From Gemmatimonas sp. (lineage in GTDB: Bacteria > Gemmatimonadota > Gemmatimonadetes > Gemmatimonadales > Gemmatimonadaceae), in NCBI GenBank assembly GCA_965279375.1, contig OZ257156.1, positions 4,800,001-4,864,000 of the forward strand: DNA of 64,000 nucleotides, given 5' to 3'. The notes under the pieces are model-generated. The model searched no databases. It was not told the DNA's origin and saw only the letters and a list, made by a program, of their open reading frames with translations. Below are positions 1 through 64,000 of the stretch, piece after piece (positions within the stretch are counted from its first letter, which is position 1; each line of letters opens with the position of its first letter). Position numbers and translations under genes: made by a program.

Positions 1-435
1 AGCGCCGCACCTGGGACACTGATTTCGCAGGGCTGGCTGCCCGGAAAGGCGCTGCGCGAGCGGTTGCGTTGGTCCACCGCTGCCGACGGACAGGAACGCT
101 TCACGCGCACCATCAAGCTGGGCCCGTCGCATGCCCGCATCGAGGTGGAAGAGGATACCGATCAGGCGCTCTTCGGTGCGCTGTGGCCGCTGACCGCGTC
201 CGCCCGCATTCGCAAACGTCGCCATGTCGTGCCGCACGGAGATCATCGCTGGGAAATCGACGTCTTCCTCGATCGCGAACTGGTGCTGGCCGAGGTGGAG
301 CTGTCGAGCGAGTTCGAGGCGGCGGAGATTCCGGACTGGCTGGCCCCGTACGTCGTGCGCGACGTCACCGGGGAAACGCAGTATCTCAATGCGGTGATGG
401 CACAGCCTGACTCGTCGCACGGTGGTTCGGACTGA
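1..435 (+). CDS. CYTH-domain (class IV adenylate cyclase/triphosphatase-like) protein, 5'-truncated by window edge
   Basis: Frame open from base 1 (ISQGWLPG...RERLR). Contains RIEVEE, RIRKRR, WEIDVF, LAEVEL, DVTGETQYLN, typical CYTH motifs. Confidence 0.85.
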   Translation, partial: SAAPGTLISQGWLPGKALRERLRWSTAADGQERFTRTIKLGPSHARIEVEEDTDQALFGALWPLTASARIRKRRHVVPHGDHRWEIDVFLDRELVLAEVELSSEFEAAEIPDWLAPYVVRDVTGETQYLNAVMAQPDSSHGGSD

Positions 436-436
436 C

Positions 437-1660
437 ATGGCAGGCGACGCACTGCTCGCCACGATGCCGCCGATTCGCGATCGACGCGAGCGCGTGATCG
501 GCTATCTCGTGCACACCTGCCCCGCGACCGAGCGCCGCGGCACGGACGCTGGCACCGACGAGGCTCGAAAGACGGTCGACATGGTCGCCACGCTTTCGCG
601 ACTGGCCGGCAAGAGCATCGTGGTGCCCGTCACGCCAACGCTCGTGCGCGACGGAGCGCTCAGCCGCTTCGCTTCGGCAGATGCCGTGTGGTTGCTCTCT
701 ACCGACGCGCTCGATGATGCGCCCACGCGCAAGAGCGTCGACCGACTGCTCGGCGCGGGCTTCAACTTCGCGCTGGACGGTTTCCCCGAAGGCGCACCGC
801 TGCTCCCATCGCTTGTCGGTGCAACCATCCTGATCGACGCGCAGCGCATCTCCGCCGCGCAGTTGGAGAATCGCGTGCGCACGCTTCTGGACGCTGGGCT
901 ACGGCCTCTGGTGCGCAGTGTGGACGATCGCGCGATACGCCACCGCGTCATCGCGGCCGGGGCGCCGCTGCACACGGGGCGCCTGTTGACGCGAGCGGCG
1001 TCCACGCCCGTGGACCGACTGGCCGAAGCCAGTGTGCTGCGGGCGATCTCCATGCTCGCCGCATTCGCGGACGGACGGCCGGCGAACGCAGCGTTCGACG
1101 AGTACGTGCGCGATGATCCGCATCTGGCCGCGTCGCTGCTGCGGTCGATGCGCTCGGCGACCATGGGCGTGCGCGGGCCGAAATCGGTGGAGCACGCGCT
1201 CAACATGCTTGGGCGCGATGCGGTGATGGATCAACTCGTCGGCGTGGCGGCCTTTCTCATTGGCGAGACCGCACACGATCCGGAGTTGGCACTCATCGCG
1301 TTGCGCCGCGCACGCGTCTGTGAACAGGTGGGCGCCGCACTAGATCCGGCACCGCATCCACGCGCGCGCACCTTGGCCGGACTACTGTCTGTGCTCGAGT
1401 TTGCACTGGGCGTTCCGCCGAGCGTGCTGCTGTCACGCTTGAACCTGCCCAGCGTACTGGTGGACGCGCTGCTGGAGCGGCGCGAACCACTGGGACAATT
1501 ACTCGACGTGGTTGATGCCATGGAGTACGGCTGGTGGGATGACCTGCGAGCGCGCTGCGGCCGCCTTGGTATTGCGCCGTCCATCGTCGGCGACGCGTGG
1601 CTGGCCTCATGGCGTACGGCTCGCGAAGAACTGGGCTTCGCGCGAGCGGACACGACCTGA
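437..1660 (+). CDS. Degenerate EAL + HDOD domain signalling protein (YuxH-like)
   Basis: N-terminal PIRDRRERVIGY and FALDGF (EAL-like, no EAL motif). C-terminal DPHLAASLLR...SVEHALNMLG...GLLSVLE HDOD pattern. Confidence 0.75.
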   Translation: MAGDALLATMPPIRDRRERVIGYLVHTCPATERRGTDAGTDEARKTVDMVATLSRLAGKSIVVPVTPTLVRDGALSRFASADAVWLLSTDALDDAPTRKSVDRLLGAGFNFALDGFPEGAPLLPSLVGATILIDAQRISAAQLENRVRTLLDAGLRPLVRSVDDRAIRHRVIAAGAPLHTGRLLTRAASTPVDRLAEASVLRAISMLAAFADGRPANAAFDEYVRDDPHLAASLLRSMRSATMGVRGPKSVEHALNMLGRDAVMDQLVGVAAFLIGETAHDPELALIALRRARVCEQVGAALDPAPHPRARTLAGLLSVLEFALGVPPSVLLSRLNLPSVLVDALLERREPLGQLLDVVDAMEYGWWDDLRARCGRLGIAPSIVGDAWLASWRTAREELGFARADTT

Positions 1661-1671
1661 CAGATTTCCGT

Positions 1672-2199
1672 ATGCCCCAGACCGCCCGCGCTTATCTGCT
1701 GGACCGATTCCGCTCTGACGCCGTCGCACTCCGCGCGCGCGCGGATACTCTTGGTGCAGCTCCGCGAAAGGCTGCGCCGACGCCTGGACCGGACGCAGCC
1801 ATGTCGCTTCGCATGGCGAACGCGTGCGATGCGGTCGTCGCGATGATCGACGCCGTGCCCGAGGCACCCGACGCGGCCCGCGCGCTCGGTGCCATCGCCG
1901 AGCTGATCCCGCTGCTCGAGCATCGCGCCGCGCAGGAGCAAGGCGCACCACCGGTGCGCGCGGTCTACCTCGGTGCCGCCACGCGCATTCGTGAAGTACA
2001 GGCCGCTGAGTCGAAGGCTGCAGAATCGGTCAACGCCTCCACTCATGACAAAGACGTCATCCACCACGATGGCGAGCAGGACCTGGACGACGAAGCGCTC
2101 AGCGGTGATCTCGAGGACGACATCGATGACGATTCGGATGACGAGACCGATGATGACGATGTCGACGACGACGAACTGCATCCGGGGACGCCACTGTGA
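1672..2199 (+). CDS. Hypothetical protein with highly acidic C-terminal tail
   Basis: ORF between co-oriented genes; overlaps hslR start (GTGA). Asp/Glu-rich tail DLEDDIDDDSDDETDDDDVDDDE. Confidence 0.7.
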   Translation: MPQTARAYLLDRFRSDAVALRARADTLGAAPRKAAPTPGPDAAMSLRMANACDAVVAMIDAVPEAPDAARALGAIAELIPLLEHRAAQEQGAPPVRAVYLGAATRIREVQAAESKAAESVNASTHDKDVIHHDGEQDLDDEALSGDLEDDIDDDSDDETDDDDVDDDELHPGTPL

Positions 2200-2636
2200 G
2201 CAAGCGGCACGGTGCGCCGCCCGCTGCAGAGCCGGATGACGACGACAACACACCTGCCGGTAAGGTGCGTCTCGACAAGTGGCTGTGGGCCGCGCGGTTC
2301 TTCAAGACGCGCGCGCTTGCGGCCGAAGCGATCGACGGCGGCAAGGTCGATGTGAACGGCGATCGTGCAAAGCGCGCCAAGCTCGTGCAAGCGGGTGATC
2401 ATGTGCGACTGCGCAACGGCCCCATCGAGTGGCAGCTTGAAGTGACGGGCATCGCCGAGCGTCGCGGCTCTGCGGAAACTGCGCACGGACTCTATCAGGA
2501 AACAGCCGCAGGTCGCGCACGCCGTGAGCAGGTGCAGGAGCATTTGCGCTCGATGCCAACGGCATTTGCATACGGCGAAAGCAAACCCGGCAAGCATGAT
2601 CGTCGCGCGATTCGACGACTCAAGGGTGACGATTGA
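2196..2636 (+). CDS. hslR: Ribosome-associated heat shock protein Hsp15 (S4 domain)
   Basis: VRLDKWLWAARFFKTRALAAEAIDGGKV signature and C-terminal KPGKHDRR. Confidence 0.93.
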   Translation: MSKRHGAPPAAEPDDDDNTPAGKVRLDKWLWAARFFKTRALAAEAIDGGKVDVNGDRAKRAKLVQAGDHVRLRNGPIEWQLEVTGIAERRGSAETAHGLYQETAAGRARREQVQEHLRSMPTAFAYGESKPGKHDRRAIRRLKGDD

Positions 2637-2716
2637 ATTGATTGCAGCACTATCTATGCTGCATGACGTGACACATTGTTCTTTGTAGGAAGCGCGCTCT
2701 CTCGCGCACACGACTT

Positions 2717-2740
2717 GCGAATGAAAATCATTTCATTTGC
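2717..2740. promoter_or_regulatory. AT-rich inverted repeat, Fur-box-like candidate operator
   Basis: GCGAATGAAA-ATCA-TTTCATTTGC in an AT-rich intergenic region upstream of the response regulator. Confidence 0.4.
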
Positions 2741-2899
2741 GCTACATTCGTAGGATGTGCATTTAACGCACGACCGACAGCAACAGCTGTGCTCGTCGCG
2801 CTGCGCGACCCACGGCACCCGCAGTTCTGCGCTGCTGCACCCGTCTCTTTAGCGGGCAGCGCCTGACAGCGCGGACGCTGTCCTCCTCCTGTGACAATC

Positions 2900-3577
2900 A
2901 TGCGCATCCTGATCATCGGCTCCGACGACGTCGGCGCCGCACAATTGGGTCGTTCGTTGGAACTCAGCGGCTGCAACGTGTCCACGGCGGCGCACGACTC
3001 TGCTGCGCGATCGATGGCCGTGTCCGACGCTATCGACGCCATCGTTGTGCACCGCAACGGGTCCGACGAGAGCACGCCAGCCTTTATCGCGTCGCTCCGT
3101 GCCGAGGGCGTGATTGCCGTGCTCTTCGCTGTCTGTGACCGCGACGCCACCGACCACGCCGTACAACTCCTCGACGCCGGAGCCGATGGCGTGCTGGACG
3201 CGCCGTACGTTGGTGTGCGCATGGCGGCGCAGATCCGTGCGGTCGTGCGACGCGCGTCGACTACCACCACGGAATCCGTGCAGGTGGGCGATCTGCTCAT
3301 CAATCGCGTGAGTCACCGCGTGTCGATCGCTGGAACGCCATTGCTGCTTACAGCTCGACAGTACGCGTTGCTCGAGTATCTCGCGCTGCGATCCGGCACG
3401 ACCGTCCTGCGCAGCACGCTCATCGCCCATGTGTGGAAGCTGCAATTCGACCCGGGCTCGAACGTCGTAGACGTGCACGTCGCACAACTACGCAAACGTC
3501 TTCGCGACGCCGGAAGTGTGACGTCACTGCGCACCGTGCGCGGCGAAGGCTACGCACTCGACGCCAGCGCCGACTAG
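2900..3577 (+). CDS. OmpR/PhoB-family response regulator with atypical (pseudo-)receiver
   Basis: Winged-helix C-terminus LTARQYALLEYL...SNVVDVHVAQLRKRL...TVRGEGY. Receiver lacks the phospho-Asp, Thr and Lys. Confidence 0.85.
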   Translation: MRILIIGSDDVGAAQLGRSLELSGCNVSTAAHDSAARSMAVSDAIDAIVVHRNGSDESTPAFIASLRAEGVIAVLFAVCDRDATDHAVQLLDAGADGVLDAPYVGVRMAAQIRAVVRRASTTTTESVQVGDLLINRVSHRVSIAGTPLLLTARQYALLEYLALRSGTTVLRSTLIAHVWKLQFDPGSNVVDVHVAQLRKRLRDAGSVTSLRTVRGEGYALDASAD

Positions 3578-3933
3578 CTCCGCCGCGTGATCGACGAGAG
3601 TCGGGCCGCGGCAGCGTGCATCGCCTCGTCGTCGGCCGCGGCCGTTGCATCGAGCCACACTACCGGCAGCTCCGGCCGAAGCACTCGAAGCGTCTCCCGC
3701 ATGGCAGGCGCTTGCACCGCGACCACATAGATCAGCCCCGCATCGGCGAGGCACTTGGCCGCCTCGACCTCGCGTCCGCTCAGCAACACTCGAAGCCCGA
3801 GCGGCTGCAGGAACGTTCGCCACGCGCGTCTCCGTAACGCATCGTCGATGTGCACCAGCACGGCGGCGCGCGTCGTATCGATGCGACTCCCGTCCCCCGA
3901 CGCCGTCGACGGGCTCTCGTGACGATCAACCAT
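3574..3933 (-). CDS. Hypothetical protein, weak receiver-like N-terminus
   Basis: Last gene of a - strand operon; overlaps the esterase stop. VLVHIDDALRRRAWRTFLQPLGLRV resembles REC beta1-alpha1. Confidence 0.55.
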   Translation of the reverse strand: MVDRHESPSTASGDGSRIDTTRAAVLVHIDDALRRRAWRTFLQPLGLRVLLSGREVEAAKCLADAGLIYVVAVQAPAMRETLRVLRPELPVVWLDATAAADDEAMHAAAARLSSITRRS

Positions 3934-4657
3934 GCGGCTGTGCCAACAGTTCTCGCAGTAGCGAGCTGTCGAGTCGGTGTGCGCCCATGAACCGACGCTC
4001 CACCGGCGACGGATGCACTGCCTGCGCCGACGCGCGGAACTGCGCCAGCATCTCCGGCGTGGCGAAATGATCCTCGTCTCCCGCCACGAGGGTCAGCGCG
4101 CTGCGAGACAGTGCTGAACGCAGCACGACCGCATCCACATCGTGCGCGAAGCCTCCCGCCCACGCGATGACGTGAGTCGGGCGAACGCCGCCGCTAGCAA
4201 TCCAGCGCAACGCCGTCACCACTCCCTGCGAGAATCCCAACACGCCCACCGCCGGAGCGGCGCCGCGTGCGCCTGTGGAGCGCGAGATGACCTCGTGAGC
4301 CAGGGATGTCAGCCAGCGCATCGCATCGCGAATCTCCAACTCTCTCGCCTCTCGCGTGAGCCAGCTTGCGCCGACGCGCTGCAGATGACCGCCGTCGGTG
4401 CGCGGCGCTTCGAGGTAGAAACGCGACAACGCCTCCGGCGCGATGACACAGGTGTCGGGTGGCACCACGCCTTCGAACGGACGCACGAAGCGCGCGGCGA
4501 GCTGTCCGTACCCGTGAAGCACGAACCAGACGCACGCAGCGTCTTCAGGCTCAGCGCCCAGCGTCGCATAGCGTGCCGTACGCGTGGTCTCCCGCTCGAC
4601 CACGCGGATCGGCGCTCCATCGGAGGACGCGGCCGCACCGGCATCCGCAGCCGTCAC
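3926..4657 (-). CDS. Alpha/beta hydrolase (phospholipase/carboxylesterase family)
   Basis: LHGYGQ oxyanion loop, GFSQG nucleophile elbow, GDED and GAH triad residues. Confidence 0.88.
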   Translation of the reverse strand: MTAADAGAAASSDGAPIRVVERETTRTARYATLGAEPEDAACVWFVLHGYGQLAARFVRPFEGVVPPDTCVIAPEALSRFYLEAPRTDGGHLQRVGASWLTREARELEIRDAMRWLTSLAHEVISRSTGARGAAPAVGVLGFSQGVVTALRWIASGGVRPTHVIAWAGGFAHDVDAVVLRSALSRSALTLVAGDEDHFATPEMLAQFRASAQAVHPSPVERRFMGAHRLDSSLLRELLAQPHG

Positions 4658-5052
4658 GGGCAGTAGGCGATGGCCGATATCTCCACGAGAATGCCGCGGA
4701 GCGATGCGCCGACGACGGCACGTGTCGGATACGGCGGCGAGAATACAGTCTGATAGATCCGGTTCACCGTCCCCCAGTCATCTTCGTCCGTGAGGTAGAT
4801 CGTCACGCTCACGACGTCGGTCAGCGCCAGCCCACCGGCCTTGAGCACACGTTCAACGTTGGCGAGGGTGACTGCCGTCTGTTCTTCGATCGTGGTGCCC
4901 ACGATTTGGCCGGTCGCCGGATCCCTCGGCGTCTGTCCTGATACGAAATACAGGTTGCCGGCACGCACTCCGGGGGAGTAGGCTCCCGCAGGTGGTGGAA
5001 GGTCGGGCAGCGCCACGGGGGTCCAGTGGCGGTCGCTCGGGGCGGGGCTCAT
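4654..5052 (-). CDS. RidA/YjgF/UK114 family imine deaminase
   Basis: GAYSPG, FVSGQ, PYPTRAVV (conserved Arg), LVEISAIA. Confidence 0.92.
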   Translation of the reverse strand: MSPAPSDRHWTPVALPDLPPPAGAYSPGVRAGNLYFVSGQTPRDPATGQIVGTTIEEQTAVTLANVERVLKAGGLALTDVVSVTIYLTDEDDWGTVNRIYQTVFSPPYPTRAVVGASLRGILVEISAIAYCP

Positions 5053-5078
5053 CGTGAAGGCTCACAGTCGGAGGCGGA

Positions 5079-6218
5079 ATGGCGACGTATCTCGAACAGC
5101 TCGAGACGCCGGTGCCGGTGGTCGATCTCGACCGGCTTGCACTGAATCTGGACCGGATGGCCGCATACGCCACCCTGCACGGGCTGCGATTGCGGCCGCA
5201 TGTGAAGACGCACAAGTCGCCGCGCATCGCCGCCGAGCAGATGCGACTCGGTGCTGTGGGCCTCACCTGCGCGACGTTGCGTGAAGCGGAAGTGATGGCG
5301 GAGACCTGCGACGATCTGTTGCTCGCCTATCCGCCCGTGGGCGCGGCCCGTCTCGAGCGGATGGCGCGGCTGCCGCGCGACGTGCGCGTGACCGTGGCCG
5401 CCGACGATGGACAGGCGCTTCAGGCCCTCGCACTCGCCGCCAAGCTTGGTCGACGCGAGATCGACGTCATGATTGAAGCGGACCTCGGCATGCATCGCGT
5501 TGGCGTGTCGTCGCCGGCCAAGGCGGTGGCGCTGGCCAGGCAGGTGGCCGAAATGTCCGCGCTCAACTTCACCGGTCTGCTCTTCTATCCCGGGCACATC
5601 CGCGAGTCCGTGGACCAGCAGCACGCGTCGCTCACGCAGCTCAACGCAGATCTCTCCGCTTTCATTGGCGCGCTGACGGAGGCCGGGCTTCCGCCGCAGG
5701 TCGTCAGTGGCGGTTCCACGCCCGCGGCCTGGCGCATGCATGAGGTGCCCGGTGTGAATGAGGTACGCCCCGGCACCTACGTCTACAACGACCGCACCAC
5801 CGCCAACATCGGTGCGTGCGATTGGGACGATTGCGCGCTCACCGTGCTGGCCACCGTCGTCAGTGTCGCGGTGAAAGGCCAAGCCGTGATCGATGCCGGT
5901 ACGAAGGCGCTCGGTCGCGAACCGCTGCGCGCAGAAGGCGAGGGCTTTGGTGCGCTGCTCGACCATCCCGAGGTGGTCGTGTCGCGCATGTCGGAGGAGC
6001 ATGGCATTCTCGATCTGTCCAAGACCGATTGGCGGCCGCGGCTGGGCGATCAGGTCCGCGTCGTCCCCAATCACGTGTGCATCGTCGTGCACCTGTTCGA
6101 CGAGATCGTCGGTGTCCGCGGACACGCCGTGGAAACGCGCTGGCCGGTGGCGGCGCGCGGACGTGGACCCGCGTTCGACACAGCCCCCGAAGGCCCCTCG
6201 CGACCGCGCGCCGTTTAA
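5079..6218 (+). CDS. Fold-type III PLP enzyme, D-serine dehydratase/D-threonine aldolase (DSD1/D-TA) family
   Basis: LRPHVKTHK (PLP Lys), SGGSTP, EVRPGTYVYND, SEEHG, VPNHVC metal-binding motif. Confidence 0.9.
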   Translation: MATYLEQLETPVPVVDLDRLALNLDRMAAYATLHGLRLRPHVKTHKSPRIAAEQMRLGAVGLTCATLREAEVMAETCDDLLLAYPPVGAARLERMARLPRDVRVTVAADDGQALQALALAAKLGRREIDVMIEADLGMHRVGVSSPAKAVALARQVAEMSALNFTGLLFYPGHIRESVDQQHASLTQLNADLSAFIGALTEAGLPPQVVSGGSTPAAWRMHEVPGVNEVRPGTYVYNDRTTANIGACDWDDCALTVLATVVSVAVKGQAVIDAGTKALGREPLRAEGEGFGALLDHPEVVVSRMSEEHGILDLSKTDWRPRLGDQVRVVPNHVCIVVHLFDEIVGVRGHAVETRWPVAARGRGPAFDTAPEGPSRPRAV

Positions 6219-6290
6219 CCACGCGGCGCGCGGAACCTCCGGTTCGTCCCCGCATTTGCGCCGCGCAGCAGCGAGCGGTACGCTAGGCGC

Positions 6291-6878
6291 ATGAGCGCAC
6301 CTTCAGGGGAGATAACGGCCGCATTGGCGGACCTGCGGCAGCAGGTCCCTGGCGCGGCCGATCGATTGGCCAGACTGGTGGTGCACGACCTGCATCGCAT
6401 CGCCGAAATCGCCATGCGGCGCGAAGTCCCCGGCCACACGCTGCAGCCGACCGAACTGGTGAACGAGGCCTTTTTGCGTCTGCTCGGCAGCGAACCGATC
6501 GCCTTTGCCGACCGTGCGCACTTCTACGCCATCGCGGCGCAGACCTTCCGTCGTCTGCTCGTCGACCATGCGCGTCGGCGGCGCTCGGTCAAGCGAGATG
6601 CCGGCGTGCGCGTGCCTCTCGACGATCACGTCACGGTCGTCGACGGTCCCTCGCTGGACTTGATCGCGCTCGACGATGCTCTGCAGGGGTTGGAACGAGT
6701 CGCCCCGCGCCAAGCGCGCGTCGTCGAGCTGCGCTACTTCGGTGGACTCACCGTGGAGGAAACGGCCGAGGTGCTCATCGCGTCGCCCGCGACGATCAAG
6801 CGCGATTGGGCCTTCGCGCGCGCCATTCTGCTGCGAGCGCTGGAACCCACCTTCCCGTCGTCCACCGACACGGCATGA
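6291..6878 (+). CDS. ECF-type RNA polymerase sigma factor (kinase-associated, ECF43-like)
   Basis: HTLQPTELVNEAFLRL, RQARVVELRYFGGLTVEETAE, TIKRDWAFAR. Stop overlaps the kinase start (ATGA). Confidence 0.92.
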   Translation: MSAPSGEITAALADLRQQVPGAADRLARLVVHDLHRIAEIAMRREVPGHTLQPTELVNEAFLRLLGSEPIAFADRAHFYAIAAQTFRRLLVDHARRRRSVKRDAGVRVPLDDHVTVVDGPSLDLIALDDALQGLERVAPRQARVVELRYFGGLTVEETAEVLIASPATIKRDWAFARAILLRALEPTFPSSTDTA

Positions 6879-9400
6879 CGCCCTTCGAGTTCACGGCGGA
6901 GCAGGCCGCGCAGTTGGAGGCGCTCTTCGATGCGGCGCTTAACACCGACGCCAACGGGCGCGCCGCGCTGTTGGTGGAGACCGCCTCGCGTGATCCACTC
7001 CTGGCATCCGAGCTCTCTGAGCTGTTGGCCGCGCATGACAGCGGACGCTCGCTCGGGATCTCGCCCTTGGCCTCTGCGCTGCGCGAGATGCATCACGAAT
7101 CGATGCGTCTCGGACCTTGGGCCGTGGGCCGGCAGATCGGCGCTGGTGGCATGGGCACCGTGCATGAAGCGGTGCGCGCCGATGATCAGTACCAGCAGCG
7201 CGTGGCCATCAAGTTTCTGCGTCGTATCGCCGACGGCGACGTGGCTGCGCAGCGCTTTCGCAGGGAACGGCAGATGCTCGCGTCGCTGCAGCATCCGCGC
7301 ATCGCAGCACTGCTCGACGGTGGCGTCACGCCCGACGGGCAGCCGTACTTCGTCATGGAACACATCGACGGCGTGCCCATCACGACATGGTGCGCCACGC
7401 AGCGACTCTCCGTGCGTGAGCGGCTTCGGCTCTTTCACGACGTCTGCGATGCCGTGCGCGCGGCGCATCGCCAGCTGATCGTCCACCGCGACCTCAAGCC
7501 GGGCAACATTCTCGTCACTGCTGACGGCGCCGTGAAGCTGCTCGACTTCGGCATCGCGCGGCTGCTCAGCGACGGCGACGAGGGCGCGCAAACGCACACG
7601 GCAGTCGGCGCTCGTGCCTTCACCCCAGAGTACGCCGCGCCCGAACAGATCCGAGGGGAGCGCACCGCCACCGCGGCCGATGTCTACGCGCTCGGCGTGG
7701 TGCTCTTCGAACTGCTCACCGGTCGTCGACCGCTCGCCGTGAGCGGACTCTCGATGGACGCGATGGAGCGCATCGTGCGCGAGCAGGAAGCACCGCGCGC
7801 CAGCAGTCAGCTCACGCAAGCCCACGCCGAGTCGCTCGGATTGCGGTCCATCGAACGCGCTCGCCGAGAGATTGCCGGCGATCTCGACGCGATCATCGGC
7901 ATGGCGCTGCGCAAGGAACCCGACCGACGGTACTCGTCCGTGGACGCGTTCATGGACGACGTGCAGCGGCATCTGGCGGGAGCGCCGGTCAGCGCCCGCC
8001 CCGATGGCGTCGGCTATCGGCTGGGAAAATTCGTGCGGCGGCGACGCGTGGAAACGGCGGCGGCAGTCATTGCAGTCGTGTCGCTGGTGGGCGGAACCGC
8101 AGCCGCAGTGCAGCAGGCCACGCGTGCCACGCAGGAGGCCGAGCGCGCGACCGAGGTGCTGTCGTTCCTCACCGACATGCTTGGCGCGGCCAAGCCCGAC
8201 GCGCTCGGGCCGGATACGAAGATCCGGGAAGTCATGGACACCGCCGCGTTGCGCCTCGATGCAGCGGCGCCGTCGCCCGCACTTGAAGCGGAGTTGCGAC
8301 GCATCATTGGCGGCACTTATCTCGCGCTGGGAGAGTACGCCACCGCCGACTCGCAATTCCAGCGCAGTCTCGCTGCGATGCAGCGTGCGTCGCGTCCCGA
8401 CGATGCGCAGCGTGCGCGTGTGCTCCTCGACGCCGGCATCGCACGATTGGAGCTCGGTCGATTCGCCGAAGCGGACTCCGTATTGCACGACGTGTCCAGA
8501 CTGCACGCGTCGCTGCGCAACATCACGCCGCTCGAACGATCGACGCTGCTCGACACGCGCGCACAGGTGCTGAGCCGACTCGGTCGCAACGCTGAGGCGC
8601 TGCCGCTCTTCCGCGAATCCCTCGTGCTGCACCGACAGTACTTCCCCGACGATGCGGAAAGCGCAGTGCCCACGTATGTGTCGGCGGCCGTGGTGGCCAG
8701 CGATCTCGGCTTCCACGCAGCCGCCGATTCGTTGCTGCAGCAAGCGCTCGCGCTCGAAGCTCGGGATCCCACATCCAACGGTACGCGCCGTACCGGCATT
8801 CTCTCGGTGCGGGCGGGCACCCTCGAGCGACTGGGGCAGATGGACTCTGCCGAGGCCACGTACCGCGAAGTGGTGACGCTGCGAGAGAAGTTGCTGGGCC
8901 CCGGGCATCCAGCGCTCGCGATGACCATGATGAACCTCGGTGACCATTTGCGGCGACGCGGGCGCTACGCGGAATCGGCGCAGTTCACTCGGCGCGTCGT
9001 AGCGCTGCGTGGTGGCTCCCTCGACGAAACGCACCCGGCGCTCGCGGCGGCGATGATGCAACTCGGCCTGGCCCTCGGCAAACTCGACTCGGCCGCTGTG
9101 GGAGAACGCTGGGTCCGGGAAGCGCTGCGCTTACGCACGGCGTCGCTGCCTGATGGACACTGGCTGCTGGCGTCAACGCGCGGCGCACTGGGTGAGGTGC
9201 TCACCGGCGCGGGGCGATATCCCGAGGCGGAGGCGTTGCTGTTGCCCGCGGAGCGTCAGCTCAGCGCCGAGCTGTCGCACAACAACCAGCCTGTGCAGGA
9301 CGTGTGGGGCCGGCTGATCGCGCTGTACAGGGCGTGGAAGCGCCCGGCTGAGGTCGCCCGATGGCAGGAACGCGTCGCGCAAGCGCGAAAGGCGGGCTAG
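6875..9400 (+). CDS. Hanks-type Ser/Thr kinase with TM segment and TPR-like C-terminal region
   Basis: GAGGMGTV, VAIK, HRDLKPGN, DFG, YAAPE motifs; hydrophobic segment after RRRR; repeated GPGHP/ETHP TPR-like helices. Confidence 0.93.
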   Translation: MTPFEFTAEQAAQLEALFDAALNTDANGRAALLVETASRDPLLASELSELLAAHDSGRSLGISPLASALREMHHESMRLGPWAVGRQIGAGGMGTVHEAVRADDQYQQRVAIKFLRRIADGDVAAQRFRRERQMLASLQHPRIAALLDGGVTPDGQPYFVMEHIDGVPITTWCATQRLSVRERLRLFHDVCDAVRAAHRQLIVHRDLKPGNILVTADGAVKLLDFGIARLLSDGDEGAQTHTAVGARAFTPEYAAPEQIRGERTATAADVYALGVVLFELLTGRRPLAVSGLSMDAMERIVREQEAPRASSQLTQAHAESLGLRSIERARREIAGDLDAIIGMALRKEPDRRYSSVDAFMDDVQRHLAGAPVSARPDGVGYRLGKFVRRRRVETAAAVIAVVSLVGGTAAAVQQATRATQEAERATEVLSFLTDMLGAAKPDALGPDTKIREVMDTAALRLDAAAPSPALEAELRRIIGGTYLALGEYATADSQFQRSLAAMQRASRPDDAQRARVLLDAGIARLELGRFAEADSVLHDVSRLHASLRNITPLERSTLLDTRAQVLSRLGRNAEALPLFRESLVLHRQYFPDDAESAVPTYVSAAVVASDLGFHAAADSLLQQALALEARDPTSNGTRRTGILSVRAGTLERLGQMDSAEATYREVVTLREKLLGPGHPALAMTMMNLGDHLRRRGRYAESAQFTRRVVALRGGSLDETHPALAAAMMQLGLALGKLDSAAVGERWVREALRLRTASLPDGHWLLASTRGALGEVLTGAGRYPEAEALLLPAERQLSAELSHNNQPVQDVWGRLIALYRAWKRPAEVARWQERVAQARKAG

Positions 9401-9530
9401 GAGAGGCAGGCTGAGCAGCACGTGCAAAGAGCGGAACGGTGGCGAGCTGGCAGGAGGATGAGCCGGTTTTCACCCATTCTTCGCGAATACCGGTAGCGAT
9501 CCCACTACAACGCTCACCGGACTCTCTGTC

Positions 9531-11456
9531 ATGCCTCGATTCCTCGTTCGCCTACGCTCGCTGGCGCTTGGCGCCGTGCTGCTCGCTCCCCTCGCTTGCG
9601 GCGGCGGAGGCGACTCAGTCACGACGCCCACGCCGCCGCCGCCCGCCCCCACCGTACAGTCCATCGACGTCACCCCGGCTTCCGCGACGCTCATCGCCGT
9701 GGGGGAGGTCGCCACCCTCTCCGCGACGGTTCGCCTCTCCAACGGCACGACGGGCACGCAGACGGTGAGCTGGAGTTCGTCCAATCCGGCCGTCGCCACG
9801 GTCAGCGGCTCCGGGGCCGTGACCGCCGTCTCCTCGGGCCAGACCAGCATCTCGGCCACGACGAGCGGCGTCACGGGCACCGCAAGCATCACCGTCGCGA
9901 TTCCGGTCGTCCAAACCGTCACGGTGACCCCGACGACTGCGACACTCACCGCGGTCGGGCAGACGACCACGCTGACCGCGGCGGTCAGGCTCTCCAACGG
10001 CGCTATCGGCACGCAGACTCCCACGTGGACGTCGTCGAATCCTGCAGTGGCCACCGTGTCCTCTGCCGGTCTCGTGACCGCGGTGGCGTCGGGGCAGACC
10101 ACCATCAGCGCTGCGGTCGGCACGATCTCCGGACAGGCGGCGATCACGGTCGCGATTCCCTTCGTTCAAACGATCACGCTGACGCCTACCACGGCCACGC
10201 TGACCTCGCTCGGCGCGACCACCGCGCTGCGCGCCGAGGTGCGACTGTCGAATGGAGCGGTCGGCACGCAGACGCCGACGTGGAGTTCGTCGAATCCCGC
10301 CGTAGCCACCGTCAACGGCGGCACCGTGACCGCCGTCGGGAACGGCACCGCCACGATCGCGGCGAATGTGGGTACGGTGAGCGGCCAGGCGACGATCACT
10401 GTCTCTCAGGTGGTCGCGTCTGTGCGGCTCCTGCCCACCGACACCGTGGTCAAGACTGCCGTGCAATTGCGCGCGGCGGCTCTCGACGCCCGCGGCAACG
10501 TGATCGCTAACGCGCCGCTGCAGTGGTCCACCGTGTCGCCGACCATCACCTCGGTGAGTGCGACGGGCGGACTGACACCGCTCTCCACCGGTATCGCTCG
10601 CGTGACCGTGTCCGCCGGAACCTTCAGTGCCACGTCCGTCGTGCGCACGGTGTGGAACGTGAGAGTGCTGAGCGATCTGTTTCCGCTGTACGAGTTCTCT
10701 GCCTCGGCCGGTCAGCGTCGGGCATTGTCGGACGTCAGCCAGAGCCATGCCGACGCACGCGCGGCCATCATGGGACAGGTGTGGAGCTATCTCGAGACGA
10801 TTCTGCCGACGAGCGGTTCCCCCAACACCGACATGTACTTCACCAGCTGGACGCAGCTTTGGACGGAAGTCAGTCCGTTCTGCGGAGGCGTGCTCATCGC
10901 CAACTCGGACATCTACCAGTCATGCACCACTCCGAACTGGACACACTGGATGGTGCCCGGACTCAGCCCGAACGACTTCATCATCATCACGCGCTTCCTG
11001 AGCCGGCAGTTCCTGCTCAGTTCCATGACGACGGTGGGCGCGTTCCCGTGGTTCCTGGCGGGCTACACGCAGTGGCTGTCAGGTGGTGCCTTCCAGGGAT
11101 CCGTGCTGGCCGGCGCTCCCTCGCGCGCGGCCATCAACGACTTCCGCACCGGCGACTCGCTCAGGACGCTCGCGCCGCTGGATACCCTCGTGCTTCTGCC
11201 TTCTGCACGCTTCAGCGTCGGCGTTGAACTGCGCACGCCCGTGGCGGTCCGAATGGCGCAGAGCGTGATGTTCGTCGACTATCTCAACCGTCAGTATCCC
11301 GCGCTGATTCCGCTGATTCTGTCGCGCATCCGCGCGAGACCCGGCTCGCAGTACACCAACACGCTGTTGCTGGAAGAGATCACGTCGCATACGGGGCGCT
11401 CCATCCAGCAGCTGGATTCAGCGTACCTCGTCCACGCGCGAACGCTTCGACCGTAG
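9531..11456 (+). CDS. Lipoprotein with tandem bacterial Ig-like (Big_2) domains and C-terminal peptidase-MA-like domain
   Basis: Lipobox LAC, Pro-rich linker, WSSSNPAVATV repeats. Confidence 0.85.
   Translation: MPRFLVRLRSLALGAVLLAPLACGGGGDSVTTPTPPPPAPTVQSIDVTPASATLIAVGEVATLSATVRLSNGTTGTQTVSWSSSNPAVATVSGSGAVTAVSSGQTSISATTSGVTGTASITVAIPVVQTVTVTPTTATLTAVGQTTTLTAAVRLSNGAIGTQTPTWTSSNPAVATVSSAGLVTAVASGQTTISAAVGTISGQAAITVAIPFVQTITLTPTTATLTSLGATTALRAEVRLSNGAVGTQTPTWSSSNPAVATVNGGTVTAVGNGTATIAANVGTVSGQATITVSQVVASVRLLPTDTVVKTAVQLRAAALDARGNVIANAPLQWSTVSPTITSVSATGGLTPLSTGIARVTVSAGTFSATSVVRTVWNVRVLSDLFPLYEFSASAGQRRALSDVSQSHADARAAIMGQVWSYLETILPTSGSPNTDMYFTSWTQLWTEVSPFCGGVLIANSDIYQSCTTPNWTHWMVPGLSPNDFIIITRFLSRQFLLSSMTTVGAFPWFLAGYTQWLSGGAFQGSVLAGAPSRAAINDFRTGDSLRTLAPLDTLVLLPSARFSVGVELRTPVAVRMAQSVMFVDYLNRQYPALIPLILSRIRARPGSQYTNTLLLEEITSHTGRSIQQLDSAYLVHARTLRP
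9654..10410 (+). repeat. Three ~255-bp (85-aa) intragenic Ig-domain repeats, followed by a diverged fourth copy
   Basis: VQ(S/T)..VTP..ATL...VRLSNG..GTQT..W.SSNPAVATV repeated with starts near 9654, 9909 and 10164. Confidence 0.85.
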
Positions 11457-11542
11457 CCGCGCTCGGCGTTCAGCGAACTACGTTCGCCGTCGTGACAGAA
11501 ATTCTGTCGCGGCGGCGAATGTGTGTTTTCGGGCGATGCGAT

Positions 11543-12013
11543 CTACGCGCGCGCGAGCGGTGCCGTCCGCGCCTTCGCCAGCTTGACGAGATCAGCCGGC
11601 GCGAGTGCCAGCTCGAGGCCACGGCGTCCTGCGCTCACATGCATGAGCGGCAGCGTGAGCGCGCTCGCATCGATCACCACGGGAAGCTGCTTTCGCTGCC
11701 CAATCGGGCTGATGCCGCCCACCACATAGCCTGTCGCCCGTTCCGCAGCCGCCGGCTCGGCCATCCGCGCGCGACGCGCCCCGACGGCATCGGCCAACGC
11801 CTTGAGATCGAGCATCGCCGACACCGGCACCACGGCGCAGACGAGGCCAACCCCGTCCACGTCGGCGACCAGCGTCTTGAACACCGACGCCGGGTCCAGC
11901 CCCAGCACATCGGCCGCCTCGCGACCGAACGACTCGGCGGACGGGTCGTGTGTGTACTCGAGCACCTCATGGACCACACCGGCTTTCCGGGCGAGAAGAA
12001 TCGCGGGCGTCAT
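11543..12013 (-). CDS. ybaK: Cys-tRNA(Pro) deacylase
   Basis: MTPAI, VFKTLV, TGYVVGGISPIGQ, SAGRRGL. Confidence 0.93.
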   Translation of the reverse strand: MTPAILLARKAGVVHEVLEYTHDPSAESFGREAADVLGLDPASVFKTLVADVDGVGLVCAVVPVSAMLDLKALADAVGARRARMAEPAAAERATGYVVGGISPIGQRKQLPVVIDASALTLPLMHVSAGRRGLELALAPADLVKLAKARTAPLARA

Positions 12014-12054
12014 GCGGCTAACTTTAATCGCTCACGCCTCACGCGATCGCCGCC

Positions 12055-13356
12055 GTGCACACGCCCTCTCCGCCTTCGCTGAACGCCACACCGCCTCGTC
12101 GCATTCTGCTGGTGGACGCCGACGCCTTCTTTGTGGCCGTCGCCCGCCAGGAGGATCCCGAGGGCGCGGGCAAGGCCGCGTTGCTCATCGTCGGTGGGCG
12201 CCCCGGCTCGCGGGGGGTCGTCTGCAGCGCGTCCTACGAGTGTCGTGCCTATGGCGTCCGCTCGGCCATGTCGATCTCGCGTGCCCTGCAGCTCTGCCCC
12301 AAGGCGATGTGCGTACCGGTACCACGGCACGCCTGCGGTCGGCGCAGCAAGGAGATTCAGCAGGTGCTCGCCCGCTTCACTCCCGTGCTGCAGGCCTCGA
12401 GCATCGACGAGTGGTACCTCGACATGGGGGGGACCGATGCGCTCTACGGTCATGAGTCGTTGACCGCGACGGCACATCGCATCCGCACGGCCGTGTTCGA
12501 GGCCACCGGTCTCAATGTGTCCATCGGCGGCGGCACGAGCCGCCTGGTGGCTAAGATGGCCGTGGAGCGCGGCAAGCCCAAGCCGGGATCTGGCGCCGAT
12601 GGGGTCTGTTGTGTGCCTCCGGGGGCCGAGGAGGCCTTTCTGGCGGGCTTTCGCCTCGCGGACCTCCCAATGGTCGGACCCAAACTCAGCGCGCGCCTGG
12701 AGGGGCACGGGCTGGTGACGATCGCGGACGCGCAGGCATGGAGCCGCGAGCGACTGGTGCAGACGGTGGGCGAACACACGGGGGAGTCGTTGTGGCGACG
12801 GGTACGCGGCATCGACGAGAGCGTCGTGTCTCAGCGCGACCACCAGAAGCAGGTGAGTCGGGAAGAGACGTTCGCGCGCGACCTTCACGACGATGACGTG
12901 GTGGAACGGGAGCTGTTGCGACTGGCGGTTCGCGTGGCCACGGATTTGCGCCGACAGGCGCTGCAGGCCCGGACGATCACGGTCAAGCTGCGGGACAGCG
13001 ACTTCCGCACGCGGTCAGCCCAGCGCACGCTGGCGCAGCCGATCGAGAGCGAGCAGTCGGTCGCCCGGGCAGCGCGCACGCTGCTGCGGGCCCTGCGCAA
13101 GCGCCGGCGGGTGGGCGTGCGGTTGCTGGGAATCGGGCTGTCGCACTTCGAGGATGACGTCGTGGTTCCGCCGCAGCTCGGCCTCTTCCCCGCTCCGCCG
13201 CCGGTACCCAATCCCGACGAGCCGGTGGAGGGAGACCGGGACCGCGCCTTGACCCGGGCACTGGATCGGATCCGGAACCGTTATGGACAGGGCGCAATCG
13301 TCCCCGCTCGGCTGGTGGATCCGTCAAACGATCCGGGGCCACGGGTCGAGGAGTAG
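12055..13356 (+). CDS. dinB: DNA polymerase IV (Y-family)
   Basis: DADAFF, SASYECRAYGVRSAM, SIDE, RLLGIG and a QLGLF clamp-binding motif. Confidence 0.93.
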   Translation: MHTPSPPSLNATPPRRILLVDADAFFVAVARQEDPEGAGKAALLIVGGRPGSRGVVCSASYECRAYGVRSAMSISRALQLCPKAMCVPVPRHACGRRSKEIQQVLARFTPVLQASSIDEWYLDMGGTDALYGHESLTATAHRIRTAVFEATGLNVSIGGGTSRLVAKMAVERGKPKPGSGADGVCCVPPGAEEAFLAGFRLADLPMVGPKLSARLEGHGLVTIADAQAWSRERLVQTVGEHTGESLWRRVRGIDESVVSQRDHQKQVSREETFARDLHDDDVVERELLRLAVRVATDLRRQALQARTITVKLRDSDFRTRSAQRTLAQPIESEQSVARAARTLLRALRKRRRVGVRLLGIGLSHFEDDVVVPPQLGLFPAPPPVPNPDEPVEGDRDRALTRALDRIRNRYGQGAIVPARLVDPSNDPGPRVEE

Positions 13357-13470
13357 TCCGCCGCTTCCGAGTCGTCCGCAGGTCGCTTACCTTGCGTCCG
13401 GTCGAGTCCATCAGGGCTCAGTCTCCTTCTCGCCGGCATTTGCCGGTCGCGCTTTCGACGGGGTTTCCTC

Positions 13471-13701
13471 ATGAGCAGTGCTGCGTACGATCCGAACAAG
13501 CAGGGCTGGGGCTTCGCCAGCGTCGTCGTCATCATGACGCTCGGCTTGCTCTACACCGCCTATTCGATCCACTCGAGCACCTACATTCACCCGCGCGATC
13601 CCATGGCCGTGCAGGTCTATCATGAGCGCGACGCCAAGGGTGGCGAGAGCCATGAAGCGCCCAAGGGTGAAGCCGCCGCCGCACCCAAGGCCGAGCACTA
13701 A
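13471..13701 (+). CDS. Small single-TM hypothetical protein
   Basis: 76 aa with one hydrophobic helix and GC3-biased codons; followed by an intrinsic terminator. Confidence 0.7.
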   Translation: MSSAAYDPNKQGWGFASVVVIMTLGLLYTAYSIHSSTYIHPRDPMAVQVYHERDAKGGESHEAPKGEAAAAPKAEH

Positions 13702-13719
13702 GCCCAGTACCGTTCCGCC

Positions 13720-13758
13720 AAACGCCGCGTGGCCCCGAGCCGCGCGGCGTTTTTGTTT
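13720..13758 (+). terminator. Rho-independent terminator
   Basis: Stem AAACGCCGCGTGGC / GCCGCGCGGCGTTT followed by TTGTTT. Confidence 0.8.
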
Positions 13759-13771
13759 GCCTGGTCAAATC

Positions 13772-13786
13772 ATAGATATTATCTAT
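13772..13786. promoter_or_regulatory. LysR-type operator (T-N11-A palindrome)
   Basis: ATAGA-TATTA-TCTAT, ~100 bp upstream of sbtA, in an operon that ends in a LysR gene. Confidence 0.65.
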
Positions 13787-13889
13787 TGTTTTTCTCACTA
13801 CATTCAATTTGTGGATGGCACGGAAGTCGCTCAGCTTGCGGATCGAATGGCGCGTGCACACGGCGCGCGCAGATCACGCCGAGCCACGG

Positions 13890-14879
13890 ATGACCATGCT
13901 CTCAACGCTGCAGGCCAACCTGCTCTCCCCGATTCCGCTCGCGTTCGCGCTCGGCGTGATCGCGCGATCGATCAAGAGCGAGTTCTCGCTCCCGAAGGAT
14001 CTCTATGCATCGCTGTCGATCTACCTGTTGTTTGCGCTCGGGCTCAAGGGCGGCGCCGAGCTCGCGCATGCAACCTTCGACAGCATCGCACGGCCCGCTG
14101 CGGCGACGCTTTTGCTCGGCTGCATCACGCCGATTTCGGCCTTCCTGATCCTGCGCTCGGTCGGACGCTTCAGCAGCGCGGACTCGGCGGGCATCGCGGC
14201 ACATTACGGCTCGGTGAGCGCGGTGACGTTCATTGCGGCGCAGCAGTTCGTGCAGCGCGTGGGCGCTCCCCTCGAATCTTTCATGCCCACGCTGCTCACG
14301 CTGCTGGAGAGTCCCGGCATTCACATCGCGCTGGCGATCGGTGCCATTCAGCGCAACCGTGCGTTAGGTCGGAGTGGCGGTGCCGAAACCAGTTCCATCT
14401 GGCAGGTGCTGCACGAAGTGCTGACCGGTCGCACGATGGTGCTGCTCGTGGGTGGCCTGCTGGTGGGCTACCTGATGGGCGAGAGCGGTTGGAAAGCCGT
14501 CAGTCCGTTCTTCGACAGCGGGTTCAAGGGTGCGCTGATGCTCTTCCTGCTGGAGATGGGCATCGTGGCCGGCTCCCGCCTTGGCGACCTGCGCAAGGTC
14601 GGACCGTTTCTGATGGGCTTCGGCATCGCCGTTCCGCTGATGCACGGCGCACTGGGCGTGGTGCTGGGACACTGGGCCGGACTCTCCGTGGGTGGCTGCA
14701 CGGTGCTGGCCGCGATGGCCGCGAGTGCCAGCTACATCGCCGCACCGCCTGCCGTGCGACTCACGCTGCCCGAGGCGAATCCCACGTACTCGTTGACGGC
14801 GGCACTCGCCATCACCTTCCCGTTCAACATTCTGGCGGGAATTCCGATCTACTATCGCATCGCTCAGGCGCTCGCCTGA
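13890..14879 (+). CDS. sbtA: Sodium-dependent bicarbonate transporter family permease
   Basis: LSIYLLFALGLKGG, AHYGSVSAVTF, LESPGI, FLLEMG, ASASYIAAP, ITFPFNI motifs. Confidence 0.92.
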   Translation: MTMLSTLQANLLSPIPLAFALGVIARSIKSEFSLPKDLYASLSIYLLFALGLKGGAELAHATFDSIARPAAATLLLGCITPISAFLILRSVGRFSSADSAGIAAHYGSVSAVTFIAAQQFVQRVGAPLESFMPTLLTLLESPGIHIALAIGAIQRNRALGRSGGAETSSIWQVLHEVLTGRTMVLLVGGLLVGYLMGESGWKAVSPFFDSGFKGALMLFLLEMGIVAGSRLGDLRKVGPFLMGFGIAVPLMHGALGVVLGHWAGLSVGGCTVLAAMAASASYIAAPPAVRLTLPEANPTYSLTAALAITFPFNILAGIPIYYRIAQALA

Positions 14880-14894
14880 CGGGAGACAACGCAC

Positions 14895-15272
14895 ATGCAC
14901 ACCCCCTCGTTGTCCGCCTCCGCCATGAACGCGCCCACGACTGCGCACCCTCACACGTATCCGCTCAAGCTGGTGACCATCATCGCCGAGCCCGTGCTGG
15001 AGACGCGGCTCACCTCCGAACTGCGCAAGCTGGGCGCGACCGGCTGGACGATCGTGGACGGGCGCGGTGAAGGCTCGCGCGGCATTCACGCGGCAGAGAT
15101 TCCCGGCGTGAACATCCGGATCGAGACGATCGTCTCGCCCGACGTCGCATCGCGCATCGTGTCGCACATGGCCACGCACTACTTCACCGACTACGAAGTC
15201 ATCGCGTACGTAAGCGACGTCGCGGTGGTACGCAGCGAGAAGTACGTGGTCGCGCCCAAGGAGTCCCGCTGA
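14895..15272 (+). CDS. sbtB: PII-like regulatory protein SbtB
   Basis: KLVTIIAE, GATGWTI, GRGEGSRG, NIRIETIV; directly downstream of sbtA. Start could be 14925. Confidence 0.85.
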   Translation: MHTPSLSASAMNAPTTAHPHTYPLKLVTIIAEPVLETRLTSELRKLGATGWTIVDGRGEGSRGIHAAEIPGVNIRIETIVSPDVASRIVSHMATHYFTDYEVIAYVSDVAVVRSEKYVVAPKESR

Positions 15273-15994
15273 TGTGCGCGCCCGTGACGCCGGCAGCGAC
15301 TCGCCGTGCGGCGCTTGGCCGCCTCGCGCGCATCGGTGCAGGCGCGCTCGCGGCCACGCTTGTGCCGAGCGCACACGAGTCGCACGCGCAGGGGTCACCG
15401 CGAACCGAGCCGATTCCTGAAACGCCGGCGGAGGCGCTCGATGCCTTGTATCGTGGAAATCGCCGATTCGCCGAGGGAAAGGTGACCACGCCCCACAGGA
15501 ACATGGCGCGCCTGAAGGAGGTGGCCGCTGGGCAGAAGCCGTTCGCTGCGTTCCTTGGCTGCGCGGACTCGCGCGTTCCCGTGGAGATCGTGTTCGACCA
15601 GGGCTTCGGCGACGTGTTCGTCACGCGCATCGCGGGAAACGTGGCCGATCCGGCGATCATCGGCAGCCTTGAGTTCGGCATCGAAGTGCTGGGTGCCAAG
15701 GTGCTGTATGTGCTGGGCCACTCTCGCTGCGGCGCCGTGGCGGCAACGCTCACCGGCGATGCGGTGCCTGGACAGATCTCCACGTTGTATCAGCACATTC
15801 GTCGCGCGGCGAAGGAGTCGCACGGCAATCTGTCGACGGCGATTCGCCGCAATGTGCAGATTCAGGCGGAGATCCTGAGTGAGGCGTCGCCGGTGATTGC
15901 GAAACGGCTCGCGTCGAAGCAACTCATCATCGCCGGCGGCGTGTACGATCTCGATAGCGGACTGGTGTCGCCCATCGCGTTGCCGAGCCGCTGA
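15272..15994 (+). CDS. Beta-class carbonic anhydrase with predicted Tat signal peptide
   Basis: GCADSRV and GHSRCGAV Zn ligands; N-terminal TRRAAL followed by a hydrophobic stretch. Confidence 0.92.
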   Translation: MCAPVTPAATRRAALGRLARIGAGALAATLVPSAHESHAQGSPRTEPIPETPAEALDALYRGNRRFAEGKVTTPHRNMARLKEVAAGQKPFAAFLGCADSRVPVEIVFDQGFGDVFVTRIAGNVADPAIIGSLEFGIEVLGAKVLYVLGHSRCGAVAATLTGDAVPGQISTLYQHIRRAAKESHGNLSTAIRRNVQIQAEILSEASPVIAKRLASKQLIIAGGVYDLDSGLVSPIALPSR

Positions 15995-16013
15995 CTCGCC
16001 AGAAAGGAATACC

Positions 16014-16928
16014 ATGGCTACACCGACACTCAACACGCTCAACTACCAGCACCTGCTGTACTTCTGGGTAATCGCGCGCGAGGGAAGCATCGCGCGTGCG
16101 ACGACGGTGCTCAACCTGACGCAGCCAACGATCAGCACGCAGCTCAAGACGCTCGAGCGGTCGCTGGGAGCCGCGCTTTTCGAGCGACGTGGCCGCGGCC
16201 TCGTGTTGACGGACATCGGCCAGCTCGTGTTTCGCTATGCCGACGAGATGTTTCGCACGGGTCGCGAACTCACGCAGGCGCTGGCGCGCGGTAGTGGTGC
16301 CATGCCGACGCGCCTGGTGGTCGGGATTTCGGACTCGCTCCCCAAGCTGACCACGTGGAGACTATTGCAGCCCGCATTGGCGATAACGCCGCGTTTCCGA
16401 CTGACCTGCCGCATCGACAAGACGGAGCGACTGGTGGCCGACCTTGCCTCGCACGCGCTGGACGTGGTGCTGGCGGATACGCCAGTGTCGCCGTCGTCAC
16501 CCGTGCGCACCTTCAACCATCTGCTCGGCGAGTGCGGCGTGACCATCTTCGGAGCTGAGTCGCTGGCGAAGCGCTATCGGCGTGGCTTTCCCGAATCGCT
16601 GGATGGCGCACCGTTCGTACTACAGACGGAGAACACGGCCTTGCGTCGCAGCTTTGATGCGTGGTGCATCGCACACGACGTGCGCCCCGAGATCACCTGC
16701 GAGGTGGAGGACGTCGCACTGCTGCAGGTGTTTGGACAGGAGGGGATGGGACTCTTCGCCGCTCCCACCGTGGTGGAGGCGCAGATTCGCCGGCAGTACA
16801 GTGTGAGGGTGGTTGGGCGACTGCCCGATGTCCGCGAGCGCTTCTACGCGATCAGCGTAGAGCGCCAACTCGTGCATCCGGGCGTCGTCGCACTATCAGA
16901 GGCCGCGCGGACGCGGCTGTTCACCTGA
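16014..16928 (+). CDS. nhaR: LysR-family transcriptional activator, NhaR-like
   Basis: LNYQHLLYFWVIAREGSIARA...LTQPTISTQLK, FNHLLGEC, ERFYAISVER; RBS AAAGGA. Confidence 0.85.
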   Translation: MATPTLNTLNYQHLLYFWVIAREGSIARATTVLNLTQPTISTQLKTLERSLGAALFERRGRGLVLTDIGQLVFRYADEMFRTGRELTQALARGSGAMPTRLVVGISDSLPKLTTWRLLQPALAITPRFRLTCRIDKTERLVADLASHALDVVLADTPVSPSSPVRTFNHLLGECGVTIFGAESLAKRYRRGFPESLDGAPFVLQTENTALRRSFDAWCIAHDVRPEITCEVEDVALLQVFGQEGMGLFAAPTVVEAQIRRQYSVRVVGRLPDVRERFYAISVERQLVHPGVVALSEAARTRLFT

Positions 16929-16944
16929 CGACGAAGCAGACCCG

Positions 16945-18585
16945 CTACTTCGCGACCGGGAGCGTGAACCAGAATTCGCTTCCTTCGTTCACGGTGCTCT
17001 CCACGCCAATCTCGCCACCGTGCGCTTCCACGATGCCCTTGGCGATGAACAACCCAAGCCCCGATCCCGCGCGCAGCAGACGCGGCGCCTGCCAATAGCG
17101 CTCGAAGAGGCGCGGAAGATCCTCCGTGGCAATCCCCGGCCCGGTGTCCTTCACTGAAATGCGAACGACGCCGTTCAGTGGTTCGACGGTCAGCCGGACT
17201 TCACCACCGTGCGGCGTGAAGCGCACCGCGTTGGCGAGGAGATTCGAGAAGACCTGCAGCACCCGCCCACGATCGGCGATGATTGGCGGTGTATCGGGCT
17301 TGATCACGCGCACGAAGCGGATCGCCGCGTCTTCCATCACGTGCTCGAACAGATCGGCAGATTCGCACGCGAGCTCCACCACGTCCACGCGCCGCTGCTC
17401 GACGCGCAAACGTCCGGCTGAAATGCGCGACACGTCCTGCAGATCCTGAATCAGGCCGTCGGCCTGACGTGCGGCAGCGCGAATCGATTCCACCTGCTCG
17501 CGCTCCATCAGCCCGCGCGACTCCCCGTCGTCGCGACTGAGTACGGCACCGGTCAGCATGACGATGGCATTGACTGGATTGCGCAAATCATGCGAGACGA
17601 TGGCGAGCATCTCCTCACGCTCACGCACCGCCTGTCGCGCCGCCTGATAGAGCCGCGCGTTCTCCAGCGCGAGTGCGGCCAGACCGGCGTACTGATCCGC
17701 CAACTGCACCTCTTCGACCGCATGCACGGCGCCAGCGCGCGTACGAACGAGATGCAGTACGCCGATGGCGCGTCCGCCCGCGCGCAACGGTACGAGCAAC
17801 ACGGCAGACGCGCCCAACGACTCGGCGCGCGCGCGCTCGCCCGCGTCGTGGAAGTTGGCCTGCATCCACGCACTGATGTCGGTGATGCGTTGCGCTTCGG
17901 ACTCGTGCGCCACGCGACTGCCGCTGGCCGGATGCGGATCGGAGTCGAGCGGCAACTCGGTGCGCGTCATGAATCCGGCGGTGATCTCCTGCCGGATCGG
18001 ATCCATGTGCGTCGCGGCCGCACGGCGAATACCACCATCGGGCGAGAGCAGTTCGAGCATGCTCCACTCGCCGAGCAAGGGCACGGGAAGCTCGGTGACC
18101 GTGGCCATCGTGGACTCGAGGTCGAGCGATGCCGCCAACACCCAGCCGGCCGTGGCGAGCAAGCGTTGGCGCTCTTCGCTCCGCCGCCGTTCGCTCACGT
18201 CACGCAACGTCACCATGAAGGTGCGCTCGCCATCGATCGTTACGCGTGCGATCGACGCCTCAGCGGGGAATTCCGCACCTGAACGTCGCAAACCCGCGAT
18301 CTCGGCGCGCGTCGCCATCGGTCGCGCATCGGAGGGGCCTTCTGCGAATGTTCGAACGTGTCCGCGATGAATCGCTCGCGCCCCCATCGGCAGCAGGCGA
18401 TCGAGCGCCTGTCCGAGCATTTCGGTTTCCGTCCATCCGAAAATCTGTTCGGCGCCGCGGTTAAACCGGACGATGCGGAAGTCGTTATCGAGCGCGATGA
18501 TGGCATCGGCGGCGATGTCGACGATCGCGGCGAGGGCCGCATGCGAATGCGGGATATCGCGAAATGAATGTCTTTGCTCAGTCAT
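16945..18585 (-). CDS. PAS/GAF sensor histidine kinase
   Basis: PAS (FNRGAEQIFG), GAF (ALALENARLY), SHDLRNP, NLLANA, DTGPG, GSGLGL. True start taken at MTEQRH. Confidence 0.9.
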   Translation of the reverse strand: MTEQRHSFRDIPHSHAALAAIVDIAADAIIALDNDFRIVRFNRGAEQIFGWTETEMLGQALDRLLPMGARAIHRGHVRTFAEGPSDARPMATRAEIAGLRRSGAEFPAEASIARVTIDGERTFMVTLRDVSERRRSEERQRLLATAGWVLAASLDLESTMATVTELPVPLLGEWSMLELLSPDGGIRRAAATHMDPIRQEITAGFMTRTELPLDSDPHPASGSRVAHESEAQRITDISAWMQANFHDAGERARAESLGASAVLLVPLRAGGRAIGVLHLVRTRAGAVHAVEEVQLADQYAGLAALALENARLYQAARQAVREREEMLAIVSHDLRNPVNAIVMLTGAVLSRDDGESRGLMEREQVESIRAAARQADGLIQDLQDVSRISAGRLRVEQRRVDVVELACESADLFEHVMEDAAIRFVRVIKPDTPPIIADRGRVLQVFSNLLANAVRFTPHGGEVRLTVEPLNGVVRISVKDTGPGIATEDLPRLFERYWQAPRLLRAGSGLGLFIAKGIVEAHGGEIGVESTVNEGSEFWFTLPVAK

Positions 18586-18627
18586 GACATGGGGAGCATA
18601 GCACGTCAGGCGTGTAAGTTTCCAGCC

Positions 18628-20532
18628 ATGCGCTTGTCTTCGATTCCTCGACTGCCTTTGGCAGCGGCGGGCTTTCTCGCGACGGGCGCCGTGATTGCGC
18701 TCGTTCCCGACGCCGCCGAATGGCGCGACCGGATTTGGCTTACCGGACTCGTGCTCACTGGCGTGCCGGTGTCCTGGGCAACACTGCGCGGGATGCTCAA
18801 GGGCAATTTCGCCTCTGACGTCGTGGCGATGCTGGCCATCGCCGGCGCGATCGCACTGGGACAGCCGCTGGCCGGCCTGGTCGTGGTCTTGATGCAAACC
18901 GGCGGAGAAGCGCTCGAGGCGTACGCCGTTACCCGTGCCAGCAGCGCGGTCGCCGCGCTCGAAGCGGACGCGCCGCGAATTGCGCATCGCCTGACGGGCG
19001 GGCGCGTCGCGGACATTGCTGCGACCGATATCGCACTCAACGATGAGCTTCTCGTGCGCCCCGGCGAACTCGTCCCATGCGATGGCGTGGTGGTTGCCGG
19101 AACCTCGCATCTCGATACGTCCCGACTGACGGGCGAGGCGATGCCCGTACGCGCGGTCCCGGGATCGACGCTCATGTCGGGCAGTGTGAATCAGGAAGGC
19201 GCGCTCACGATGAAGGCGCTCCGCACGTCGCAGGAAAGTCAGTACGCCAAGATCGTCGATCTCGTGCGAAGCGCGCAGGCGTCCAAGAGCCCCTTGCAGC
19301 GCACGGCCGACAAGTGGGCGGTCTGGTTCACGCCGCTGACGCTCGCCGCGTGCGCCAGCGCGTGGTTCGTGTCACACGAGTGGACGCGCGTGCTCGCGGT
19401 GTTGGTGGTGGCGACGCCCTGTCCGCTCATTCTCGCGGCGCCGGTCGCGATCATCGGCGGCATCAATCGCGCGGCGCGGCGATCGATCATCGTGCGCAAC
19501 GGCGGCGCGCTGGAGGCGCTGGCGGGGGTCACCACCGCGGTGTTCGACAAGACGGGCACGCTGACAATCGGCCAGCCGAGCATGCGCACCATTGTGAGTG
19601 ACAACGGCGTGCCGGGCGATCATCTGCTTGCACTCGCCGCCGCGGTGGAGCAAGGCTCGGGGCACCTGCTTGCGCGCGTGATCGTGCACGCGGCGACACA
19701 GCGCAACGAGGTTGCGGTGATCGCCACTGAACTGGTGGAGACGCCGGGGAGCGGTGTCGTGGGCACCGTGGAGGGCGATGTGGTGGCGGTGGGGTCCGCC
19801 GACTACGTGCGTCGCACGATGCCCGCGCTGGCTGATCGCGTCTCGACGCTGGACCGCGGTGCGGAGGGACTCCGAGCATACGTCGGTACCAAGTCGGGCG
19901 CGGTCGCGCGCATCGAGTTTGCCGACGAGCTGCGCGCCGATCTCGGCGCGTTCTTCTCGTCGCTGACGGCGCTGGGCGTCACCGATGTACAGCTGCTCTC
20001 TGGCGACAAGCCCGAGAACGTGGCCAAGGTCGCCGCTGCCGTGGGCATCAAGGAGTTTGCCGGCGATCTCTCGCCCGAGGACAAGGTCAATCGCGTACGC
20101 GCGCTCGAAGCAAGCGGCCATCGTGTGCTGATGGTGGGCGACGGCACCAACGATGCGCCAGCGCTGAGCTCCGCGACGGTTGGCGTGGCGCTCGCGGGTC
20201 ACGGCGGCGGCGTGGTCACCGAAGCGGCCGATGTGGTGCTGTTGATCGACGATCCGTCGCGCGTGGCCGAGGCCATCGAAATCGGCCGTCGCTCGCTCCG
20301 CATCGCCAAGGAAAGCATCGGCGTGGGGCTGGGACTCAGCTTCGTCGGCATGGGCATCGCCGCGAGCGGTCATCTCACGCCGATCACCGGCGCGCTGGCG
20401 CAGGAAGCGATCGACGTGGCGGTCATTCTGAATGCCCTGCGCGCGAGCTTCGATGTCGCGCGCAGGGATGGTGCAGCTGCTGTGCCGCTGGCAGCGCCGG
20501 CGGCGGCGCTGACTACGACGCGAGCTTCGTAG
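18628..20532 (+). CDS. Heavy-metal P1B-type ATPase (P1B-5-like)
   Basis: LTGE, ATPCPL, DKTGT, GDGTND, QEAID. Confidence 0.9.
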   Translation: MRLSSIPRLPLAAAGFLATGAVIALVPDAAEWRDRIWLTGLVLTGVPVSWATLRGMLKGNFASDVVAMLAIAGAIALGQPLAGLVVVLMQTGGEALEAYAVTRASSAVAALEADAPRIAHRLTGGRVADIAATDIALNDELLVRPGELVPCDGVVVAGTSHLDTSRLTGEAMPVRAVPGSTLMSGSVNQEGALTMKALRTSQESQYAKIVDLVRSAQASKSPLQRTADKWAVWFTPLTLAACASAWFVSHEWTRVLAVLVVATPCPLILAAPVAIIGGINRAARRSIIVRNGGALEALAGVTTAVFDKTGTLTIGQPSMRTIVSDNGVPGDHLLALAAAVEQGSGHLLARVIVHAATQRNEVAVIATELVETPGSGVVGTVEGDVVAVGSADYVRRTMPALADRVSTLDRGAEGLRAYVGTKSGAVARIEFADELRADLGAFFSSLTALGVTDVQLLSGDKPENVAKVAAAVGIKEFAGDLSPEDKVNRVRALEASGHRVLMVGDGTNDAPALSSATVGVALAGHGGGVVTEAADVVLLIDDPSRVAEAIEIGRRSLRIAKESIGVGLGLSFVGMGIAASGHLTPITGALAQEAIDVAVILNALRASFDVARRDGAAAVPLAAPAAALTTTRAS

Positions 20533-21736
20533 CCAGCCCTTCGGCGATCGCCACGCGATCACGACCGTTCTGCTTCGCGCGATAGAGCGCCTTGTCGGCA
20601 CGCGCGATCCACTCCTCGGCAGTCTCGTACGGGTCGAGCTGCGCGACGCCGACCGACGCGCCGATCTGGAACTCCATAGCCGGATGCGGCGACGGCATGA
20701 GGCCGATCTGCTCCTGAAGTCGGCGAGCGAGCGTCTGCGCCATCTTCCAGTCGGTGTTGTGCAGAATGGCCGAGAATTCGTCGCCGCCGTAGCGGCAGAG
20801 CACATCGGACTGCCGCAGGAACACCTTGGAGAGCGCGTGGCCGAGCGTCGCAATTGCGGCGTCACCCGCCTGATGCCCGTACATGTCGTTGACGAGCTTG
20901 AGCTTGTCGAGGTCGATCATGAGCAGCACGACCGGCTGACGGCCGAGCGAGAACATCTGCACGGCGCGCGGCGCCATCATGTCGAACAGCTTGCGGTTGC
21001 CGATGCCCGTGAGCGGATCGGTGGTGTTCTCCTTGCGCGCCTCCTCGAGCTGACGACCGAGGCGATCGAGCTTGGTGGCCAACGAGACGTATTGCTCCTG
21101 CTGCTGATCGCGACGGCTCTGCAGCGCCCCTTCGATCGCTGAGACCGCCCCGAGCACTTCCTGCTTGATCGAACCCGTCTGCATGCGCTTGAGTGCATTG
21201 CGCGCGCGTTCCATCTGCTCGGCGGCGGTGGAATCGGCCGACTGATCGATGTTGACGGCCTTGTGCACCGTCTCCACGCACGCCCAGAGCGCGTCACGAA
21301 GTTCGTTGATCGACGACTCGACGTAGCGATGTTCATCGCGCCGTTGTGCCGTAACCGTGCGAACGACGCCGTCCCAATCGCGCTCCGTCACGCCGACTGA
21401 GCCCTGTGTTACTTCCTCATCCAGCGCGTAGCCGAGTGTCGCGTGACGATGCCACGCGCCGAGCTCCCGCGAGCTTTCCTCGCCGGACTTGTCCGGCAGG
21501 TCGATCGGATAGCGTGCGAGCGCGGTGAGCACCCCGCCCAACGCATCCAGCACCAGCCCGAGCCCGACGTCATCGTTCCCGCTGGAACTGGTGATGATCG
21601 GGTTGTGCTTGGGCGACGGATGCGATGTAGTCGCACCGCCTTGGATCGAGACCAGCTGTGGAGAGCCTGAGGCGCCGACCGAGCTGCTTCGCTCGGGCGT
21701 AGGGCGCGGCTCGGACGTGAGCTTTCGAAAGAACAC
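20513..21736 (-). CDS. Diguanylate cyclase (GGDEF) with coiled-coil N-terminus
   Basis: DPLTG, NDMYGHQAGD, RQSD I-site, RYGGDEF. Confidence 0.92.
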   Translation of the reverse strand: MFFRKLTSEPRPTPERSSSVGASGSPQLVSIQGGATTSHPSPKHNPIITSSSGNDDVGLGLVLDALGGVLTALARYPIDLPDKSGEESSRELGAWHRHATLGYALDEEVTQGSVGVTERDWDGVVRTVTAQRRDEHRYVESSINELRDALWACVETVHKAVNIDQSADSTAAEQMERARNALKRMQTGSIKQEVLGAVSAIEGALQSRRDQQQEQYVSLATKLDRLGRQLEEARKENTTDPLTGIGNRKLFDMMAPRAVQMFSLGRQPVVLLMIDLDKLKLVNDMYGHQAGDAAIATLGHALSKVFLRQSDVLCRYGGDEFSAILHNTDWKMAQTLARRLQEQIGLMPSPHPAMEFQIGASVGVAQLDPYETAEEWIARADKALYRAKQNGRDRVAIAEGLATKLAS

Positions 21737-21875
21737 GGGAGTGGGGGAAGAGGGTTGCCTTTATCTTCGGCACGCATTCCCCCGGAGTTGAGTGTTGTCA
21801 CAGATTCAGCGCGTTTCGGGTGTCACAATGTGTGATCACCCGGGCGGAATCTGGGTACGAACCGCTGACTCCCGG

Positions 21876-23666
21876 TCAGAACTCCTCGGCGCTGAGAGAC
21901 ATGATCGGCGCGGAACCGCTCTGGATCGCGGCCAGCAGCGATCCCGCTTCCGGGAGCAGCCGTGCGAAATAGAAACGGGCCGTCTTGATCTTGGCCTCGA
22001 GGAAACGCGCGTCGCCGGTGCCGGCGGCCAGCTTTTCGCGCGCAACCGTCACCATGCGCAGCCACTGCCACCCGACACCCACGTAGCCCATCAGGTGCAG
22101 ATACTCCGTCGCGGCGGCCCCCGCCTCGTCCGGGTTGGCGAAGCCCCGCTCGGCCAGGAGCATCGTGGCTTTCTGCAGCTGGTAGAGCGACGCGGCGAGC
22201 GGCTTGGTGAACTCCTCGAGCGCTTCAGTGCCGTTGGCCTGATCGATGTCGGCCTTCACGATCTCGAAGAACCGGCGGACGAGTCCCCCACCCTTCATCG
22301 GGAGCTTGCGACCGACCAGATCGAGCGCCTGCACCGCGTTGGTGCCCTCGTAGATCTGGGCGATGCGCGCATCGCGGACGTACTGCTCGATGCCGTACTC
22401 CCTGATGTAGCCGTGCCCGCCGAGCGTCTGCAGCGCGATGTTGGTGTTGTCGAACCCCTTGTCCGTCAGGAACGCCTTGATGACCGGCGTCATGAGGGCG
22501 ACGATGTCCTCCGCGGCCTCGCGCGTGGCTGCATCCGGGTGGTGATGCTCCACATCGATGCGGATGCCCACCCAGTACGCGAGCGAGCGCATCCCTTCGT
22601 TGAAGGCCTTGATGCGCAGCAACCCTTTGCGCACGTCGGGGTGCACGAGGATCGGGTCGGCCGGACCGGAGGGATTCTTGGGGCCCGTGAGCGAACGTCC
22701 CTGCAAGCGCTCCTTGGCATAGGCCAGCGCGTTCTGATACGCGACCTCAGCGAGTCCCAAACCCTGCAGACCGACGGCCAACCGCGCGCCGTTCATCATG
22801 ACGAACATCGCGCGCATGCCTTTGTGCTGCTCGCCCACCATCCAGCCGGTGGCGTTGTCGAAATCCAGCACGCAGGTGGCGGAGGCCTTGATGCCCATCT
22901 TGTGCTCGATGGACCCGCAGGTGACGCCGTTGCGCGGGCCGTTCGAGCCGTCCTCGTTGGGGAGGTACTTGGGCACGAGGAACATCGAAATGCCCTTGGA
23001 GCCGCTCGGCGCGTCAGGGAGCTTGGCCAGCACCAGATGGATGATGTTGTCCGTCAGGTCGTGGTCACCGGCCGAGATGAAAATCTTCTGGCCCGTGATT
23101 TTGTAGGAGCCGTCGCCTGTCGGGATCGCCTTGGTGTTGATGATGCCCAGGTCCGTGCCGGCGTGGGCTTCGGTGAGGCACATCGTGCCGCCCCACGTGC
23201 CGTCGACGAGCTTGGGGAGGAACTTGTCCTTCTGTTCCTCCGAGCCGTGGCTCATCAACGCGCTGCAGGCGCCGTGCGAGAGGCCCGGGTACATGCTGAA
23301 GCTCAGGTTGGAGGAGCAGAGCATCTCCTCCATGACGAAGCGCACCGCCTCGGGGAGTCCCTGTCCGCCGTACTTTTTGTCGGAGACGACGGCCGTCCAG
23401 CCGTCGTTGCGGTACTGCTCGTACGCCTCCTTGAAGCCCTTGGGCGTGCGCACGATGCCGTTCTCGTAGCTGACCCCTTCGGCGTCGCCGCTCTGGTTGA
23501 TCGGGAAGAGCACGTCCTGGCAGATCGTCGCCCCGCCTTCGAGGACGGCATCGATCATGTCCGGCGTGGCGTCTTCGTAGCCCGGGAGCGCTGCAAGCTG
23601 CGACACGTCGTGCACGTCGTGCAGCAGGAACCGGATGTCGTCGAGCGGAGCCTTGTAGACGGGCAT
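21876..23666 (-). CDS. Acyl-CoA dehydrogenase (long ~600-aa type)
   Basis: MCLTEAHAGTDLG, KIFIS, EHKMGI, GGHGYI, IYEGTNAVQA. Confidence 0.93.
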   Translation of the reverse strand: MPVYKAPLDDIRFLLHDVHDVSQLAALPGYEDATPDMIDAVLEGGATICQDVLFPINQSGDAEGVSYENGIVRTPKGFKEAYEQYRNDGWTAVVSDKKYGGQGLPEAVRFVMEEMLCSSNLSFSMYPGLSHGACSALMSHGSEEQKDKFLPKLVDGTWGGTMCLTEAHAGTDLGIINTKAIPTGDGSYKITGQKIFISAGDHDLTDNIIHLVLAKLPDAPSGSKGISMFLVPKYLPNEDGSNGPRNGVTCGSIEHKMGIKASATCVLDFDNATGWMVGEQHKGMRAMFVMMNGARLAVGLQGLGLAEVAYQNALAYAKERLQGRSLTGPKNPSGPADPILVHPDVRKGLLRIKAFNEGMRSLAYWVGIRIDVEHHHPDAATREAAEDIVALMTPVIKAFLTDKGFDNTNIALQTLGGHGYIREYGIEQYVRDARIAQIYEGTNAVQALDLVGRKLPMKGGGLVRRFFEIVKADIDQANGTEALEEFTKPLAASLYQLQKATMLLAERGFANPDEAGAAATEYLHLMGYVGVGWQWLRMVTVAREKLAAGTGDARFLEAKIKTARFYFARLLPEAGSLLAAIQSGSAPIMSLSAEEF

Positions 23667-23761
23667 GGACAGCGTCCTCGGGAGCGGGCGGGAGGTGGCC
23701 GGGCAGCCGCACCGGTCACACGTCTAAATCTTGGGGTCGACGCGGCCCGTCGGCAAGACGT

Positions 23762-23783
23762 AACACGACGGTACCGTCATGTT
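23762..23783. promoter_or_regulatory. 22-bp near-perfect palindrome, candidate repressor operator
   Basis: AACAcGACGGTACCGTCaTGTT between divergent acyl-CoA dehydrogenase and sppA. Confidence 0.5.
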
Positions 23784-23957
23784 TTGAGCCACATTTGACG
23801 AGCCGGGCCGTTGGACCGTCCCCGGAGGACGACGCCGTGCTAAACTCCAGCGACGTGCGTTGCGTATGGCGGCGACGCGGTCGGTTCGCAGTGCGGCACT
23901 CGCTTGCACGGCGGCGTCCGCGAGTGGGTTTCCCGGAGTGTTCCTCGGAGCGTGTCA

Positions 23958-25862
23958 ATGAAGCAGTTCTTCACGGCGCTGGCCGCGAATCTCGTCACCA
24001 TCGCGCTGTGCGTCGTTGGCGGCATCATCCTGCTGATCGGTGTGGCCGCAGCTGCGGGACGCAGCGCACCGCCGAGCATTCGCACCGGTTCCATCCTCGT
24101 CATCGATCTCGAGCAGACGTTGTCCGACCGACCGGCCACGCCGGAGCGGCGATCGGCCCTGGATGACCTGCTCGATTCGCGTGGCGACAACACGATTCCG
24201 TTGCGCTCCGCGATGCAGGCATTGCACGCGGCCGCTGACGATGAGCGCATCAGCGGCGTACTGCTTCGCGGCAGCATTTCGGCCGACAACTACGGCTCGG
24301 GCTACGCGGCGCTGCGCGAGTTCCGTGCGGCAGTCGCGGATTTCCGCCGATCGAAGAAGCCGGTGCACGCGTTTCTGCTCAATCCATCCACACGCGACTA
24401 CTACGTCGCCTCAGCGGCGAGCGTGATCACGCTCGATCCGTTCGGATCGCTGGTGATGCCCGGCATGTCCTCTGAGCAGATCTTCTTCGCCGGCTTCCTC
24501 GAGAAATACGGCATCGGCGTACAGGTGAGCCGCGTCGGTCGCTACAAGGCAGCCGTGGAGCCGTACACGCGCAACAACATGAGCCCCGAAAACCGCCAGC
24601 AGGTGGAATCGTATCTGGGCGACATGTGGCGTGAAGTGAAACGCGGCATTGCCGAAAGTCGCGGAGTAGATACGACCGCGCTGCAGGCCGTCGTCGATTC
24701 GCAGGGGATCATTCTCGCCGCCGAGGCGAAGTCGGCCAAGCTGGTCGACCGTGTGGCCTACTTCGACGAAGTGCTGACGGACCTTCAGCGCTTGGCGCAG
24801 GTGTCCCCCACCGGTGCGGATGCCAAGGTCGAGGGCGGATCGGCGGCTGGAAGCGACTCGCGAATCAGCGAGCTGCTGGATACGCCGACCTTGCCGCAGA
24901 TCTCTCTCGACGAGTACGCGCCCATCGCGGCAGCGCGCGACCGCATTATCGGCGCGAGTCAGGCCGTGGCGATCGTGTACGCCGAGGGCGACATCGTGGA
25001 CGGGCTGGGTGGCAGCGGACAGATCGGCGGCGATGGACTGGCCAAGGAGCTCCGTCGCATTCGCGGCGATTCCAAGGTGAAGGCGCTCGTTCTGCGAGTG
25101 AACAGCCCCGGCGGCAGCGCGGTCGCGTCCGAGCGCATTCAGCGCGAGCTCGCGTTGTTCGGCAAGACGAAGCCGGTGGTGGTCTCGATGGGCACGGTTG
25201 CGGCGAGCGGCGGCTACTGGATTTCGACGGCGGCCACGCGCGTGTTCGCCGAGCCGAACACGATCACCGGTTCGATCGGTGTGTTCTCGCTCGTGCCCAA
25301 CATCGCCGGACTGGCGAAGAACCAGGGAATCACCTTCGACATGGTGAAGACGGGCAAGTACGCCGACATCTTCTCGCTCGCGCGTCCGCGCACGGCGGAC
25401 GAAATGGCCGTGCTGCAGCGGCAGACCGATGCGATCTATGGTGCGTTCATCGATCGGGTGGCCTCAGCTCGCAAGCTCACGCCGGACTCGGTGCGAGTGA
25501 TCGCCGAGGGGCGGGTGTGGTCGGGGAGCGAGGCGATTCGGATTGGCCTCGTGGACTCGATCGGCGGATTGGACGCGGCCGTGAAGAGCGCGGCCTCGAT
25601 GGCCAAGATCACCGGCGACTACGAAGTGCGGGAATATCCGCGACAGAAGTCGTCCACCGAGATGTTGTCGGAGTATCTCGAGCGTCGCTCCGAGCCGGTC
25701 GCCAACCTGACGAGCACCAAGGTGGCCGAGGGACTGTTGGCCGGCACTGATCAAGTGCACGTGCTGGCGCGTGATCTCGCGCGCGAACTGCGCGTGCTGA
25801 CCTCGTACAACGACCCGCGCGGCACATACGCGCGACTGCCCTTCCTGCTGCGGGTGCGATAG
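23958..25862 (+). CDS. sppA: Signal peptide peptidase SppA (67K type)
   Basis: GRYKAAVE, RVNSPGGS, AASGGY, TGSIGV, EGRVWSG. Confidence 0.93.
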   Translation: MKQFFTALAANLVTIALCVVGGIILLIGVAAAAGRSAPPSIRTGSILVIDLEQTLSDRPATPERRSALDDLLDSRGDNTIPLRSAMQALHAAADDERISGVLLRGSISADNYGSGYAALREFRAAVADFRRSKKPVHAFLLNPSTRDYYVASAASVITLDPFGSLVMPGMSSEQIFFAGFLEKYGIGVQVSRVGRYKAAVEPYTRNNMSPENRQQVESYLGDMWREVKRGIAESRGVDTTALQAVVDSQGIILAAEAKSAKLVDRVAYFDEVLTDLQRLAQVSPTGADAKVEGGSAAGSDSRISELLDTPTLPQISLDEYAPIAAARDRIIGASQAVAIVYAEGDIVDGLGGSGQIGGDGLAKELRRIRGDSKVKALVLRVNSPGGSAVASERIQRELALFGKTKPVVVSMGTVAASGGYWISTAATRVFAEPNTITGSIGVFSLVPNIAGLAKNQGITFDMVKTGKYADIFSLARPRTADEMAVLQRQTDAIYGAFIDRVASARKLTPDSVRVIAEGRVWSGSEAIRIGLVDSIGGLDAAVKSAASMAKITGDYEVREYPRQKSSTEMLSEYLERRSEPVANLTSTKVAEGLLAGTDQVHVLARDLARELRVLTSYNDPRGTYARLPFLLRVR

Positions 25863-25963
25863 CGCAGGCACATGCGGCTGGTATAGCGCGCGACACCGTA
25901 CGATGTCAAACGAGCCAGTGCATCCGTGAGGACGCACTGGCTCGTGTCGTACAGCCGATGCGT

Positions 25964-26311
25964 TCAGCTCGCGAACGGCGACGTCTTGGGGGCGGTCGGC
26001 GTGCGCTTGCGTGCGGCCTCGAGACGGCCGGCCTGTGCTTCCCACACGGCGAGATCAGCCTTGGCGGCGGCGAGATTGCTTTCGGCGCGCGCGATGCAAT
26101 TCGTCGCGCCACGCGTGGTCACGTCGGCGAGCGCCCACTGGCTCACCTGCACGCGCGAACGCGCTTCGCGCAGCCGCGTGACGCAGCGTTCGGCGTGATA
26201 GCCGCTCCACATCGCCACCGGGCGGTTGTCGTCGAAGCCGTACAAGCCCCAAATGCCATCGTGATCGTTGACGGCGGTCACGATGATGCTGTCGATGTCG
26301 GTCTGGCTCAT
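25964..26311 (-). CDS. Hypothetical protein
   Basis: 115-aa ORF with plausible codon usage in an otherwise empty interval; no family recognised. Confidence 0.55.
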   Translation of the reverse strand: MSQTDIDSIIVTAVNDHDGIWGLYGFDDNRPVAMWSGYHAERCVTRLREARSRVQVSQWALADVTTRGATNCIARAESNLAAAKADLAVWEAQAGRLEAARKRTPTAPKTSPFAS

Positions 26312-26371
26312 TGCTGATCTCGCACGAAAGAGAAAGAGTCCACACAGGGTGACGTCGCTAATATACGTCAA

Positions 26372-27454
26372 ATGACGTCATCACTTCTCTTGTGCCCACG
26401 CGTAGCGCCCTCAGTGCGCCACGTCCGATCCTTGGCGACCATCTGCCTGCTGGCGACGGCGCTCACCTCCCTGGCGGCTGCTCAGTCCGCGCCGCAGGCA
26501 AAGCCCGCAAAGCAATCGAAGCCGAGCGCACAAAAGCCGGCGAAGAAGACATCCGCCAGCGCGAAGGATTCCACCCACGCGTATCCGGTGAACGGCACCT
26601 CGGCCGCGTCGCGCGCGCTGGCGGGAAAGCCTGCGCCCACGTGGCCCGTGCCGGGTCCCAAGCCGCTCGCGGGGAGCATTCTTCCCGAGCAGCGCATCGT
26701 GGCGTACTACGGCAATCCGTTTTCCAAGCGCATGGGCGTGCTGGGCGAGTATCCCAAGGAGGAGATGCTATCGCGTCTCGATCGCGAAGTGGCGGCATGG
26801 CGGAAGGCCGACCCGTCGACTCCGGTGAAGCCCGCGCTACACCTGATCGCCGTGGTGGCGCAGGGCGACAGCGGCAAGGACGGTCGTTATCGCCTGCGGC
26901 ACAGCGATGCGCTGCTGCAAAAGGTGCATGGATGGGCGCGCGAGAAGAATGCGCTGCTCTTCCTCGACGTGCAGGTCGGTCACTCGACCATTCAGGACGA
27001 ACTCCCACGGCTCGAGTCGTTTCTCTCGCAGCCGGATGTGCACTTTGGCATGGATCCGGAGTTCGCCATGCACAACGGCGTCAAACCGGGCAAGAAGATC
27101 GGCAGCTATGACGCCGCCGACGTGAACTGGACCATCGATTGGCTCGCCAAGCTGGTCACCGCCAAGGGACTGCCGCCCAAGATTCTCGTGATCCATCGCT
27201 TCACTCGGCCGATGCTCACCAACGCGTCGAAGATCAAGCTGGATCCGCGCGTGCAGGTGGTGATCGACATGGATGGCTGGGGCCCGCCGAGTCTCAAGCG
27301 CGACTCCTACGCCGCATACGTGTACGCGGAACCGGTGCAGTTCACCGGCTTCAAGCTGTTTTACAAGAACGACATCCGAAAAGGCTCGAAGATGATGACG
27401 ATTGCGGACGTGCTGCGCCTGACGCCGCGCCCGCTCTATATCCAGTATCAGTAG
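26372..27454 (+). CDS. Secreted hypothetical protein, possible TIM-barrel/glycoside-hydrolase-like
   Basis: Signal peptide and Lys/Pro-rich linker; conserved-looking YYGNP..MGVLG, LFLDVQ, GMDPEF, DMDGWG, GFKLFY. Start uncertain. Confidence 0.7.
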   Translation: MTSSLLLCPRVAPSVRHVRSLATICLLATALTSLAAAQSAPQAKPAKQSKPSAQKPAKKTSASAKDSTHAYPVNGTSAASRALAGKPAPTWPVPGPKPLAGSILPEQRIVAYYGNPFSKRMGVLGEYPKEEMLSRLDREVAAWRKADPSTPVKPALHLIAVVAQGDSGKDGRYRLRHSDALLQKVHGWAREKNALLFLDVQVGHSTIQDELPRLESFLSQPDVHFGMDPEFAMHNGVKPGKKIGSYDAADVNWTIDWLAKLVTAKGLPPKILVIHRFTRPMLTNASKIKLDPRVQVVIDMDGWGPPSLKRDSYAAYVYAEPVQFTGFKLFYKNDIRKGSKMMTIADVLRLTPRPLYIQYQ

Positions 27455-27481
27455 GCATCCTGCTCGAGCGCCTGCGTGTGT

Positions 27482-29665
27482 CTACCGCAGGCGCGTGCGC
27501 ACCGCCAAGTACACGCGTCGCGTGAGGCCGGGCTCGAAGTAGCGATTGCGCGTGGCGTTGACCACCACGCTGCTGGCGAAGTGGCGATCGAAGACGTTGT
27601 CGAGCCCGATCACCGGCTCGATCGCGATGCGCGACGTGGCGCGTGTTCCGGCAAAGCCCGCGCGGATGTTCCACGTGGCAAAGCCCGACGCAAAGACCGA
27701 GGCCGCGTCGTTGGCCGTTACACGCGACGCGGCCGTGGCCTCGACGGTGGCAAAGAGCCCGCGACGACGCAGCGTCGTCCACGCCTGAAGCTGATGTTCG
27801 GGTACGCCCGGAATGCGCTTGCCCGCGTAGCTCGTGGTGCCCACGACGTACTGATCGAAGCGGAAGCGCGACCAGGAATACGCACTGCCGAATTCGCCGA
27901 CCGGCAGCGCAATCTGCACGCTGCTCTCGACACCGGTGCGCGTGGTGCGGCCGGCATTCCGATAGGCTCGGCGCCCCGCCTGCCCCGGCACGTCGAACGG
28001 CACCAGCTCGTCCTGCACGCGTGCGCGAAAGCCGGCGAGTTCGAGCCTCACGTGACCACCCACGAAGGCATTGACGCCCGTCTCCACCGTGCGCGTCAGC
28101 TGCGGCGCGAGCGAACGATTGAGCCCTGCCGCGCCGTTGTCCTGATTCGTGAGCTCGGTGATGGTGGGCGTCTCGAAGGCCGTCGCGATGTTGGCATAGA
28201 ATGACAAGAGCGGACGCGCGCGCCAGACGATGCCGAACATCGGGCTCGTCGCGGAGAGCGTACGATCACCGGAGTCGTCGGCGTTCGTGCTGGTGATGAA
28301 GGCATCGCGCACGTGAAACGCGACGCGATCGGTGCGCAACGCGGCGCTCAGAAAGAGCTGATGCGGTGCCTCGACTTCGGCGCGGGCAAACGCACCAAGC
28401 CCGGACACCTCCTCGCGCTGATTGAGGCGATACGCACCGCGTTCGGCGCCTCGCGTGGGGCAGCGCGTCGTCACCGGCGCGGTGACCGCAACGTCGGCGC
28501 AGTTTTCGAAATTGACGCGATCGTCGCCCTGATTCTGCGCATCCGCACCAACCGTCAGCCGCAGTGGCCAGCTGTGCGACATGGTGCGAATGCCGGCGCG
28601 CAATGAGCCGCCGCGAACGCTGCGTTCCACACCGACAATCGCGAACGGAAGTGGATTGTCGAGCGAGCGTGTGCCGGCGAAGACGTTGGCCGAAAACTCG
28701 TGCACCGTGCCGCGGCGTGATACGAGGCTGCGCGACGCGAGCAGCGCGACCTGCGATTGCCGCACCGCCTTGCGCGAGTGCTTGGTGATGTTGAGCGAGT
28801 CGGGCAGCGACGGATCGCGCGACAGTTCGGCCGCCGTGAGCGCACCGGTGTTTTCGGCGCGCGGCGTGTCGTAGTGCGTGCCCTGCAGCTCGAGCTGTGT
28901 ACCGGCGACGGTCGCGAACGCGCGGGCGAACGCACTCGCCGCATCGAGTCGCGCCCAGGTGCGCGGCCCATCTCCATTGGTGCGCGTGAAAGAGGCGAGC
29001 CAACCGCCATCGCGCACGACCGAGCCGTCCCGCGGCACCGTGCCGGACGCGATGACCGAGGCGCGCTGCAATCCGCCTCCGCCCCAAAGGCGCGCGTCCA
29101 CCGTGCCGCGTCCAGCGACCGGCGTACGTGAACGAAAGTCCACCACGCCACCGGCCGCGTTGCCGTACAGCGCCGCCGCCGTGCCGCGGACGAGTTCGAT
29201 GCTGCCCACGCTTTCGAGGTCCAGCCAGTCGATAGGCGTCTGCCCGTCGGGGAGGCTGAGCGGAATGCCGTCGCGCATGACGCGCACGCCACGGACCCCG
29301 AAGGCCGATCGCGCGCCAAAACCGCGAATGGCGAGCCGCGGGTCCTGCGACGGATTGCCGCGATCCTGCACCTGCACGCCGGCCACCCCGAAAAGCAGCT
29401 CGCCGATGCCACTGCGCCGTTGCGCCGGCCGCGACGCATCCACGGTCAGACGCGCGGCGGCGAAGGGAAGTTCGAGCGCGCTGCGAGCGGCGTCACGCGT
29501 CACGCTGACGGAGAACGGCCGCAGCAGTGCGGCCGAATCGCGAGCGCTTTTCGTACGAGCGGAGTCGCTCGCCGCGGACTGGGCATGAAGTGGGTGCGCC
29601 GCGAGGGACAGCACGAGCATGGCGGCAGCGCGGAGCGCAAAGACTGAGGCAGGGGAATTGAGCAC
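27482..29665 (-). CDS. TonB-dependent receptor (YncD/PqqU-like)
   Basis: IRGFGARSAFGVRGVR..DGIP...PDGQ, ALYGNAAGGVV, FETPT, NAGRT.R.G, YFEPG. Confidence 0.88.
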   Translation of the reverse strand: MLNSPASVFALRAAAMLVLSLAAHPLHAQSAASDSARTKSARDSAALLRPFSVSVTRDAARSALELPFAAARLTVDASRPAQRRSGIGELLFGVAGVQVQDRGNPSQDPRLAIRGFGARSAFGVRGVRVMRDGIPLSLPDGQTPIDWLDLESVGSIELVRGTAAALYGNAAGGVVDFRSRTPVAGRGTVDARLWGGGGLQRASVIASGTVPRDGSVVRDGGWLASFTRTNGDGPRTWARLDAASAFARAFATVAGTQLELQGTHYDTPRAENTGALTAAELSRDPSLPDSLNITKHSRKAVRQSQVALLASRSLVSRRGTVHEFSANVFAGTRSLDNPLPFAIVGVERSVRGGSLRAGIRTMSHSWPLRLTVGADAQNQGDDRVNFENCADVAVTAPVTTRCPTRGAERGAYRLNQREEVSGLGAFARAEVEAPHQLFLSAALRTDRVAFHVRDAFITSTNADDSGDRTLSATSPMFGIVWRARPLLSFYANIATAFETPTITELTNQDNGAAGLNRSLAPQLTRTVETGVNAFVGGHVRLELAGFRARVQDELVPFDVPGQAGRRAYRNAGRTTRTGVESSVQIALPVGEFGSAYSWSRFRFDQYVVGTTSYAGKRIPGVPEHQLQAWTTLRRRGLFATVEATAASRVTANDAASVFASGFATWNIRAGFAGTRATSRIAIEPVIGLDNVFDRHFASSVVVNATRNRYFEPGLTRRVYLAVRTRLR

Positions 29666-29730
29666 GCTGCGAGATACGCAGCGGCGGCCTCACTCGCTAG
29701 GGCGAGTCTGCGTTGCAGCGCCCGAAGCGG

Positions 29731-30285
29731 CTACTCGTTCCCCGGGCGGCATACCGCTTGGCGTTCACTTCCGCTCTCGTCCCAGAGTTCGCCGGTCCGA
29801 TCGCAGATCAGGTTCGTGTCCTGATCGCGGATGGACATGAACCAATGCGAGGCGTCCGCGTTCGACGCGGTGACCCGCTGGCGCGGCGGCAAGGTGGCGC
29901 CGGACGCCTTGAGTTCCGGCCATGACGCAAAGCGATTGTTGATCATGCGAAAGCTGCGTTGCTGCGTGTGCATCCGGACAAATGTCGCGTCCATCACGAC
30001 TTTCGCGCGGTCTCGCTTGACGCTGTTGACCATCATGAAGATGGCCAGCCCACCGACCACGGTGAGAAACGCGATGATGCTGGTGAGCACGACGCGCTGA
30101 TCGCCGTCCGCCTTGGCCGCCGCACGGGCCACCATGCGCGCATCCCGCGGCACGCTGACCTCAGGCGCGCGCACCGGCTCTGGCGCTTGCACCGTGCGGC
30201 GCACGTGCGAGACGCGCACGCGTTCGGCGGCCCGCGCGCGTCGTGCGGCAATCGCCGCTTCGCTGGGGTTCGGTTGGTTCGTCAT
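29731..30285 (-). CDS. Single-TM hypothetical protein, pilin-like C-terminal region
   Basis: One TM helix (VVLTSIIAFLTVVGGLAIFMM) and a two-Cys C-terminal domain. Confidence 0.6.
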   Translation of the reverse strand: MTNQPNPSEAAIAARRARAAERVRVSHVRRTVQAPEPVRAPEVSVPRDARMVARAAAKADGDQRVVLTSIIAFLTVVGGLAIFMMVNSVKRDRAKVVMDATFVRMHTQQRSFRMINNRFASWPELKASGATLPPRQRVTASNADASHWFMSIRDQDTNLICDRTGELWDESGSERQAVCRPGNE

Positions 30286-30436
30286 TGGCAGCTCCCCGAA
30301 CAGACGAACCAGCGGCGGCGGCGCATCATCGCGCGCTCGTCGCGGCACGTCTCATCTCCGGCACGCCGTGTCACAACGCCTGCACGCGAAGCTCGGGCGC
30401 AGTACAACGCCAGTCCAGACCCGATATATTCGTCCC

Positions 30437-31864
30437 ATGTACTTACGTCAGTTCTACGACGACGGGCTCGCACAGGCGAGCTACATGATCGGCTGCCAGG
30501 CGACCGGCGATGCCATCGTCGTCGATCCGCTGCGCGACATCGCCCCGTATCTCGAGGCCGCGCGCGCCGAAGGTCTCCGCATCACGCACGTCACGGAGAC
30601 ACACATTCACGCGGACTTCGTGTCCGGCAGCCGTGAATTGGCCGCGCAGACGGGCGCGACGCTGTATCTCTCCGCCGAGGGCGGAACAGACTGGCAGTAC
30701 GCGTATGCGGCCGGTGATCACGCGGTGCTGGTGCACGACGGCGATCGCATCCAGGTTGGCAACATCCGCCTCGACGTGATGCACACGCCGGGACATACGC
30801 CGGAGCATCTGTCGTTCGTGGTGCACGACACTCCACGCGGCGTCGGTCCAATGGGCATCCTCACCGGCGATTTCGTCTTCGTCGGCGACGTGGGCCGCCC
30901 TGACTTGCTCGAACGCGCGGCGAAGGTGGCAAACACGATGGAGGCGAGCGCGCATACGCTCTTCCAGTCGCTGCGGCGCTTCCGCGAGTTGCCGGACTAT
31001 CTGCAAGTCTGGCCGGGGCACGGCGCCGGCTCCGCCTGCGGCAAGGCACTCGGCGCGATTCCCTCCAGCACCGTGGGCTACGAGAAGCGGGCGAACTGGG
31101 GCGTCGCGGAAACCGACGAAGCCGCGTTCGTTCAGGCGGTGCTCGACGGCCAGCCTGAGCCGCCCAGGTACTTCGCGCAGATGAAGCGGATCAATCGCGA
31201 GGGACCGGCGATTCTTGGCGGCCTGCCCACACCCGTCGAGCGGCCGGCGGCCAGCATAGAAGCGTTGGTCGCGGCGCGCGCCTGGATCCTCGACCTGCGC
31301 GCGGCGGATGCATTCGCAGCGGCGCACGTGCCGAGTTCGATTTCGTTGCCGACGTCGCGCAGCTTCTCGACGTGGGCCGGGTGGCTCGTTCCCTACGACG
31401 CGGACATCACGCTCCTCGTCTCCGGCGAGAACGCTGCCGTCACTGCAGCACACGCCGCGCGGGAACTGGCGATGATCGGACTCGATCGCGTCGTGGGCTA
31501 TCTCGACGCGGATGCGGCCGTCGCCGCGTGGCGCGAAAGCGGGCACGAGCCGAGCTCGATCACGCAGATCACCGCAACCGCGCTGGCGGCCGGACTGCAG
31601 GATGGCTCGCTGTCCGCGGTGGACGTGCGCGGGCAGAGCGAATGGGTAGCCGGCCATCTGCCGAACGTCGCCAACATTCCGGTGGGCTATCTCAGCGATC
31701 ACCTGCCGTCTTTGCCAGTGGGCCCGTTGGTGGTGCACTGCCAAGCGGGGGCGCGGTCAGCGATCGCGGCCAGCCTGCTGCACCGACTCGGCCGGACCGA
31801 CGTCCAGAACCTGGTGGGTGGCTATCTCGGCTGGACCGCCGCCTCGCTCCCCGTGCAGCGATAG
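30437..31864 (+). CDS. MBL-fold persulfide dioxygenase fused to rhodanese domains (CstB-like)
   Basis: ETHIHADFVSG, TPGHTPEH, GDVGRPDL, PGHGAGSACG, C-terminal rhodanese HCQAGARS. Confidence 0.9.
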   Translation: MYLRQFYDDGLAQASYMIGCQATGDAIVVDPLRDIAPYLEAARAEGLRITHVTETHIHADFVSGSRELAAQTGATLYLSAEGGTDWQYAYAAGDHAVLVHDGDRIQVGNIRLDVMHTPGHTPEHLSFVVHDTPRGVGPMGILTGDFVFVGDVGRPDLLERAAKVANTMEASAHTLFQSLRRFRELPDYLQVWPGHGAGSACGKALGAIPSSTVGYEKRANWGVAETDEAAFVQAVLDGQPEPPRYFAQMKRINREGPAILGGLPTPVERPAASIEALVAARAWILDLRAADAFAAAHVPSSISLPTSRSFSTWAGWLVPYDADITLLVSGENAAVTAAHAARELAMIGLDRVVGYLDADAAVAAWRESGHEPSSITQITATALAAGLQDGSLSAVDVRGQSEWVAGHLPNVANIPVGYLSDHLPSLPVGPLVVHCQAGARSAIAASLLHRLGRTDVQNLVGGYLGWTAASLPVQR

Positions 31865-31887
31865 CTGCCACGCGGCCGGAGTGGCCC

Positions 31888-32469
31888 TCAGGCGCCCGCT
31901 GGAGCCCAGAGCACGCGCTCACCCAGGGCATCGCCCACGATGCGGCGCTCGCGCGTTCCGCCGGCGCGGATGGCGTCGACGTACGACAGCAGTTCGTGCA
32001 TGCGAGGGTCACGCTGCGCGACGGCGGTGACGCCGTTGAACAGCGGAACGAGCGTCTCGCCACGTTCGGTGCCCGCCTCGCTGGCCCAGACCAGCGGCCG
32101 CATCACGATGCCGTCGGTGAAGAGCGAGGCGACCGCCGGATGCGCCCACGCCGTGGCGACGCCCTGTCGATCCGGGCCGTGCACCGCAGGGAACGCGTAG
32201 CGTACGCCGTGCAACAGGAACTCGCGCAGCGCGGGTCTCGCGATCGTGCGACTACCGGCCTTACAGAGTCCCGCCAACTGCAGCCGCGCGACCGAGCGGT
32301 GCACCGCGCTGGTGCTCGTGGCCAGCGCCTCGGCGAGCGGTTCATAGCGTTCTTCGGCAACCAGAAGTAAGCGAAGCGCAACGGCGACATCGAACGGGCG
32401 AAGCGAAGGTTGCGACGGCACAGACGGCGGGTCGGGGTGAGCGGGAGGCGGTGTTGAAACACTGAACAC
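31888..32469 (-). CDS. Hypothetical winged-HTH protein
   Basis: LRPFDVAVAL...YEPLAEALATSTSAVHRSVARL (HTH) and EFLLHGVRYAFP. Confidence 0.7.
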   Translation of the reverse strand: MFSVSTPPPAHPDPPSVPSQPSLRPFDVAVALRLLLVAEERYEPLAEALATSTSAVHRSVARLQLAGLCKAGSRTIARPALREFLLHGVRYAFPAVHGPDRQGVATAWAHPAVASLFTDGIVMRPLVWASEAGTERGETLVPLFNGVTAVAQRDPRMHELLSYVDAIRAGGTRERRIVGDALGERVLWAPAGA

Positions 32470-32529
32470 GATAGTTATGCGCCCAAAATGCGCGCCGGTC
32501 CAGTCATGAACTTACATCCAGATCGAGCG

Positions 32530-34104
32530 TCAGGCCGGGGAATCCAGTCGTTCGCGGATTCGCCGTGCCAGCGTGAGGTCGGTGAACGGCTTCTCCACCA
32601 GGGCCACTCCGCGATCGAGTGCGCCGTGCGGTGCGATGGCGTCCTCCGTGTAGCCGGACATGTACAACACGCGCAGCCCGGGGCGCTCCATGCCGAGCAG
32701 TTCGGCGACGCGGCGACCATTGGAGCGCGGAAGCACGACGTCGGTGAGCAGAAGATCGATCGGCGCGGCGTAGTCTTTGGCGAGCTGCATCGCCTGGTCG
32801 CCGTCGGCGGCGACGAGCACGGTGTAGCCGCGTCGTTCGAGCATGGCGCGTACGACCTCTCGCACAGCTGACTCGTCCTCCACGACGAGAATCGTCTCGC
32901 GACCGCCAAGCACTTCAGTACTCGGACGCGACGACGGTTCGTCGGGCGCCTCGGAGGAGACGGGGAGATACACCTTGAACGTGGTGCCCACGCCGACTTC
33001 GCTATAGACCCAGATGTGCCCACCCGTCTGCCGCACGATACCGTAGACGGTGCTCAAGCCAAGTCCGGTGCCGCCACTCTTGGTGGTGAAGAACGGCTCG
33101 AAGATGCGTTCACGTGTGGCTCGATCCATTCCGGCTCCCGTGTCCGAGACGACGAGGCACACATACGGACCGGCGCCGACATCGTGATGCCGCGCGACGT
33201 AGCTCTCCGTCAGAAGCGCGGTACCGCTCTCGATGGTGAGCGTGCCGCCGTCCGGCATCGCCTCGCTGGCGTTGACGACGAGGTTGAGCAGCACCTGCTC
33301 GAATTGCATCGGGTCGGCGTACACCGAGGGCAGCGGCTCCTGAAACACGGAGCGAATGTTGACGTTGGCGCTGATGATGCGGCGCATCAGACGCTCCATC
33401 TCGCGAATGAGCGCGTTCACGTCGATGTGGCGCGGTCGCATGATCTGCTTGCGACTGAAGGCGAGGAGCTGTCGTGTGAGCGCCGATGCGCGGTCGGACG
33501 CGGCCTTGATCTGCTGCACCTCTTCGTAGGCGCCCGTGCCGGGATCGAGCTCGGTGAGCAGCAGTTCGCTGAAGCCACCGATCGCCGTGAGCACATTGTT
33601 GAAGTCGTGCGCGACGCCGCCGGCGAGTCGACCAACCGCGTCCATCTTCTGCGCCTGAAAGAGCTGTTCTTCGAGCAGCCGCCGATCAGTGATATCGCGA
33701 TAGATGCTGATCCAGTGCGAATGCCGACCTGCATCGTCGACGATCGGCGAGACGTCCACTTCGGCCCAGAAGGCGCGCCCGTCACGCGCGTGGAGCAGCA
33801 ATTCGACGCGACTGGATTCCGGTGCAGCGCCCGCCTCACGCGCACGCAGGAGGGCGTCCCACGATGGATTGAGCCCCTCGAGCATCGGCAGCGCATGGCC
33901 GAGTACTTCTTCGCGTCGCCAGCCGGTCATGCGCTCGAATGCCCCGTTGACGAACGCGATGCGCGGTGGGTCGGACGCCGCATCGAGCGGCAGGCGAGAG
34001 ATGATGACCGCATCGTTCAATCGTGCAACACCGGCACGCAGCATTCGCAGTTCGGCGGCATCGCTCACGCCGTCATCCACGACGATGGGGTGCGCTATCG
34101 GCAT
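32530..34104 (-). CDS. Hybrid sensor histidine kinase (PAS-HisKA-HATPase-REC)
   Basis: AHDFNN, NLVVNA, DTGAG, FFTTK, GTGLGL; receiver LLTDVVLP...KPF. Start uncertain (34104 or 34227). Confidence 0.9.
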   Translation of the reverse strand: MPIAHPIVVDDGVSDAAELRMLRAGVARLNDAVIISRLPLDAASDPPRIAFVNGAFERMTGWRREEVLGHALPMLEGLNPSWDALLRAREAGAAPESSRVELLLHARDGRAFWAEVDVSPIVDDAGRHSHWISIYRDITDRRLLEEQLFQAQKMDAVGRLAGGVAHDFNNVLTAIGGFSELLLTELDPGTGAYEEVQQIKAASDRASALTRQLLAFSRKQIMRPRHIDVNALIREMERLMRRIISANVNIRSVFQEPLPSVYADPMQFEQVLLNLVVNASEAMPDGGTLTIESGTALLTESYVARHHDVGAGPYVCLVVSDTGAGMDRATRERIFEPFFTTKSGGTGLGLSTVYGIVRQTGGHIWVYSEVGVGTTFKVYLPVSSEAPDEPSSRPSTEVLGGRETILVVEDESAVREVVRAMLERRGYTVLVAADGDQAMQLAKDYAAPIDLLLTDVVLPRSNGRRVAELLGMERPGLRVLYMSGYTEDAIAPHGALDRGVALVEKPFTDLTLARRIRERLDSPA

Positions 34105-34370
34105 GTGCCCCTCGATGTCGAGGGAGTCGCGAGCTCGCGTCGCAGCGCAGTCGTACAACGTGGTCTCATTCAAACCGCCTCTGCAGTGCAGTGGCGCCGG
34201 CGTCGGCGTCATTGGAGACAACAGCATTAGCCGGGGTGCATTGAATCCCGGCCTGCAAGCAAGCTATACAGCGCAACAGCGCTGGCAAGATTGCTCTTGT
34301 CAGCGCCGTCGATCACTTCGTCCCGGCTCGATGCACTCAATCAGCGCTGAGGCACCGCGTCACGCCCCGA

Positions 34371-36377
34371 TCAGGGGACCACTCGACCCGATCCCCAGCT
34401 GTCGTTGCCGCGATCGATGTCGAGCAGGCGGTGTTCGGGGTCGAGCTCCACACGCACCAGCGTCTTGCCGGTGAACCGATACTCGCGCACGTAGTTGCGG
34501 CTGTTCGTGCTCCAGACCTCGGCCGGATAGACGTAGTCCTGCGTCGTCCCGTCGGAGAAGGTGAAGCGGGCGCGGATCGGCAACACGCCGCGTTCGCGGT
34601 TGCCGTACAGCACCGCCACCTTGGACGTGTCCCCTTGGGTCCGTACGACGACGGTATCGATGCTCTGATCGAAGCGCGCATTCTCCACGAACCACTCGCG
34701 CCAGAACCAGTCGAGGCGACGGCCGGCGGCATCCTCCATGGTGCGGAAGAAGTCCGTCGGGGTGGGATGCTTGTAGGCCCAGCGGGCGACGTATGTGCGA
34801 AACGCATCGTCGAACGCCTCGGGCCCGAGGATCTCCTGCCGCAGCAGCTGCAGTCCAACGCTCGGCTTCACGTAGGCAGCTTCGCCGAGCAGCGGGGGCG
34901 CGATGCGGTCCGGGTTGATGTTCACCGGCTTGTCCACGCCCTGCGCCATGTACTGCTCGATCAGACGGCGCTCTTCGGCGGCACGCGCCATCTGGTCGCC
35001 CTTCTCCGGGTAGCGACGTGCTTCCGAGAAGGTATTGATGAAGGTGTTGAATCCTTCGTCCTGCCACATGTACACGCGCTCGTTGCTGCCGACGATCATC
35101 GGGAACCACATGTGTCCGATTTCGTGCGTGACGACGTTGTACAGGTCGTACACATCCTCGCTCTTGTTCTCCATCGCGATCATCGGATACTCCATGCCGC
35201 TGATCGGTCCCTCCACGGCCGAGATGTGCGGCCACGGATACATGAACCAGCGCTCCGAGTATTCCATGATCGACATGCGCGACTGATCGGCCGCGTCGTG
35301 CCAGTTGACTGCGGCGCTCGGGCGATAGTAGGCGTAGGCCATGATCCCCTTCCAGCTCGACGCATCCCACTGAAAGTCGGGGGACGCAGCCCACACCGCG
35401 TCGCGCACGTTCTTCGCAACGAACTTCCACGTCAGCATACCCGTCTTGCGAGGGCGCGCCGCGCCGCTGGTGAGTTCGTCGGCGGTGATGAGTCGGACGA
35501 CCGTATCCGACTTGGCCGCCACCGCGTGGCGCTTGATCTGCGTCGGCGTCAGCACCTCGGCGGCGTTCTGCAACGCCCCGGTTGCCGCGACGATGTATCC
35601 CGCCGGCACGGTGATGGCGAGCGAGTAGTCGCCGTAGTCGAGATAGAATTCACCCTGGCCGAGATACGGCTCGATGTTCCAGCCACGCACGTCGTCGTAG
35701 ACCGCCGCGCGCGGGAACCACTGCGCGATCTCGAAGAGCGCGCCATCGTAGCCCATGCGATCTGCGCCGTGCTCAGGCACGAGGAACGTCCACGCGGCCT
35801 CGATCGTGGCGGTCTTGCCCGGCGCGAGCGGCTCGGCCAGATCGACCTTCATCATCGTTTCGTTGACGCGCTTGGCGAGCGGCGCGCGCTTCGCGGCCTT
35901 TCCAGCCGCCGCAGCGAACGTCTGATCGAGCCGCGTGAAGTTGTAGCCGCCCTCGAAGCCGCGGGCACCGAAGCGCGACTCTTCAGGGAAGATGTACGAG
36001 TTGAGCGACTTGCCGCGGAATGCGTTCTGCTCGACCTGCAGCCAGATGAAGCGCAGCGTGTCCGGCGAACGATTCGTGTAGCGCAGCGTCATCTCGCCCT
36101 TGATCGTCTTCGCCGCGGTGTCGAGCGTCGCGGCGAGCGTGTAGTCGGCGCGGTTCTGCCAGTAGCGCGAGCCCGGCGCGCCGCTGCCCGCACGCTGTTC
36201 GTTGGCCGTCGGCAGCGCCAGCGGAGCGAAGATGGACGTATCGCTGACCGAACGCGGACGCGGCGGCGTCACCTGAATCGGCGGATTGACCTGCTGCGCA
36301 CAAAGGGCGGTGGGAGCGCCGAGAACCGGCAGCGTCGCCACGGTGAGCAGGGCAAGACGGGTGAGCAATTGCGACAT
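34371..36377 (-). CDS. M1-family zinc metallopeptidase, secreted
   Basis: Signal peptide, GMEYP, HEIGHMWF...DEG. Confidence 0.9.
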   Translation of the reverse strand: MSQLLTRLALLTVATLPVLGAPTALCAQQVNPPIQVTPPRPRSVSDTSIFAPLALPTANEQRAGSGAPGSRYWQNRADYTLAATLDTAAKTIKGEMTLRYTNRSPDTLRFIWLQVEQNAFRGKSLNSYIFPEESRFGARGFEGGYNFTRLDQTFAAAAGKAAKRAPLAKRVNETMMKVDLAEPLAPGKTATIEAAWTFLVPEHGADRMGYDGALFEIAQWFPRAAVYDDVRGWNIEPYLGQGEFYLDYGDYSLAITVPAGYIVAATGALQNAAEVLTPTQIKRHAVAAKSDTVVRLITADELTSGAARPRKTGMLTWKFVAKNVRDAVWAASPDFQWDASSWKGIMAYAYYRPSAAVNWHDAADQSRMSIMEYSERWFMYPWPHISAVEGPISGMEYPMIAMENKSEDVYDLYNVVTHEIGHMWFPMIVGSNERVYMWQDEGFNTFINTFSEARRYPEKGDQMARAAEERRLIEQYMAQGVDKPVNINPDRIAPPLLGEAAYVKPSVGLQLLRQEILGPEAFDDAFRTYVARWAYKHPTPTDFFRTMEDAAGRRLDWFWREWFVENARFDQSIDTVVVRTQGDTSKVAVLYGNRERGVLPIRARFTFSDGTTQDYVYPAEVWSTNSRNYVREYRFTGKTLVRVELDPEHRLLDIDRGNDSWGSGRVVP

Positions 36378-36454
36378 GAAGGACACGCCTTGTGAGCAGG
36401 GAGAGTGGGTGCACCGCCGAAGTCTAAGGGACTCCCGGCGTGGATGGGCTGCGG

Positions 36455-37066
36455 CTACCCCTGCCCTTTCTCGGGCACGATCGTTTCACCCTTCGCCAAC
36501 ATCGTCACGAGCGTGGCAATCTTCCGGGCGCGGCCAGCCGGCGTCTTCATGTTGTTGGCGCGGAAGGCGAGCGCGAACAGGTTCATCTTGCCCAAGCGCA
36601 GGAACGTCGCCTTGGCACGGGGATTGGCCTCGATTGCCGCCCGCAGATCCTCCGGGATCGCTTCATGCGACGCCTCGCGAATGGGCGCGTAGGCCGCGTC
36701 CCAGCGACCGTCCGCCTTGGCCGCCTCCACCTGCCGATGCCCAGCGGCCTGCATGCGTCCCTCGGCGGTGAGCCGTGCGATGTGCTCACGGTTCACCTGA
36801 CTCCAGATGCTCTTGGCCCTTCGCGGCGTGAAGCGCTGCAGGAACGAGTCGGCGTCGTGCGACTTCTTCAACCCGTCGATCCACCCCCAACAGAGGGCCA
36901 CGTCGAGTGCCTCCGCGTACGTGATGCTGGCGCGCCCCGAACCCTTCTTGTGGATCTTGAGCCAGAGCTCGGTCTCGCGCTCATGATGCGCGGACAACCA
37001 CGATTCGAACTCGACAGCGGTCTCGAACGCACGGATTCTGGCTGGATCGGGGATGACCGGAGGCAT
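36455..37066 (-). CDS. YdeI/OmpD-associated family protein
   Basis: ALCWGWIDG, FTPRR..S.WS..N, ADGRW, PEDL. Confidence 0.88.
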   Translation of the reverse strand: MPPVIPDPARIRAFETAVEFESWLSAHHERETELWLKIHKKGSGRASITYAEALDVALCWGWIDGLKKSHDADSFLQRFTPRRAKSIWSQVNREHIARLTAEGRMQAAGHRQVEAAKADGRWDAAYAPIREASHEAIPEDLRAAIEANPRAKATFLRLGKMNLFALAFRANNMKTPAGRARKIATLVTMLAKGETIVPEKGQG

Positions 37067-37203
37067 GCGCGAGACGGGCGACGGTTGAGAGGGCGGGAGA
37101 CGTGACGAGCGCGGCCGGCGCGACATGCGTCGTGCGGGAGGAAGTTACGCCCCCAGCGGTGGAAGCGCTGGCGCCACGCCGCATGCGTCCTCAGCTTTCG
37201 CGG

Positions 37204-38388
37204 ATGTCTGAATCCTCTGCTCCTGCGTTCCATGCCACGCCCGTGTTTCCGCGTGGATTTCGTTGCGCCAGCCGCAACGTCGGACTCAAGCCGACGGCGC
37301 GCGACCTGACGCTGTTTGCCAGCGAGGTCGACGCCGTCGCGGCCGCTGTTTTCACGCGCAATCACTTCCCGGGTGCACCGATCATCCTGGGCCGAGAGAC
37401 GATGCGCGGTGGCGTGCTTCGCGCGATCATCGCCAACAGCAAGGTGAGCAACGTCGCGACCGGATTGCGTGGCGTGGAGAATGCGCGCCGCATGGCCGCC
37501 GCCGCCGCAGAGGAGCTGGGAACGGACGCGAGTCGCGTGCTCGTGAGCTCCACTGGCGTGATTGGCGTACAGTTGCCGATCGAGAAGATCGTCACGGGCG
37601 TGCAGGGCATGCGCGCGGAGCTACAGGACGATCCGATGGTTGGCGCCGAAGGGATCATGACCACGGACACGCACCCCAAGGCACTGTCGGCATCGGTCGG
37701 CAACGCCACGATCACGTGGGTGGCCAAGGGCTCCGGCATGATCGAGCCCAACATGGCGACGATGCTCTCGTACATCTTCACCGATGCCAAGTTCGACGCG
37801 GCGACGCTCGACGCACTGCTGCGGCGCGCGGTGCGCGACTCGTTCAACGTGTTGAGCGTGGACACGGACACGAGCACGTCGGATACGTGCGCCATTCTCG
37901 CCAACGGACTGGCCGGCGAGGTGGATCACGACGCGTTTTTCGAGACGTTGCGCGCGGGCTGCGTGCGCATGACGGAAATTCTCGCGCGTGACGGCGAAGG
38001 CGCCACACGACTGATTCGCGTGACGGTTGATGGCGCGCTCAACGACGCCGAAGCGCACGTGGTCGCCAAGTCTATCGTCAACTCGCCACTGGTGAAGACG
38101 ATGGTGCACGGCGCCGATCCCAATGTCGGCCGCTTGCTGATGGCCGTGGGCAAGTGCTTCGACTGCACGATCGTGCCCGCCGGCACCGACGCGTGGATCA
38201 ACGATTTCCAGGTCGTGCAGAGCGGTGAGCGGCTGTCGTTCGACGATGCCGTGGTGCGTGAGACACTCTCGCGCGAGTTGGTGGATCTGCGCGTCGCGCT
38301 CGGCGTGGGGAGCGGCACGGCGCGAGCGTACGGCTGCGATCTGACGAAGGGCTACGTTGAAGAGAACGCCGCGTACTACTCGAGCTGA
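37204..38388 (+). CDS. argJ: Ornithine acetyltransferase / glutamate N-acetyltransferase
   Basis: STGVIG, IMTTDT, KGSGMIEPNMATML (autoproteolysis Thr), DGEGAT, SPLVKT. Confidence 0.93.
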   Translation: MSESSAPAFHATPVFPRGFRCASRNVGLKPTARDLTLFASEVDAVAAAVFTRNHFPGAPIILGRETMRGGVLRAIIANSKVSNVATGLRGVENARRMAAAAAEELGTDASRVLVSSTGVIGVQLPIEKIVTGVQGMRAELQDDPMVGAEGIMTTDTHPKALSASVGNATITWVAKGSGMIEPNMATMLSYIFTDAKFDAATLDALLRRAVRDSFNVLSVDTDTSTSDTCAILANGLAGEVDHDAFFETLRAGCVRMTEILARDGEGATRLIRVTVDGALNDAEAHVVAKSIVNSPLVKTMVHGADPNVGRLLMAVGKCFDCTIVPAGTDAWINDFQVVQSGERLSFDDAVVRETLSRELVDLRVALGVGSGTARAYGCDLTKGYVEENAAYYSS

Positions 38389-38400
38389 CTTCCTAGCGAC

Positions 38401-38702
38401 CCGTAGCCGGTCACGCCGTTCGCTCCACTGATCTCCCGCCACTCACCACCCGTAGCCCGAAACAGGGTTGTGTCGGGTTGGCGGTCCTCGACCCCGCCTG
38501 ATCTGAGTGAAAAACTCTGAACCGGGGACTGGCGACCGCGTGCTGCCGCCGCTCTGACACTGCTCTGTTCCGGGTCGCGAGTGGTGAGTGGGCAGTCTTG
38601 AGTGGATCGAACGGCGTGACCGGTTACCCGTAAACCGAATGGAGCGAACGGCGCGACCGACTACCCGCAAAACCCGATGGAGCGACCGGCGTGACCGGTT
38701 AA
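38401..38702. repeat. REP-like element: long inverted repeat/hairpin plus three tandem 37-38-bp copies
   Basis: Unit TGGAGCGAACGGCGTGACCGGTTAC at ~38603, 38640 and 38678; inverted copy at ~38403-38427. The intervening sequence is self-complementary. Confidence 0.75.
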
Positions 38703-38706
38703 CGAA

Positions 38707-39549
38707 TTACAGCTTGGCGCCGAGTATGGCGACATCGCGACCGGCGTGGCCCGCGGCCAGAGCGGAATCCATCGCGGCCGCAAACGCGCGCAGCATCGGC
38801 GTCGGCTGCGTGCCAGCGGTCTCGAGCATCAACCGCAGATCCTTGCGCGCAACTTCGAGCGTGAACTGCGGGTCGTAGTTGCCGCTCACCATCATCTGGC
38901 CGCGCAGTCCCCCTGGGGCCACGGTGATCTTGGACAGCATTTCGAGTGCGCCCGCGCGGTCGACACCGTTCGCGTCAGCCATGTGCATCACGTCGGCGAT
39001 CACCCCGATCAACGGCAGAATCGTCGCGTTGCCGAACAGCTTGTACAGCGCCGCGAGGTCGGGCCGTTCGCCGACATGCCATAGCTCGCCGGTCATGACC
39101 GTGAGCGCCTCACGGACGCGCGCGAATCGCTCCGTCGGTCCGGCGACGAGCATCATGCCCTTTGCTTCGCGTGCGGCGCCGGGTCCCATCATCACCGGGG
39201 CGTGCAGATACTGCAAACCGTCGGCATCGAGTGCGGCCGCGCGCGCAGCGGTGCGCACGGGAAGCGTCGTCGAATGGTCCACGATCACTGTGGCCGGATC
39301 GAGGGCGTGTTTGATCTCCGCGATGGTCGCATCGACCACATCGTCATCGAGCAGCACCAGATGCACGCGCTCTGCGCGTTCAACGGCCTCGGCGGCGGAA
39401 TCAACGATCGTGGCGCCCAGCGTATCGAGTCCCGCGGCCTTGGCGCGCGTACGATTCCAGACGACGACGTCCGTGCCGCCCCGTGCGAGCATTCCCTCGA
39501 CGAATCCCCGACCCAACAGGCCCAGCCCCAACAGAGCGACGCGCGCCAT
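38707..39549 (-). CDS. NAD(P)-dependent beta-hydroxyacid dehydrogenase family oxidoreductase
   Basis: LGLGLLG Rossmann motif, WNRT, DHSTT, APVMMG, KL.GN, KDLRL. Confidence 0.88.
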   Translation of the reverse strand: MARVALLGLGLLGRGFVEGMLARGGTDVVVWNRTRAKAAGLDTLGATIVDSAAEAVERAERVHLVLLDDDVVDATIAEIKHALDPATVIVDHSTTLPVRTAARAAALDADGLQYLHAPVMMGPGAAREAKGMMLVAGPTERFARVREALTVMTGELWHVGERPDLAALYKLFGNATILPLIGVIADVMHMADANGVDRAGALEMLSKITVAPGGLRGQMMVSGNYDPQFTLEVARKDLRLMLETAGTQPTPMLRAFAAAMDSALAAGHAGRDVAILGAKL

Positions 39550-39614
39550 ACAGCTTCTCCGTTAACGGTGTCCCGAAATATGGCGACCGAAGCAGACGTC
39601 GCGCATGCGCATCG

Positions 39615-42600
39615 TCACTCCGGCTCGACCGCGTCGGAGAGCAGCGAAGGCAATCCAGGCAGGCCGGCGCTGTCGACCGTCTCGGCCCACTGGTGCCAGC
39701 GCTTGAGCTTGCGCGAAAGTGCGCTGATGTCCACCTGCTGCACGATGGCGCCGCGCGTCTCCTTCGCGTGCAGCGCGGTCGCCTGCAGCCGGAAGTAGCG
39801 GTGCTCCGTCGGCGAATGGCACGGATACTCCAACTCGAAGTAGTCGCGAGTACCATCGAGCACCGACTTGAGGCCATCTGCTGCGGCCCGAGCCTGCGGT
39901 TCACCCGCGGCCGTCGCCGCGGCGATGTAGTTGAGGCCCACCCCGACGGCGACGGCCAAGGGCGCGTGGTTGCTCTCGGCGAAACGCCGCCACGCGCGGT
40001 TGGTCTGCACGATCGTTCCATCGGCGCTCAGCACCGCCGTGCTCGCCGGCAACGAGTCGAGCACCTCCTGCAAGCGCAGCTCGCCGCGCTTCACTTCGGT
40101 GACATCGATGACACTCAGAATTGCGCCGTGGGCCCCCGGCTCCCGCGTGAGATACGGGAGCACACGCAAGTGAATGTGCGTCCCGTCAGGCATCTGCAGT
40201 TCATGTGACTCGGCCACCGATGTTGCGATCACCTTGCGGGACATGGCCACCAGATCAAGTCCCGGGAGTTTCGATGCGATATGCTCCAGCGGTCGCCCTT
40301 CGTCCTGCGGCAGCACGTTCAGCAAGTTCACCGCCGCCTGCGTGAACTTGCGAATGCGCAACTTCTCGTCCACAAAGAGCGTACCGACGCCCGTCGAGCG
40401 GAGCAGGTTCTCGATGTCGTCGTTGAGCGCGATCAGTTCGCTGATCTTTTGCTGGAACTCCGCGTTGACCGTCTGCAACTCTTCGTTGACGGACTGCAGC
40501 TCTTCATTCGTGCTCTGCAGCTCTTCGTTGGACGCGAGCAGCTCCTCATTGGTCGCCTGCAGCTCTTCGTTCGACGTCTCGAGCTCTTCGATAGTGGCCT
40601 GCAGGTTCTCCTTCGTGAACTGCAGCTCGCGCTCCAACTGTGCCACGCGCAGTTGCGATGTGTCATCGGCGGCCAGGCTGTCGCTGACACCGCCGGCCAA
40701 TGGCGGAGCGCCACTCTGGAAGAACACGGCATAGCCGGAAGCTCGGTCGACACCCATCACCAGCGGGCGTACGTAGAGCGTCACCGTCGGCTGATCGGGG
40801 GCGACCTCGATCCCTTCATACACGACCTGCCGTCGATCGCGCGAGATGCGCGCCAGCGCCGTGCGGAGCGCGCTGGCCAGCGGCTTGATGAGAAGGCGGA
40901 AGATTTCGAGTGTGGAGCGGCCCGTTGGTACCTGCAGCAAGCCGCTCACATCACCAAACGTATGGATCAGGTGAAAATCCGCGTCGAGAATCACGCAGCG
41001 CAGCGTGAGAACCTGCGTCAGCTCCTGCAGCACGAGCTCCAGCATGTCGTCATCAACGGCCGCGCGGAGACTGCCTGCACGCGGCAGCACCGTGACGCCG
41101 TCTGTAACCGCACCGCCGTGCAGGCCGTGCTGGCCCGTACGACGCATGCGCAGAGGGAGCGCGTCGGCCAGCGTGTTGCGTCCGGGGTTGAGCGCCTGAT
41201 AGACCTTCCACTTGGCATCGACCACGTGAAAGAGCGACGCGAGCGTGCCCACGGTTTCGCTCGAGCCGAGAAACAGATAGCCACGCACACGCAACGCGTA
41301 CGCGAGCAGGGCAATCACCCGACGCTGCAGATCGCTGCCGAGGTAGATCAGCATGTTGCGGCAGGACACGAGGTCCATGCGCGTCAACGGCGGATCCTTG
41401 AGCAGGTTGTGACGCGCGAAGATCACCCGGTCGCGCAACGCACGGGAGACGCGGTAACCGTCGCCGTCCACCGTGAAGAAGCGCGCGATCCGCTCGGGGG
41501 TGACGTCGGCCGCGATGGAATCGGTGTAGCGCCCCGCGGCCGCGAACTCCACCGCCTCGGCATCCACATCCGTCGCGAACACGCGAATGGGCCGCGACTC
41601 GCCGCGCTCCTCGAGCGCCTCCATGAGCAACATGACGATCGAGTACGCCTCTTCACCCGTGGAGCATGCCGACACCCAGACGCGCACTTCCTGGTCGGGC
41701 GGCAGGTCGCGCAGCAACTCCGGAATGATTCGACTCTCCAGCAATCGGAACGCATCGTCATCGCGAAAGAAGCGCGTCACGTTGATCAACAGATCGCGAT
41801 GCAGCTGCATCAACTCCGCTTGCGACGACTCGAGCAGTCGCACGTAGTCGTCCCAGCCGAGCCCGGAGTGCATGAGCACGCGCCGCTCGATGCGACGGAT
41901 GATGGTGTTGGGCTTGTAGCCACTGAAGTCCGTGCCGATACGATCGCGCAGCATTGCGATTATGCGCTGCACCTGCGATGGCGTACCGACCGGCTGATCA
42001 GAGACGCCAGCGATGGTGATGGCACCGCGTCGCGCGAAGAACTGCACGATGATCGCGGGCATGTCTGCCACCGACAGCACCTGATCCGCGAGCCCGGTGG
42101 CGACCACGCTCCGCGGCATGCCGTCGAACTGTGCCTCCGCGGGATCCTGCACGAGCACGAGGCCACCTTCCGCCTTGAGTTCGCGCGCGCCGCGCGTGCC
42201 GTCACTTCCGGTACCGGAGAGCACCACACCGACGGCATTCTCGCCCTGTGATGCGGCCAGCGACGTGAAGAACGCGTCGATCGGCAGATGCAGTCCGGCG
42301 CCGCTCGGCTGCTCCTCGACACGCAAGACGCCGTCGAGAATGGAGAGGTTCGACTTGGGCGGATTGAGATAGACCGTGTCCGGCTCGAGGCGCTCGCCAT
42401 CGGCAGCCCGCACCACGCGCAGGGTCGTGTGGCGCGTGAGCAGTTCCACCATGAGCGACTTGTAGTCGGGCGACAGATGCTGGATCACCACGTACGCGAT
42501 CCCGGCTTGCGCGGGCGCGCTGTCGAAGAACAACTGCAGAGCTTCCAGGCCACCGGCGCTCGCGCCGATCGCACACACGCCGATCGGTCGCAGTGCGGCG

Positions 42601-42653
42601 GTGCCCCGGGAGGCTGAGGCATCGAGAGTCTCGGTCAACCGCGGATCAGTCAT
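39615..42653 (-). CDS. CheB methylesterase-CheR methyltransferase fusion with coiled coil and PAS domains
   Basis: GASAGG, QHLSP, GTGSDG (CheB); INVTRFFRD, ACSTGEEAYS, SCRNMLIY (CheR); NEELQ heptads; two C-terminal PAS-like regions. Confidence 0.93.
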   Translation of the reverse strand: MTDPRLTETLDASASRGTAALRPIGVCAIGASAGGLEALQLFFDSAPAQAGIAYVVIQHLSPDYKSLMVELLTRHTTLRVVRAADGERLEPDTVYLNPPKSNLSILDGVLRVEEQPSGAGLHLPIDAFFTSLAASQGENAVGVVLSGTGSDGTRGARELKAEGGLVLVQDPAEAQFDGMPRSVVATGLADQVLSVADMPAIIVQFFARRGAITIAGVSDQPVGTPSQVQRIIAMLRDRIGTDFSGYKPNTIIRRIERRVLMHSGLGWDDYVRLLESSQAELMQLHRDLLINVTRFFRDDDAFRLLESRIIPELLRDLPPDQEVRVWVSACSTGEEAYSIVMLLMEALEERGESRPIRVFATDVDAEAVEFAAAGRYTDSIAADVTPERIARFFTVDGDGYRVSRALRDRVIFARHNLLKDPPLTRMDLVSCRNMLIYLGSDLQRRVIALLAYALRVRGYLFLGSSETVGTLASLFHVVDAKWKVYQALNPGRNTLADALPLRMRRTGQHGLHGGAVTDGVTVLPRAGSLRAAVDDDMLELVLQELTQVLTLRCVILDADFHLIHTFGDVSGLLQVPTGRSTLEIFRLLIKPLASALRTALARISRDRRQVVYEGIEVAPDQPTVTLYVRPLVMGVDRASGYAVFFQSGAPPLAGGVSDSLAADDTSQLRVAQLERELQFTKENLQATIEELETSNEELQATNEELLASNEELQSTNEELQSVNEELQTVNAEFQQKISELIALNDDIENLLRSTGVGTLFVDEKLRIRKFTQAAVNLLNVLPQDEGRPLEHIASKLPGLDLVAMSRKVIATSVAESHELQMPDGTHIHLRVLPYLTREPGAHGAILSVIDVTEVKRGELRLQEVLDSLPASTAVLSADGTIVQTNRAWRRFAESNHAPLAVAVGVGLNYIAAATAAGEPQARAAADGLKSVLDGTRDYFELEYPCHSPTEHRYFRLQATALHAKETRGAIVQQVDISALSRKLKRWHQWAETVDSAGLPGLPSLLSDAVEPE

Positions 42654-42655
42654 GG

Positions 42656-44920
42656 TCAGGCCACGAGGGAGCTGAGAGAGGATGGCGGAGCGTCGAGCAC
42701 GCGTCGCACGCGCGCCAACAAGTCCGCCGGTGTCCACGGCTTGTGCAACACGGGATGATCCGACGGCGCGCGATACTCTTCGCCGGGACCCACGTGACCG
42801 ACGTACCCGGTCACCCAGAGGAGGCGTGCAGTCGGCGTATGGGTGCGCAATGCGTCCAACACCCGTGCGCCGCCGCCATCAGGCATGACCACGTCCGAAA
42901 TGATCAGGTCGAACGGCACATCGGTGCGGCGCTTGTTCTGCTCCAGCAGCAAGGCTGCAGAATTGCCGCTGTCCGCTTCCGTCACGTCATAGCCAGCGCT
43001 TCGCAGCACGCGCGCCGTCAGACGACGAATGGCGGCATCGTCCTCGACCAGCAGCAAGCGCTCCGCTCCGCCGGTGGAGATCACCGGCACGGCACTCGGC
43101 GTGTAGCGTGGCTCCTGCTTGACGTCGGCGATCGGGAATCGCAGCGAGACCGTGGTGCCGCCACCTGGACTGCTCTCCACTGACACGCTTCCGCGCATCT
43201 GCTGCATCAACCCGTACACCATCGACATGCCAAGTCCCGTGCCCTCGCCCGCACGCTTCGTCGTATAGAACGGCTCGAAGATGTGCGAGAGCACGTCGCC
43301 CGCCATGCCGGCACCGGTGTCGGAGACCGTAACGTATACATGGCGCACCACCGCGCCCACCGAGGCGGCACGGCGATCGATGCGCGAGATGTCATCCTCC
43401 TGCACGCTCACGACGACGCGCAGTTCGCCTTCCTCCAGCTGCATTGCGTCGCGCGCATTCGTGGCGAGGTTGAGCAGGATCTGCTGCACGGCGGTGGCGT
43501 CACCGTTCGTGGCGGGAATTGTCCCGTCGACGGAGAAGTGCACGGCCATCCATTCCGGCAACACACGCCTGAGTATGTGGCACAAGTCGCCGATCACGAC
43601 GTCGAGCCGCAGCGGCTCGAGCTGCAGCTGCTCCTGTCGACCGAACGCCATGAGCTTGCGCACCAGATCGGCGCCACGGTTGGCTGCGCGCAGAATGTCC
43701 ACGAGACCGCTATGAATCTCTTCGACCTCCGACGCACCCGGCGACGACAGCAGCACGTCCGCGCTCGCCACGACGACGGTGAGCAGGTTGTTGAAGTCGT
43801 GCGCGATGCCGCCGGTGAGTTGGCCGAGTGCTTCCATCTTCTGTGACTGACGCAGCTGCGCTTCCATCGCGCGCGCCGACGTGACATCGCGCAGCACGGC
43901 GAGATGACGCCCCGGCAGAAAGTTGGCTCGCGCGACGTACTCCACCTCGATACGCGCGCCGTCCGCACGGGCCAGGCGAACGACGCCACGCCCTTCCCCG
44001 CGGTCGCGAACGGCGCGCAGCGCGGCGGTGAGCTCCGTGCGTTGCATCGGATCAACAAGACTGCGAAAGGCACGCCCGACGATTCGCGTCTCGCGCCGCG
44101 CGAACAGCGTCGACGCCGCAGGGTTGGCGGAGACGATGCGTCCGACGTCATCGAAGATCAGGATCGTATCGCTCGCGCCTTCGAATACCGCTCGGAAGTG
44201 GGCCAGTGCCTCGAGTCGTGCGAGTTCGCGCCGATGCACTTCCGATGTCTCGATGTGCTGCACGACTGCGCCCGATTGACCGCCGAGCGCGGACACCGCG
44301 ATGCGATACCAGCGGGTGGCCTCGCCTGTACCTTCGGCGTATTCGCGCTCGAACGCCAGGGAGCGTCGCGACAGAACCTCGCGCACTCCCGCGGCCACGA
44401 GCGCGGCATCTGCGTTGCCGGTCGATGCAGCGCGCTCGCACACGTCGATGTAGTTGGCACCGAAGCCGGCGTGATCGAGACCAACGTCATCGTCGCTCGC
44501 CGCAAGGTGCCACCGCGCATTGCCGGCGAGGATGACGCCGCGTTCGTCGAGAATTGCGAGACTCGATGGGAGCGCATCCAGTACATCTTCGAGCACGTGC
44601 ATGCTCTCCTCGATCGATTCGACCATGTTGCGCTGCACGGTGGAATCCGTCACGCGCACCAGTCGTGCATCGACGCCATCCCAGCGACACCCCGTCCACG
44701 TCGCCGCGAAGACACGTCGACCTCCCATCGTAGACGACACGAACTCGAGGTGCGAGTCCGCCGTCGTCGCGAGGAGTTGCATGATGCGAGGTTCCGCTGG
44801 CAACAACCGTTCGCCGGCGCTGTTGGCGGCGAGCACGCGACCGCTGCCGTCCACAACGAAGTGGGCATCGGGCAAGGCAGCGAGGAGCGGTTGTGACTGC
44901 CGGGATTCCAGCTCCAGCAT
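42656..44920 (-). CDS. Multi-PAS hybrid sensor histidine kinase
   Basis: AHDFNN, NLATNARDA, DTGAG, GTGLG; receiver ISDVVMP...KPW. Ends 2 nt before the CheB/CheR start. Confidence 0.9.
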   Translation of the reverse strand: MLELESRQSQPLLAALPDAHFVVDGSGRVLAANSAGERLLPAEPRIMQLLATTADSHLEFVSSTMGGRRVFAATWTGCRWDGVDARLVRVTDSTVQRNMVESIEESMHVLEDVLDALPSSLAILDERGVILAGNARWHLAASDDDVGLDHAGFGANYIDVCERAASTGNADAALVAAGVREVLSRRSLAFEREYAEGTGEATRWYRIAVSALGGQSGAVVQHIETSEVHRRELARLEALAHFRAVFEGASDTILIFDDVGRIVSANPAASTLFARRETRIVGRAFRSLVDPMQRTELTAALRAVRDRGEGRGVVRLARADGARIEVEYVARANFLPGRHLAVLRDVTSARAMEAQLRQSQKMEALGQLTGGIAHDFNNLLTVVVASADVLLSSPGASEVEEIHSGLVDILRAANRGADLVRKLMAFGRQEQLQLEPLRLDVVIGDLCHILRRVLPEWMAVHFSVDGTIPATNGDATAVQQILLNLATNARDAMQLEEGELRVVVSVQEDDISRIDRRAASVGAVVRHVYVTVSDTGAGMAGDVLSHIFEPFYTTKRAGEGTGLGMSMVYGLMQQMRGSVSVESSPGGGTTVSLRFPIADVKQEPRYTPSAVPVISTGGAERLLLVEDDAAIRRLTARVLRSAGYDVTEADSGNSAALLLEQNKRRTDVPFDLIISDVVMPDGGGARVLDALRTHTPTARLLWVTGYVGHVGPGEEYRAPSDHPVLHKPWTPADLLARVRRVLDAPPSSLSSLVA

Positions 44921-45110
44921 GAAGGACGGAGGGAGGACTCGTGCCGTTCAGCACAATCGTCGCTGAACACCATGCATTCGGAGAGCTGCGCCAATTCTCG
45001 CGCACACGGAGAAGCGACGCTAGTGCACGTTTAACGCTCAATGTGCGAGGTCGTTCCGTGCAACGCATGCATCCGGAGACACGAACCACCAAAGACTAGG
45101 ACTAGCGGTC

Positions 45111-46682
45111 CTATCTCTTGGCGACGAATGGCACCGTGGAGGGTGCGTGTCGATGCCGTGTCGCTTGCTCGTAACCATATGCAAGCTTGATGAGCGTCGG
45201 CTCACTCCATGCGCGCCCGAAGAACGTCATCCCCGCGGGAAGAACCCCTTCTCGCGTGTATCCCATCGGCACAGTGATCGCCGGGAAGCCCGTCGTGGGC
45301 GAGAAGAGCTGGCTGTTGTCGCCGTGCGGTGTGTTGAGATCGCCGATCAGCCTCGGCGGATTGCTCCACGTCGGGTAGACCAGCGCGTCGAGATGCAGTG
45401 AGTCCATCATCTGCGTGACGGCCACGCGCAACGCCGCGCGTACGCCTTCGCGACTCACACAGCCTGGTGCCGTTTCCGGCGTGTCAGTGCCGGCGACCGC
45501 GTCGCGCAATCGCTGTTCGACCGTCGGGTGATACTTCCGGCTCTTGATGATGTCGTCGAGCGTTTTCACCGGCGCATTCGCACCACGCGCCGCGAAGTAG
45601 CGTTCCAGATCCGCCTTGAAGCGATTGCATCCGCCCTGCTGTCGCCGCTGAATGACGTCGAGAGAGTCGACACGCGCCGGATCGACGATGATCGCGCCGG
45701 CCTTCCTGAGATCTTCGATGGCGCGGACAAAGACGGTGTTCACTTCGGCGTCGAGCGTGGGCCGCTCGTACGCCTGACGGAGAATGCCGATGCGTGCGCC
45801 CTTGAGTCCACCCGGCACGAGCGCCGCACGATAGTCCGGCGCGCGCTTGGCGTCGGCCTGCGCGGTGACCGTATCAGCGGGGTCGCTGCCGGCGACGACA
45901 TTGAACACTTCGACTGCGTCGGCCACCGTGCGGGCCATTGGACCAGCGATGTCGGCGACGGCATTCAGTGGCACCACCCCCGCGCGCGAGGTCAGCCCCA
46001 TCGTGCTGCGGATGCCGACGAGCGCCTGATGCGACGACGGCCCGCGAATGGAATTGCCGGTGTCGCTGCCGAGTCCCACTTCACCGAAGTTGGCAGCGAC
46101 GGCGGCCGCCGTACCGCCGCTCGATCCCGCCGTGACCCGATCGAGCGCGTACGGATTGCGTGAATAGCCGGGAAGGATCGAGCTGACCGTTTCGTACGGT
46201 GTGAACGCCCACTCCGCGAGATTGGATTTGGCGAGCACGATCGCGCCGGCGGCGCGCACGCGGGCCACCATCGTCGCATCCTGCTGCGGGACCCACCCTT
46301 CCAGCGCCAGCGAGCCCGCGGTGGTCTGCAGGTCGCGCGTTTCGAAGTTGTCCTTCACGATCATGGGAATGCAGTGAAGCGCACCAACCGGGCCAGTCGC
46401 CGCGTAGCGCTTGTCGAGCGAGTCGGCGACGGCGAGTGCCTTGGGATTGAGCACCACGAGCGCATTCACCGCCGGCCCACGCTTGTCGTACGCGGCGATG
46501 CGGTCGAGATAGCGCTGCACCAGCGCTCGACAGGTGAGCGTGCGCGCCTTGAACGCCGCATGCACAGCGGCGATCGTCGTCTCTTCCACGCGAAAGCCGC
46601 TCGTGCCGGATGCACGTTGCGCCTGCAACAAAGCGGGTGACAGCACAGCCCACAGCGCCGCCAACGGCAGCAGCGGGCGCAT
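45111..46682 (-). CDS. Amidase signature family protein, secreted
   Basis: Signal peptide; IVKDN, GSSGG, GSDTGNSIRGP (Ser-cisSer-Lys). Confidence 0.9.
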   Translation of the reverse strand: MRPLLPLAALWAVLSPALLQAQRASGTSGFRVEETTIAAVHAAFKARTLTCRALVQRYLDRIAAYDKRGPAVNALVVLNPKALAVADSLDKRYAATGPVGALHCIPMIVKDNFETRDLQTTAGSLALEGWVPQQDATMVARVRAAGAIVLAKSNLAEWAFTPYETVSSILPGYSRNPYALDRVTAGSSGGTAAAVAANFGEVGLGSDTGNSIRGPSSHQALVGIRSTMGLTSRAGVVPLNAVADIAGPMARTVADAVEVFNVVAGSDPADTVTAQADAKRAPDYRAALVPGGLKGARIGILRQAYERPTLDAEVNTVFVRAIEDLRKAGAIIVDPARVDSLDVIQRRQQGGCNRFKADLERYFAARGANAPVKTLDDIIKSRKYHPTVEQRLRDAVAGTDTPETAPGCVSREGVRAALRVAVTQMMDSLHLDALVYPTWSNPPRLIGDLNTPHGDNSQLFSPTTGFPAITVPMGYTREGVLPAGMTFFGRAWSEPTLIKLAYGYEQATRHRHAPSTVPFVAKR

Positions 46683-46958
46683 GCGCGGGCGCACCAGCAC
46701 GCGGCCGGTGTCGCGCGTCGTGCAACGATCGGATGAACTGCGAGTGACGCGCATGGGAGCCCGGGCGAGAGCGTTTTCGAAGACGAACGGTGTGCGGAAA
46801 GGGAGGTCGGCCGCGCGACGGACTGGATCGTTTCGCGCGGTGACGTGCGTTAGGGTATCGTTGCGCGAATGGGATCGCCAGTTGAACCAACGCCGATCTC
46901 CCGTTGCCTGTCCGCTTCTTCACGCGCGCACGTATCTCACACGCTCACACCCGCTGCG

Positions 46959-48287
46959 ATGTCCCTGCTCGACCGCGCGCACTCAGTGGCGCCGCTGGAC
47001 TACGATCGCTGGCGAGTGCCGCCATCCGCGCTGGCCATCCATCTTGCGATCGGTCAGGCGTATGCGTTCAGCGTCTTCAACTTGCCGCTGTCGCGTCTGC
47101 TGGGCGGTGCCGCCGCTGCGCCCGGTGACTGGAGCATCAGTCGCATCGGCTGGGTGTTCAGCACGGCCATCGTGGCGCTCGGGCTCTCTGCCGCACTCTT
47201 TGGTCGATGGCTCGAGCGCGTTGGACCGCGATTGGCGATGACGACGGCGGCGCTCTGCTTTGCTGGCGGGCTGCTCGTCGGCGCGGCTGGTATTGCCACG
47301 CATCAGTTCTGGTTGCTCCTGCTCGGCTACGGCGTACTGGGCGGCATTGGATTGGGCATCGGCTACATCTCGCCTGTGTCCACGCTGCTCAAGTGGTTTC
47401 CCGATCGTCCGGGCATGGCGACTGGACTCGCGATCATGGGCTTTGGTGGTGGTGCGATGATCGCCTCGCCGCTCTCGGTCGCGCTCATGGCGCGATTCAA
47501 GTCCGACACGAGCCCCGGGGTCGCCGAAACATTTGTAGTGCTCGGCGTGCTATATCTGGCCTTGATGCTGTTCGGCGCGTTCACTGTGCGCATTCCGGCA
47601 CCGGGCTGGGCACCGAGCAACGCGAATGCGACCGCCGCGCGCGCCGTGCCGCAGGTCGCGTCGGTGACCGCTCGCGACGCGATTCGCACGGCACCGTTCT
47701 GGCTGCTGTGGATCATGCTGTGCACGAACGTGACGGCGGGGATCGGCGTGCTTGGACAAGCGTCGGCGATGATTCAGGAGACGTTCCCGGGTCGCATCGG
47801 CGTCGAGGCGGCCGCAGGATTCGTCGGCGTGCTCAGTCTCGCCAATCTCAGCGGACGCTTTCTGTGGTCGTCGCTGTCGGACCACATCGGTCGACGCGCC
47901 ACCTATCTCACCTTCTTTGCGTTGGGCACGGCGCTGTACGCATGCATTCCGTCGGCCGGTCGATCGGGGAGCGTGCCGCTCTTTGTCGGCGCGTTCGTCG
48001 TGCTGCTCACGATGTATGGCGGCGGCTTCGCGACGATTCCCGCGTACTTGCGCGATCTGTTTGGCACGCAGGAAGTCGGCGCGATTCACGGGCGACTGCT
48101 CACGGCATGGTCCACCGCCGGCGTGCTCGGCCCCGCGCTCGTGAACTACGTGCGTGAGTATCAACTGGCGAACGGCGTCGCCGAGAGTGAAGCGTACGGC
48201 GTCACGATGTATGTCATGGCGGTGCTGCTCGTGGTCGGGCTGATCGCCTCGCTGCGCTTGCGCAGCTACTCGGGGGCACGCGTATGA
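46959..48287 (+). CDS. MFS transporter, oxalate/formate antiporter (OFA) family
   Basis: IGQAYAFSVF, KWFPDRPGMATGLAIMGFGGGA, PAYLRDLFG, IHGRLLTAWS. Confidence 0.92.
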   Translation: MSLLDRAHSVAPLDYDRWRVPPSALAIHLAIGQAYAFSVFNLPLSRLLGGAAAAPGDWSISRIGWVFSTAIVALGLSAALFGRWLERVGPRLAMTTAALCFAGGLLVGAAGIATHQFWLLLLGYGVLGGIGLGIGYISPVSTLLKWFPDRPGMATGLAIMGFGGGAMIASPLSVALMARFKSDTSPGVAETFVVLGVLYLALMLFGAFTVRIPAPGWAPSNANATAARAVPQVASVTARDAIRTAPFWLLWIMLCTNVTAGIGVLGQASAMIQETFPGRIGVEAAAGFVGVLSLANLSGRFLWSSLSDHIGRRATYLTFFALGTALYACIPSAGRSGSVPLFVGAFVVLLTMYGGGFATIPAYLRDLFGTQEVGAIHGRLLTAWSTAGVLGPALVNYVREYQLANGVAESEAYGVTMYVMAVLLVVGLIASLRLRSYSGARV

Positions 48288-48391
48288 CGCGACGCTGGGG
48301 ACCGCTGATCGCGGCGTGGCTGGTGGTGCTGATCCCCGCGGCGTGGGGAGTCACGCAGACGTTTTTCAAGGCACTCGCGCTCTTTCGGTGA
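48284..48391 (+). CDS. 35-aa small membrane protein, putative OFA-MFS small subunit
   Basis: MTRRWGPLIAAWLVVLIPAAWGVTQTFFKALALFR; ATGA overlap with the MFS stop. Below the ORF-track cutoff. Confidence 0.75.
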   Translation: MTRRWGPLIAAWLVVLIPAAWGVTQTFFKALALFR

Positions 48392-48558
48392 CGGCCGCAC
48401 CCTAACGCCCGATCGCAACCCCTTTATTCGCAGGGGCTTGAATTTCGTCCCTGAGAGGGTAAGCGTTCCCGCATTGTGACGGCCGACATAGGCTGCGTAT
48501 TGTTGCGCGACGTCGCGTAATGCAGCGGATGTTGGTCTTCTCCGCCGGGAGCGTGCGC

Positions 48559-49635
48559 ATGAAGCAGTCGTCGCCTGAGCCCCAGCCGAACCGCTACACC
48601 GCCATCACCTCCGCCAGCGCCCCGTCGCTCCGCGGCGCATACTCGCCTCCGAGCGAAGTCGCCCCCGCTGCGCTGCAGGAGCTGCGTGACGCAGGATTCG
48701 ATCTGCTCGACACCGTCGCACGTGGCGGATTTGGCGTGGTGTATCGCGCTAGAGAACGCGCACTCGAGCGTGATGTCGCGATCAAGCTGATCGATCATCA
48801 GTCGTCGCAGCGAGCGGGCGCACCGCAACCGATGCAGGAGATCGCGTCGCTCTCGGCGCTGCGCCATCCGAACGTCGTGCCGTTGTATGGCTCGGGCATC
48901 CTGCAGGGTGGCATCGCATATCTGGTGATGCCGTGGATCGACGGGAGTTCGCTGCGGGCACGTCTCGCGCGCGATGTGCAACTCCCGGTCGAGACGGTGC
49001 TGCGCATCGGGATCGAACTGGCCGATGCGCTGGCCGCATTTCACGCGCGCGGTCTCGTGCATCGCGATGTGAAGCCCGAGAATGTCTTGCTCGACGGCGA
49101 ACGCGCGATCCTCATCGACATGGGGCTGGTGTGCGCGAAGCGCGACGCGTTGCCACCGGACGCAGAGGCGGAGCCCTTGATCGGCACCCCGAGCTACATG
49201 AGCCCCGAACAGTGGACGCCGGGCGGTGCCATTGATGGTCGCGTCGACGTGTATGGACTCGGCTGCCTGCTCTACGAATTGCTGACGGGCGCGCTGCGAC
49301 ACGAGCGCAATCCGCTCCGCTCGCGCGCGAAGAACCCGTTCGTGTGGACGGAGAGCGCGCATGCCTCCGATCTGCTGTCGCCTCCGCAGGGCGATCCGTG
49401 GCGCACGCGGCCCAGCCTGCGGCGGCGGCGTCCCGACGCGCCAGTTTCACTCGAGCGCCTACTCTACCGCGCGCTCGATCCGGACCCGGCCAAACGCCTC
49501 TCGTCGGCGCCGGAGTTCAAGCAGGAACTGGAGGCCGTACAGCGCACATTCCTTCGCGCGCCCACCCCGCTGCGCGGCCTGCGCGCACTGCTGCAGGCCG
49601 CGACCAGCATCGGACGTACGGCAGCGCAGGATTAA
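48559..49635 (+). CDS. Stand-alone cytoplasmic Ser/Thr protein kinase
   Basis: ARGGFGVV, VAIK, HRDVKPEN, DMG (for DFG), GTPSYMSPE; no TM segment. Start 48520 or 48559. Confidence 0.85.
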   Translation: MKQSSPEPQPNRYTAITSASAPSLRGAYSPPSEVAPAALQELRDAGFDLLDTVARGGFGVVYRARERALERDVAIKLIDHQSSQRAGAPQPMQEIASLSALRHPNVVPLYGSGILQGGIAYLVMPWIDGSSLRARLARDVQLPVETVLRIGIELADALAAFHARGLVHRDVKPENVLLDGERAILIDMGLVCAKRDALPPDAEAEPLIGTPSYMSPEQWTPGGAIDGRVDVYGLGCLLYELLTGALRHERNPLRSRAKNPFVWTESAHASDLLSPPQGDPWRTRPSLRRRRPDAPVSLERLLYRALDPDPAKRLSSAPEFKQELEAVQRTFLRAPTPLRGLRALLQAATSIGRTAAQD

Positions 49636-50693
49636 GTCGCTGCCGAGCCCACCGAGTCCCCCACGAGCGGCATCACCTGCTCGGCGAATCGCTCCATCTC
49701 TTCCAGCTGCGGGCTGCTCTGCAGCAACAGCAGGTTGATACCCACCGATTCCAGTTCTCGCACGCGATCGGCGACTTGCTCAGGCGTGCCGACCAATCCC
49801 GCGCGCAAGCCGCGGTTCGAGACCGAGTAGTCCTGCAGCGACAGCCGCTGGTCGAGCTGCGTGTTGCCGATCCAGTCCTGATAGTTGGCGTAGCCCGGTG
49901 ATCCAGGCTGCACGTTGGTGATGCGGTCGAGCTCGCGCTTGGCTTCCGCCTCCGTGTCGCGCACGATCGCGTAGGCCGCCATGCCGAACTGCATCGGGCG
50001 CAGACCCGCGCGTTCGCGACGCGCGCGCATGTCCGCAATCTTCGGCGCAATGCGCTCGGCCGGATCGCCGTGCATCACATACGAATCGCACTGCGTGCTG
50101 ATAAGCGTCTTGGCCGCGTCCGACTCGCCTCCCGCGTACAGCACCGGATGCGGTCGCGACCAGCTGGATACCGGCTTGGGTTCGACGATCAACTCGTCCA
50201 CCTGGTAGTACGCACCCTGATAGCTGAACGACGGCTCGCGCCACGCGCCATGGAGCACGTCGAGCCATTCGGCGGTGCGCGCATAGCGGTTGTCGTGCTC
50301 GTCGAACTGCGACCCGTAGCGACGCGCTTCGTCCTTCCACCACGACGACACCACGTTGAGCGACAGGCGGCCGTTGCTGATCAGGTCGATGTTGGCCGCT
50401 TGCTTGGCCAGCGTGGCTGGATGATGAAACGTGGGGCGCACCGCCACCATCAACTCGAGACGCGACGTGACGGCGGCCAAGGCGGCCGCCGTGGACCACG
50501 CATCGAGCGCTGGCGCCGACACGCCCTTGATGTCGTTCAAGAAGAGTTCGGCGATGAGCGTGAGATCGTAGCCAATCTCCTCACTGCGACGCGCCAGACG
50601 CTGCACGTACGGCCAAGTCGCCTCCATGCCCTCGTCGGGCACATTGCGCAGCCAGCCGCCGAAGATCGGGAGCCAGTAGCCGTAGCGCATCAT
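49632..50693 (-). CDS. Luciferase-like (LLM-class) flavin-dependent monooxygenase, SsuD/SfnG-like
   Basis: YWLPIFGGW, LDAWSTAAALAAVT, AVRP, GRLSLNVVS, YAGGES, GLVGTPEQVA. Confidence 0.9.
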   Translation of the reverse strand: MMRYGYWLPIFGGWLRNVPDEGMEATWPYVQRLARRSEEIGYDLTLIAELFLNDIKGVSAPALDAWSTAAALAAVTSRLELMVAVRPTFHHPATLAKQAANIDLISNGRLSLNVVSSWWKDEARRYGSQFDEHDNRYARTAEWLDVLHGAWREPSFSYQGAYYQVDELIVEPKPVSSWSRPHPVLYAGGESDAAKTLISTQCDSYVMHGDPAERIAPKIADMRARRERAGLRPMQFGMAAYAIVRDTEAEAKRELDRITNVQPGSPGYANYQDWIGNTQLDQRLSLQDYSVSNRGLRAGLVGTPEQVADRVRELESVGINLLLLQSSPQLEEMERFAEQVMPLVGDSVGSAAT

Positions 50694-51688
50694 CCCGCCG
50701 TCACGAGCGCGCCGACACCCGCCTCCTGCTCCGCCTTCTCGACGCGCGACTGCAGGTAGTCCACCAGCGGCACCCAGGGATCGAAACCGACCACGTTCGG
50801 TGCGTCGGCGACGAAGTTGGACAGCGCGTTGACGTCGTAGAAGTAGTGCTTGCCGTCGCGATCATCCACGAGGAATTCGATGCCGCCCACATCGATGCGC
50901 GCGGCCTTCGAGATGCGCTCCACCTGCGCGATGATCTCCTCCGACGGATGCGCCGCTTCCACACGCATCCCCGACTTGGGTGCGTCGATCGCGCACGCGC
51001 CACCTACCAGCGCGACACCAGACGTCGTCTGGCACGCGTCGGCCGGGCACAGGTCGAACGAATCCTGCGGCGGATAGACGTTGATGGCGTAGAGATACTT
51101 GCCGTTGAGCGTCTCCACGCGGGTGATGTGTCCATTGCGAAGCGGGGCCGCTTCCTGCACGAGCGCCGTGCCGTCCACGCCGAGATCGACCGTGCCTGCA
51201 GCAACGGCGTCGGCGAGCGCTTCGCGTGTCTCGTAGCGCACGATGCCCGCGCCCGATCCACCCACGTTCGCCTTCACCAGCACCGGGAAGCGAAAGCCCT
51301 CGGCGGCATCAAGCGCACGCGACGCACTGTTGATGACCCGCGCCTTGGGGAACGGCAGGCCAAGCTGGCGCAGCAGATCGAGCTGCGTGGCCTTGGAGAG
51401 TTCGAACGTGTACGCATCGGCGCCGTTCACCACGGGGACGCCCAGTCGCTCGAGATGTCGCAACCAGTGCAGCGTGTAGAAGGTGCTCTGCGCATGTCCG
51501 CGCAGATACGCCGACGGGCTGGCGCGATTGAACACCAGCGACCACGGCGTGGAGCGTTCGGCGGGATCGAAGAGATGCGCCGCCGCATCGAGACGCGCAT
51601 ACGGGAGACCGCGGCGATCCAGCTCCGCGAACAATGGGCGGAACCAGTCCGGGTGCTCGTGATAAATGGCAATCGGGAGTGCAGACAT
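50690..51688 (-). CDS. ATP-grasp ligase (RimK/GshB-like)
   Basis: FPVLVKANVGGSGAGI, LVQE, GGIEFL, YDVNALSNF; overlaps the LLM start. Confidence 0.88.
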   Translation of the reverse strand: MSALPIAIYHEHPDWFRPLFAELDRRGLPYARLDAAAHLFDPAERSTPWSLVFNRASPSAYLRGHAQSTFYTLHWLRHLERLGVPVVNGADAYTFELSKATQLDLLRQLGLPFPKARVINSASRALDAAEGFRFPVLVKANVGGSGAGIVRYETREALADAVAAGTVDLGVDGTALVQEAAPLRNGHITRVETLNGKYLYAINVYPPQDSFDLCPADACQTTSGVALVGGACAIDAPKSGMRVEAAHPSEEIIAQVERISKAARIDVGGIEFLVDDRDGKHYFYDVNALSNFVADAPNVVGFDPWVPLVDYLQSRVEKAEQEAGVGALVTAG

Positions 51689-51725
51689 CCGAACGCTCCA
51701 GCAAAGGGAACGCCGTCCAGACACG

Positions 51726-51754
51726 AAAAAGCCCGGCGACAGAAGCCGCCGGGC
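51726..51754 (-). terminator. Intrinsic terminator (riboswitch expression platform)
   Basis: Minus strand GCCCGGCGGC-TTCT-GTCGCCGGGC-TTTTT, between the aptamer and the ATP-grasp start codon. Confidence 0.85.
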
Positions 51755-51757
51755 ATT

Positions 51758-51809
51758 CGCGTTTTAGCTCGTTGTTTTACGTGGCGGCAATAGGCGGCAA
51801 AAGACCACG
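51758..51809 (-). ncRNA. SAM-II class riboswitch aptamer
   Basis: Minus strand CGTGG-tcTTTTg-CCGC-ctaTTGC-cg-CCACG-tAAAacaacga-GCTAAA-acGCG. Has the P1 stem, UUU, UUGC, GCUAAA and a 3' pseudoknot partner as in SAM-II. Confidence 0.8.
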
Positions 51810-51912
51810 ATCCATCAGTTGTTCCTGCAGACTAGATGCGGGGACAAAAGTGGTCAAGCACTGAGAATATCAAAATTGGGACAGTTTGCTGAGCCGCACC
51901 GGCACTCGGCGA

Positions 51913-53994
51913 CTACCGCGGCCAGCTGTTATCCGCCGGGTTCTTGTCCGGAAAACGCTTGTGCGGGTCGAGCGTGAGCTTCTCGATCTTGCGGCCGCCA
52001 AACACGAGCTCGGCGTTGAAGGTCTTGCTGCCGGCGAACCAGACGTCCACTGGCCAGGTCACGACCGCGGTCACGCTGTCCGTCATCACCGCGTTCTTCA
52101 TCGGGCGAATGGCCGGACCGGTCGGCGCGAACTTCACCTCCAGCACCACCGGCGACGGCATCTGGCCGTCCTGCTTCACCACCACGCTGGTGCGGAAGCC
52201 CTTCGTCTTCACGGTGTCGATGCGCGCGTCCACACTCTCCGTCGTGAACAGCCACGCGTTCCAGAACCAGCTCAGATCCTGACCCAGCGCTTTGTTCATG
52301 AAGAACATGTAGTCCCACGGCGACGGGTGCTTGAAGAGCCACGCGTTGGCCCACTCGCGGTGCGCGCGCTGCACGGCGCTGTCACCGACGATGCCGCCGA
52401 GTGCGGAGAGCATGAGCGGCGTCTTGCTGTAGGTCGTGAAGCCGTAGAAGCCGGGGCCCGCGTAGTTGGCGTTCCACATCATCGGCGGTTCGGCTTCATT
52501 GCCGCTGGTGCGGCCGTAGCTCTGTCCCGGCCCGTCGAGCACCGGCGCACGCTTGGCTGCATCGGCGTCGGAGAGGATGTTCATGTACTGATTGAAGCCC
52601 TCGTCCATCCAGCCGTACCACGTCTCGTTATTGCTCACCACCATCGGCCACCACTGATGGCCCGTCTCGTGGTCGGCAGCGCCCTGGTTGGAGTTGATGA
52701 CCATCGGGTACTCCATGCCGGCGCTGGGGCCGTCCTGCAGCGTGAGCTGCGGAAACTGATACGGGAACCAGAGCTTGCTGTAGAACTCGAGCGCGTGGCG
52801 CGAGATCTCGCCGGCACGAGCGTACTGCGCCGCGCGTCCCGGCAGGTAAAGCATGTGCACCGGAATCGCGCCCTTGGTCGGAATCGTCGCACGCGTGGCC
52901 GTCCAGACGAACTTCTTGGCGGTGGCCCACGCGAAGTCGTTGACCGTGTCGGCATGGAAGCGCCAGACGAGGCGGCCGCGTGCGTCACCCGTGGCGGTCG
53001 CTACGCCGGGCCCCACTTCTTCGGGTCCAACGATGGTGGTGTTGGCATCGGACGCGGTCACGGTCGCGAGCCGCTCGCGCGCCTTGGCGGTGAGCACCTG
53101 CTCCGGGTTCTGCAGCACGCCCGTGCCGCTCACGATCCAGCCGGCGGGCACATCGATGCGCACGTCGAAGGTGCCAAAGTTGTTGTAGAACTCGGAGGGA
53201 CCGATGTAGAGCTCGGAGTCCCAGCCGCGGAGATCGTCGTACACGGCCACGCGCGGGAACCACTGCGTGGGCTGGTAGAGCGTGTCTGCCCAGCGCTGCA
53301 CCATGCGATGCCCCGAGCCGGGGCCACCGGGCAGCTTGTGCGACCAGTCGATCTCGATGGTCGACGTCGCGCCCGCGGCGATGGCGTTGCTGAGTCGGAC
53401 GCTCGCCGACGTGGACCGACCGTTGCGCAGTACCGGCTCCGAGGCAGGCGCGTTGGCCGCGTTGGCTTGGGCGGCCGCGATGGCCCGCGCGCCGGATGCA
53501 CCGTCGCCAGCCGGCGCGCTATTGGAAGAAATGTTGACCGTTTTGCCGTCGATGGACATGCGCGAGATGACCATGCCGTCGGTCACCTCCGCAGGCACCC
53601 ACGGCGCCGCGTGCGGCGCATTGCCGAGGAAGTGATTCGGGTCGAGTCGGAGCGCGATCGCCGTGAGCGAATCCTTGCTGGTGTTGTGCAGGGTAATGCG
53701 CGCCTTGCCGGTCAATCGGGACGTAGACGGATCGAGCGCGACATCGATGCTGTAGTCGGTGCGCAACTGCCAGTAATTGCGACCGGGACGACCCGTGGAG
53801 TCGCGGGTGCCGGCAGCGTACGCACGACGGATGGCGCTGGTGATCGGGATGTCGCGACGGATCGCGCGCTCGGGCAGCTTGGCGGCGGCAGCGCCGCGCG
53901 CAGTAGCCTGAGCGGCCAGCGAGGTCGCGGACGCGAACGTGAGCAGTGACCAAACCGTGACGCGCGCGACGAACGGACGATGACGACGGGACAT
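51913..53994 (-). CDS. M1-family zinc metallopeptidase, secreted (second paralog)
   Basis: Signal peptide, GMEYP, HETGHQWW...DEG; shares WFPR.AVYDD.RGW with the 34371-36377 gene. Confidence 0.9.
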   Translation of the reverse strand: MSRRHRPFVARVTVWSLLTFASATSLAAQATARGAAAAKLPERAIRRDIPITSAIRRAYAAGTRDSTGRPGRNYWQLRTDYSIDVALDPSTSRLTGKARITLHNTSKDSLTAIALRLDPNHFLGNAPHAAPWVPAEVTDGMVISRMSIDGKTVNISSNSAPAGDGASGARAIAAAQANAANAPASEPVLRNGRSTSASVRLSNAIAAGATSTIEIDWSHKLPGGPGSGHRMVQRWADTLYQPTQWFPRVAVYDDLRGWDSELYIGPSEFYNNFGTFDVRIDVPAGWIVSGTGVLQNPEQVLTAKARERLATVTASDANTTIVGPEEVGPGVATATGDARGRLVWRFHADTVNDFAWATAKKFVWTATRATIPTKGAIPVHMLYLPGRAAQYARAGEISRHALEFYSKLWFPYQFPQLTLQDGPSAGMEYPMVINSNQGAADHETGHQWWPMVVSNNETWYGWMDEGFNQYMNILSDADAAKRAPVLDGPGQSYGRTSGNEAEPPMMWNANYAGPGFYGFTTYSKTPLMLSALGGIVGDSAVQRAHREWANAWLFKHPSPWDYMFFMNKALGQDLSWFWNAWLFTTESVDARIDTVKTKGFRTSVVVKQDGQMPSPVVLEVKFAPTGPAIRPMKNAVMTDSVTAVVTWPVDVWFAGSKTFNAELVFGGRKIEKLTLDPHKRFPDKNPADNSWPR

Positions 53995-54156
53995 GGACGC
54001 GATTGGGAAAGGGAGAAATGGCAACAGGAGTACGCTGGGGGGCGCGGGGTATCGGGGCAAGGCTGATCTCCCCGGAGAAGCGGGCCGAGGTGCATTCCCG
54101 GAGGCATTTCCGCGGCTACATTCTGCGATCATGAATGCTTCCCGCCCCGCTGCGGC

Positions 54157-55257
54157 ATGACGCTGGCGCTCGAACGTATCGCGCACCGTGTTGGCCAGGC
54201 GACGCACATCTATCCGCTCGACCTCACGCTCGAGGCAAACGCGCTGACCGTACTTCTCGGTGCGACGCGCGCTGGCAAGACAACGTTGCTCCGCATCATG
54301 GCCGGACTGGATGTGCCATCGGAGGGACGCGTCCGTGCAGACGGCACCGACGTGACGGGTCGATCGGTGCGTGATCGCAACATCGCGATGGTCTATCAGC
54401 AGTTCATCAACTATCCGTCGCTCACGGTGGCGGAGAACATCGCCTCGCCGTTGCAGCGCCAGGCCGCGAGCGGTAGCGGCTTGTCGAAATCAGAGATTGA
54501 GGCGCGTGTGCAGGCCATCGCCACCCGACTCAAGATCGACCAGTTGCTGGACCGCCGGCCAGCGCAGCTCTCGGGTGGGCAGCAGCAGCGCGTGGCACTG
54601 GCGCGTGCACTGGCCAAACGTGCGCCGCTGATGCTGCTGGATGAACCGCTGGTCAATCTCGACTACAAGCTGCGTGAGTCGCTGCGCGACGACCTGTGCG
54701 AGCTGTTCGCCGCCGGAGAGTCCACCGTGGTGTACGCCACGACCGAACCCGCTGAGGCGCTGTTGCTGGGCGGGCACACGGCCGTGCTCGACGCGGGCGA
54801 GCTCCTGCAGTACGGCCCTACGCACGAGGTTTTCCACGCGCCGCGTTCCCTGCGCGTGGCACGTGCGTTCAGCGATCCGCCGATGAACTTTCTCGCCGGT
54901 CACGCGGCGGAAGGACAGGTGCGGTTGGCGAACGAGAACGTCTGGCCGATCACCTCGCCACACGCGAGTGCGCCACTCACCGGTGCGTGCACGGTCGGTC
55001 TGCGTGCGGGCGCGCTACGCCTGACGCAGCGCCCAAACGACATCTCCATCGCCGCGACCGTCACGCTGGCCGATATCGCGGGCTCCGACACGTTTCTGCA
55101 CGCCGACACCATGCTCGGCGGACTGGTTGCGCAGTTGCCCGGCGTGGTGCTGCTCGATGCGGGCGAACGCGTGGTGCTGCACTTCGATCCATCGCAGCTT
55201 TACCTGTTCGATGGCAACGGCGCGCTCGAGCTGGCACCGCAGCTGGGGCGACGCTGA
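54157..55257 (+). CDS. glpS: Glycerol ABC transporter ATP-binding subunit
   Basis: GATRAGKT, MVYQQFINYPS, LSGGQQQR, DEPLVNLDYKLRE, YATTEP. Confidence 0.85.
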   Translation: MTLALERIAHRVGQATHIYPLDLTLEANALTVLLGATRAGKTTLLRIMAGLDVPSEGRVRADGTDVTGRSVRDRNIAMVYQQFINYPSLTVAENIASPLQRQAASGSGLSKSEIEARVQAIATRLKIDQLLDRRPAQLSGGQQQRVALARALAKRAPLMLLDEPLVNLDYKLRESLRDDLCELFAAGESTVVYATTEPAEALLLGGHTAVLDAGELLQYGPTHEVFHAPRSLRVARAFSDPPMNFLAGHAAEGQVRLANENVWPITSPHASAPLTGACTVGLRAGALRLTQRPNDISIAATVTLADIAGSDTFLHADTMLGGLVAQLPGVVLLDAGERVVLHFDPSQLYLFDGNGALELAPQLGRR

Positions 55258-55258
55258 C

Positions 55259-56383
55259 ATGGCGCAGATCGATCTCGCCCTGTCGCATTCGTACGTCGCA
55301 CACCCCACGCGCGCAGAGGACTACGCGCTGCATCCACTGACGATGCGCTTCGATGACGGCGGCGCCTATGCGCTGCTCGGGCCGTCAGGCTGCGGCAAGA
55401 CGACGATGCTCAACCTGATCTCGGGGTTGCTGACGCCGTCGCAAGGCACAGTGCTCTTCGACGGGGTGGATGTGACCGAGCGCGCACCGCAGCAGCGCAA
55501 CATTGCGCAAGTCTTTCAGTTCCCCGTTGTGTACGACACGATGAGTGTGGCGGAGAATCTCGCCTTCCCGCTCAAGAACCGTGGTGTGGATGAGGCACGC
55601 ATTCGTGCGCGCGTGGGGATCATCGCCGAGATGCTCGATTTGAGTGCGCAGCTCGATCGACGCGCGGCGGGGCTCACCGCCGACGCCAAGCAGCGCATTT
55701 CGCTCGGCCGCGGCCTGGTGCGCGAGGATGTGGCCGCGGTGCTCTTCGACGAGCCGCTGACAGTGATCGATCCGCAGCTCAAGTGGCAGCTCCGACGCAA
55801 GCTCAAGCAGGTACACGCGGAACTCAAGCTGACGCTCATTTACGTCACGCACGATCAGGTGGAAGCACTCACCTTCGCCGATCAGATCGTGGTGATGATG
55901 CAGGGGCGCGCGGTGCAGACCGGCAGCGCGGCCGATCTCTATCAGCGACCATCGCACCCGTTCGTGGGGCATTTCATCGGCTCACCGGGAATGAACTTCG
56001 TGCGCGCGCGGGTCGAAGCGTTCGCGCTGATTCTCGCGGGCCAGCGCGTGCCGCTCGGCACCGCGCTTCATGGTGGCCGCACGGAATTTCCGAGTGGCGA
56101 CTTCGTGTTGGGTGTGCGACCGGAGTACGTGACGCTGACCGAAGCGCACGCACCGGGGGCTGTCCTGGGACACGTCACGCAGCGGCAGGAGTTGGGCATG
56201 TACGTTCTGGTCACCGCTCGTATCGGTGAGGGCGACGCCGCGACGACAGTGCGCGCCCGTTTACAGTCAGAGGAAGTGATACCGCGTGTGGGAGACGAGG
56301 TATGGCTGCAGCTGGCGGGCACGCACAGCTGCGCGTACGCACCAACGCTGTTTGACGAGTTGACCGCGGCGGGAGTGCGATGA
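55259..56383 (+). CDS. glpT: Glycerol ABC transporter ATP-binding subunit 2
   Basis: GPSGCGKT, VFQFPVVYD, GLTADAKQ (atypical signature), DEPLTVIDP. Confidence 0.85.
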   Translation: MAQIDLALSHSYVAHPTRAEDYALHPLTMRFDDGGAYALLGPSGCGKTTMLNLISGLLTPSQGTVLFDGVDVTERAPQQRNIAQVFQFPVVYDTMSVAENLAFPLKNRGVDEARIRARVGIIAEMLDLSAQLDRRAAGLTADAKQRISLGRGLVREDVAAVLFDEPLTVIDPQLKWQLRRKLKQVHAELKLTLIYVTHDQVEALTFADQIVVMMQGRAVQTGSAADLYQRPSHPFVGHFIGSPGMNFVRARVEAFALILAGQRVPLGTALHGGRTEFPSGDFVLGVRPEYVTLTEAHAPGAVLGHVTQRQELGMYVLVTARIGEGDAATTVRARLQSEEVIPRVGDEVWLQLAGTHSCAYAPTLFDELTAAGVR

Positions 56384-57276
56384 AAACGCCCAAGCCGATC
56401 AACCAGAAGGCGTGGCTGCTGGTGCTGCCGGTGGTGTTGTGTGTGGCGTTCTCGGCGGTGCTGCCGCTGATGACCGTGGTGAACTATTCCGTGCAGGATA
56501 TCATCTCGCCGGAGCGACGCATCTTTGTGGGCACGGAGTGGTTTGCCGCCGTGCTGCGTGACAGCGACCTGCATGCCGCGCTGGGGAGACAGCTGCTGTT
56601 CTCGCTGTGCGTGCTGCTGGTGGAAGTGCCGCTCGGCATTGCGCTGGCGCTGTGCATGCCCGCCACGGGATGGCGCGCGTCGGCCGTGCTGGTGGTGATT
56701 GCGTTGTCGTTGCTGGTGCCGTGGAACGTGGTGGGCACCATCTGGCAGATCTTCGGGCGCACCGACATCGGATTGCTCGGCACGACGCTCACGAAGTTGG
56801 GGATCGACTACAACTACGCCGGGCACGCGGGCGACGCGTGGCTGACCGTGCTGCTGATGGATGTGTGGCACTGGACGCCGTTGGTGGCCCTACTCTGCTT
56901 TGCCGGCCTGCGTGCCATTCCCGATGCGTACTATCAGGCCGCACGCATCGATGGCGCGAGTGCGTTCGCCGTGTTCCGCTACATCCAGCTCCCCAAGCTG
57001 CGTGATGTGCTGATGCTGGCGATTCTGCTGCGTTTCATGGACAGCTTCATGATCTACACGGAGCCGTTCGTCCTCACGGGCGGCGGGCCGGGCAACGCCA
57101 CCACGTTCCTCAGTCAGTATCTCACACAGAAGGCCGTGGGACAGTTTGACCTGGGGCCAGCGGCCGCGTTCTCGCTGATCTACTTCCTCCTGATCCTGCT
57201 GTTTTGCTTTGTGCTGTATCAGTGGATGCAACGCGTGGGGGAGGAATCGAACATGGCGGAGGGCGGCAATGGCTAA
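56380..57276 (+). CDS. glpP: Glycerol ABC transporter permease
   Basis: NQKAWLLVLPV, MDVWHWTP, YYQAARIDGAS EAA loop, GQFDLGPAAA. Confidence 0.85.
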   Translation: MKTPKPINQKAWLLVLPVVLCVAFSAVLPLMTVVNYSVQDIISPERRIFVGTEWFAAVLRDSDLHAALGRQLLFSLCVLLVEVPLGIALALCMPATGWRASAVLVVIALSLLVPWNVVGTIWQIFGRTDIGLLGTTLTKLGIDYNYAGHAGDAWLTVLLMDVWHWTPLVALLCFAGLRAIPDAYYQAARIDGASAFAVFRYIQLPKLRDVLMLAILLRFMDSFMIYTEPFVLTGGGPGNATTFLSQYLTQKAVGQFDLGPAAAFSLIYFLLILLFCFVLYQWMQRVGEESNMAEGGNG

Positions 57277-58087
57277 GCCTCGCCTGCGTATCGGTGTGCG
57301 TACGCTATTTCTGATCGCATACCTCCTGTTCGCCATCGTGCCGGTGTACTGGATGGTGAACATGTCGCTGCGTTCCAATCAGGAGATCGTCTCCGCGTTC
57401 AGCTTCTTTCCGCGCGCGCTCACGCTGGAGCACTACCGCACCATCTTCACCGATGCGTCGTGGTACTCGGGCTACATCAATTCGCTGATATACGTCGCGC
57501 TCAACACGGTGATCTCCCTCGCCGTCGCGCTTCCGGCAGCCTACGCCTTCTCGCGCTATCGTTTTCTGGGAGACACGCACGTCTTCTTCTGGCTGCTGAC
57601 AAACCGCATGACCCCGCCGGCGGTCTTTCTGCTGCCGTTCTTTCAGCTTTACTCCACGTTGGGGCTGATGGATACGCACATCGCCGTGGCGCTGGCGCAT
57701 CTCGTGTTCAACGTGCCGCTCGCGGTGTGGATTCTCGAAGGCTTCATGAGTGGGATCCCCCGTGAAATCGACGAGACGGCGTACATCGACGGCTACAGCT
57801 TTCCGCGCTTCTTCGTCACGATGTTCCTGCCGCTGATCAAGGCCGGCGTTGGTGTGGCGGCGTTCTTCTGCTTCATGTTCAGCTGGGTGGAGCTGCTGAT
57901 GGCGCGCACGCTCACCAGCGTGAACGCCAAGCCGATCGTCGCCGTCATGACGCGTACGGTGTCTGCCTCCGGCATGGACTGGGGGGTACTCGCCGCGGCC
58001 GGAGTGCTCACGCTGGTGCCGGGTGCGATCGTGATCTGGTTCGTGCGCCACTACATCGCCAAGGGCTTCGCCATGGGACGCGTCTAG
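57269..58087 (+). CDS. glpQ: Glycerol ABC transporter permease 2
   Basis: FFWLLTNRM, EIDETAYIDG, YIAKGFAMGRV. Confidence 0.85.
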   Translation: MAKPRLRIGVRTLFLIAYLLFAIVPVYWMVNMSLRSNQEIVSAFSFFPRALTLEHYRTIFTDASWYSGYINSLIYVALNTVISLAVALPAAYAFSRYRFLGDTHVFFWLLTNRMTPPAVFLLPFFQLYSTLGLMDTHIAVALAHLVFNVPLAVWILEGFMSGIPREIDETAYIDGYSFPRFFVTMFLPLIKAGVGVAAFFCFMFSWVELLMARTLTSVNAKPIVAVMTRTVSASGMDWGVLAAAGVLTLVPGAIVIWFVRHYIAKGFAMGRV

Positions 58088-58100
58088 TGGGAGGCCGCTG

Positions 58101-58409
58101 ATGCTGCGCTGGATGGCGTGGACACCGCCGGTGGCGATTTTTTTCGGCACCATCGTGCTCGTGCTGATCGGTATGACGGTGTGGGAGATCAAGTCGCCCA
58201 GTATCACGCGACGCGGCTTTCTCCCCATCGCGACCACACGCGGCGATCGGCTCTTCATCGGCCTGCTGTCGATGGCCTTTGCCAATCTCGGGTTCGTCGC
58301 CTTCCGTGAGCGACTGGGCGCCGCAGTCGGCGCCGCCTCGCCACCGTCGATGCTGATCGGCTTGGGCGTCTCGCTGCTGTTACTGCTCTGGATCATGCGA
58401 AAGGGCTGA
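58101..58409 (+). CDS. glpU: Small membrane protein DUF2160 family
   Basis: WMAWT, RRGFLPIATTRGDRLFIGLL. Confidence 0.82.
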   Translation: MLRWMAWTPPVAIFFGTIVLVLIGMTVWEIKSPSITRRGFLPIATTRGDRLFIGLLSMAFANLGFVAFRERLGAAVGAASPPSMLIGLGVSLLLLLWIMRKG

Positions 58410-58464
58410 CCGGCCGCTACGTTCGCAGCCACAGTTCCCGCCACCACTCTCCGTTCGAGGCCTC

Positions 58465-60213
58465 GTGCGCCGCTCATCATCCTACGCTGCTGCCCTGACG
58501 GCGCTATTCGCCGTCGCCTGCGGTGGCGACGCTCCCAAGTCGTCTGCCCCCAGCCGCACTGCTGCGGCGTGGATCGACAGCGAATTCCAGCCGTCGACGC
58601 TCACCAAGCCAGAGCAGACCGCCGAGATGCAGTGGTTCGCCGATGCGGCCGCCAAGCTCAAGGCGAAGGGCGTGAAGAAGATCTCCGTTGTGTCGGAAAC
58701 AATCACAACGCACGAGTACGAGAGCAAGACGCTGGCGAAGGCGTTCACCGACATCACCGGCATCGAGGTCGCACACGACCTGCTGCAGGAAGGCGACGTC
58801 GTCGAGAAGCTGCAAACGTCGATGCAGTCGGGGCAGTCGATCTACGATGGCTGGATCTCCGATTCCGACTTGATCGGCACGCACTATCGCTACGGCAAGA
58901 TTCTCTCGCTCACCGACTACATGGCGGGCGCAGGCAAGGAGTTCACGAGCCCCACGCTCGATCTCACGGACTTCATCGGCACGAGCTTCACGACCGCGCC
59001 AGACAAGAAGCTCTATCAACTCCCCGACCAGCAGTTCGCCAACCTCTACTGGTTCCGCGCCGATCTCTTCGCGCGCCCGGAACTGCAATCGGCCTTCAAG
59101 GCCAAGTACGGTTACGACCTCGGCGTGCCGCTCAACTGGAGCGCTTACGAAGACATCGCCGCCTTCTTCACCAACGACGTGAAGACGATCGACGGCAAGC
59201 CGATCTACGGCCACATGGACTACGGCAAGAAGGACCCGTCGCTCGGCTGGCGCTTCACCGATGCGTGGCTCTCGATGGCCGGTGCAGCGGACATTGGCAC
59301 GCCGAATGGTCTGCCCGTGGACGAGTGGGGCATTCGCGTGGCCGACGACAAGTGCACACCGGTCGGCGCGTCGGTCTCGCGCGGCGGTGCGACGAATTCG
59401 CCGGCGGCCGTGTACGCGCTCACGAAGTACGTGGAGTGGCTCAAGGCCTACGCGCCCAAGGAAGCAGCGGGCATGACCTTCGGTGAGTCGGGCCCGGTGC
59501 CGGCGCAGGGGCAGATCGCGCAGCAGATCTTCTGGTACACCGCATTCACCGCCGACATGACCAAGCCGGGTCTTCCCGTGGTGAACGCCGACGGTTCGCC
59601 CAAGTGGCGCATGGCGCCCGGCCCCAATGGCCCGTACTGGAAGCCCGGGATGCAGAACGGCTATCAGGACGTTGGCTCCTGGACGTTCTTCAAGGATCAC
59701 GATCCGAATCAGCTCGCGGCCGCGTGGTTGTACGCGCAGTTCGTCACCAGCAAGACGGTGTCGCTCAAGAAGTCGATCACCGGTCTGACGTTCATCCGCG
59801 ACAGCGACATCCGCGCCGAGTACTTCACCACCAACGCCAACAAGTACGGTGGTCTGATCGAGTTCTATCGCAGCCCCGCGCGCGTGGCGTGGACCCCCAC
59901 GGGCACCAACGTTCCCGACTACCCCAAGCTCGCGCAGCTGTGGTGGAAGAACGTGGCGGTTGCTGTCACCGGCGAGAAGACGCCGCAGCAGGCGATGGAC
60001 AACCTCGCCGACGAGATGGATCAGGTGATGGCGCGACTGGAGCGTGCAGGAATGGCGGCCTGTGCACCCAAGCTCAATCCTGCTGGAGATCCGTCGACGT
60101 ACCTCAGCGAAACGAACGCGCCCTGGAAGCAACTCGCGAACGAGAAGCCCAAGGGCGCGACAATCAGCTACGACACCTTGCTGACTGCGTGGAGGCAGGG
60201 GCGCGTGCGCTAG
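58465..60213 (+). CDS. glpV: Glycerol ABC transporter substrate-binding protein (lipoprotein signal)
   Basis: EFQPSTL, VSETITTHEYE, DSDLIGTH, PDQQFANLYW, GYQDVGSWT; N-terminal lipobox AVAC. Confidence 0.88.
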   Translation: MRRSSSYAAALTALFAVACGGDAPKSSAPSRTAAAWIDSEFQPSTLTKPEQTAEMQWFADAAAKLKAKGVKKISVVSETITTHEYESKTLAKAFTDITGIEVAHDLLQEGDVVEKLQTSMQSGQSIYDGWISDSDLIGTHYRYGKILSLTDYMAGAGKEFTSPTLDLTDFIGTSFTTAPDKKLYQLPDQQFANLYWFRADLFARPELQSAFKAKYGYDLGVPLNWSAYEDIAAFFTNDVKTIDGKPIYGHMDYGKKDPSLGWRFTDAWLSMAGAADIGTPNGLPVDEWGIRVADDKCTPVGASVSRGGATNSPAAVYALTKYVEWLKAYAPKEAAGMTFGESGPVPAQGQIAQQIFWYTAFTADMTKPGLPVVNADGSPKWRMAPGPNGPYWKPGMQNGYQDVGSWTFFKDHDPNQLAAAWLYAQFVTSKTVSLKKSITGLTFIRDSDIRAEYFTTNANKYGGLIEFYRSPARVAWTPTGTNVPDYPKLAQLWWKNVAVAVTGEKTPQQAMDNLADEMDQVMARLERAGMAACAPKLNPAGDPSTYLSETNAPWKQLANEKPKGATISYDTLLTAWRQGRVR

Positions 60214-60277
60214 GCTCCCCAGCCAGCGACACGCCCCCACACGCCACGTCGTTTTCTACATCAACGCTTCGCCTCGA

Positions 60278-60865
60278 CTACCGGCCGCGGCGCCCACCGC
60301 CGCGGCTCACGAACACGATCGGCTGCACGAACCCGCCGCGGAATCCGATGCCGCCGTACATGCCGTACATCCACGGATCATAGAACGGATACGCGCCGTA
60401 ACCGAATCCCATGCCGTAGCCGTATCCGTAGCCCCAGCCGTTGGGCGACCGACGCGTCTGCTCGTTTGAAGAGACCTCGAGCGGCGCGACGGAGACACTC
60501 GCGTTCCCCTGCACATCCTTGCATGAACGCTTCTGTTTGTCCGCCTTCGCGACCAGCTTGCCATCCTTCCACAACTCCATCGCTTCGCGCGACTTGGACG
60601 ACAACTCGACGGTCTCCCGAGCGCCCAGCGTCAGCTTCGTGTGCTCATTCGACTTGGCGATCGAGTACTCCAGCTCCACCGACTGTGTCCCGTCGTTGCG
60701 AATGAGAAAGCGATCGTCGCACAGATAGCCGAACGTCAACTGCGCCGCATCGGCGATCGGCGTGCGCGAGACTTCCACCACCTGCGCATCCAATCGCATC
60801 GCATTCGACACGCCGGCTACCGCGACAGCGCAGAACGACAGCGCGACCCTACGTAGCGTGTGCAT
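60278..60865 (-). CDS. Secreted hypothetical protein with Gly/Tyr-rich C-terminus
   Basis: RBS AGGAGAGG, signal peptide, two Cys in the mature part, tail GWGYGYGYGMGFGYGAYPFYDPWMYGMYGG. Confidence 0.75.
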   Translation of the reverse strand: MHTLRRVALSFCAVAVAGVSNAMRLDAQVVEVSRTPIADAAQLTFGYLCDDRFLIRNDGTQSVELEYSIAKSNEHTKLTLGARETVELSSKSREAMELWKDGKLVAKADKQKRSCKDVQGNASVSVAPLEVSSNEQTRRSPNGWGYGYGYGMGFGYGAYPFYDPWMYGMYGGIGFRGGFVQPIVFVSRGGGRRGR

Positions 60866-61126
60866 GGTGCCTCTCCTGATGTAAGCGCCTTTGCCGCATC
60901 GGCCCCCGCCGATACTCGCGCTGGCCTTCAATGCAGTAGACACGTGCGCCGAATGACACCCTACATGTCCAGGCAGTAGGACGGTCGAGTCTCGGATTGA
61001 GGGCAGATCGTCGCCTCCCGATGCTGCGGGGCACGAATTGTGCACCTCGCTTTCAGACGGTGGCGGAGACTCTTGCCGCAACATCGTCAGGTTCTGTGCT
61101 GGCCCTCCTTTCGGCAATCAGCAGCG

Positions 61127-61555
61127 ATGGAACGTGACGTGGGGCAGATGCACCGCGCGATCGCCTTGCACATCAGCCGAACACGTGCCGACAGCGTCGC
61201 CGTTGCTGAGTCAGTCCTGAGTAGCTACCGCGCGATCACGGCCGCGCTGGCGCCGATCATCGGCAGGCAGGGCGTCGGTGCGCTGCAGCTGCGCAGCGTC
61301 CAGCTGGCACAGACGCGCTACCCGTGGATTGCACTGGGGCAACTCCCAACGGGCACATCGGTCGACCTCGACGCGCTGCGCGCTGCATTGGTTGCACGGC
61401 CACACGATGAAGCCGTGCCCGCTGGCGTTGCCGTGCTCACATCGTTCTGCGACCTGCTGACGAGTCTGGTCGGCGCATCGCTCACCTGGCGCCTGCTCGA
61501 TGGCGTTTGGCCACCCCTTCGCGGCGGCGATCTCACGCAGGAAGCTGCGCAATGA
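61127..61555 (+). CDS. Small hypothetical protein coupled to KaiC-like ATPase
   Basis: LAPIIGRQGVGAL...LLTSLVGASLT; stop overlaps the ATPase ATG (ATGA). Start uncertain. Confidence 0.7.
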   Translation: MERDVGQMHRAIALHISRTRADSVAVAESVLSSYRAITAALAPIIGRQGVGALQLRSVQLAQTRYPWIALGQLPTGTSVDLDALRAALVARPHDEAVPAGVAVLTSFCDLLTSLVGASLTWRLLDGVWPPLRGGDLTQEAAQ

Positions 61556-63042
61556 ACGGACACGTGGTCATCAAGCGCCTGCCCACCGGAGTGCCGGGAC
61601 TCGACGACGTCCTCGGCGGCGGTCTTCCCGAACTGTCGTTCAACATCATCGCCGGTGCGCCGGGGTGCGGTAAGACCACACTCGCCCACCAAATGATGTT
61701 CGCGATGGCATCGCCGGAAAACCGCGCGCTCTACATCACCGTGCTCGGCGAGCCGCCCCTCAAAATGATGCGCTATCAGCAGCAGTTCGGGTTCTTTGCT
61801 GAAGACGCGCTGCCGAACGCCGTGCGATTCGTGAACGTTGCGGACACTGTGGCCACCGGCGATCTGGACGCATTGCTGCAGCAGATCGCGCGCGAGGTCG
61901 ACGCCTACTCGCCACGATTCGTCTTCGTCGATTCGTTTCGTTCAGTCATGCTGGCCGGAAGCGAAGGCGCGCCCTCGCGCGGTACGCTGCAGCAGTTCGT
62001 GCAGCAACTTGGCATGCTGATGACCAGCTGGCATGCCACGACATTTCTCATCGGCGAATACGCCGACGACGTCGATGCAAACCCCGTCTTCACCGTCGCC
62101 GACGGCGTGCTGTGGCTACGCCAGAGCCTCCAGCGCAATTCGATGGTGCGAAAGATCGAGGTGGTGAAGATGCGCGGACAGGAAACGCTCCCGGGGCTGC
62201 ACGCATTTCGGATTCGCCCCTCGGGCATCGAGGTATTCGCTAACGCGCCGTTGCCACTGATTCCCAACAAGCCCTTCGCGCCGATCTCCGCACGCCTGCT
62301 CATGGGAATTCCCGGCTGCGACGAGATGCTCGGAGGTGGACTGCCGCAGGGGTATTCGCTCCTCATCGCCGGACCGTCCGGCTCGGGGAAGAGCGTCATG
62401 GCAGCCGCTTTTCTCGCCGAGGGTGCGCGCTGTGGCGAGACAGGAGTGCTGGCCGCGTTCGAGCAGCATCCGTCACGATCACGCAATCGTGTGCTGGCGG
62501 ACTTGATTGCCAACGGCAGCGTGGCGCTGGTGGATACGCGCGCCCCCGATCTGTCGATCGAGGAAGTGCTCCTGCTCATCCTGCGGTCGGCGCACGCGCT
62601 CAAGGCCACGCGCGTGGTGATCGATTCGCTCTCCGGTTTTGAACTCGCCCTCGCGCCGACGTTTCGCGAGGACTTCCGCGAATCGCTGTCCCGCTTGGTC
62701 ACGACGCTGGCCAATGCCGGGCTCACCGTACTGATGACATCGGAGCTGGAGGATCGGTACACAGACCTTCGCTTCAGTCCATACGGCACGGCGTTTCTCA
62801 CCGATGCCATCATCGTGCATCGATACATCGAGCTCGACAGCCGACTTCGTCGCGTGCTCGCGGTAGTGAAGGTGCGAGCGAGTGCCCACTCAAACGAATT
62901 GCGGGAATACACCATCACCGAGCGTGGTTTGCAGATCGGCAGCATGCTGCTCGAGCATGACGGGCTGCTCGGCGGACATCCGACGCACTCGCACGCTGCC
63001 CAACCGGCCGACCACCACGAGGCTCCGCCGCTCGATGGCTGA
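61552..63042 (+). CDS. KaiC/RAD55-like double-domain RecA-superfamily ATPase
   Basis: TGVPGLDDVLGGG, GAPGCGKT, VDS, KMRG; second domain GIPGCDEMLGGG, GPSGSGKS, VIDS, KVRA. Confidence 0.9.
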   Translation: MNGHVVIKRLPTGVPGLDDVLGGGLPELSFNIIAGAPGCGKTTLAHQMMFAMASPENRALYITVLGEPPLKMMRYQQQFGFFAEDALPNAVRFVNVADTVATGDLDALLQQIAREVDAYSPRFVFVDSFRSVMLAGSEGAPSRGTLQQFVQQLGMLMTSWHATTFLIGEYADDVDANPVFTVADGVLWLRQSLQRNSMVRKIEVVKMRGQETLPGLHAFRIRPSGIEVFANAPLPLIPNKPFAPISARLLMGIPGCDEMLGGGLPQGYSLLIAGPSGSGKSVMAAAFLAEGARCGETGVLAAFEQHPSRSRNRVLADLIANGSVALVDTRAPDLSIEEVLLLILRSAHALKATRVVIDSLSGFELALAPTFREDFRESLSRLVTTLANAGLTVLMTSELEDRYTDLRFSPYGTAFLTDAIIVHRYIELDSRLRRVLAVVKVRASAHSNELREYTITERGLQIGSMLLEHDGLLGGHPTHSHAAQPADHHEAPPLDG

Positions 63043-63841
63043 GCGGCCGCGTGAGCGAAAGCCGACGGCGCGCACCGCGGCGCATGTTCGCGAAGCCAAC
63101 GAACAGCTGGTCTTCGCCATGCTGCGCGCGCAGGCCGACGGCGAAGCGGCGGCGTGGGCGCTGCAGGAAGCGTTTCGCGCCGCGGAGCTGGATCTGCTCA
63201 CCGGACTGCCCAAGCGGGCGCTCATGCTCGATCGCTTGACGAACGCCATGGCCAACGCCCGGCGGCACACCACTCGTCTCGCGCTGCTGTTCGTCGACCT
63301 CAATGGATTCAAGGCGATCAATGACACATTTGGGCATGCCATCGGTGATCAGGTGCTGCAGCGAGTCGCGCACTGTCTCGTCGCCACCGTCCGCAACACG
63401 GACACCGTCAGTCGCCACGGTGGCGACGAATTTCTGATACTGCTCTCCGAAGTCTCGCATCCCGCCGATGCGCGTCAGATCGCGGCAAAGTTCAGTGAAC
63501 TGCTCGCCGAGCAGCGTTTTATCGGCCACGAGGAGATTCATCTGACCGCGAGCATCGGTGTCAGCATCTTCCCGGACGACGGCGTCGATGCCGCGACGCT
63601 TATTGAACGCGCCGATGAGGCAATGTACCGGGAGAAGCGGCACGAGCCCGACCCTTACCGACAGTCGGCGCGGCTGGAGCCGTTCGATGTGCAGCGCCGT
63701 CACGAACGGCTCAGCGCGGTGAACGAGCAACTCGTGCTGGCCTCGCTCCGCGCCGACCAACTGCATCGCTCCGCCGAGCGAACCATCCACGAGCTGCGCG
63801 CGGAGATCCAGCGGCTCAAGCGACAGCCGCGGAGTTCCTAA
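63035..63841 (+). CDS. Diguanylate cyclase (GGDEF) flanked by duplicated NEQLV helices
   Basis: DLLTGLP, NDTFGHAIGD, RNTD I-site, RHGGDEF; overlaps the ATPase stop. Confidence 0.88.
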   Translation: MAERPRERKPTARTAAHVREANEQLVFAMLRAQADGEAAAWALQEAFRAAELDLLTGLPKRALMLDRLTNAMANARRHTTRLALLFVDLNGFKAINDTFGHAIGDQVLQRVAHCLVATVRNTDTVSRHGGDEFLILLSEVSHPADARQIAAKFSELLAEQRFIGHEEIHLTASIGVSIFPDDGVDAATLIERADEAMYREKRHEPDPYRQSARLEPFDVQRRHERLSAVNEQLVLASLRADQLHRSAERTIHELRAEIQRLKRQPRSS

Positions 63842-64000
63842 CCGGCTGTTTCGTCCATCGCCGGCGTCGCGACAGGGGACGGCGCGCCCGAGGCTACGAC
63901 GGCAGCTCGCGCTCGAGGCGACGACGTTCCTGACGAATGACCGCCGTGGGCGACTTGCTGAACGTCGGATGCAGTGACGTCTCCCACGCCGCTTGCTGTC

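Follow-up and report, generated by a model that had tools for sequence, protein, structure and literature searches.

A two-gene operon in Gemmatimonas sp., encoding an ATP-grasp protein and a luciferase-like flavin monooxygenase (LLM), is preceded by a SAM-II-type leader in the 64,000-nucleotide stretch of DNA analysed here (the window), and a role of the two proteins in methionine supply is well supported. The sequence-only reading of this DNA had described a SAM-repressed, undescribed module for sulfur or methionine supply. This description holds, with the pair located behind a SAM-II-type aptamer in the window, behind SAM-I riboswitches in Bacillus and Deinococcus peraridilitoris, behind Cys/Met leader peptides elsewhere and, at one locus, inserted among metNIQ genes. 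As to the reaction sequence, we judge the chances to be about even, by analogy with characterised enzymes, that the SfnG-like LLM breaks down a methyl sulfone, releasing a sulfinate which the ATP-grasp protein then reduces to the thiol in the manner of sulfiredoxin. The literature searched, which covered few subscription papers, contained no account of the pair or of ATP-driven, cysteine-based sulfinate reduction by an ATP-grasp protein.

The operon and its SAM-II-type leader

The features of the locus, in order of transcription, are as follows:

51829..51857, minus strand: likely sigma-70-type promoter as read from the sequence (TTGACC, 51857-51852; 17 nt spacer; TAGTCT, 51834-51829), function putative
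51762..51809, minus strand: SAM-II-type aptamer, C-N variant, with P1, pseudoknot UUGC/GCUAA and P2a CGC/GCG reaching about 51758
51726..51754, minus strand: intrinsic terminator hairpin (51754-51731; 10 pairs, nine of them G-C) followed by U5
51699-51695, minus strand: Shine-Dalgarno sequence GGAGC of the ATP-grasp gene
50690-51688, minus strand: ATP-grasp ORF, 332 aa, RimK/LysX fold, predicted sulfinate reductase
49632-50693, minus strand: LLM ORF, 353 aa, uncharacterised 3RAO/8VW6 family

The two reading frames overlap through an ATGA, as expected of the overlapping operon behind a leader that had been read from the sequence. This operon encodes neither a flavin reductase nor a transporter, as likewise noted, but SsuE/MsuE-like FMN reductases are encoded upstream in the operons of some relatives. 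A promoter scan found none, the TTGACC/TAGTCT site lying below the threshold of the scanner, while its TTGAC is found again at the same place in Gemmatimonas relatives. A 12-codon ORF (ATG at 51815) running through the aptamer was rejected as a leader peptide, as it contains one Met and no Cys and its ATG is missing from most relatives.

The aptamer comprises a P1 helix (51809-51804/51785-51780) and a GCUAAAA stretch (51768-51762) on the minus strand. Comparison against Rfam at gathering level produced no match anywhere in the window, whereas an E-value search placed SAM_alpha (RF00521) at 51747-51818 (29.4 bits; E 5.6e-05; gathering cut-off: 36 bits), and two orthologous C-type leaders, L018 and L021, score above this cut-off (37.1 and 37.4 bits). 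The SAM-II-shaped aptamer proposed at 51758-51809 is thus confirmed as SAM-II-type on its P1, pseudoknot and invariant core, with a sub-gathering score of its own. Its main deviation is CUUUUG in place of the consensus GAUUUG. P1 pairing is complete (100%) across 49 orthologous leaders and includes two compensated pairs, while the pseudoknot is 100% paired but invariant and as such provides no covariation evidence. The UUU, UUGC and GCUAAA core is invariant in 48-49 of the 49 leaders, with UUU, UUGC and GCUAA unchanged in all 49, and its bases are presumably equivalent to SAM contacts. The SAM contacts used for this equivalence are those of SAM-V (PMC6061858). The aptamer pattern is present in 74/81 Gemmatimonas genomes and a reversed control pattern in none, indicating that its occurrence is not due to chance. 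The only other aptamer of this kind in the genome (40.5 bits) precedes metY and metX-hom; a third loose match at C1:1674614 was discarded, as it lacks P1 and is absent from the Rfam matches. No description of SAM-II in Gemmatimonads was found in the same literature.

The third-strand triplex bases are not G and A in the window leader, but C-U, and C-A, C-U or C-C occupy these two positions in 44 of 84 distinct aptamer copies. We take the changed bases to be those of the G-G-C and A-C-G triples beside the SAM adenine. This location could mean that the C-N variant binds SAM poorly or senses a related ligand, leaving the switch weak or retuned, as could the distribution of the two forms: among 30 unselected loci, 24 carry the GA form, 19 of these leading metY and none the ATP-grasp gene, and six carry the C form, five of these leading the ATP-grasp gene. 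We nevertheless consider such retuning improbable, given that the bases equivalent to SAM contacts are invariant in 48-49/49 leaders, that the GA form precedes the same operon in other genera (10/24), that one C-type copy (L307) precedes metY, and that SAM-V accepts other triples at these positions according to PMC7583470, from which the triple list for the SAM-II comparison was also taken.

The strong terminator reported upstream of the operon was recovered as the hairpin with its U tract and is conserved among the orthologous leaders. Shuffled sequence yields a mean of 2.4 sites of this kind, not fewer than the one here, and support for the terminator therefore derives from its conservation. 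Pairing of the 5′ arm of the terminator (GGCGGC) with GCCGCC of the aptamer would give a predicted antiterminator, the fold of lowest energy as long as the terminator 3′ arm is unavailable. On the basis of homology and folding, SAM would lock the pseudoknot and the terminator would form; when SAM is lacking, GCCGCC would pair with the terminator 5′ arm and the operon would be read.

Distribution, regulation and metabolic context of the pair

Among 301 Gemmatimonadota genomes, all 62 that encode the LLM also encode the ATP-grasp protein, and 62 of the 65 with an ATP-grasp protein of the type found in the window (close type) encode the LLM; an LLM without ATP-grasp partner was never found in this set. 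A further 24 of these genomes carry a more distant type of ATP-grasp protein, and none of them has the LLM. The linkage of ATP-grasp and LLM genes was borne out by the neighbourhood survey, with adjoining copies in 75/80 ATP-grasp loci, and both met context (metNIQ) and SAM riboswitches were seen. The ATP-grasp gene lies upstream of the LLM gene in 74/80 metagenomic LLM loci, while L194 and L197 gave no ATP-grasp match in the 427 and 855 nt of sequence that precede their LLM genes. ATP-grasp genes lacking an LLM partner are observed at G011, where the gene is under the aptamer, at G121 and at L045. A lone copy is also found on a Pediococcus plasmid, in a single case, next to genes for a thioredoxin-fold protein and a dicarboxylate/amino-acid symporter, and in Spirosoma the ATP-grasp gene accompanies a different, SsuD-nearer LLM. 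Gemmatimonas aurantiaca likewise encodes the ATP-grasp protein. SoxYZ sulfur carriers are encoded downstream in nine related loci. In Gemmatimonadota, thioredoxin genes are not a recurrent neighbour of the pair, and no co-oriented deacylase or peptidase recurs beside it across lineages.

The LLM and ATP-grasp genes of D. peraridilitoris follow a SAM-I riboswitch scoring 60.6 bits, and those of a Bacillus record one scoring 100.5 bits; a 2004 comparative-genomics study of S-box regulons may include the Bacillus operon. Of 76 Gemmatimonadota loci with 400 nt of upstream sequence, the aptamer is present at 24, and at 27 there is a leader ORF containing at least six Met/Cys in its first 14 codons, against 0/513 control upstream windows. 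Neither is present at 22 of the 76 loci, a point against the proposed reading, and Rfam comparison of 34 further loci (10 with stand-alone ATP-grasp genes, 10 other Gemmatimonadota and 14 metagenomic) revealed no regulatory RNA. Single cases of related context are a metN-metI-grasp-LLM-metQ gene order at one locus and the location of the pair behind genes for the cysteate sulfo-lyase CuyA and the racemase CuyB, both above cut-off, in Deinococcus deserti.

No NIR_SIR domain indicative of sulfite reductase was found in the source genome (single contig; 99.95% complete), in which a sulfite-releasing SsuD-like route would be a dead end. Such a domain was not found in 45/59 pair-bearing genomes and is present in 14/59. 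Sulfite reductase is, however, also missing from 34/40 relatives that do not have the close-type ATP-grasp protein, and its loss, being common with or without the pair, counts against its use as support. Neither a PF03358 FMN reductase nor a second SsuD-type LLM was found in the genome, which encodes one PF01613 flavin reductase outside this locus, and a PF08028 profile search bearing on MsuC gave seven unclassified matches. A PAPS_reduct match was not accepted as CysH, as it sits within a cysN/cysQ/cysC/cysD-like cluster, the genes having been judged by eye from the starts of their ORFs.

The two proteins and their proposed reactions

The nearest characterised relative of the LLM is the SfnG monooxygenase, at about 30% identity, although it scores below the cut-off of the SfnG family (TIGR04021; Bitscore: 248.1; cut-off: 382.95) and much further below that of SsuD/MsuD (TIGR03565; Bitscore: 180.3; cut-off: 518.2). 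The latter score, together with the lack of sulfite reductase in the genome, upholds the view that this is not an ordinary SsuD, and the score against the NtaA/DmoA family (122 bits) is far below that against SfnG. Residues were mapped by HMMER alignment at this roughly 30% identity, using the SfnG ligands W121, R55 and N297 and cage residues W11, Y60, F267, W285 and Y296, of which four of eight are kept (W121, N297, W11, and F267 as Tyr). The sulfonyl-oxygen ligands W121 and N297 and the O2-site residue N116 correspond to W118, N293 and N113 of the LLM, while the methyl cage is partly replaced by small or charged residues (Y296 by S292; the Y60 region by K56), and R55, the third DMSO2 ligand, is absent. 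Residues E49, D54 and R294 are invariant in the LLM. The literature searched yielded no functional study of either PDB 3RAO or 8VW6, 3RAO appearing only as a structural comparator, and nothing relevant by title on a methionine sulfone monooxygenase.

The predicted structure of the ATP-grasp protein (pLDDT 91) shows the three-domain ATP-grasp fold across residues 2-322 and superposes on ArgX (Z 27.6; rmsd 2.4; 277 aligned). Comparison with the RimK family of alpha-L-glutamate ligases (TIGR00768; Bitscore: 56.7; cut-off: 143.4) places it outside this family. Residues K99, K139, Q178, R190, E271, D285 and N287 are conserved among 54 diverse representatives. The lid loop reads F-D-L-C214-P-A-D-A-C219, with a further C232, and Cys214 aligns with the Asn of the RimK R-S-N lid motif. 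Cys214 occurs in 40/54 and Cys219 in 37/54 of the representatives, at least five of which have no Cys at all, and the lid cysteine motif is present in 64/65 metagenomic ATP-grasp ORFs. The third Cys is variable in the window type (16/31 motif-bearing representatives), while the distant ATP-grasp partner of the same LLM in Deinococcus and Actinobacteria has exactly three invariant Cys (120/120), one in the lid region and the others in a terminal CAC. Judged from their placement in the sequence, the lid cysteines are compatible with sulfiredoxin-like chemistry; the conserved Cys could bind a metal instead.

The retention of the ATP-grasp gene, but not the LLM gene, on its own, together with the lid cysteines and the lack of a recurring deacylase or peptidase, favours oxidation first, followed by an ATP- and cysteine-dependent step. 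We suggest that the LLM would, like SfnG, use FMNH2 and O2 to split a methyl sulfone at its S-CH3 bond, yielding formaldehyde and a sulfinate. The likeliest substrate would be methionine sulfone, whose sulfinate product, homocysteine sulfinate, mimics glutamate, and dimethylsulfone or S-methylcysteine sulfone would undergo the same chemistry. In the least certain steps, the ATP-grasp protein might phosphorylate the sulfinate in place of a carboxylate, after which a lid cysteine might attack to form a thiosulfinate that further cysteine(s), cell thiols or thioredoxin could resolve to the thiol. Homocysteine would pass to MetH and methanethiol to MetY, such that the sulfur would bypass sulfite, which the genome appears unable to reduce. 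More tentatively, and at somewhat less than an even prospect, two distant ATP-grasp families may each have become small-molecule sulfinate reductases that form, with a sulfone-demethylating LLM, a widespread sulfite-free route from methionine sulfone to homocysteine under SAM-I, SAM-II or Cys/Met leader-peptide control.

The sequence-only reading had favoured the opposite order, ligation before oxidation. In such a route the ATP-grasp protein would attach an acyl group (e.g. gamma-glutamyl) to the amino group of a sulfur amino acid in S-alkyl or oxidised form, and the LLM would then split the conjugate at its C-S bond, with the tag later removed by a housekeeping hydrolase. LysX and ArgX ligate amino acids for protection, and a ligation step would fit the nearness of the fold to ArgX, LysX and RimK, the pairing of the same LLM with two ATP-grasp subfamilies and the mostly upstream position of the ATP-grasp gene. 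The acetylate-oxidise-cleave-reduce-deacetylate route of B. subtilis Cmo (PMC10863075) offers a precedent. This order is nonetheless disfavoured and seems unlikely: no deacylase recurs, the amidase encoded after the LLM in some Gemmatimonas loci having an apparent signal peptide; a lone ATP-grasp protein would spend ATP on a dead-end conjugate; and the ligase lid motif is gone, replaced by cysteines conserved in both partner types and unneeded for ligation.

Somewhat unlikely, too, is a different thiol chemistry under the same regulation and pairing, in which the LLM would work in the manner of CmoJ or DmoA, cleaving a sulfoxide such as methionine sulfoxide, or a thioether such as S-methylcysteine, and leaving a sulfenate or thiol. 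The ATP-grasp Cys would then serve an ATP-dependent transfer, as carrier of the sulfur, as thioester acceptor or by binding a metal. This would explain the conserved cysteines, metNIQ and the missing sulfite reductase, and is consistent with the loss of R55 and with the SoxYZ carriers. However, the LLM scores 248 bits against SfnG and a much lower 122 bits against NtaA/DmoA, and sulfenates are reduced by thiols without ATP, leaving the obligate ATP-grasp partner unexplained. In its favour, CmoJ converts a sulfoxide to a sulfenic acid, according to PMC10863075. Far less probable is a sulfite-releasing sulfonate monooxygenase of the ordinary SsuD/MsuD type beside an unrelated ligase, as the title of PDB 8VW6 ('Crystal structure of SsuD'; 52% identical to the LLM) and the FMN reductases ahead of some operons might suggest; the score of 180 bits against a cut-off of 518, the genome without sulfite reductase and the near-obligate link to two ATP-grasp families all oppose it.

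Should the proposed sulfone-to-thiol pathway be correct, the ATP-grasp superfamily would gain a reaction that is a reduction rather than a ligation, bacteria would possess a counterpart of sulfiredoxin for small molecules, and methionine sulfone or similar sulfones would have a catabolic fate in which sulfur stays reduced and carbon-bound. It would also provide a function for the structurally solved, uncharacterised 3RAO/8VW6 monooxygenases and for thousands of proteins now annotated as 'alpha-L-glutamate ligase', 'hypothetical' or 'D-aspartate ligase', and would account for one source of sulfur in those Gemmatimonadota without sulfite reductase. The occurrence of two natural aptamer forms within a single genome, G-A ahead of metY and C-N ahead of sulfur-acquisition operons, furthermore offers a direct way to examine how SAM-II affinity is tuned.

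Relationship to known systems

The leader shares with SAM-II (RF00521, SAM_alpha; PDB 2QWY) the H-type pseudoknot, the UUU/UUGC/GCUAAA core and the downstream terminator, and a paralogous copy in this genome controls metY-metX. It differs in its sub-gathering score, in C-N for G-A at two triplex bases, in its occurrence in Gemmatimonadota and in the non-canonical genes it controls. With SfnG (TIGR04021; PDB 8T0U/8T0W; PMC11588060) the LLM shares the class C barrel and equivalents of W11, W121, N116, H136, Y140, F267 and N297, while R55, Y60, W285 and Y296 are not kept and the sulfinate produced by SfnG passes to MsuC/MsuD and sulfite. PDB 3RAO (a B. cereus LLM) and 8VW6 ('SsuD') belong to the same family as the LLM (52-57% identity), and the Bacillus record contains such an LLM beside a CPADxC ATP-grasp protein under SAM-I.

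The ATP-grasp protein resembles the RimK/LysX/ArgX ligases in fold (Z 25-28) and in ATP-site residues K99, K139, Q178-E179, R190 and N287, but has N/D-L-C-P-A-D-x-C in place of the R-S-N lid of RimK and the acidic pair E271/D285 where RimK has D and E. Sulfiredoxin, whose fold probably differs from ATP-grasp, is comparable in proposed chemistry only. Its ATP/Mg-dependent phosphorylation of a sulfinate, enzyme-cysteine thiosulfinate and thiol resolution (PMC12093155) act on protein cysteine sulfinates, whereas the ATP-grasp protein would act on a small molecule, and the likeness is one of analogy rather than membership. The B. subtilis Cmo pathway employs acetylation, sulfoxidation, sulfenate reduction and deacetylation and has no ATP-grasp protein, while genes for an acetyltransferase, a second oxygenase or a deacetylase do not recur with the pair here; common to both would be the LLM-based recovery of a thiol amino acid that bypasses sulfite.

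Organization and linkage of the ATP-grasp and monooxygenase genes

The genes for an ATP-grasp protein and a luciferase-like monooxygenase (LLM) overlap in an operon of a single-contig, 99.95% complete genome whose nearest named relatives are Gemmatimonas MAGs. A Shine-Dalgarno sequence lies between the terminator and the ATP-grasp gene, on the same strand.

Features of the window operon and its neighbours
51857-51829, - strand, likely promoter, read by eye
51809-51762, - strand, SAM-II-shaped aptamer
51754-51726, - strand, terminator
51688-50690, - strand, ATP-grasp protein, 332 aa
50693-49632, - strand, LLM, 353 aa, overlapping the ATP-grasp gene
51913-53994, - strand, M1 peptidase
48520-49635, + strand, Ser/Thr kinase, its stop codon overlapping the LLM stop
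45111-46754, - strand, signature amidase, immediately 3' of the LLM gene in some Gemmatimonas
54157-60213, + strand, sugar/glycerol-type ABC transporter

The peptidase, kinase, amidase and transporter do not recur beside the pair outside the genus. The LLM gene adjoins the ATP-grasp gene in 75 of 80 Gemmatimonadota ATP-grasp loci, a set including some near-duplicates (contig end in three, absent in two). ATP-grasp matches occur in 89 of 301 Gemmatimonadota genomes, divided by score into 65 close-type, resembling the window protein, and 24 distant-type (~29% identity). LLM is encoded in 62/65 close-type genomes (one miss being a contig end; both counts include the unpublished genomes G196 and G221, which underlie no other result here) and 0/24 distant-type genomes, and is never found without ATP-grasp in this draw. 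Among 80 metagenomic LLM loci, the window ATP-grasp family lies upstream in 71, a second family labelled D-aspartate-ligase in three, and neither in six with 115-855 nt of upstream DNA. The neighbourhood survey bears out the pairing seen in the sequence-only reading, and the pair is one unit. A search of part of the literature yielded no published description of it.

A SAM-dependent methyltransferase gene separates the two genes in one metagenomic locus (L267:5595-6356). The SoxY and SoxZ genes lie downstream of the pair in a clade lacking both aptamer and leader peptide (L090, L094, L098, L100, L103, L106, L107, L112, L113), accompanied in some loci by a metallo-beta-lactamase-fold gene. The distant-type proteins form a stand-alone subfamily with the motif C-P-S/A-D/E-x-C; the 24 genomes that carry it belong to other Gemmatimonadota orders and encode no LLM. 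No Rfam regulator was detected at its ten scanned loci (L154-L163). On Pediococcus plasmids (five records; L120:6835-10939), a CPADxC ATP-grasp gene occurs without LLM, accompanied by a thioredoxin-fold gene and a dicarboxylate/amino-acid symporter gene split by IS30.

Leader RNA and sulfur-linked regulation

The SAM-II-shaped aptamer and terminator claimed earlier from the sequence hold up: the leader resembles the Rfam SAM_alpha model at 29.4 bits, under the cut-off of 36, and its architecture is kept. A second copy in the source genome scores 40.5 bits and precedes a metY (top PF01053 match) and a metX-hom fusion (read from the translation). The aptamer pattern is present in 74/81 Gemmatimonas genomes and the reversed control pattern in none. 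Across 49 leaders of this operon, for which kinship inflates shuffle statistics, P1 contains two pairs with compensatory changes, no pseudoknot base varies, and the terminator stem is kept together with a CGC/GCG extension. Folding of growing transcripts under a pseudoknot-free model predicts a GCCGCC:GGCGGC antiterminator until the 3' arm of the terminator emerges. SAM switching of this leader is very probable.

The window aptamer carries C-U in place of the consensus G-A, at what we take to be the third-strand bases of two triples of structure 2QWY. These G-G-C and A-C-G triples are listed in PMC7583470. Among 30 unselected Gemmatimonas loci, metY follows 19/24 G-A (GA-type) copies, the other five having no resolved context, and the pair operon follows 5/6 copies with C first (C-type). 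Sixteen further loci were hand-chosen, 14 of them for C-type aptamers; one C-type copy among them precedes metY. We read the C-type as a putatively SAM-binding SAM-II aptamer retuned for sulfur-acquisition operons.

Another of these C-type copies heads a permease-cysD-cysN-cysH-sulfite reductase-siroheme operon in a genome without close-type ATP-grasp (L304:518-8477, G032), apparently placing sulfate assimilation under the control of SAM-II. C-type copies also precede related exported proteins of no assigned function (L305:308-1441, L306:383-2026), presumably DUF1684-like; in one of them the protein is joined to a ResA-like thioredoxin domain.

In the 76 loci with enough upstream DNA, an aptamer occurs in 24, a Met/Cys-rich mini-ORF in 27, a borderline mini-ORF in three and neither in 22, while the same mini-ORF test found 0/513 in control upstream windows. 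The mini-ORFs, located ~150-230 nt upstream of the ATP-grasp gene, replace the riboswitch in many Gemmatimonadaceae (L053, L055, L063, L065, L066, L069-L073, L077-L082, L084, L086-L088, L091, L093, L095, L101, L109, L111, L114, L115), and a terminator-like hairpin follows in those whose sequence was inspected. They are likely ribosome-stalling attenuators; poly-Cys leaders are described as attenuators in mycobacteria (10.1101/834739). Furthermore, the module stands behind SAM-I in D. peraridilitoris and in one Bacillus record, one metagenomic pair sits between metN-metI and metQ, and the D. deserti pair follows cysteate sulfo-lyase and racemase genes. These leaders and contexts support well the SAM- and sulfur-linked supply role suggested earlier, and the module very probably draws on an oxidised or alkylated source to supply sulfur amino acids.

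Predicted chemistry of the two enzymes

The LLM, which groups with PDB 3RAO and 8VW6 (no functional paper on either was found in the literature searched), has SfnG as its nearest characterised relative (248 bits; cut-off 383). A plain SsuD is highly improbable, as the LLM scores 180 bits against the SsuD cut-off of 518. The source genome encodes only one further LLM, and MetH. No NIR_SIR sulfite reductase domain was found in it, so a sulfite-releasing route would be a dead end there, as in the 45/59 pair-bearing genomes also lacking the domain. This absence is lineage-wide, so it limits the possible chemistry but is no proof of a link to the pair.

The ATP-grasp model (pLDDT 91; residues 220-236 disordered) resembles ArgX/LysX/RimK. 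The ligate-then-oxidise order first proposed for the pair, following the Cmo pattern (PMC10863075), is nonetheless quite unlikely. Cys214 and Cys219 occur in 40/54 and 37/54 full-length representatives, selected from 150, and both are present in Bacillus, Pediococcus and Spirosoma homologues and in 10/10 stand-alone distant-type proteins inspected; at least five of the 54 have no Cys and a shorter loop. The second partner family (~22% identity) shares the E...D-x-N metal site. Three of its cysteines are invariant: one aligns with the Cys232 region and the other two lie in a C-terminal CAC (120/120 best matches). This Deinococcus/Actinobacteria family partners the same LLM (L122:7701-8981, L123:5879-10026), and its D. 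deserti member follows cuyA-cuyB. Both partners keep redox-capable cysteines, and ATP-grasp persists without LLM; together this suggests that the LLM product undergoes an ATP- and thiol-dependent step. Oxidation of a sulfone to a sulfinate by the LLM, followed by reduction of the sulfinate to a thiol by the ATP-grasp, has about an even chance of being that chemistry, and methionine sulfone is a tentative candidate substrate; other thiol chemistry is unlikely.

The proposed sulfone route has parallels in known systems. SfnG produces methanesulfinate and formaldehyde from DMSO2 (PMC11588060). Aligned with SfnG, the LLM retains the Asn of the O2 site, two of the three residues that bind the sulfonyl oxygens and two aromatic residues of the cage; small or charged residues, invariant across 57 sequences, occupy the remaining positions. 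On this distant alignment, the site may suit a sulfone whose two arms are a methyl and a polar group. Sulfinate is the sulfur species known to require ATP for thiol reduction, via a phosphoryl ester and thiosulfinate (PMC12093155). The RimK lid F-R-S-N aligns to F-D-L-C214 of the window ATP-grasp, and homocysteine sulfinate would resemble glutamate, and cysteine sulfinate aspartate, fitting the two ligase scaffolds.
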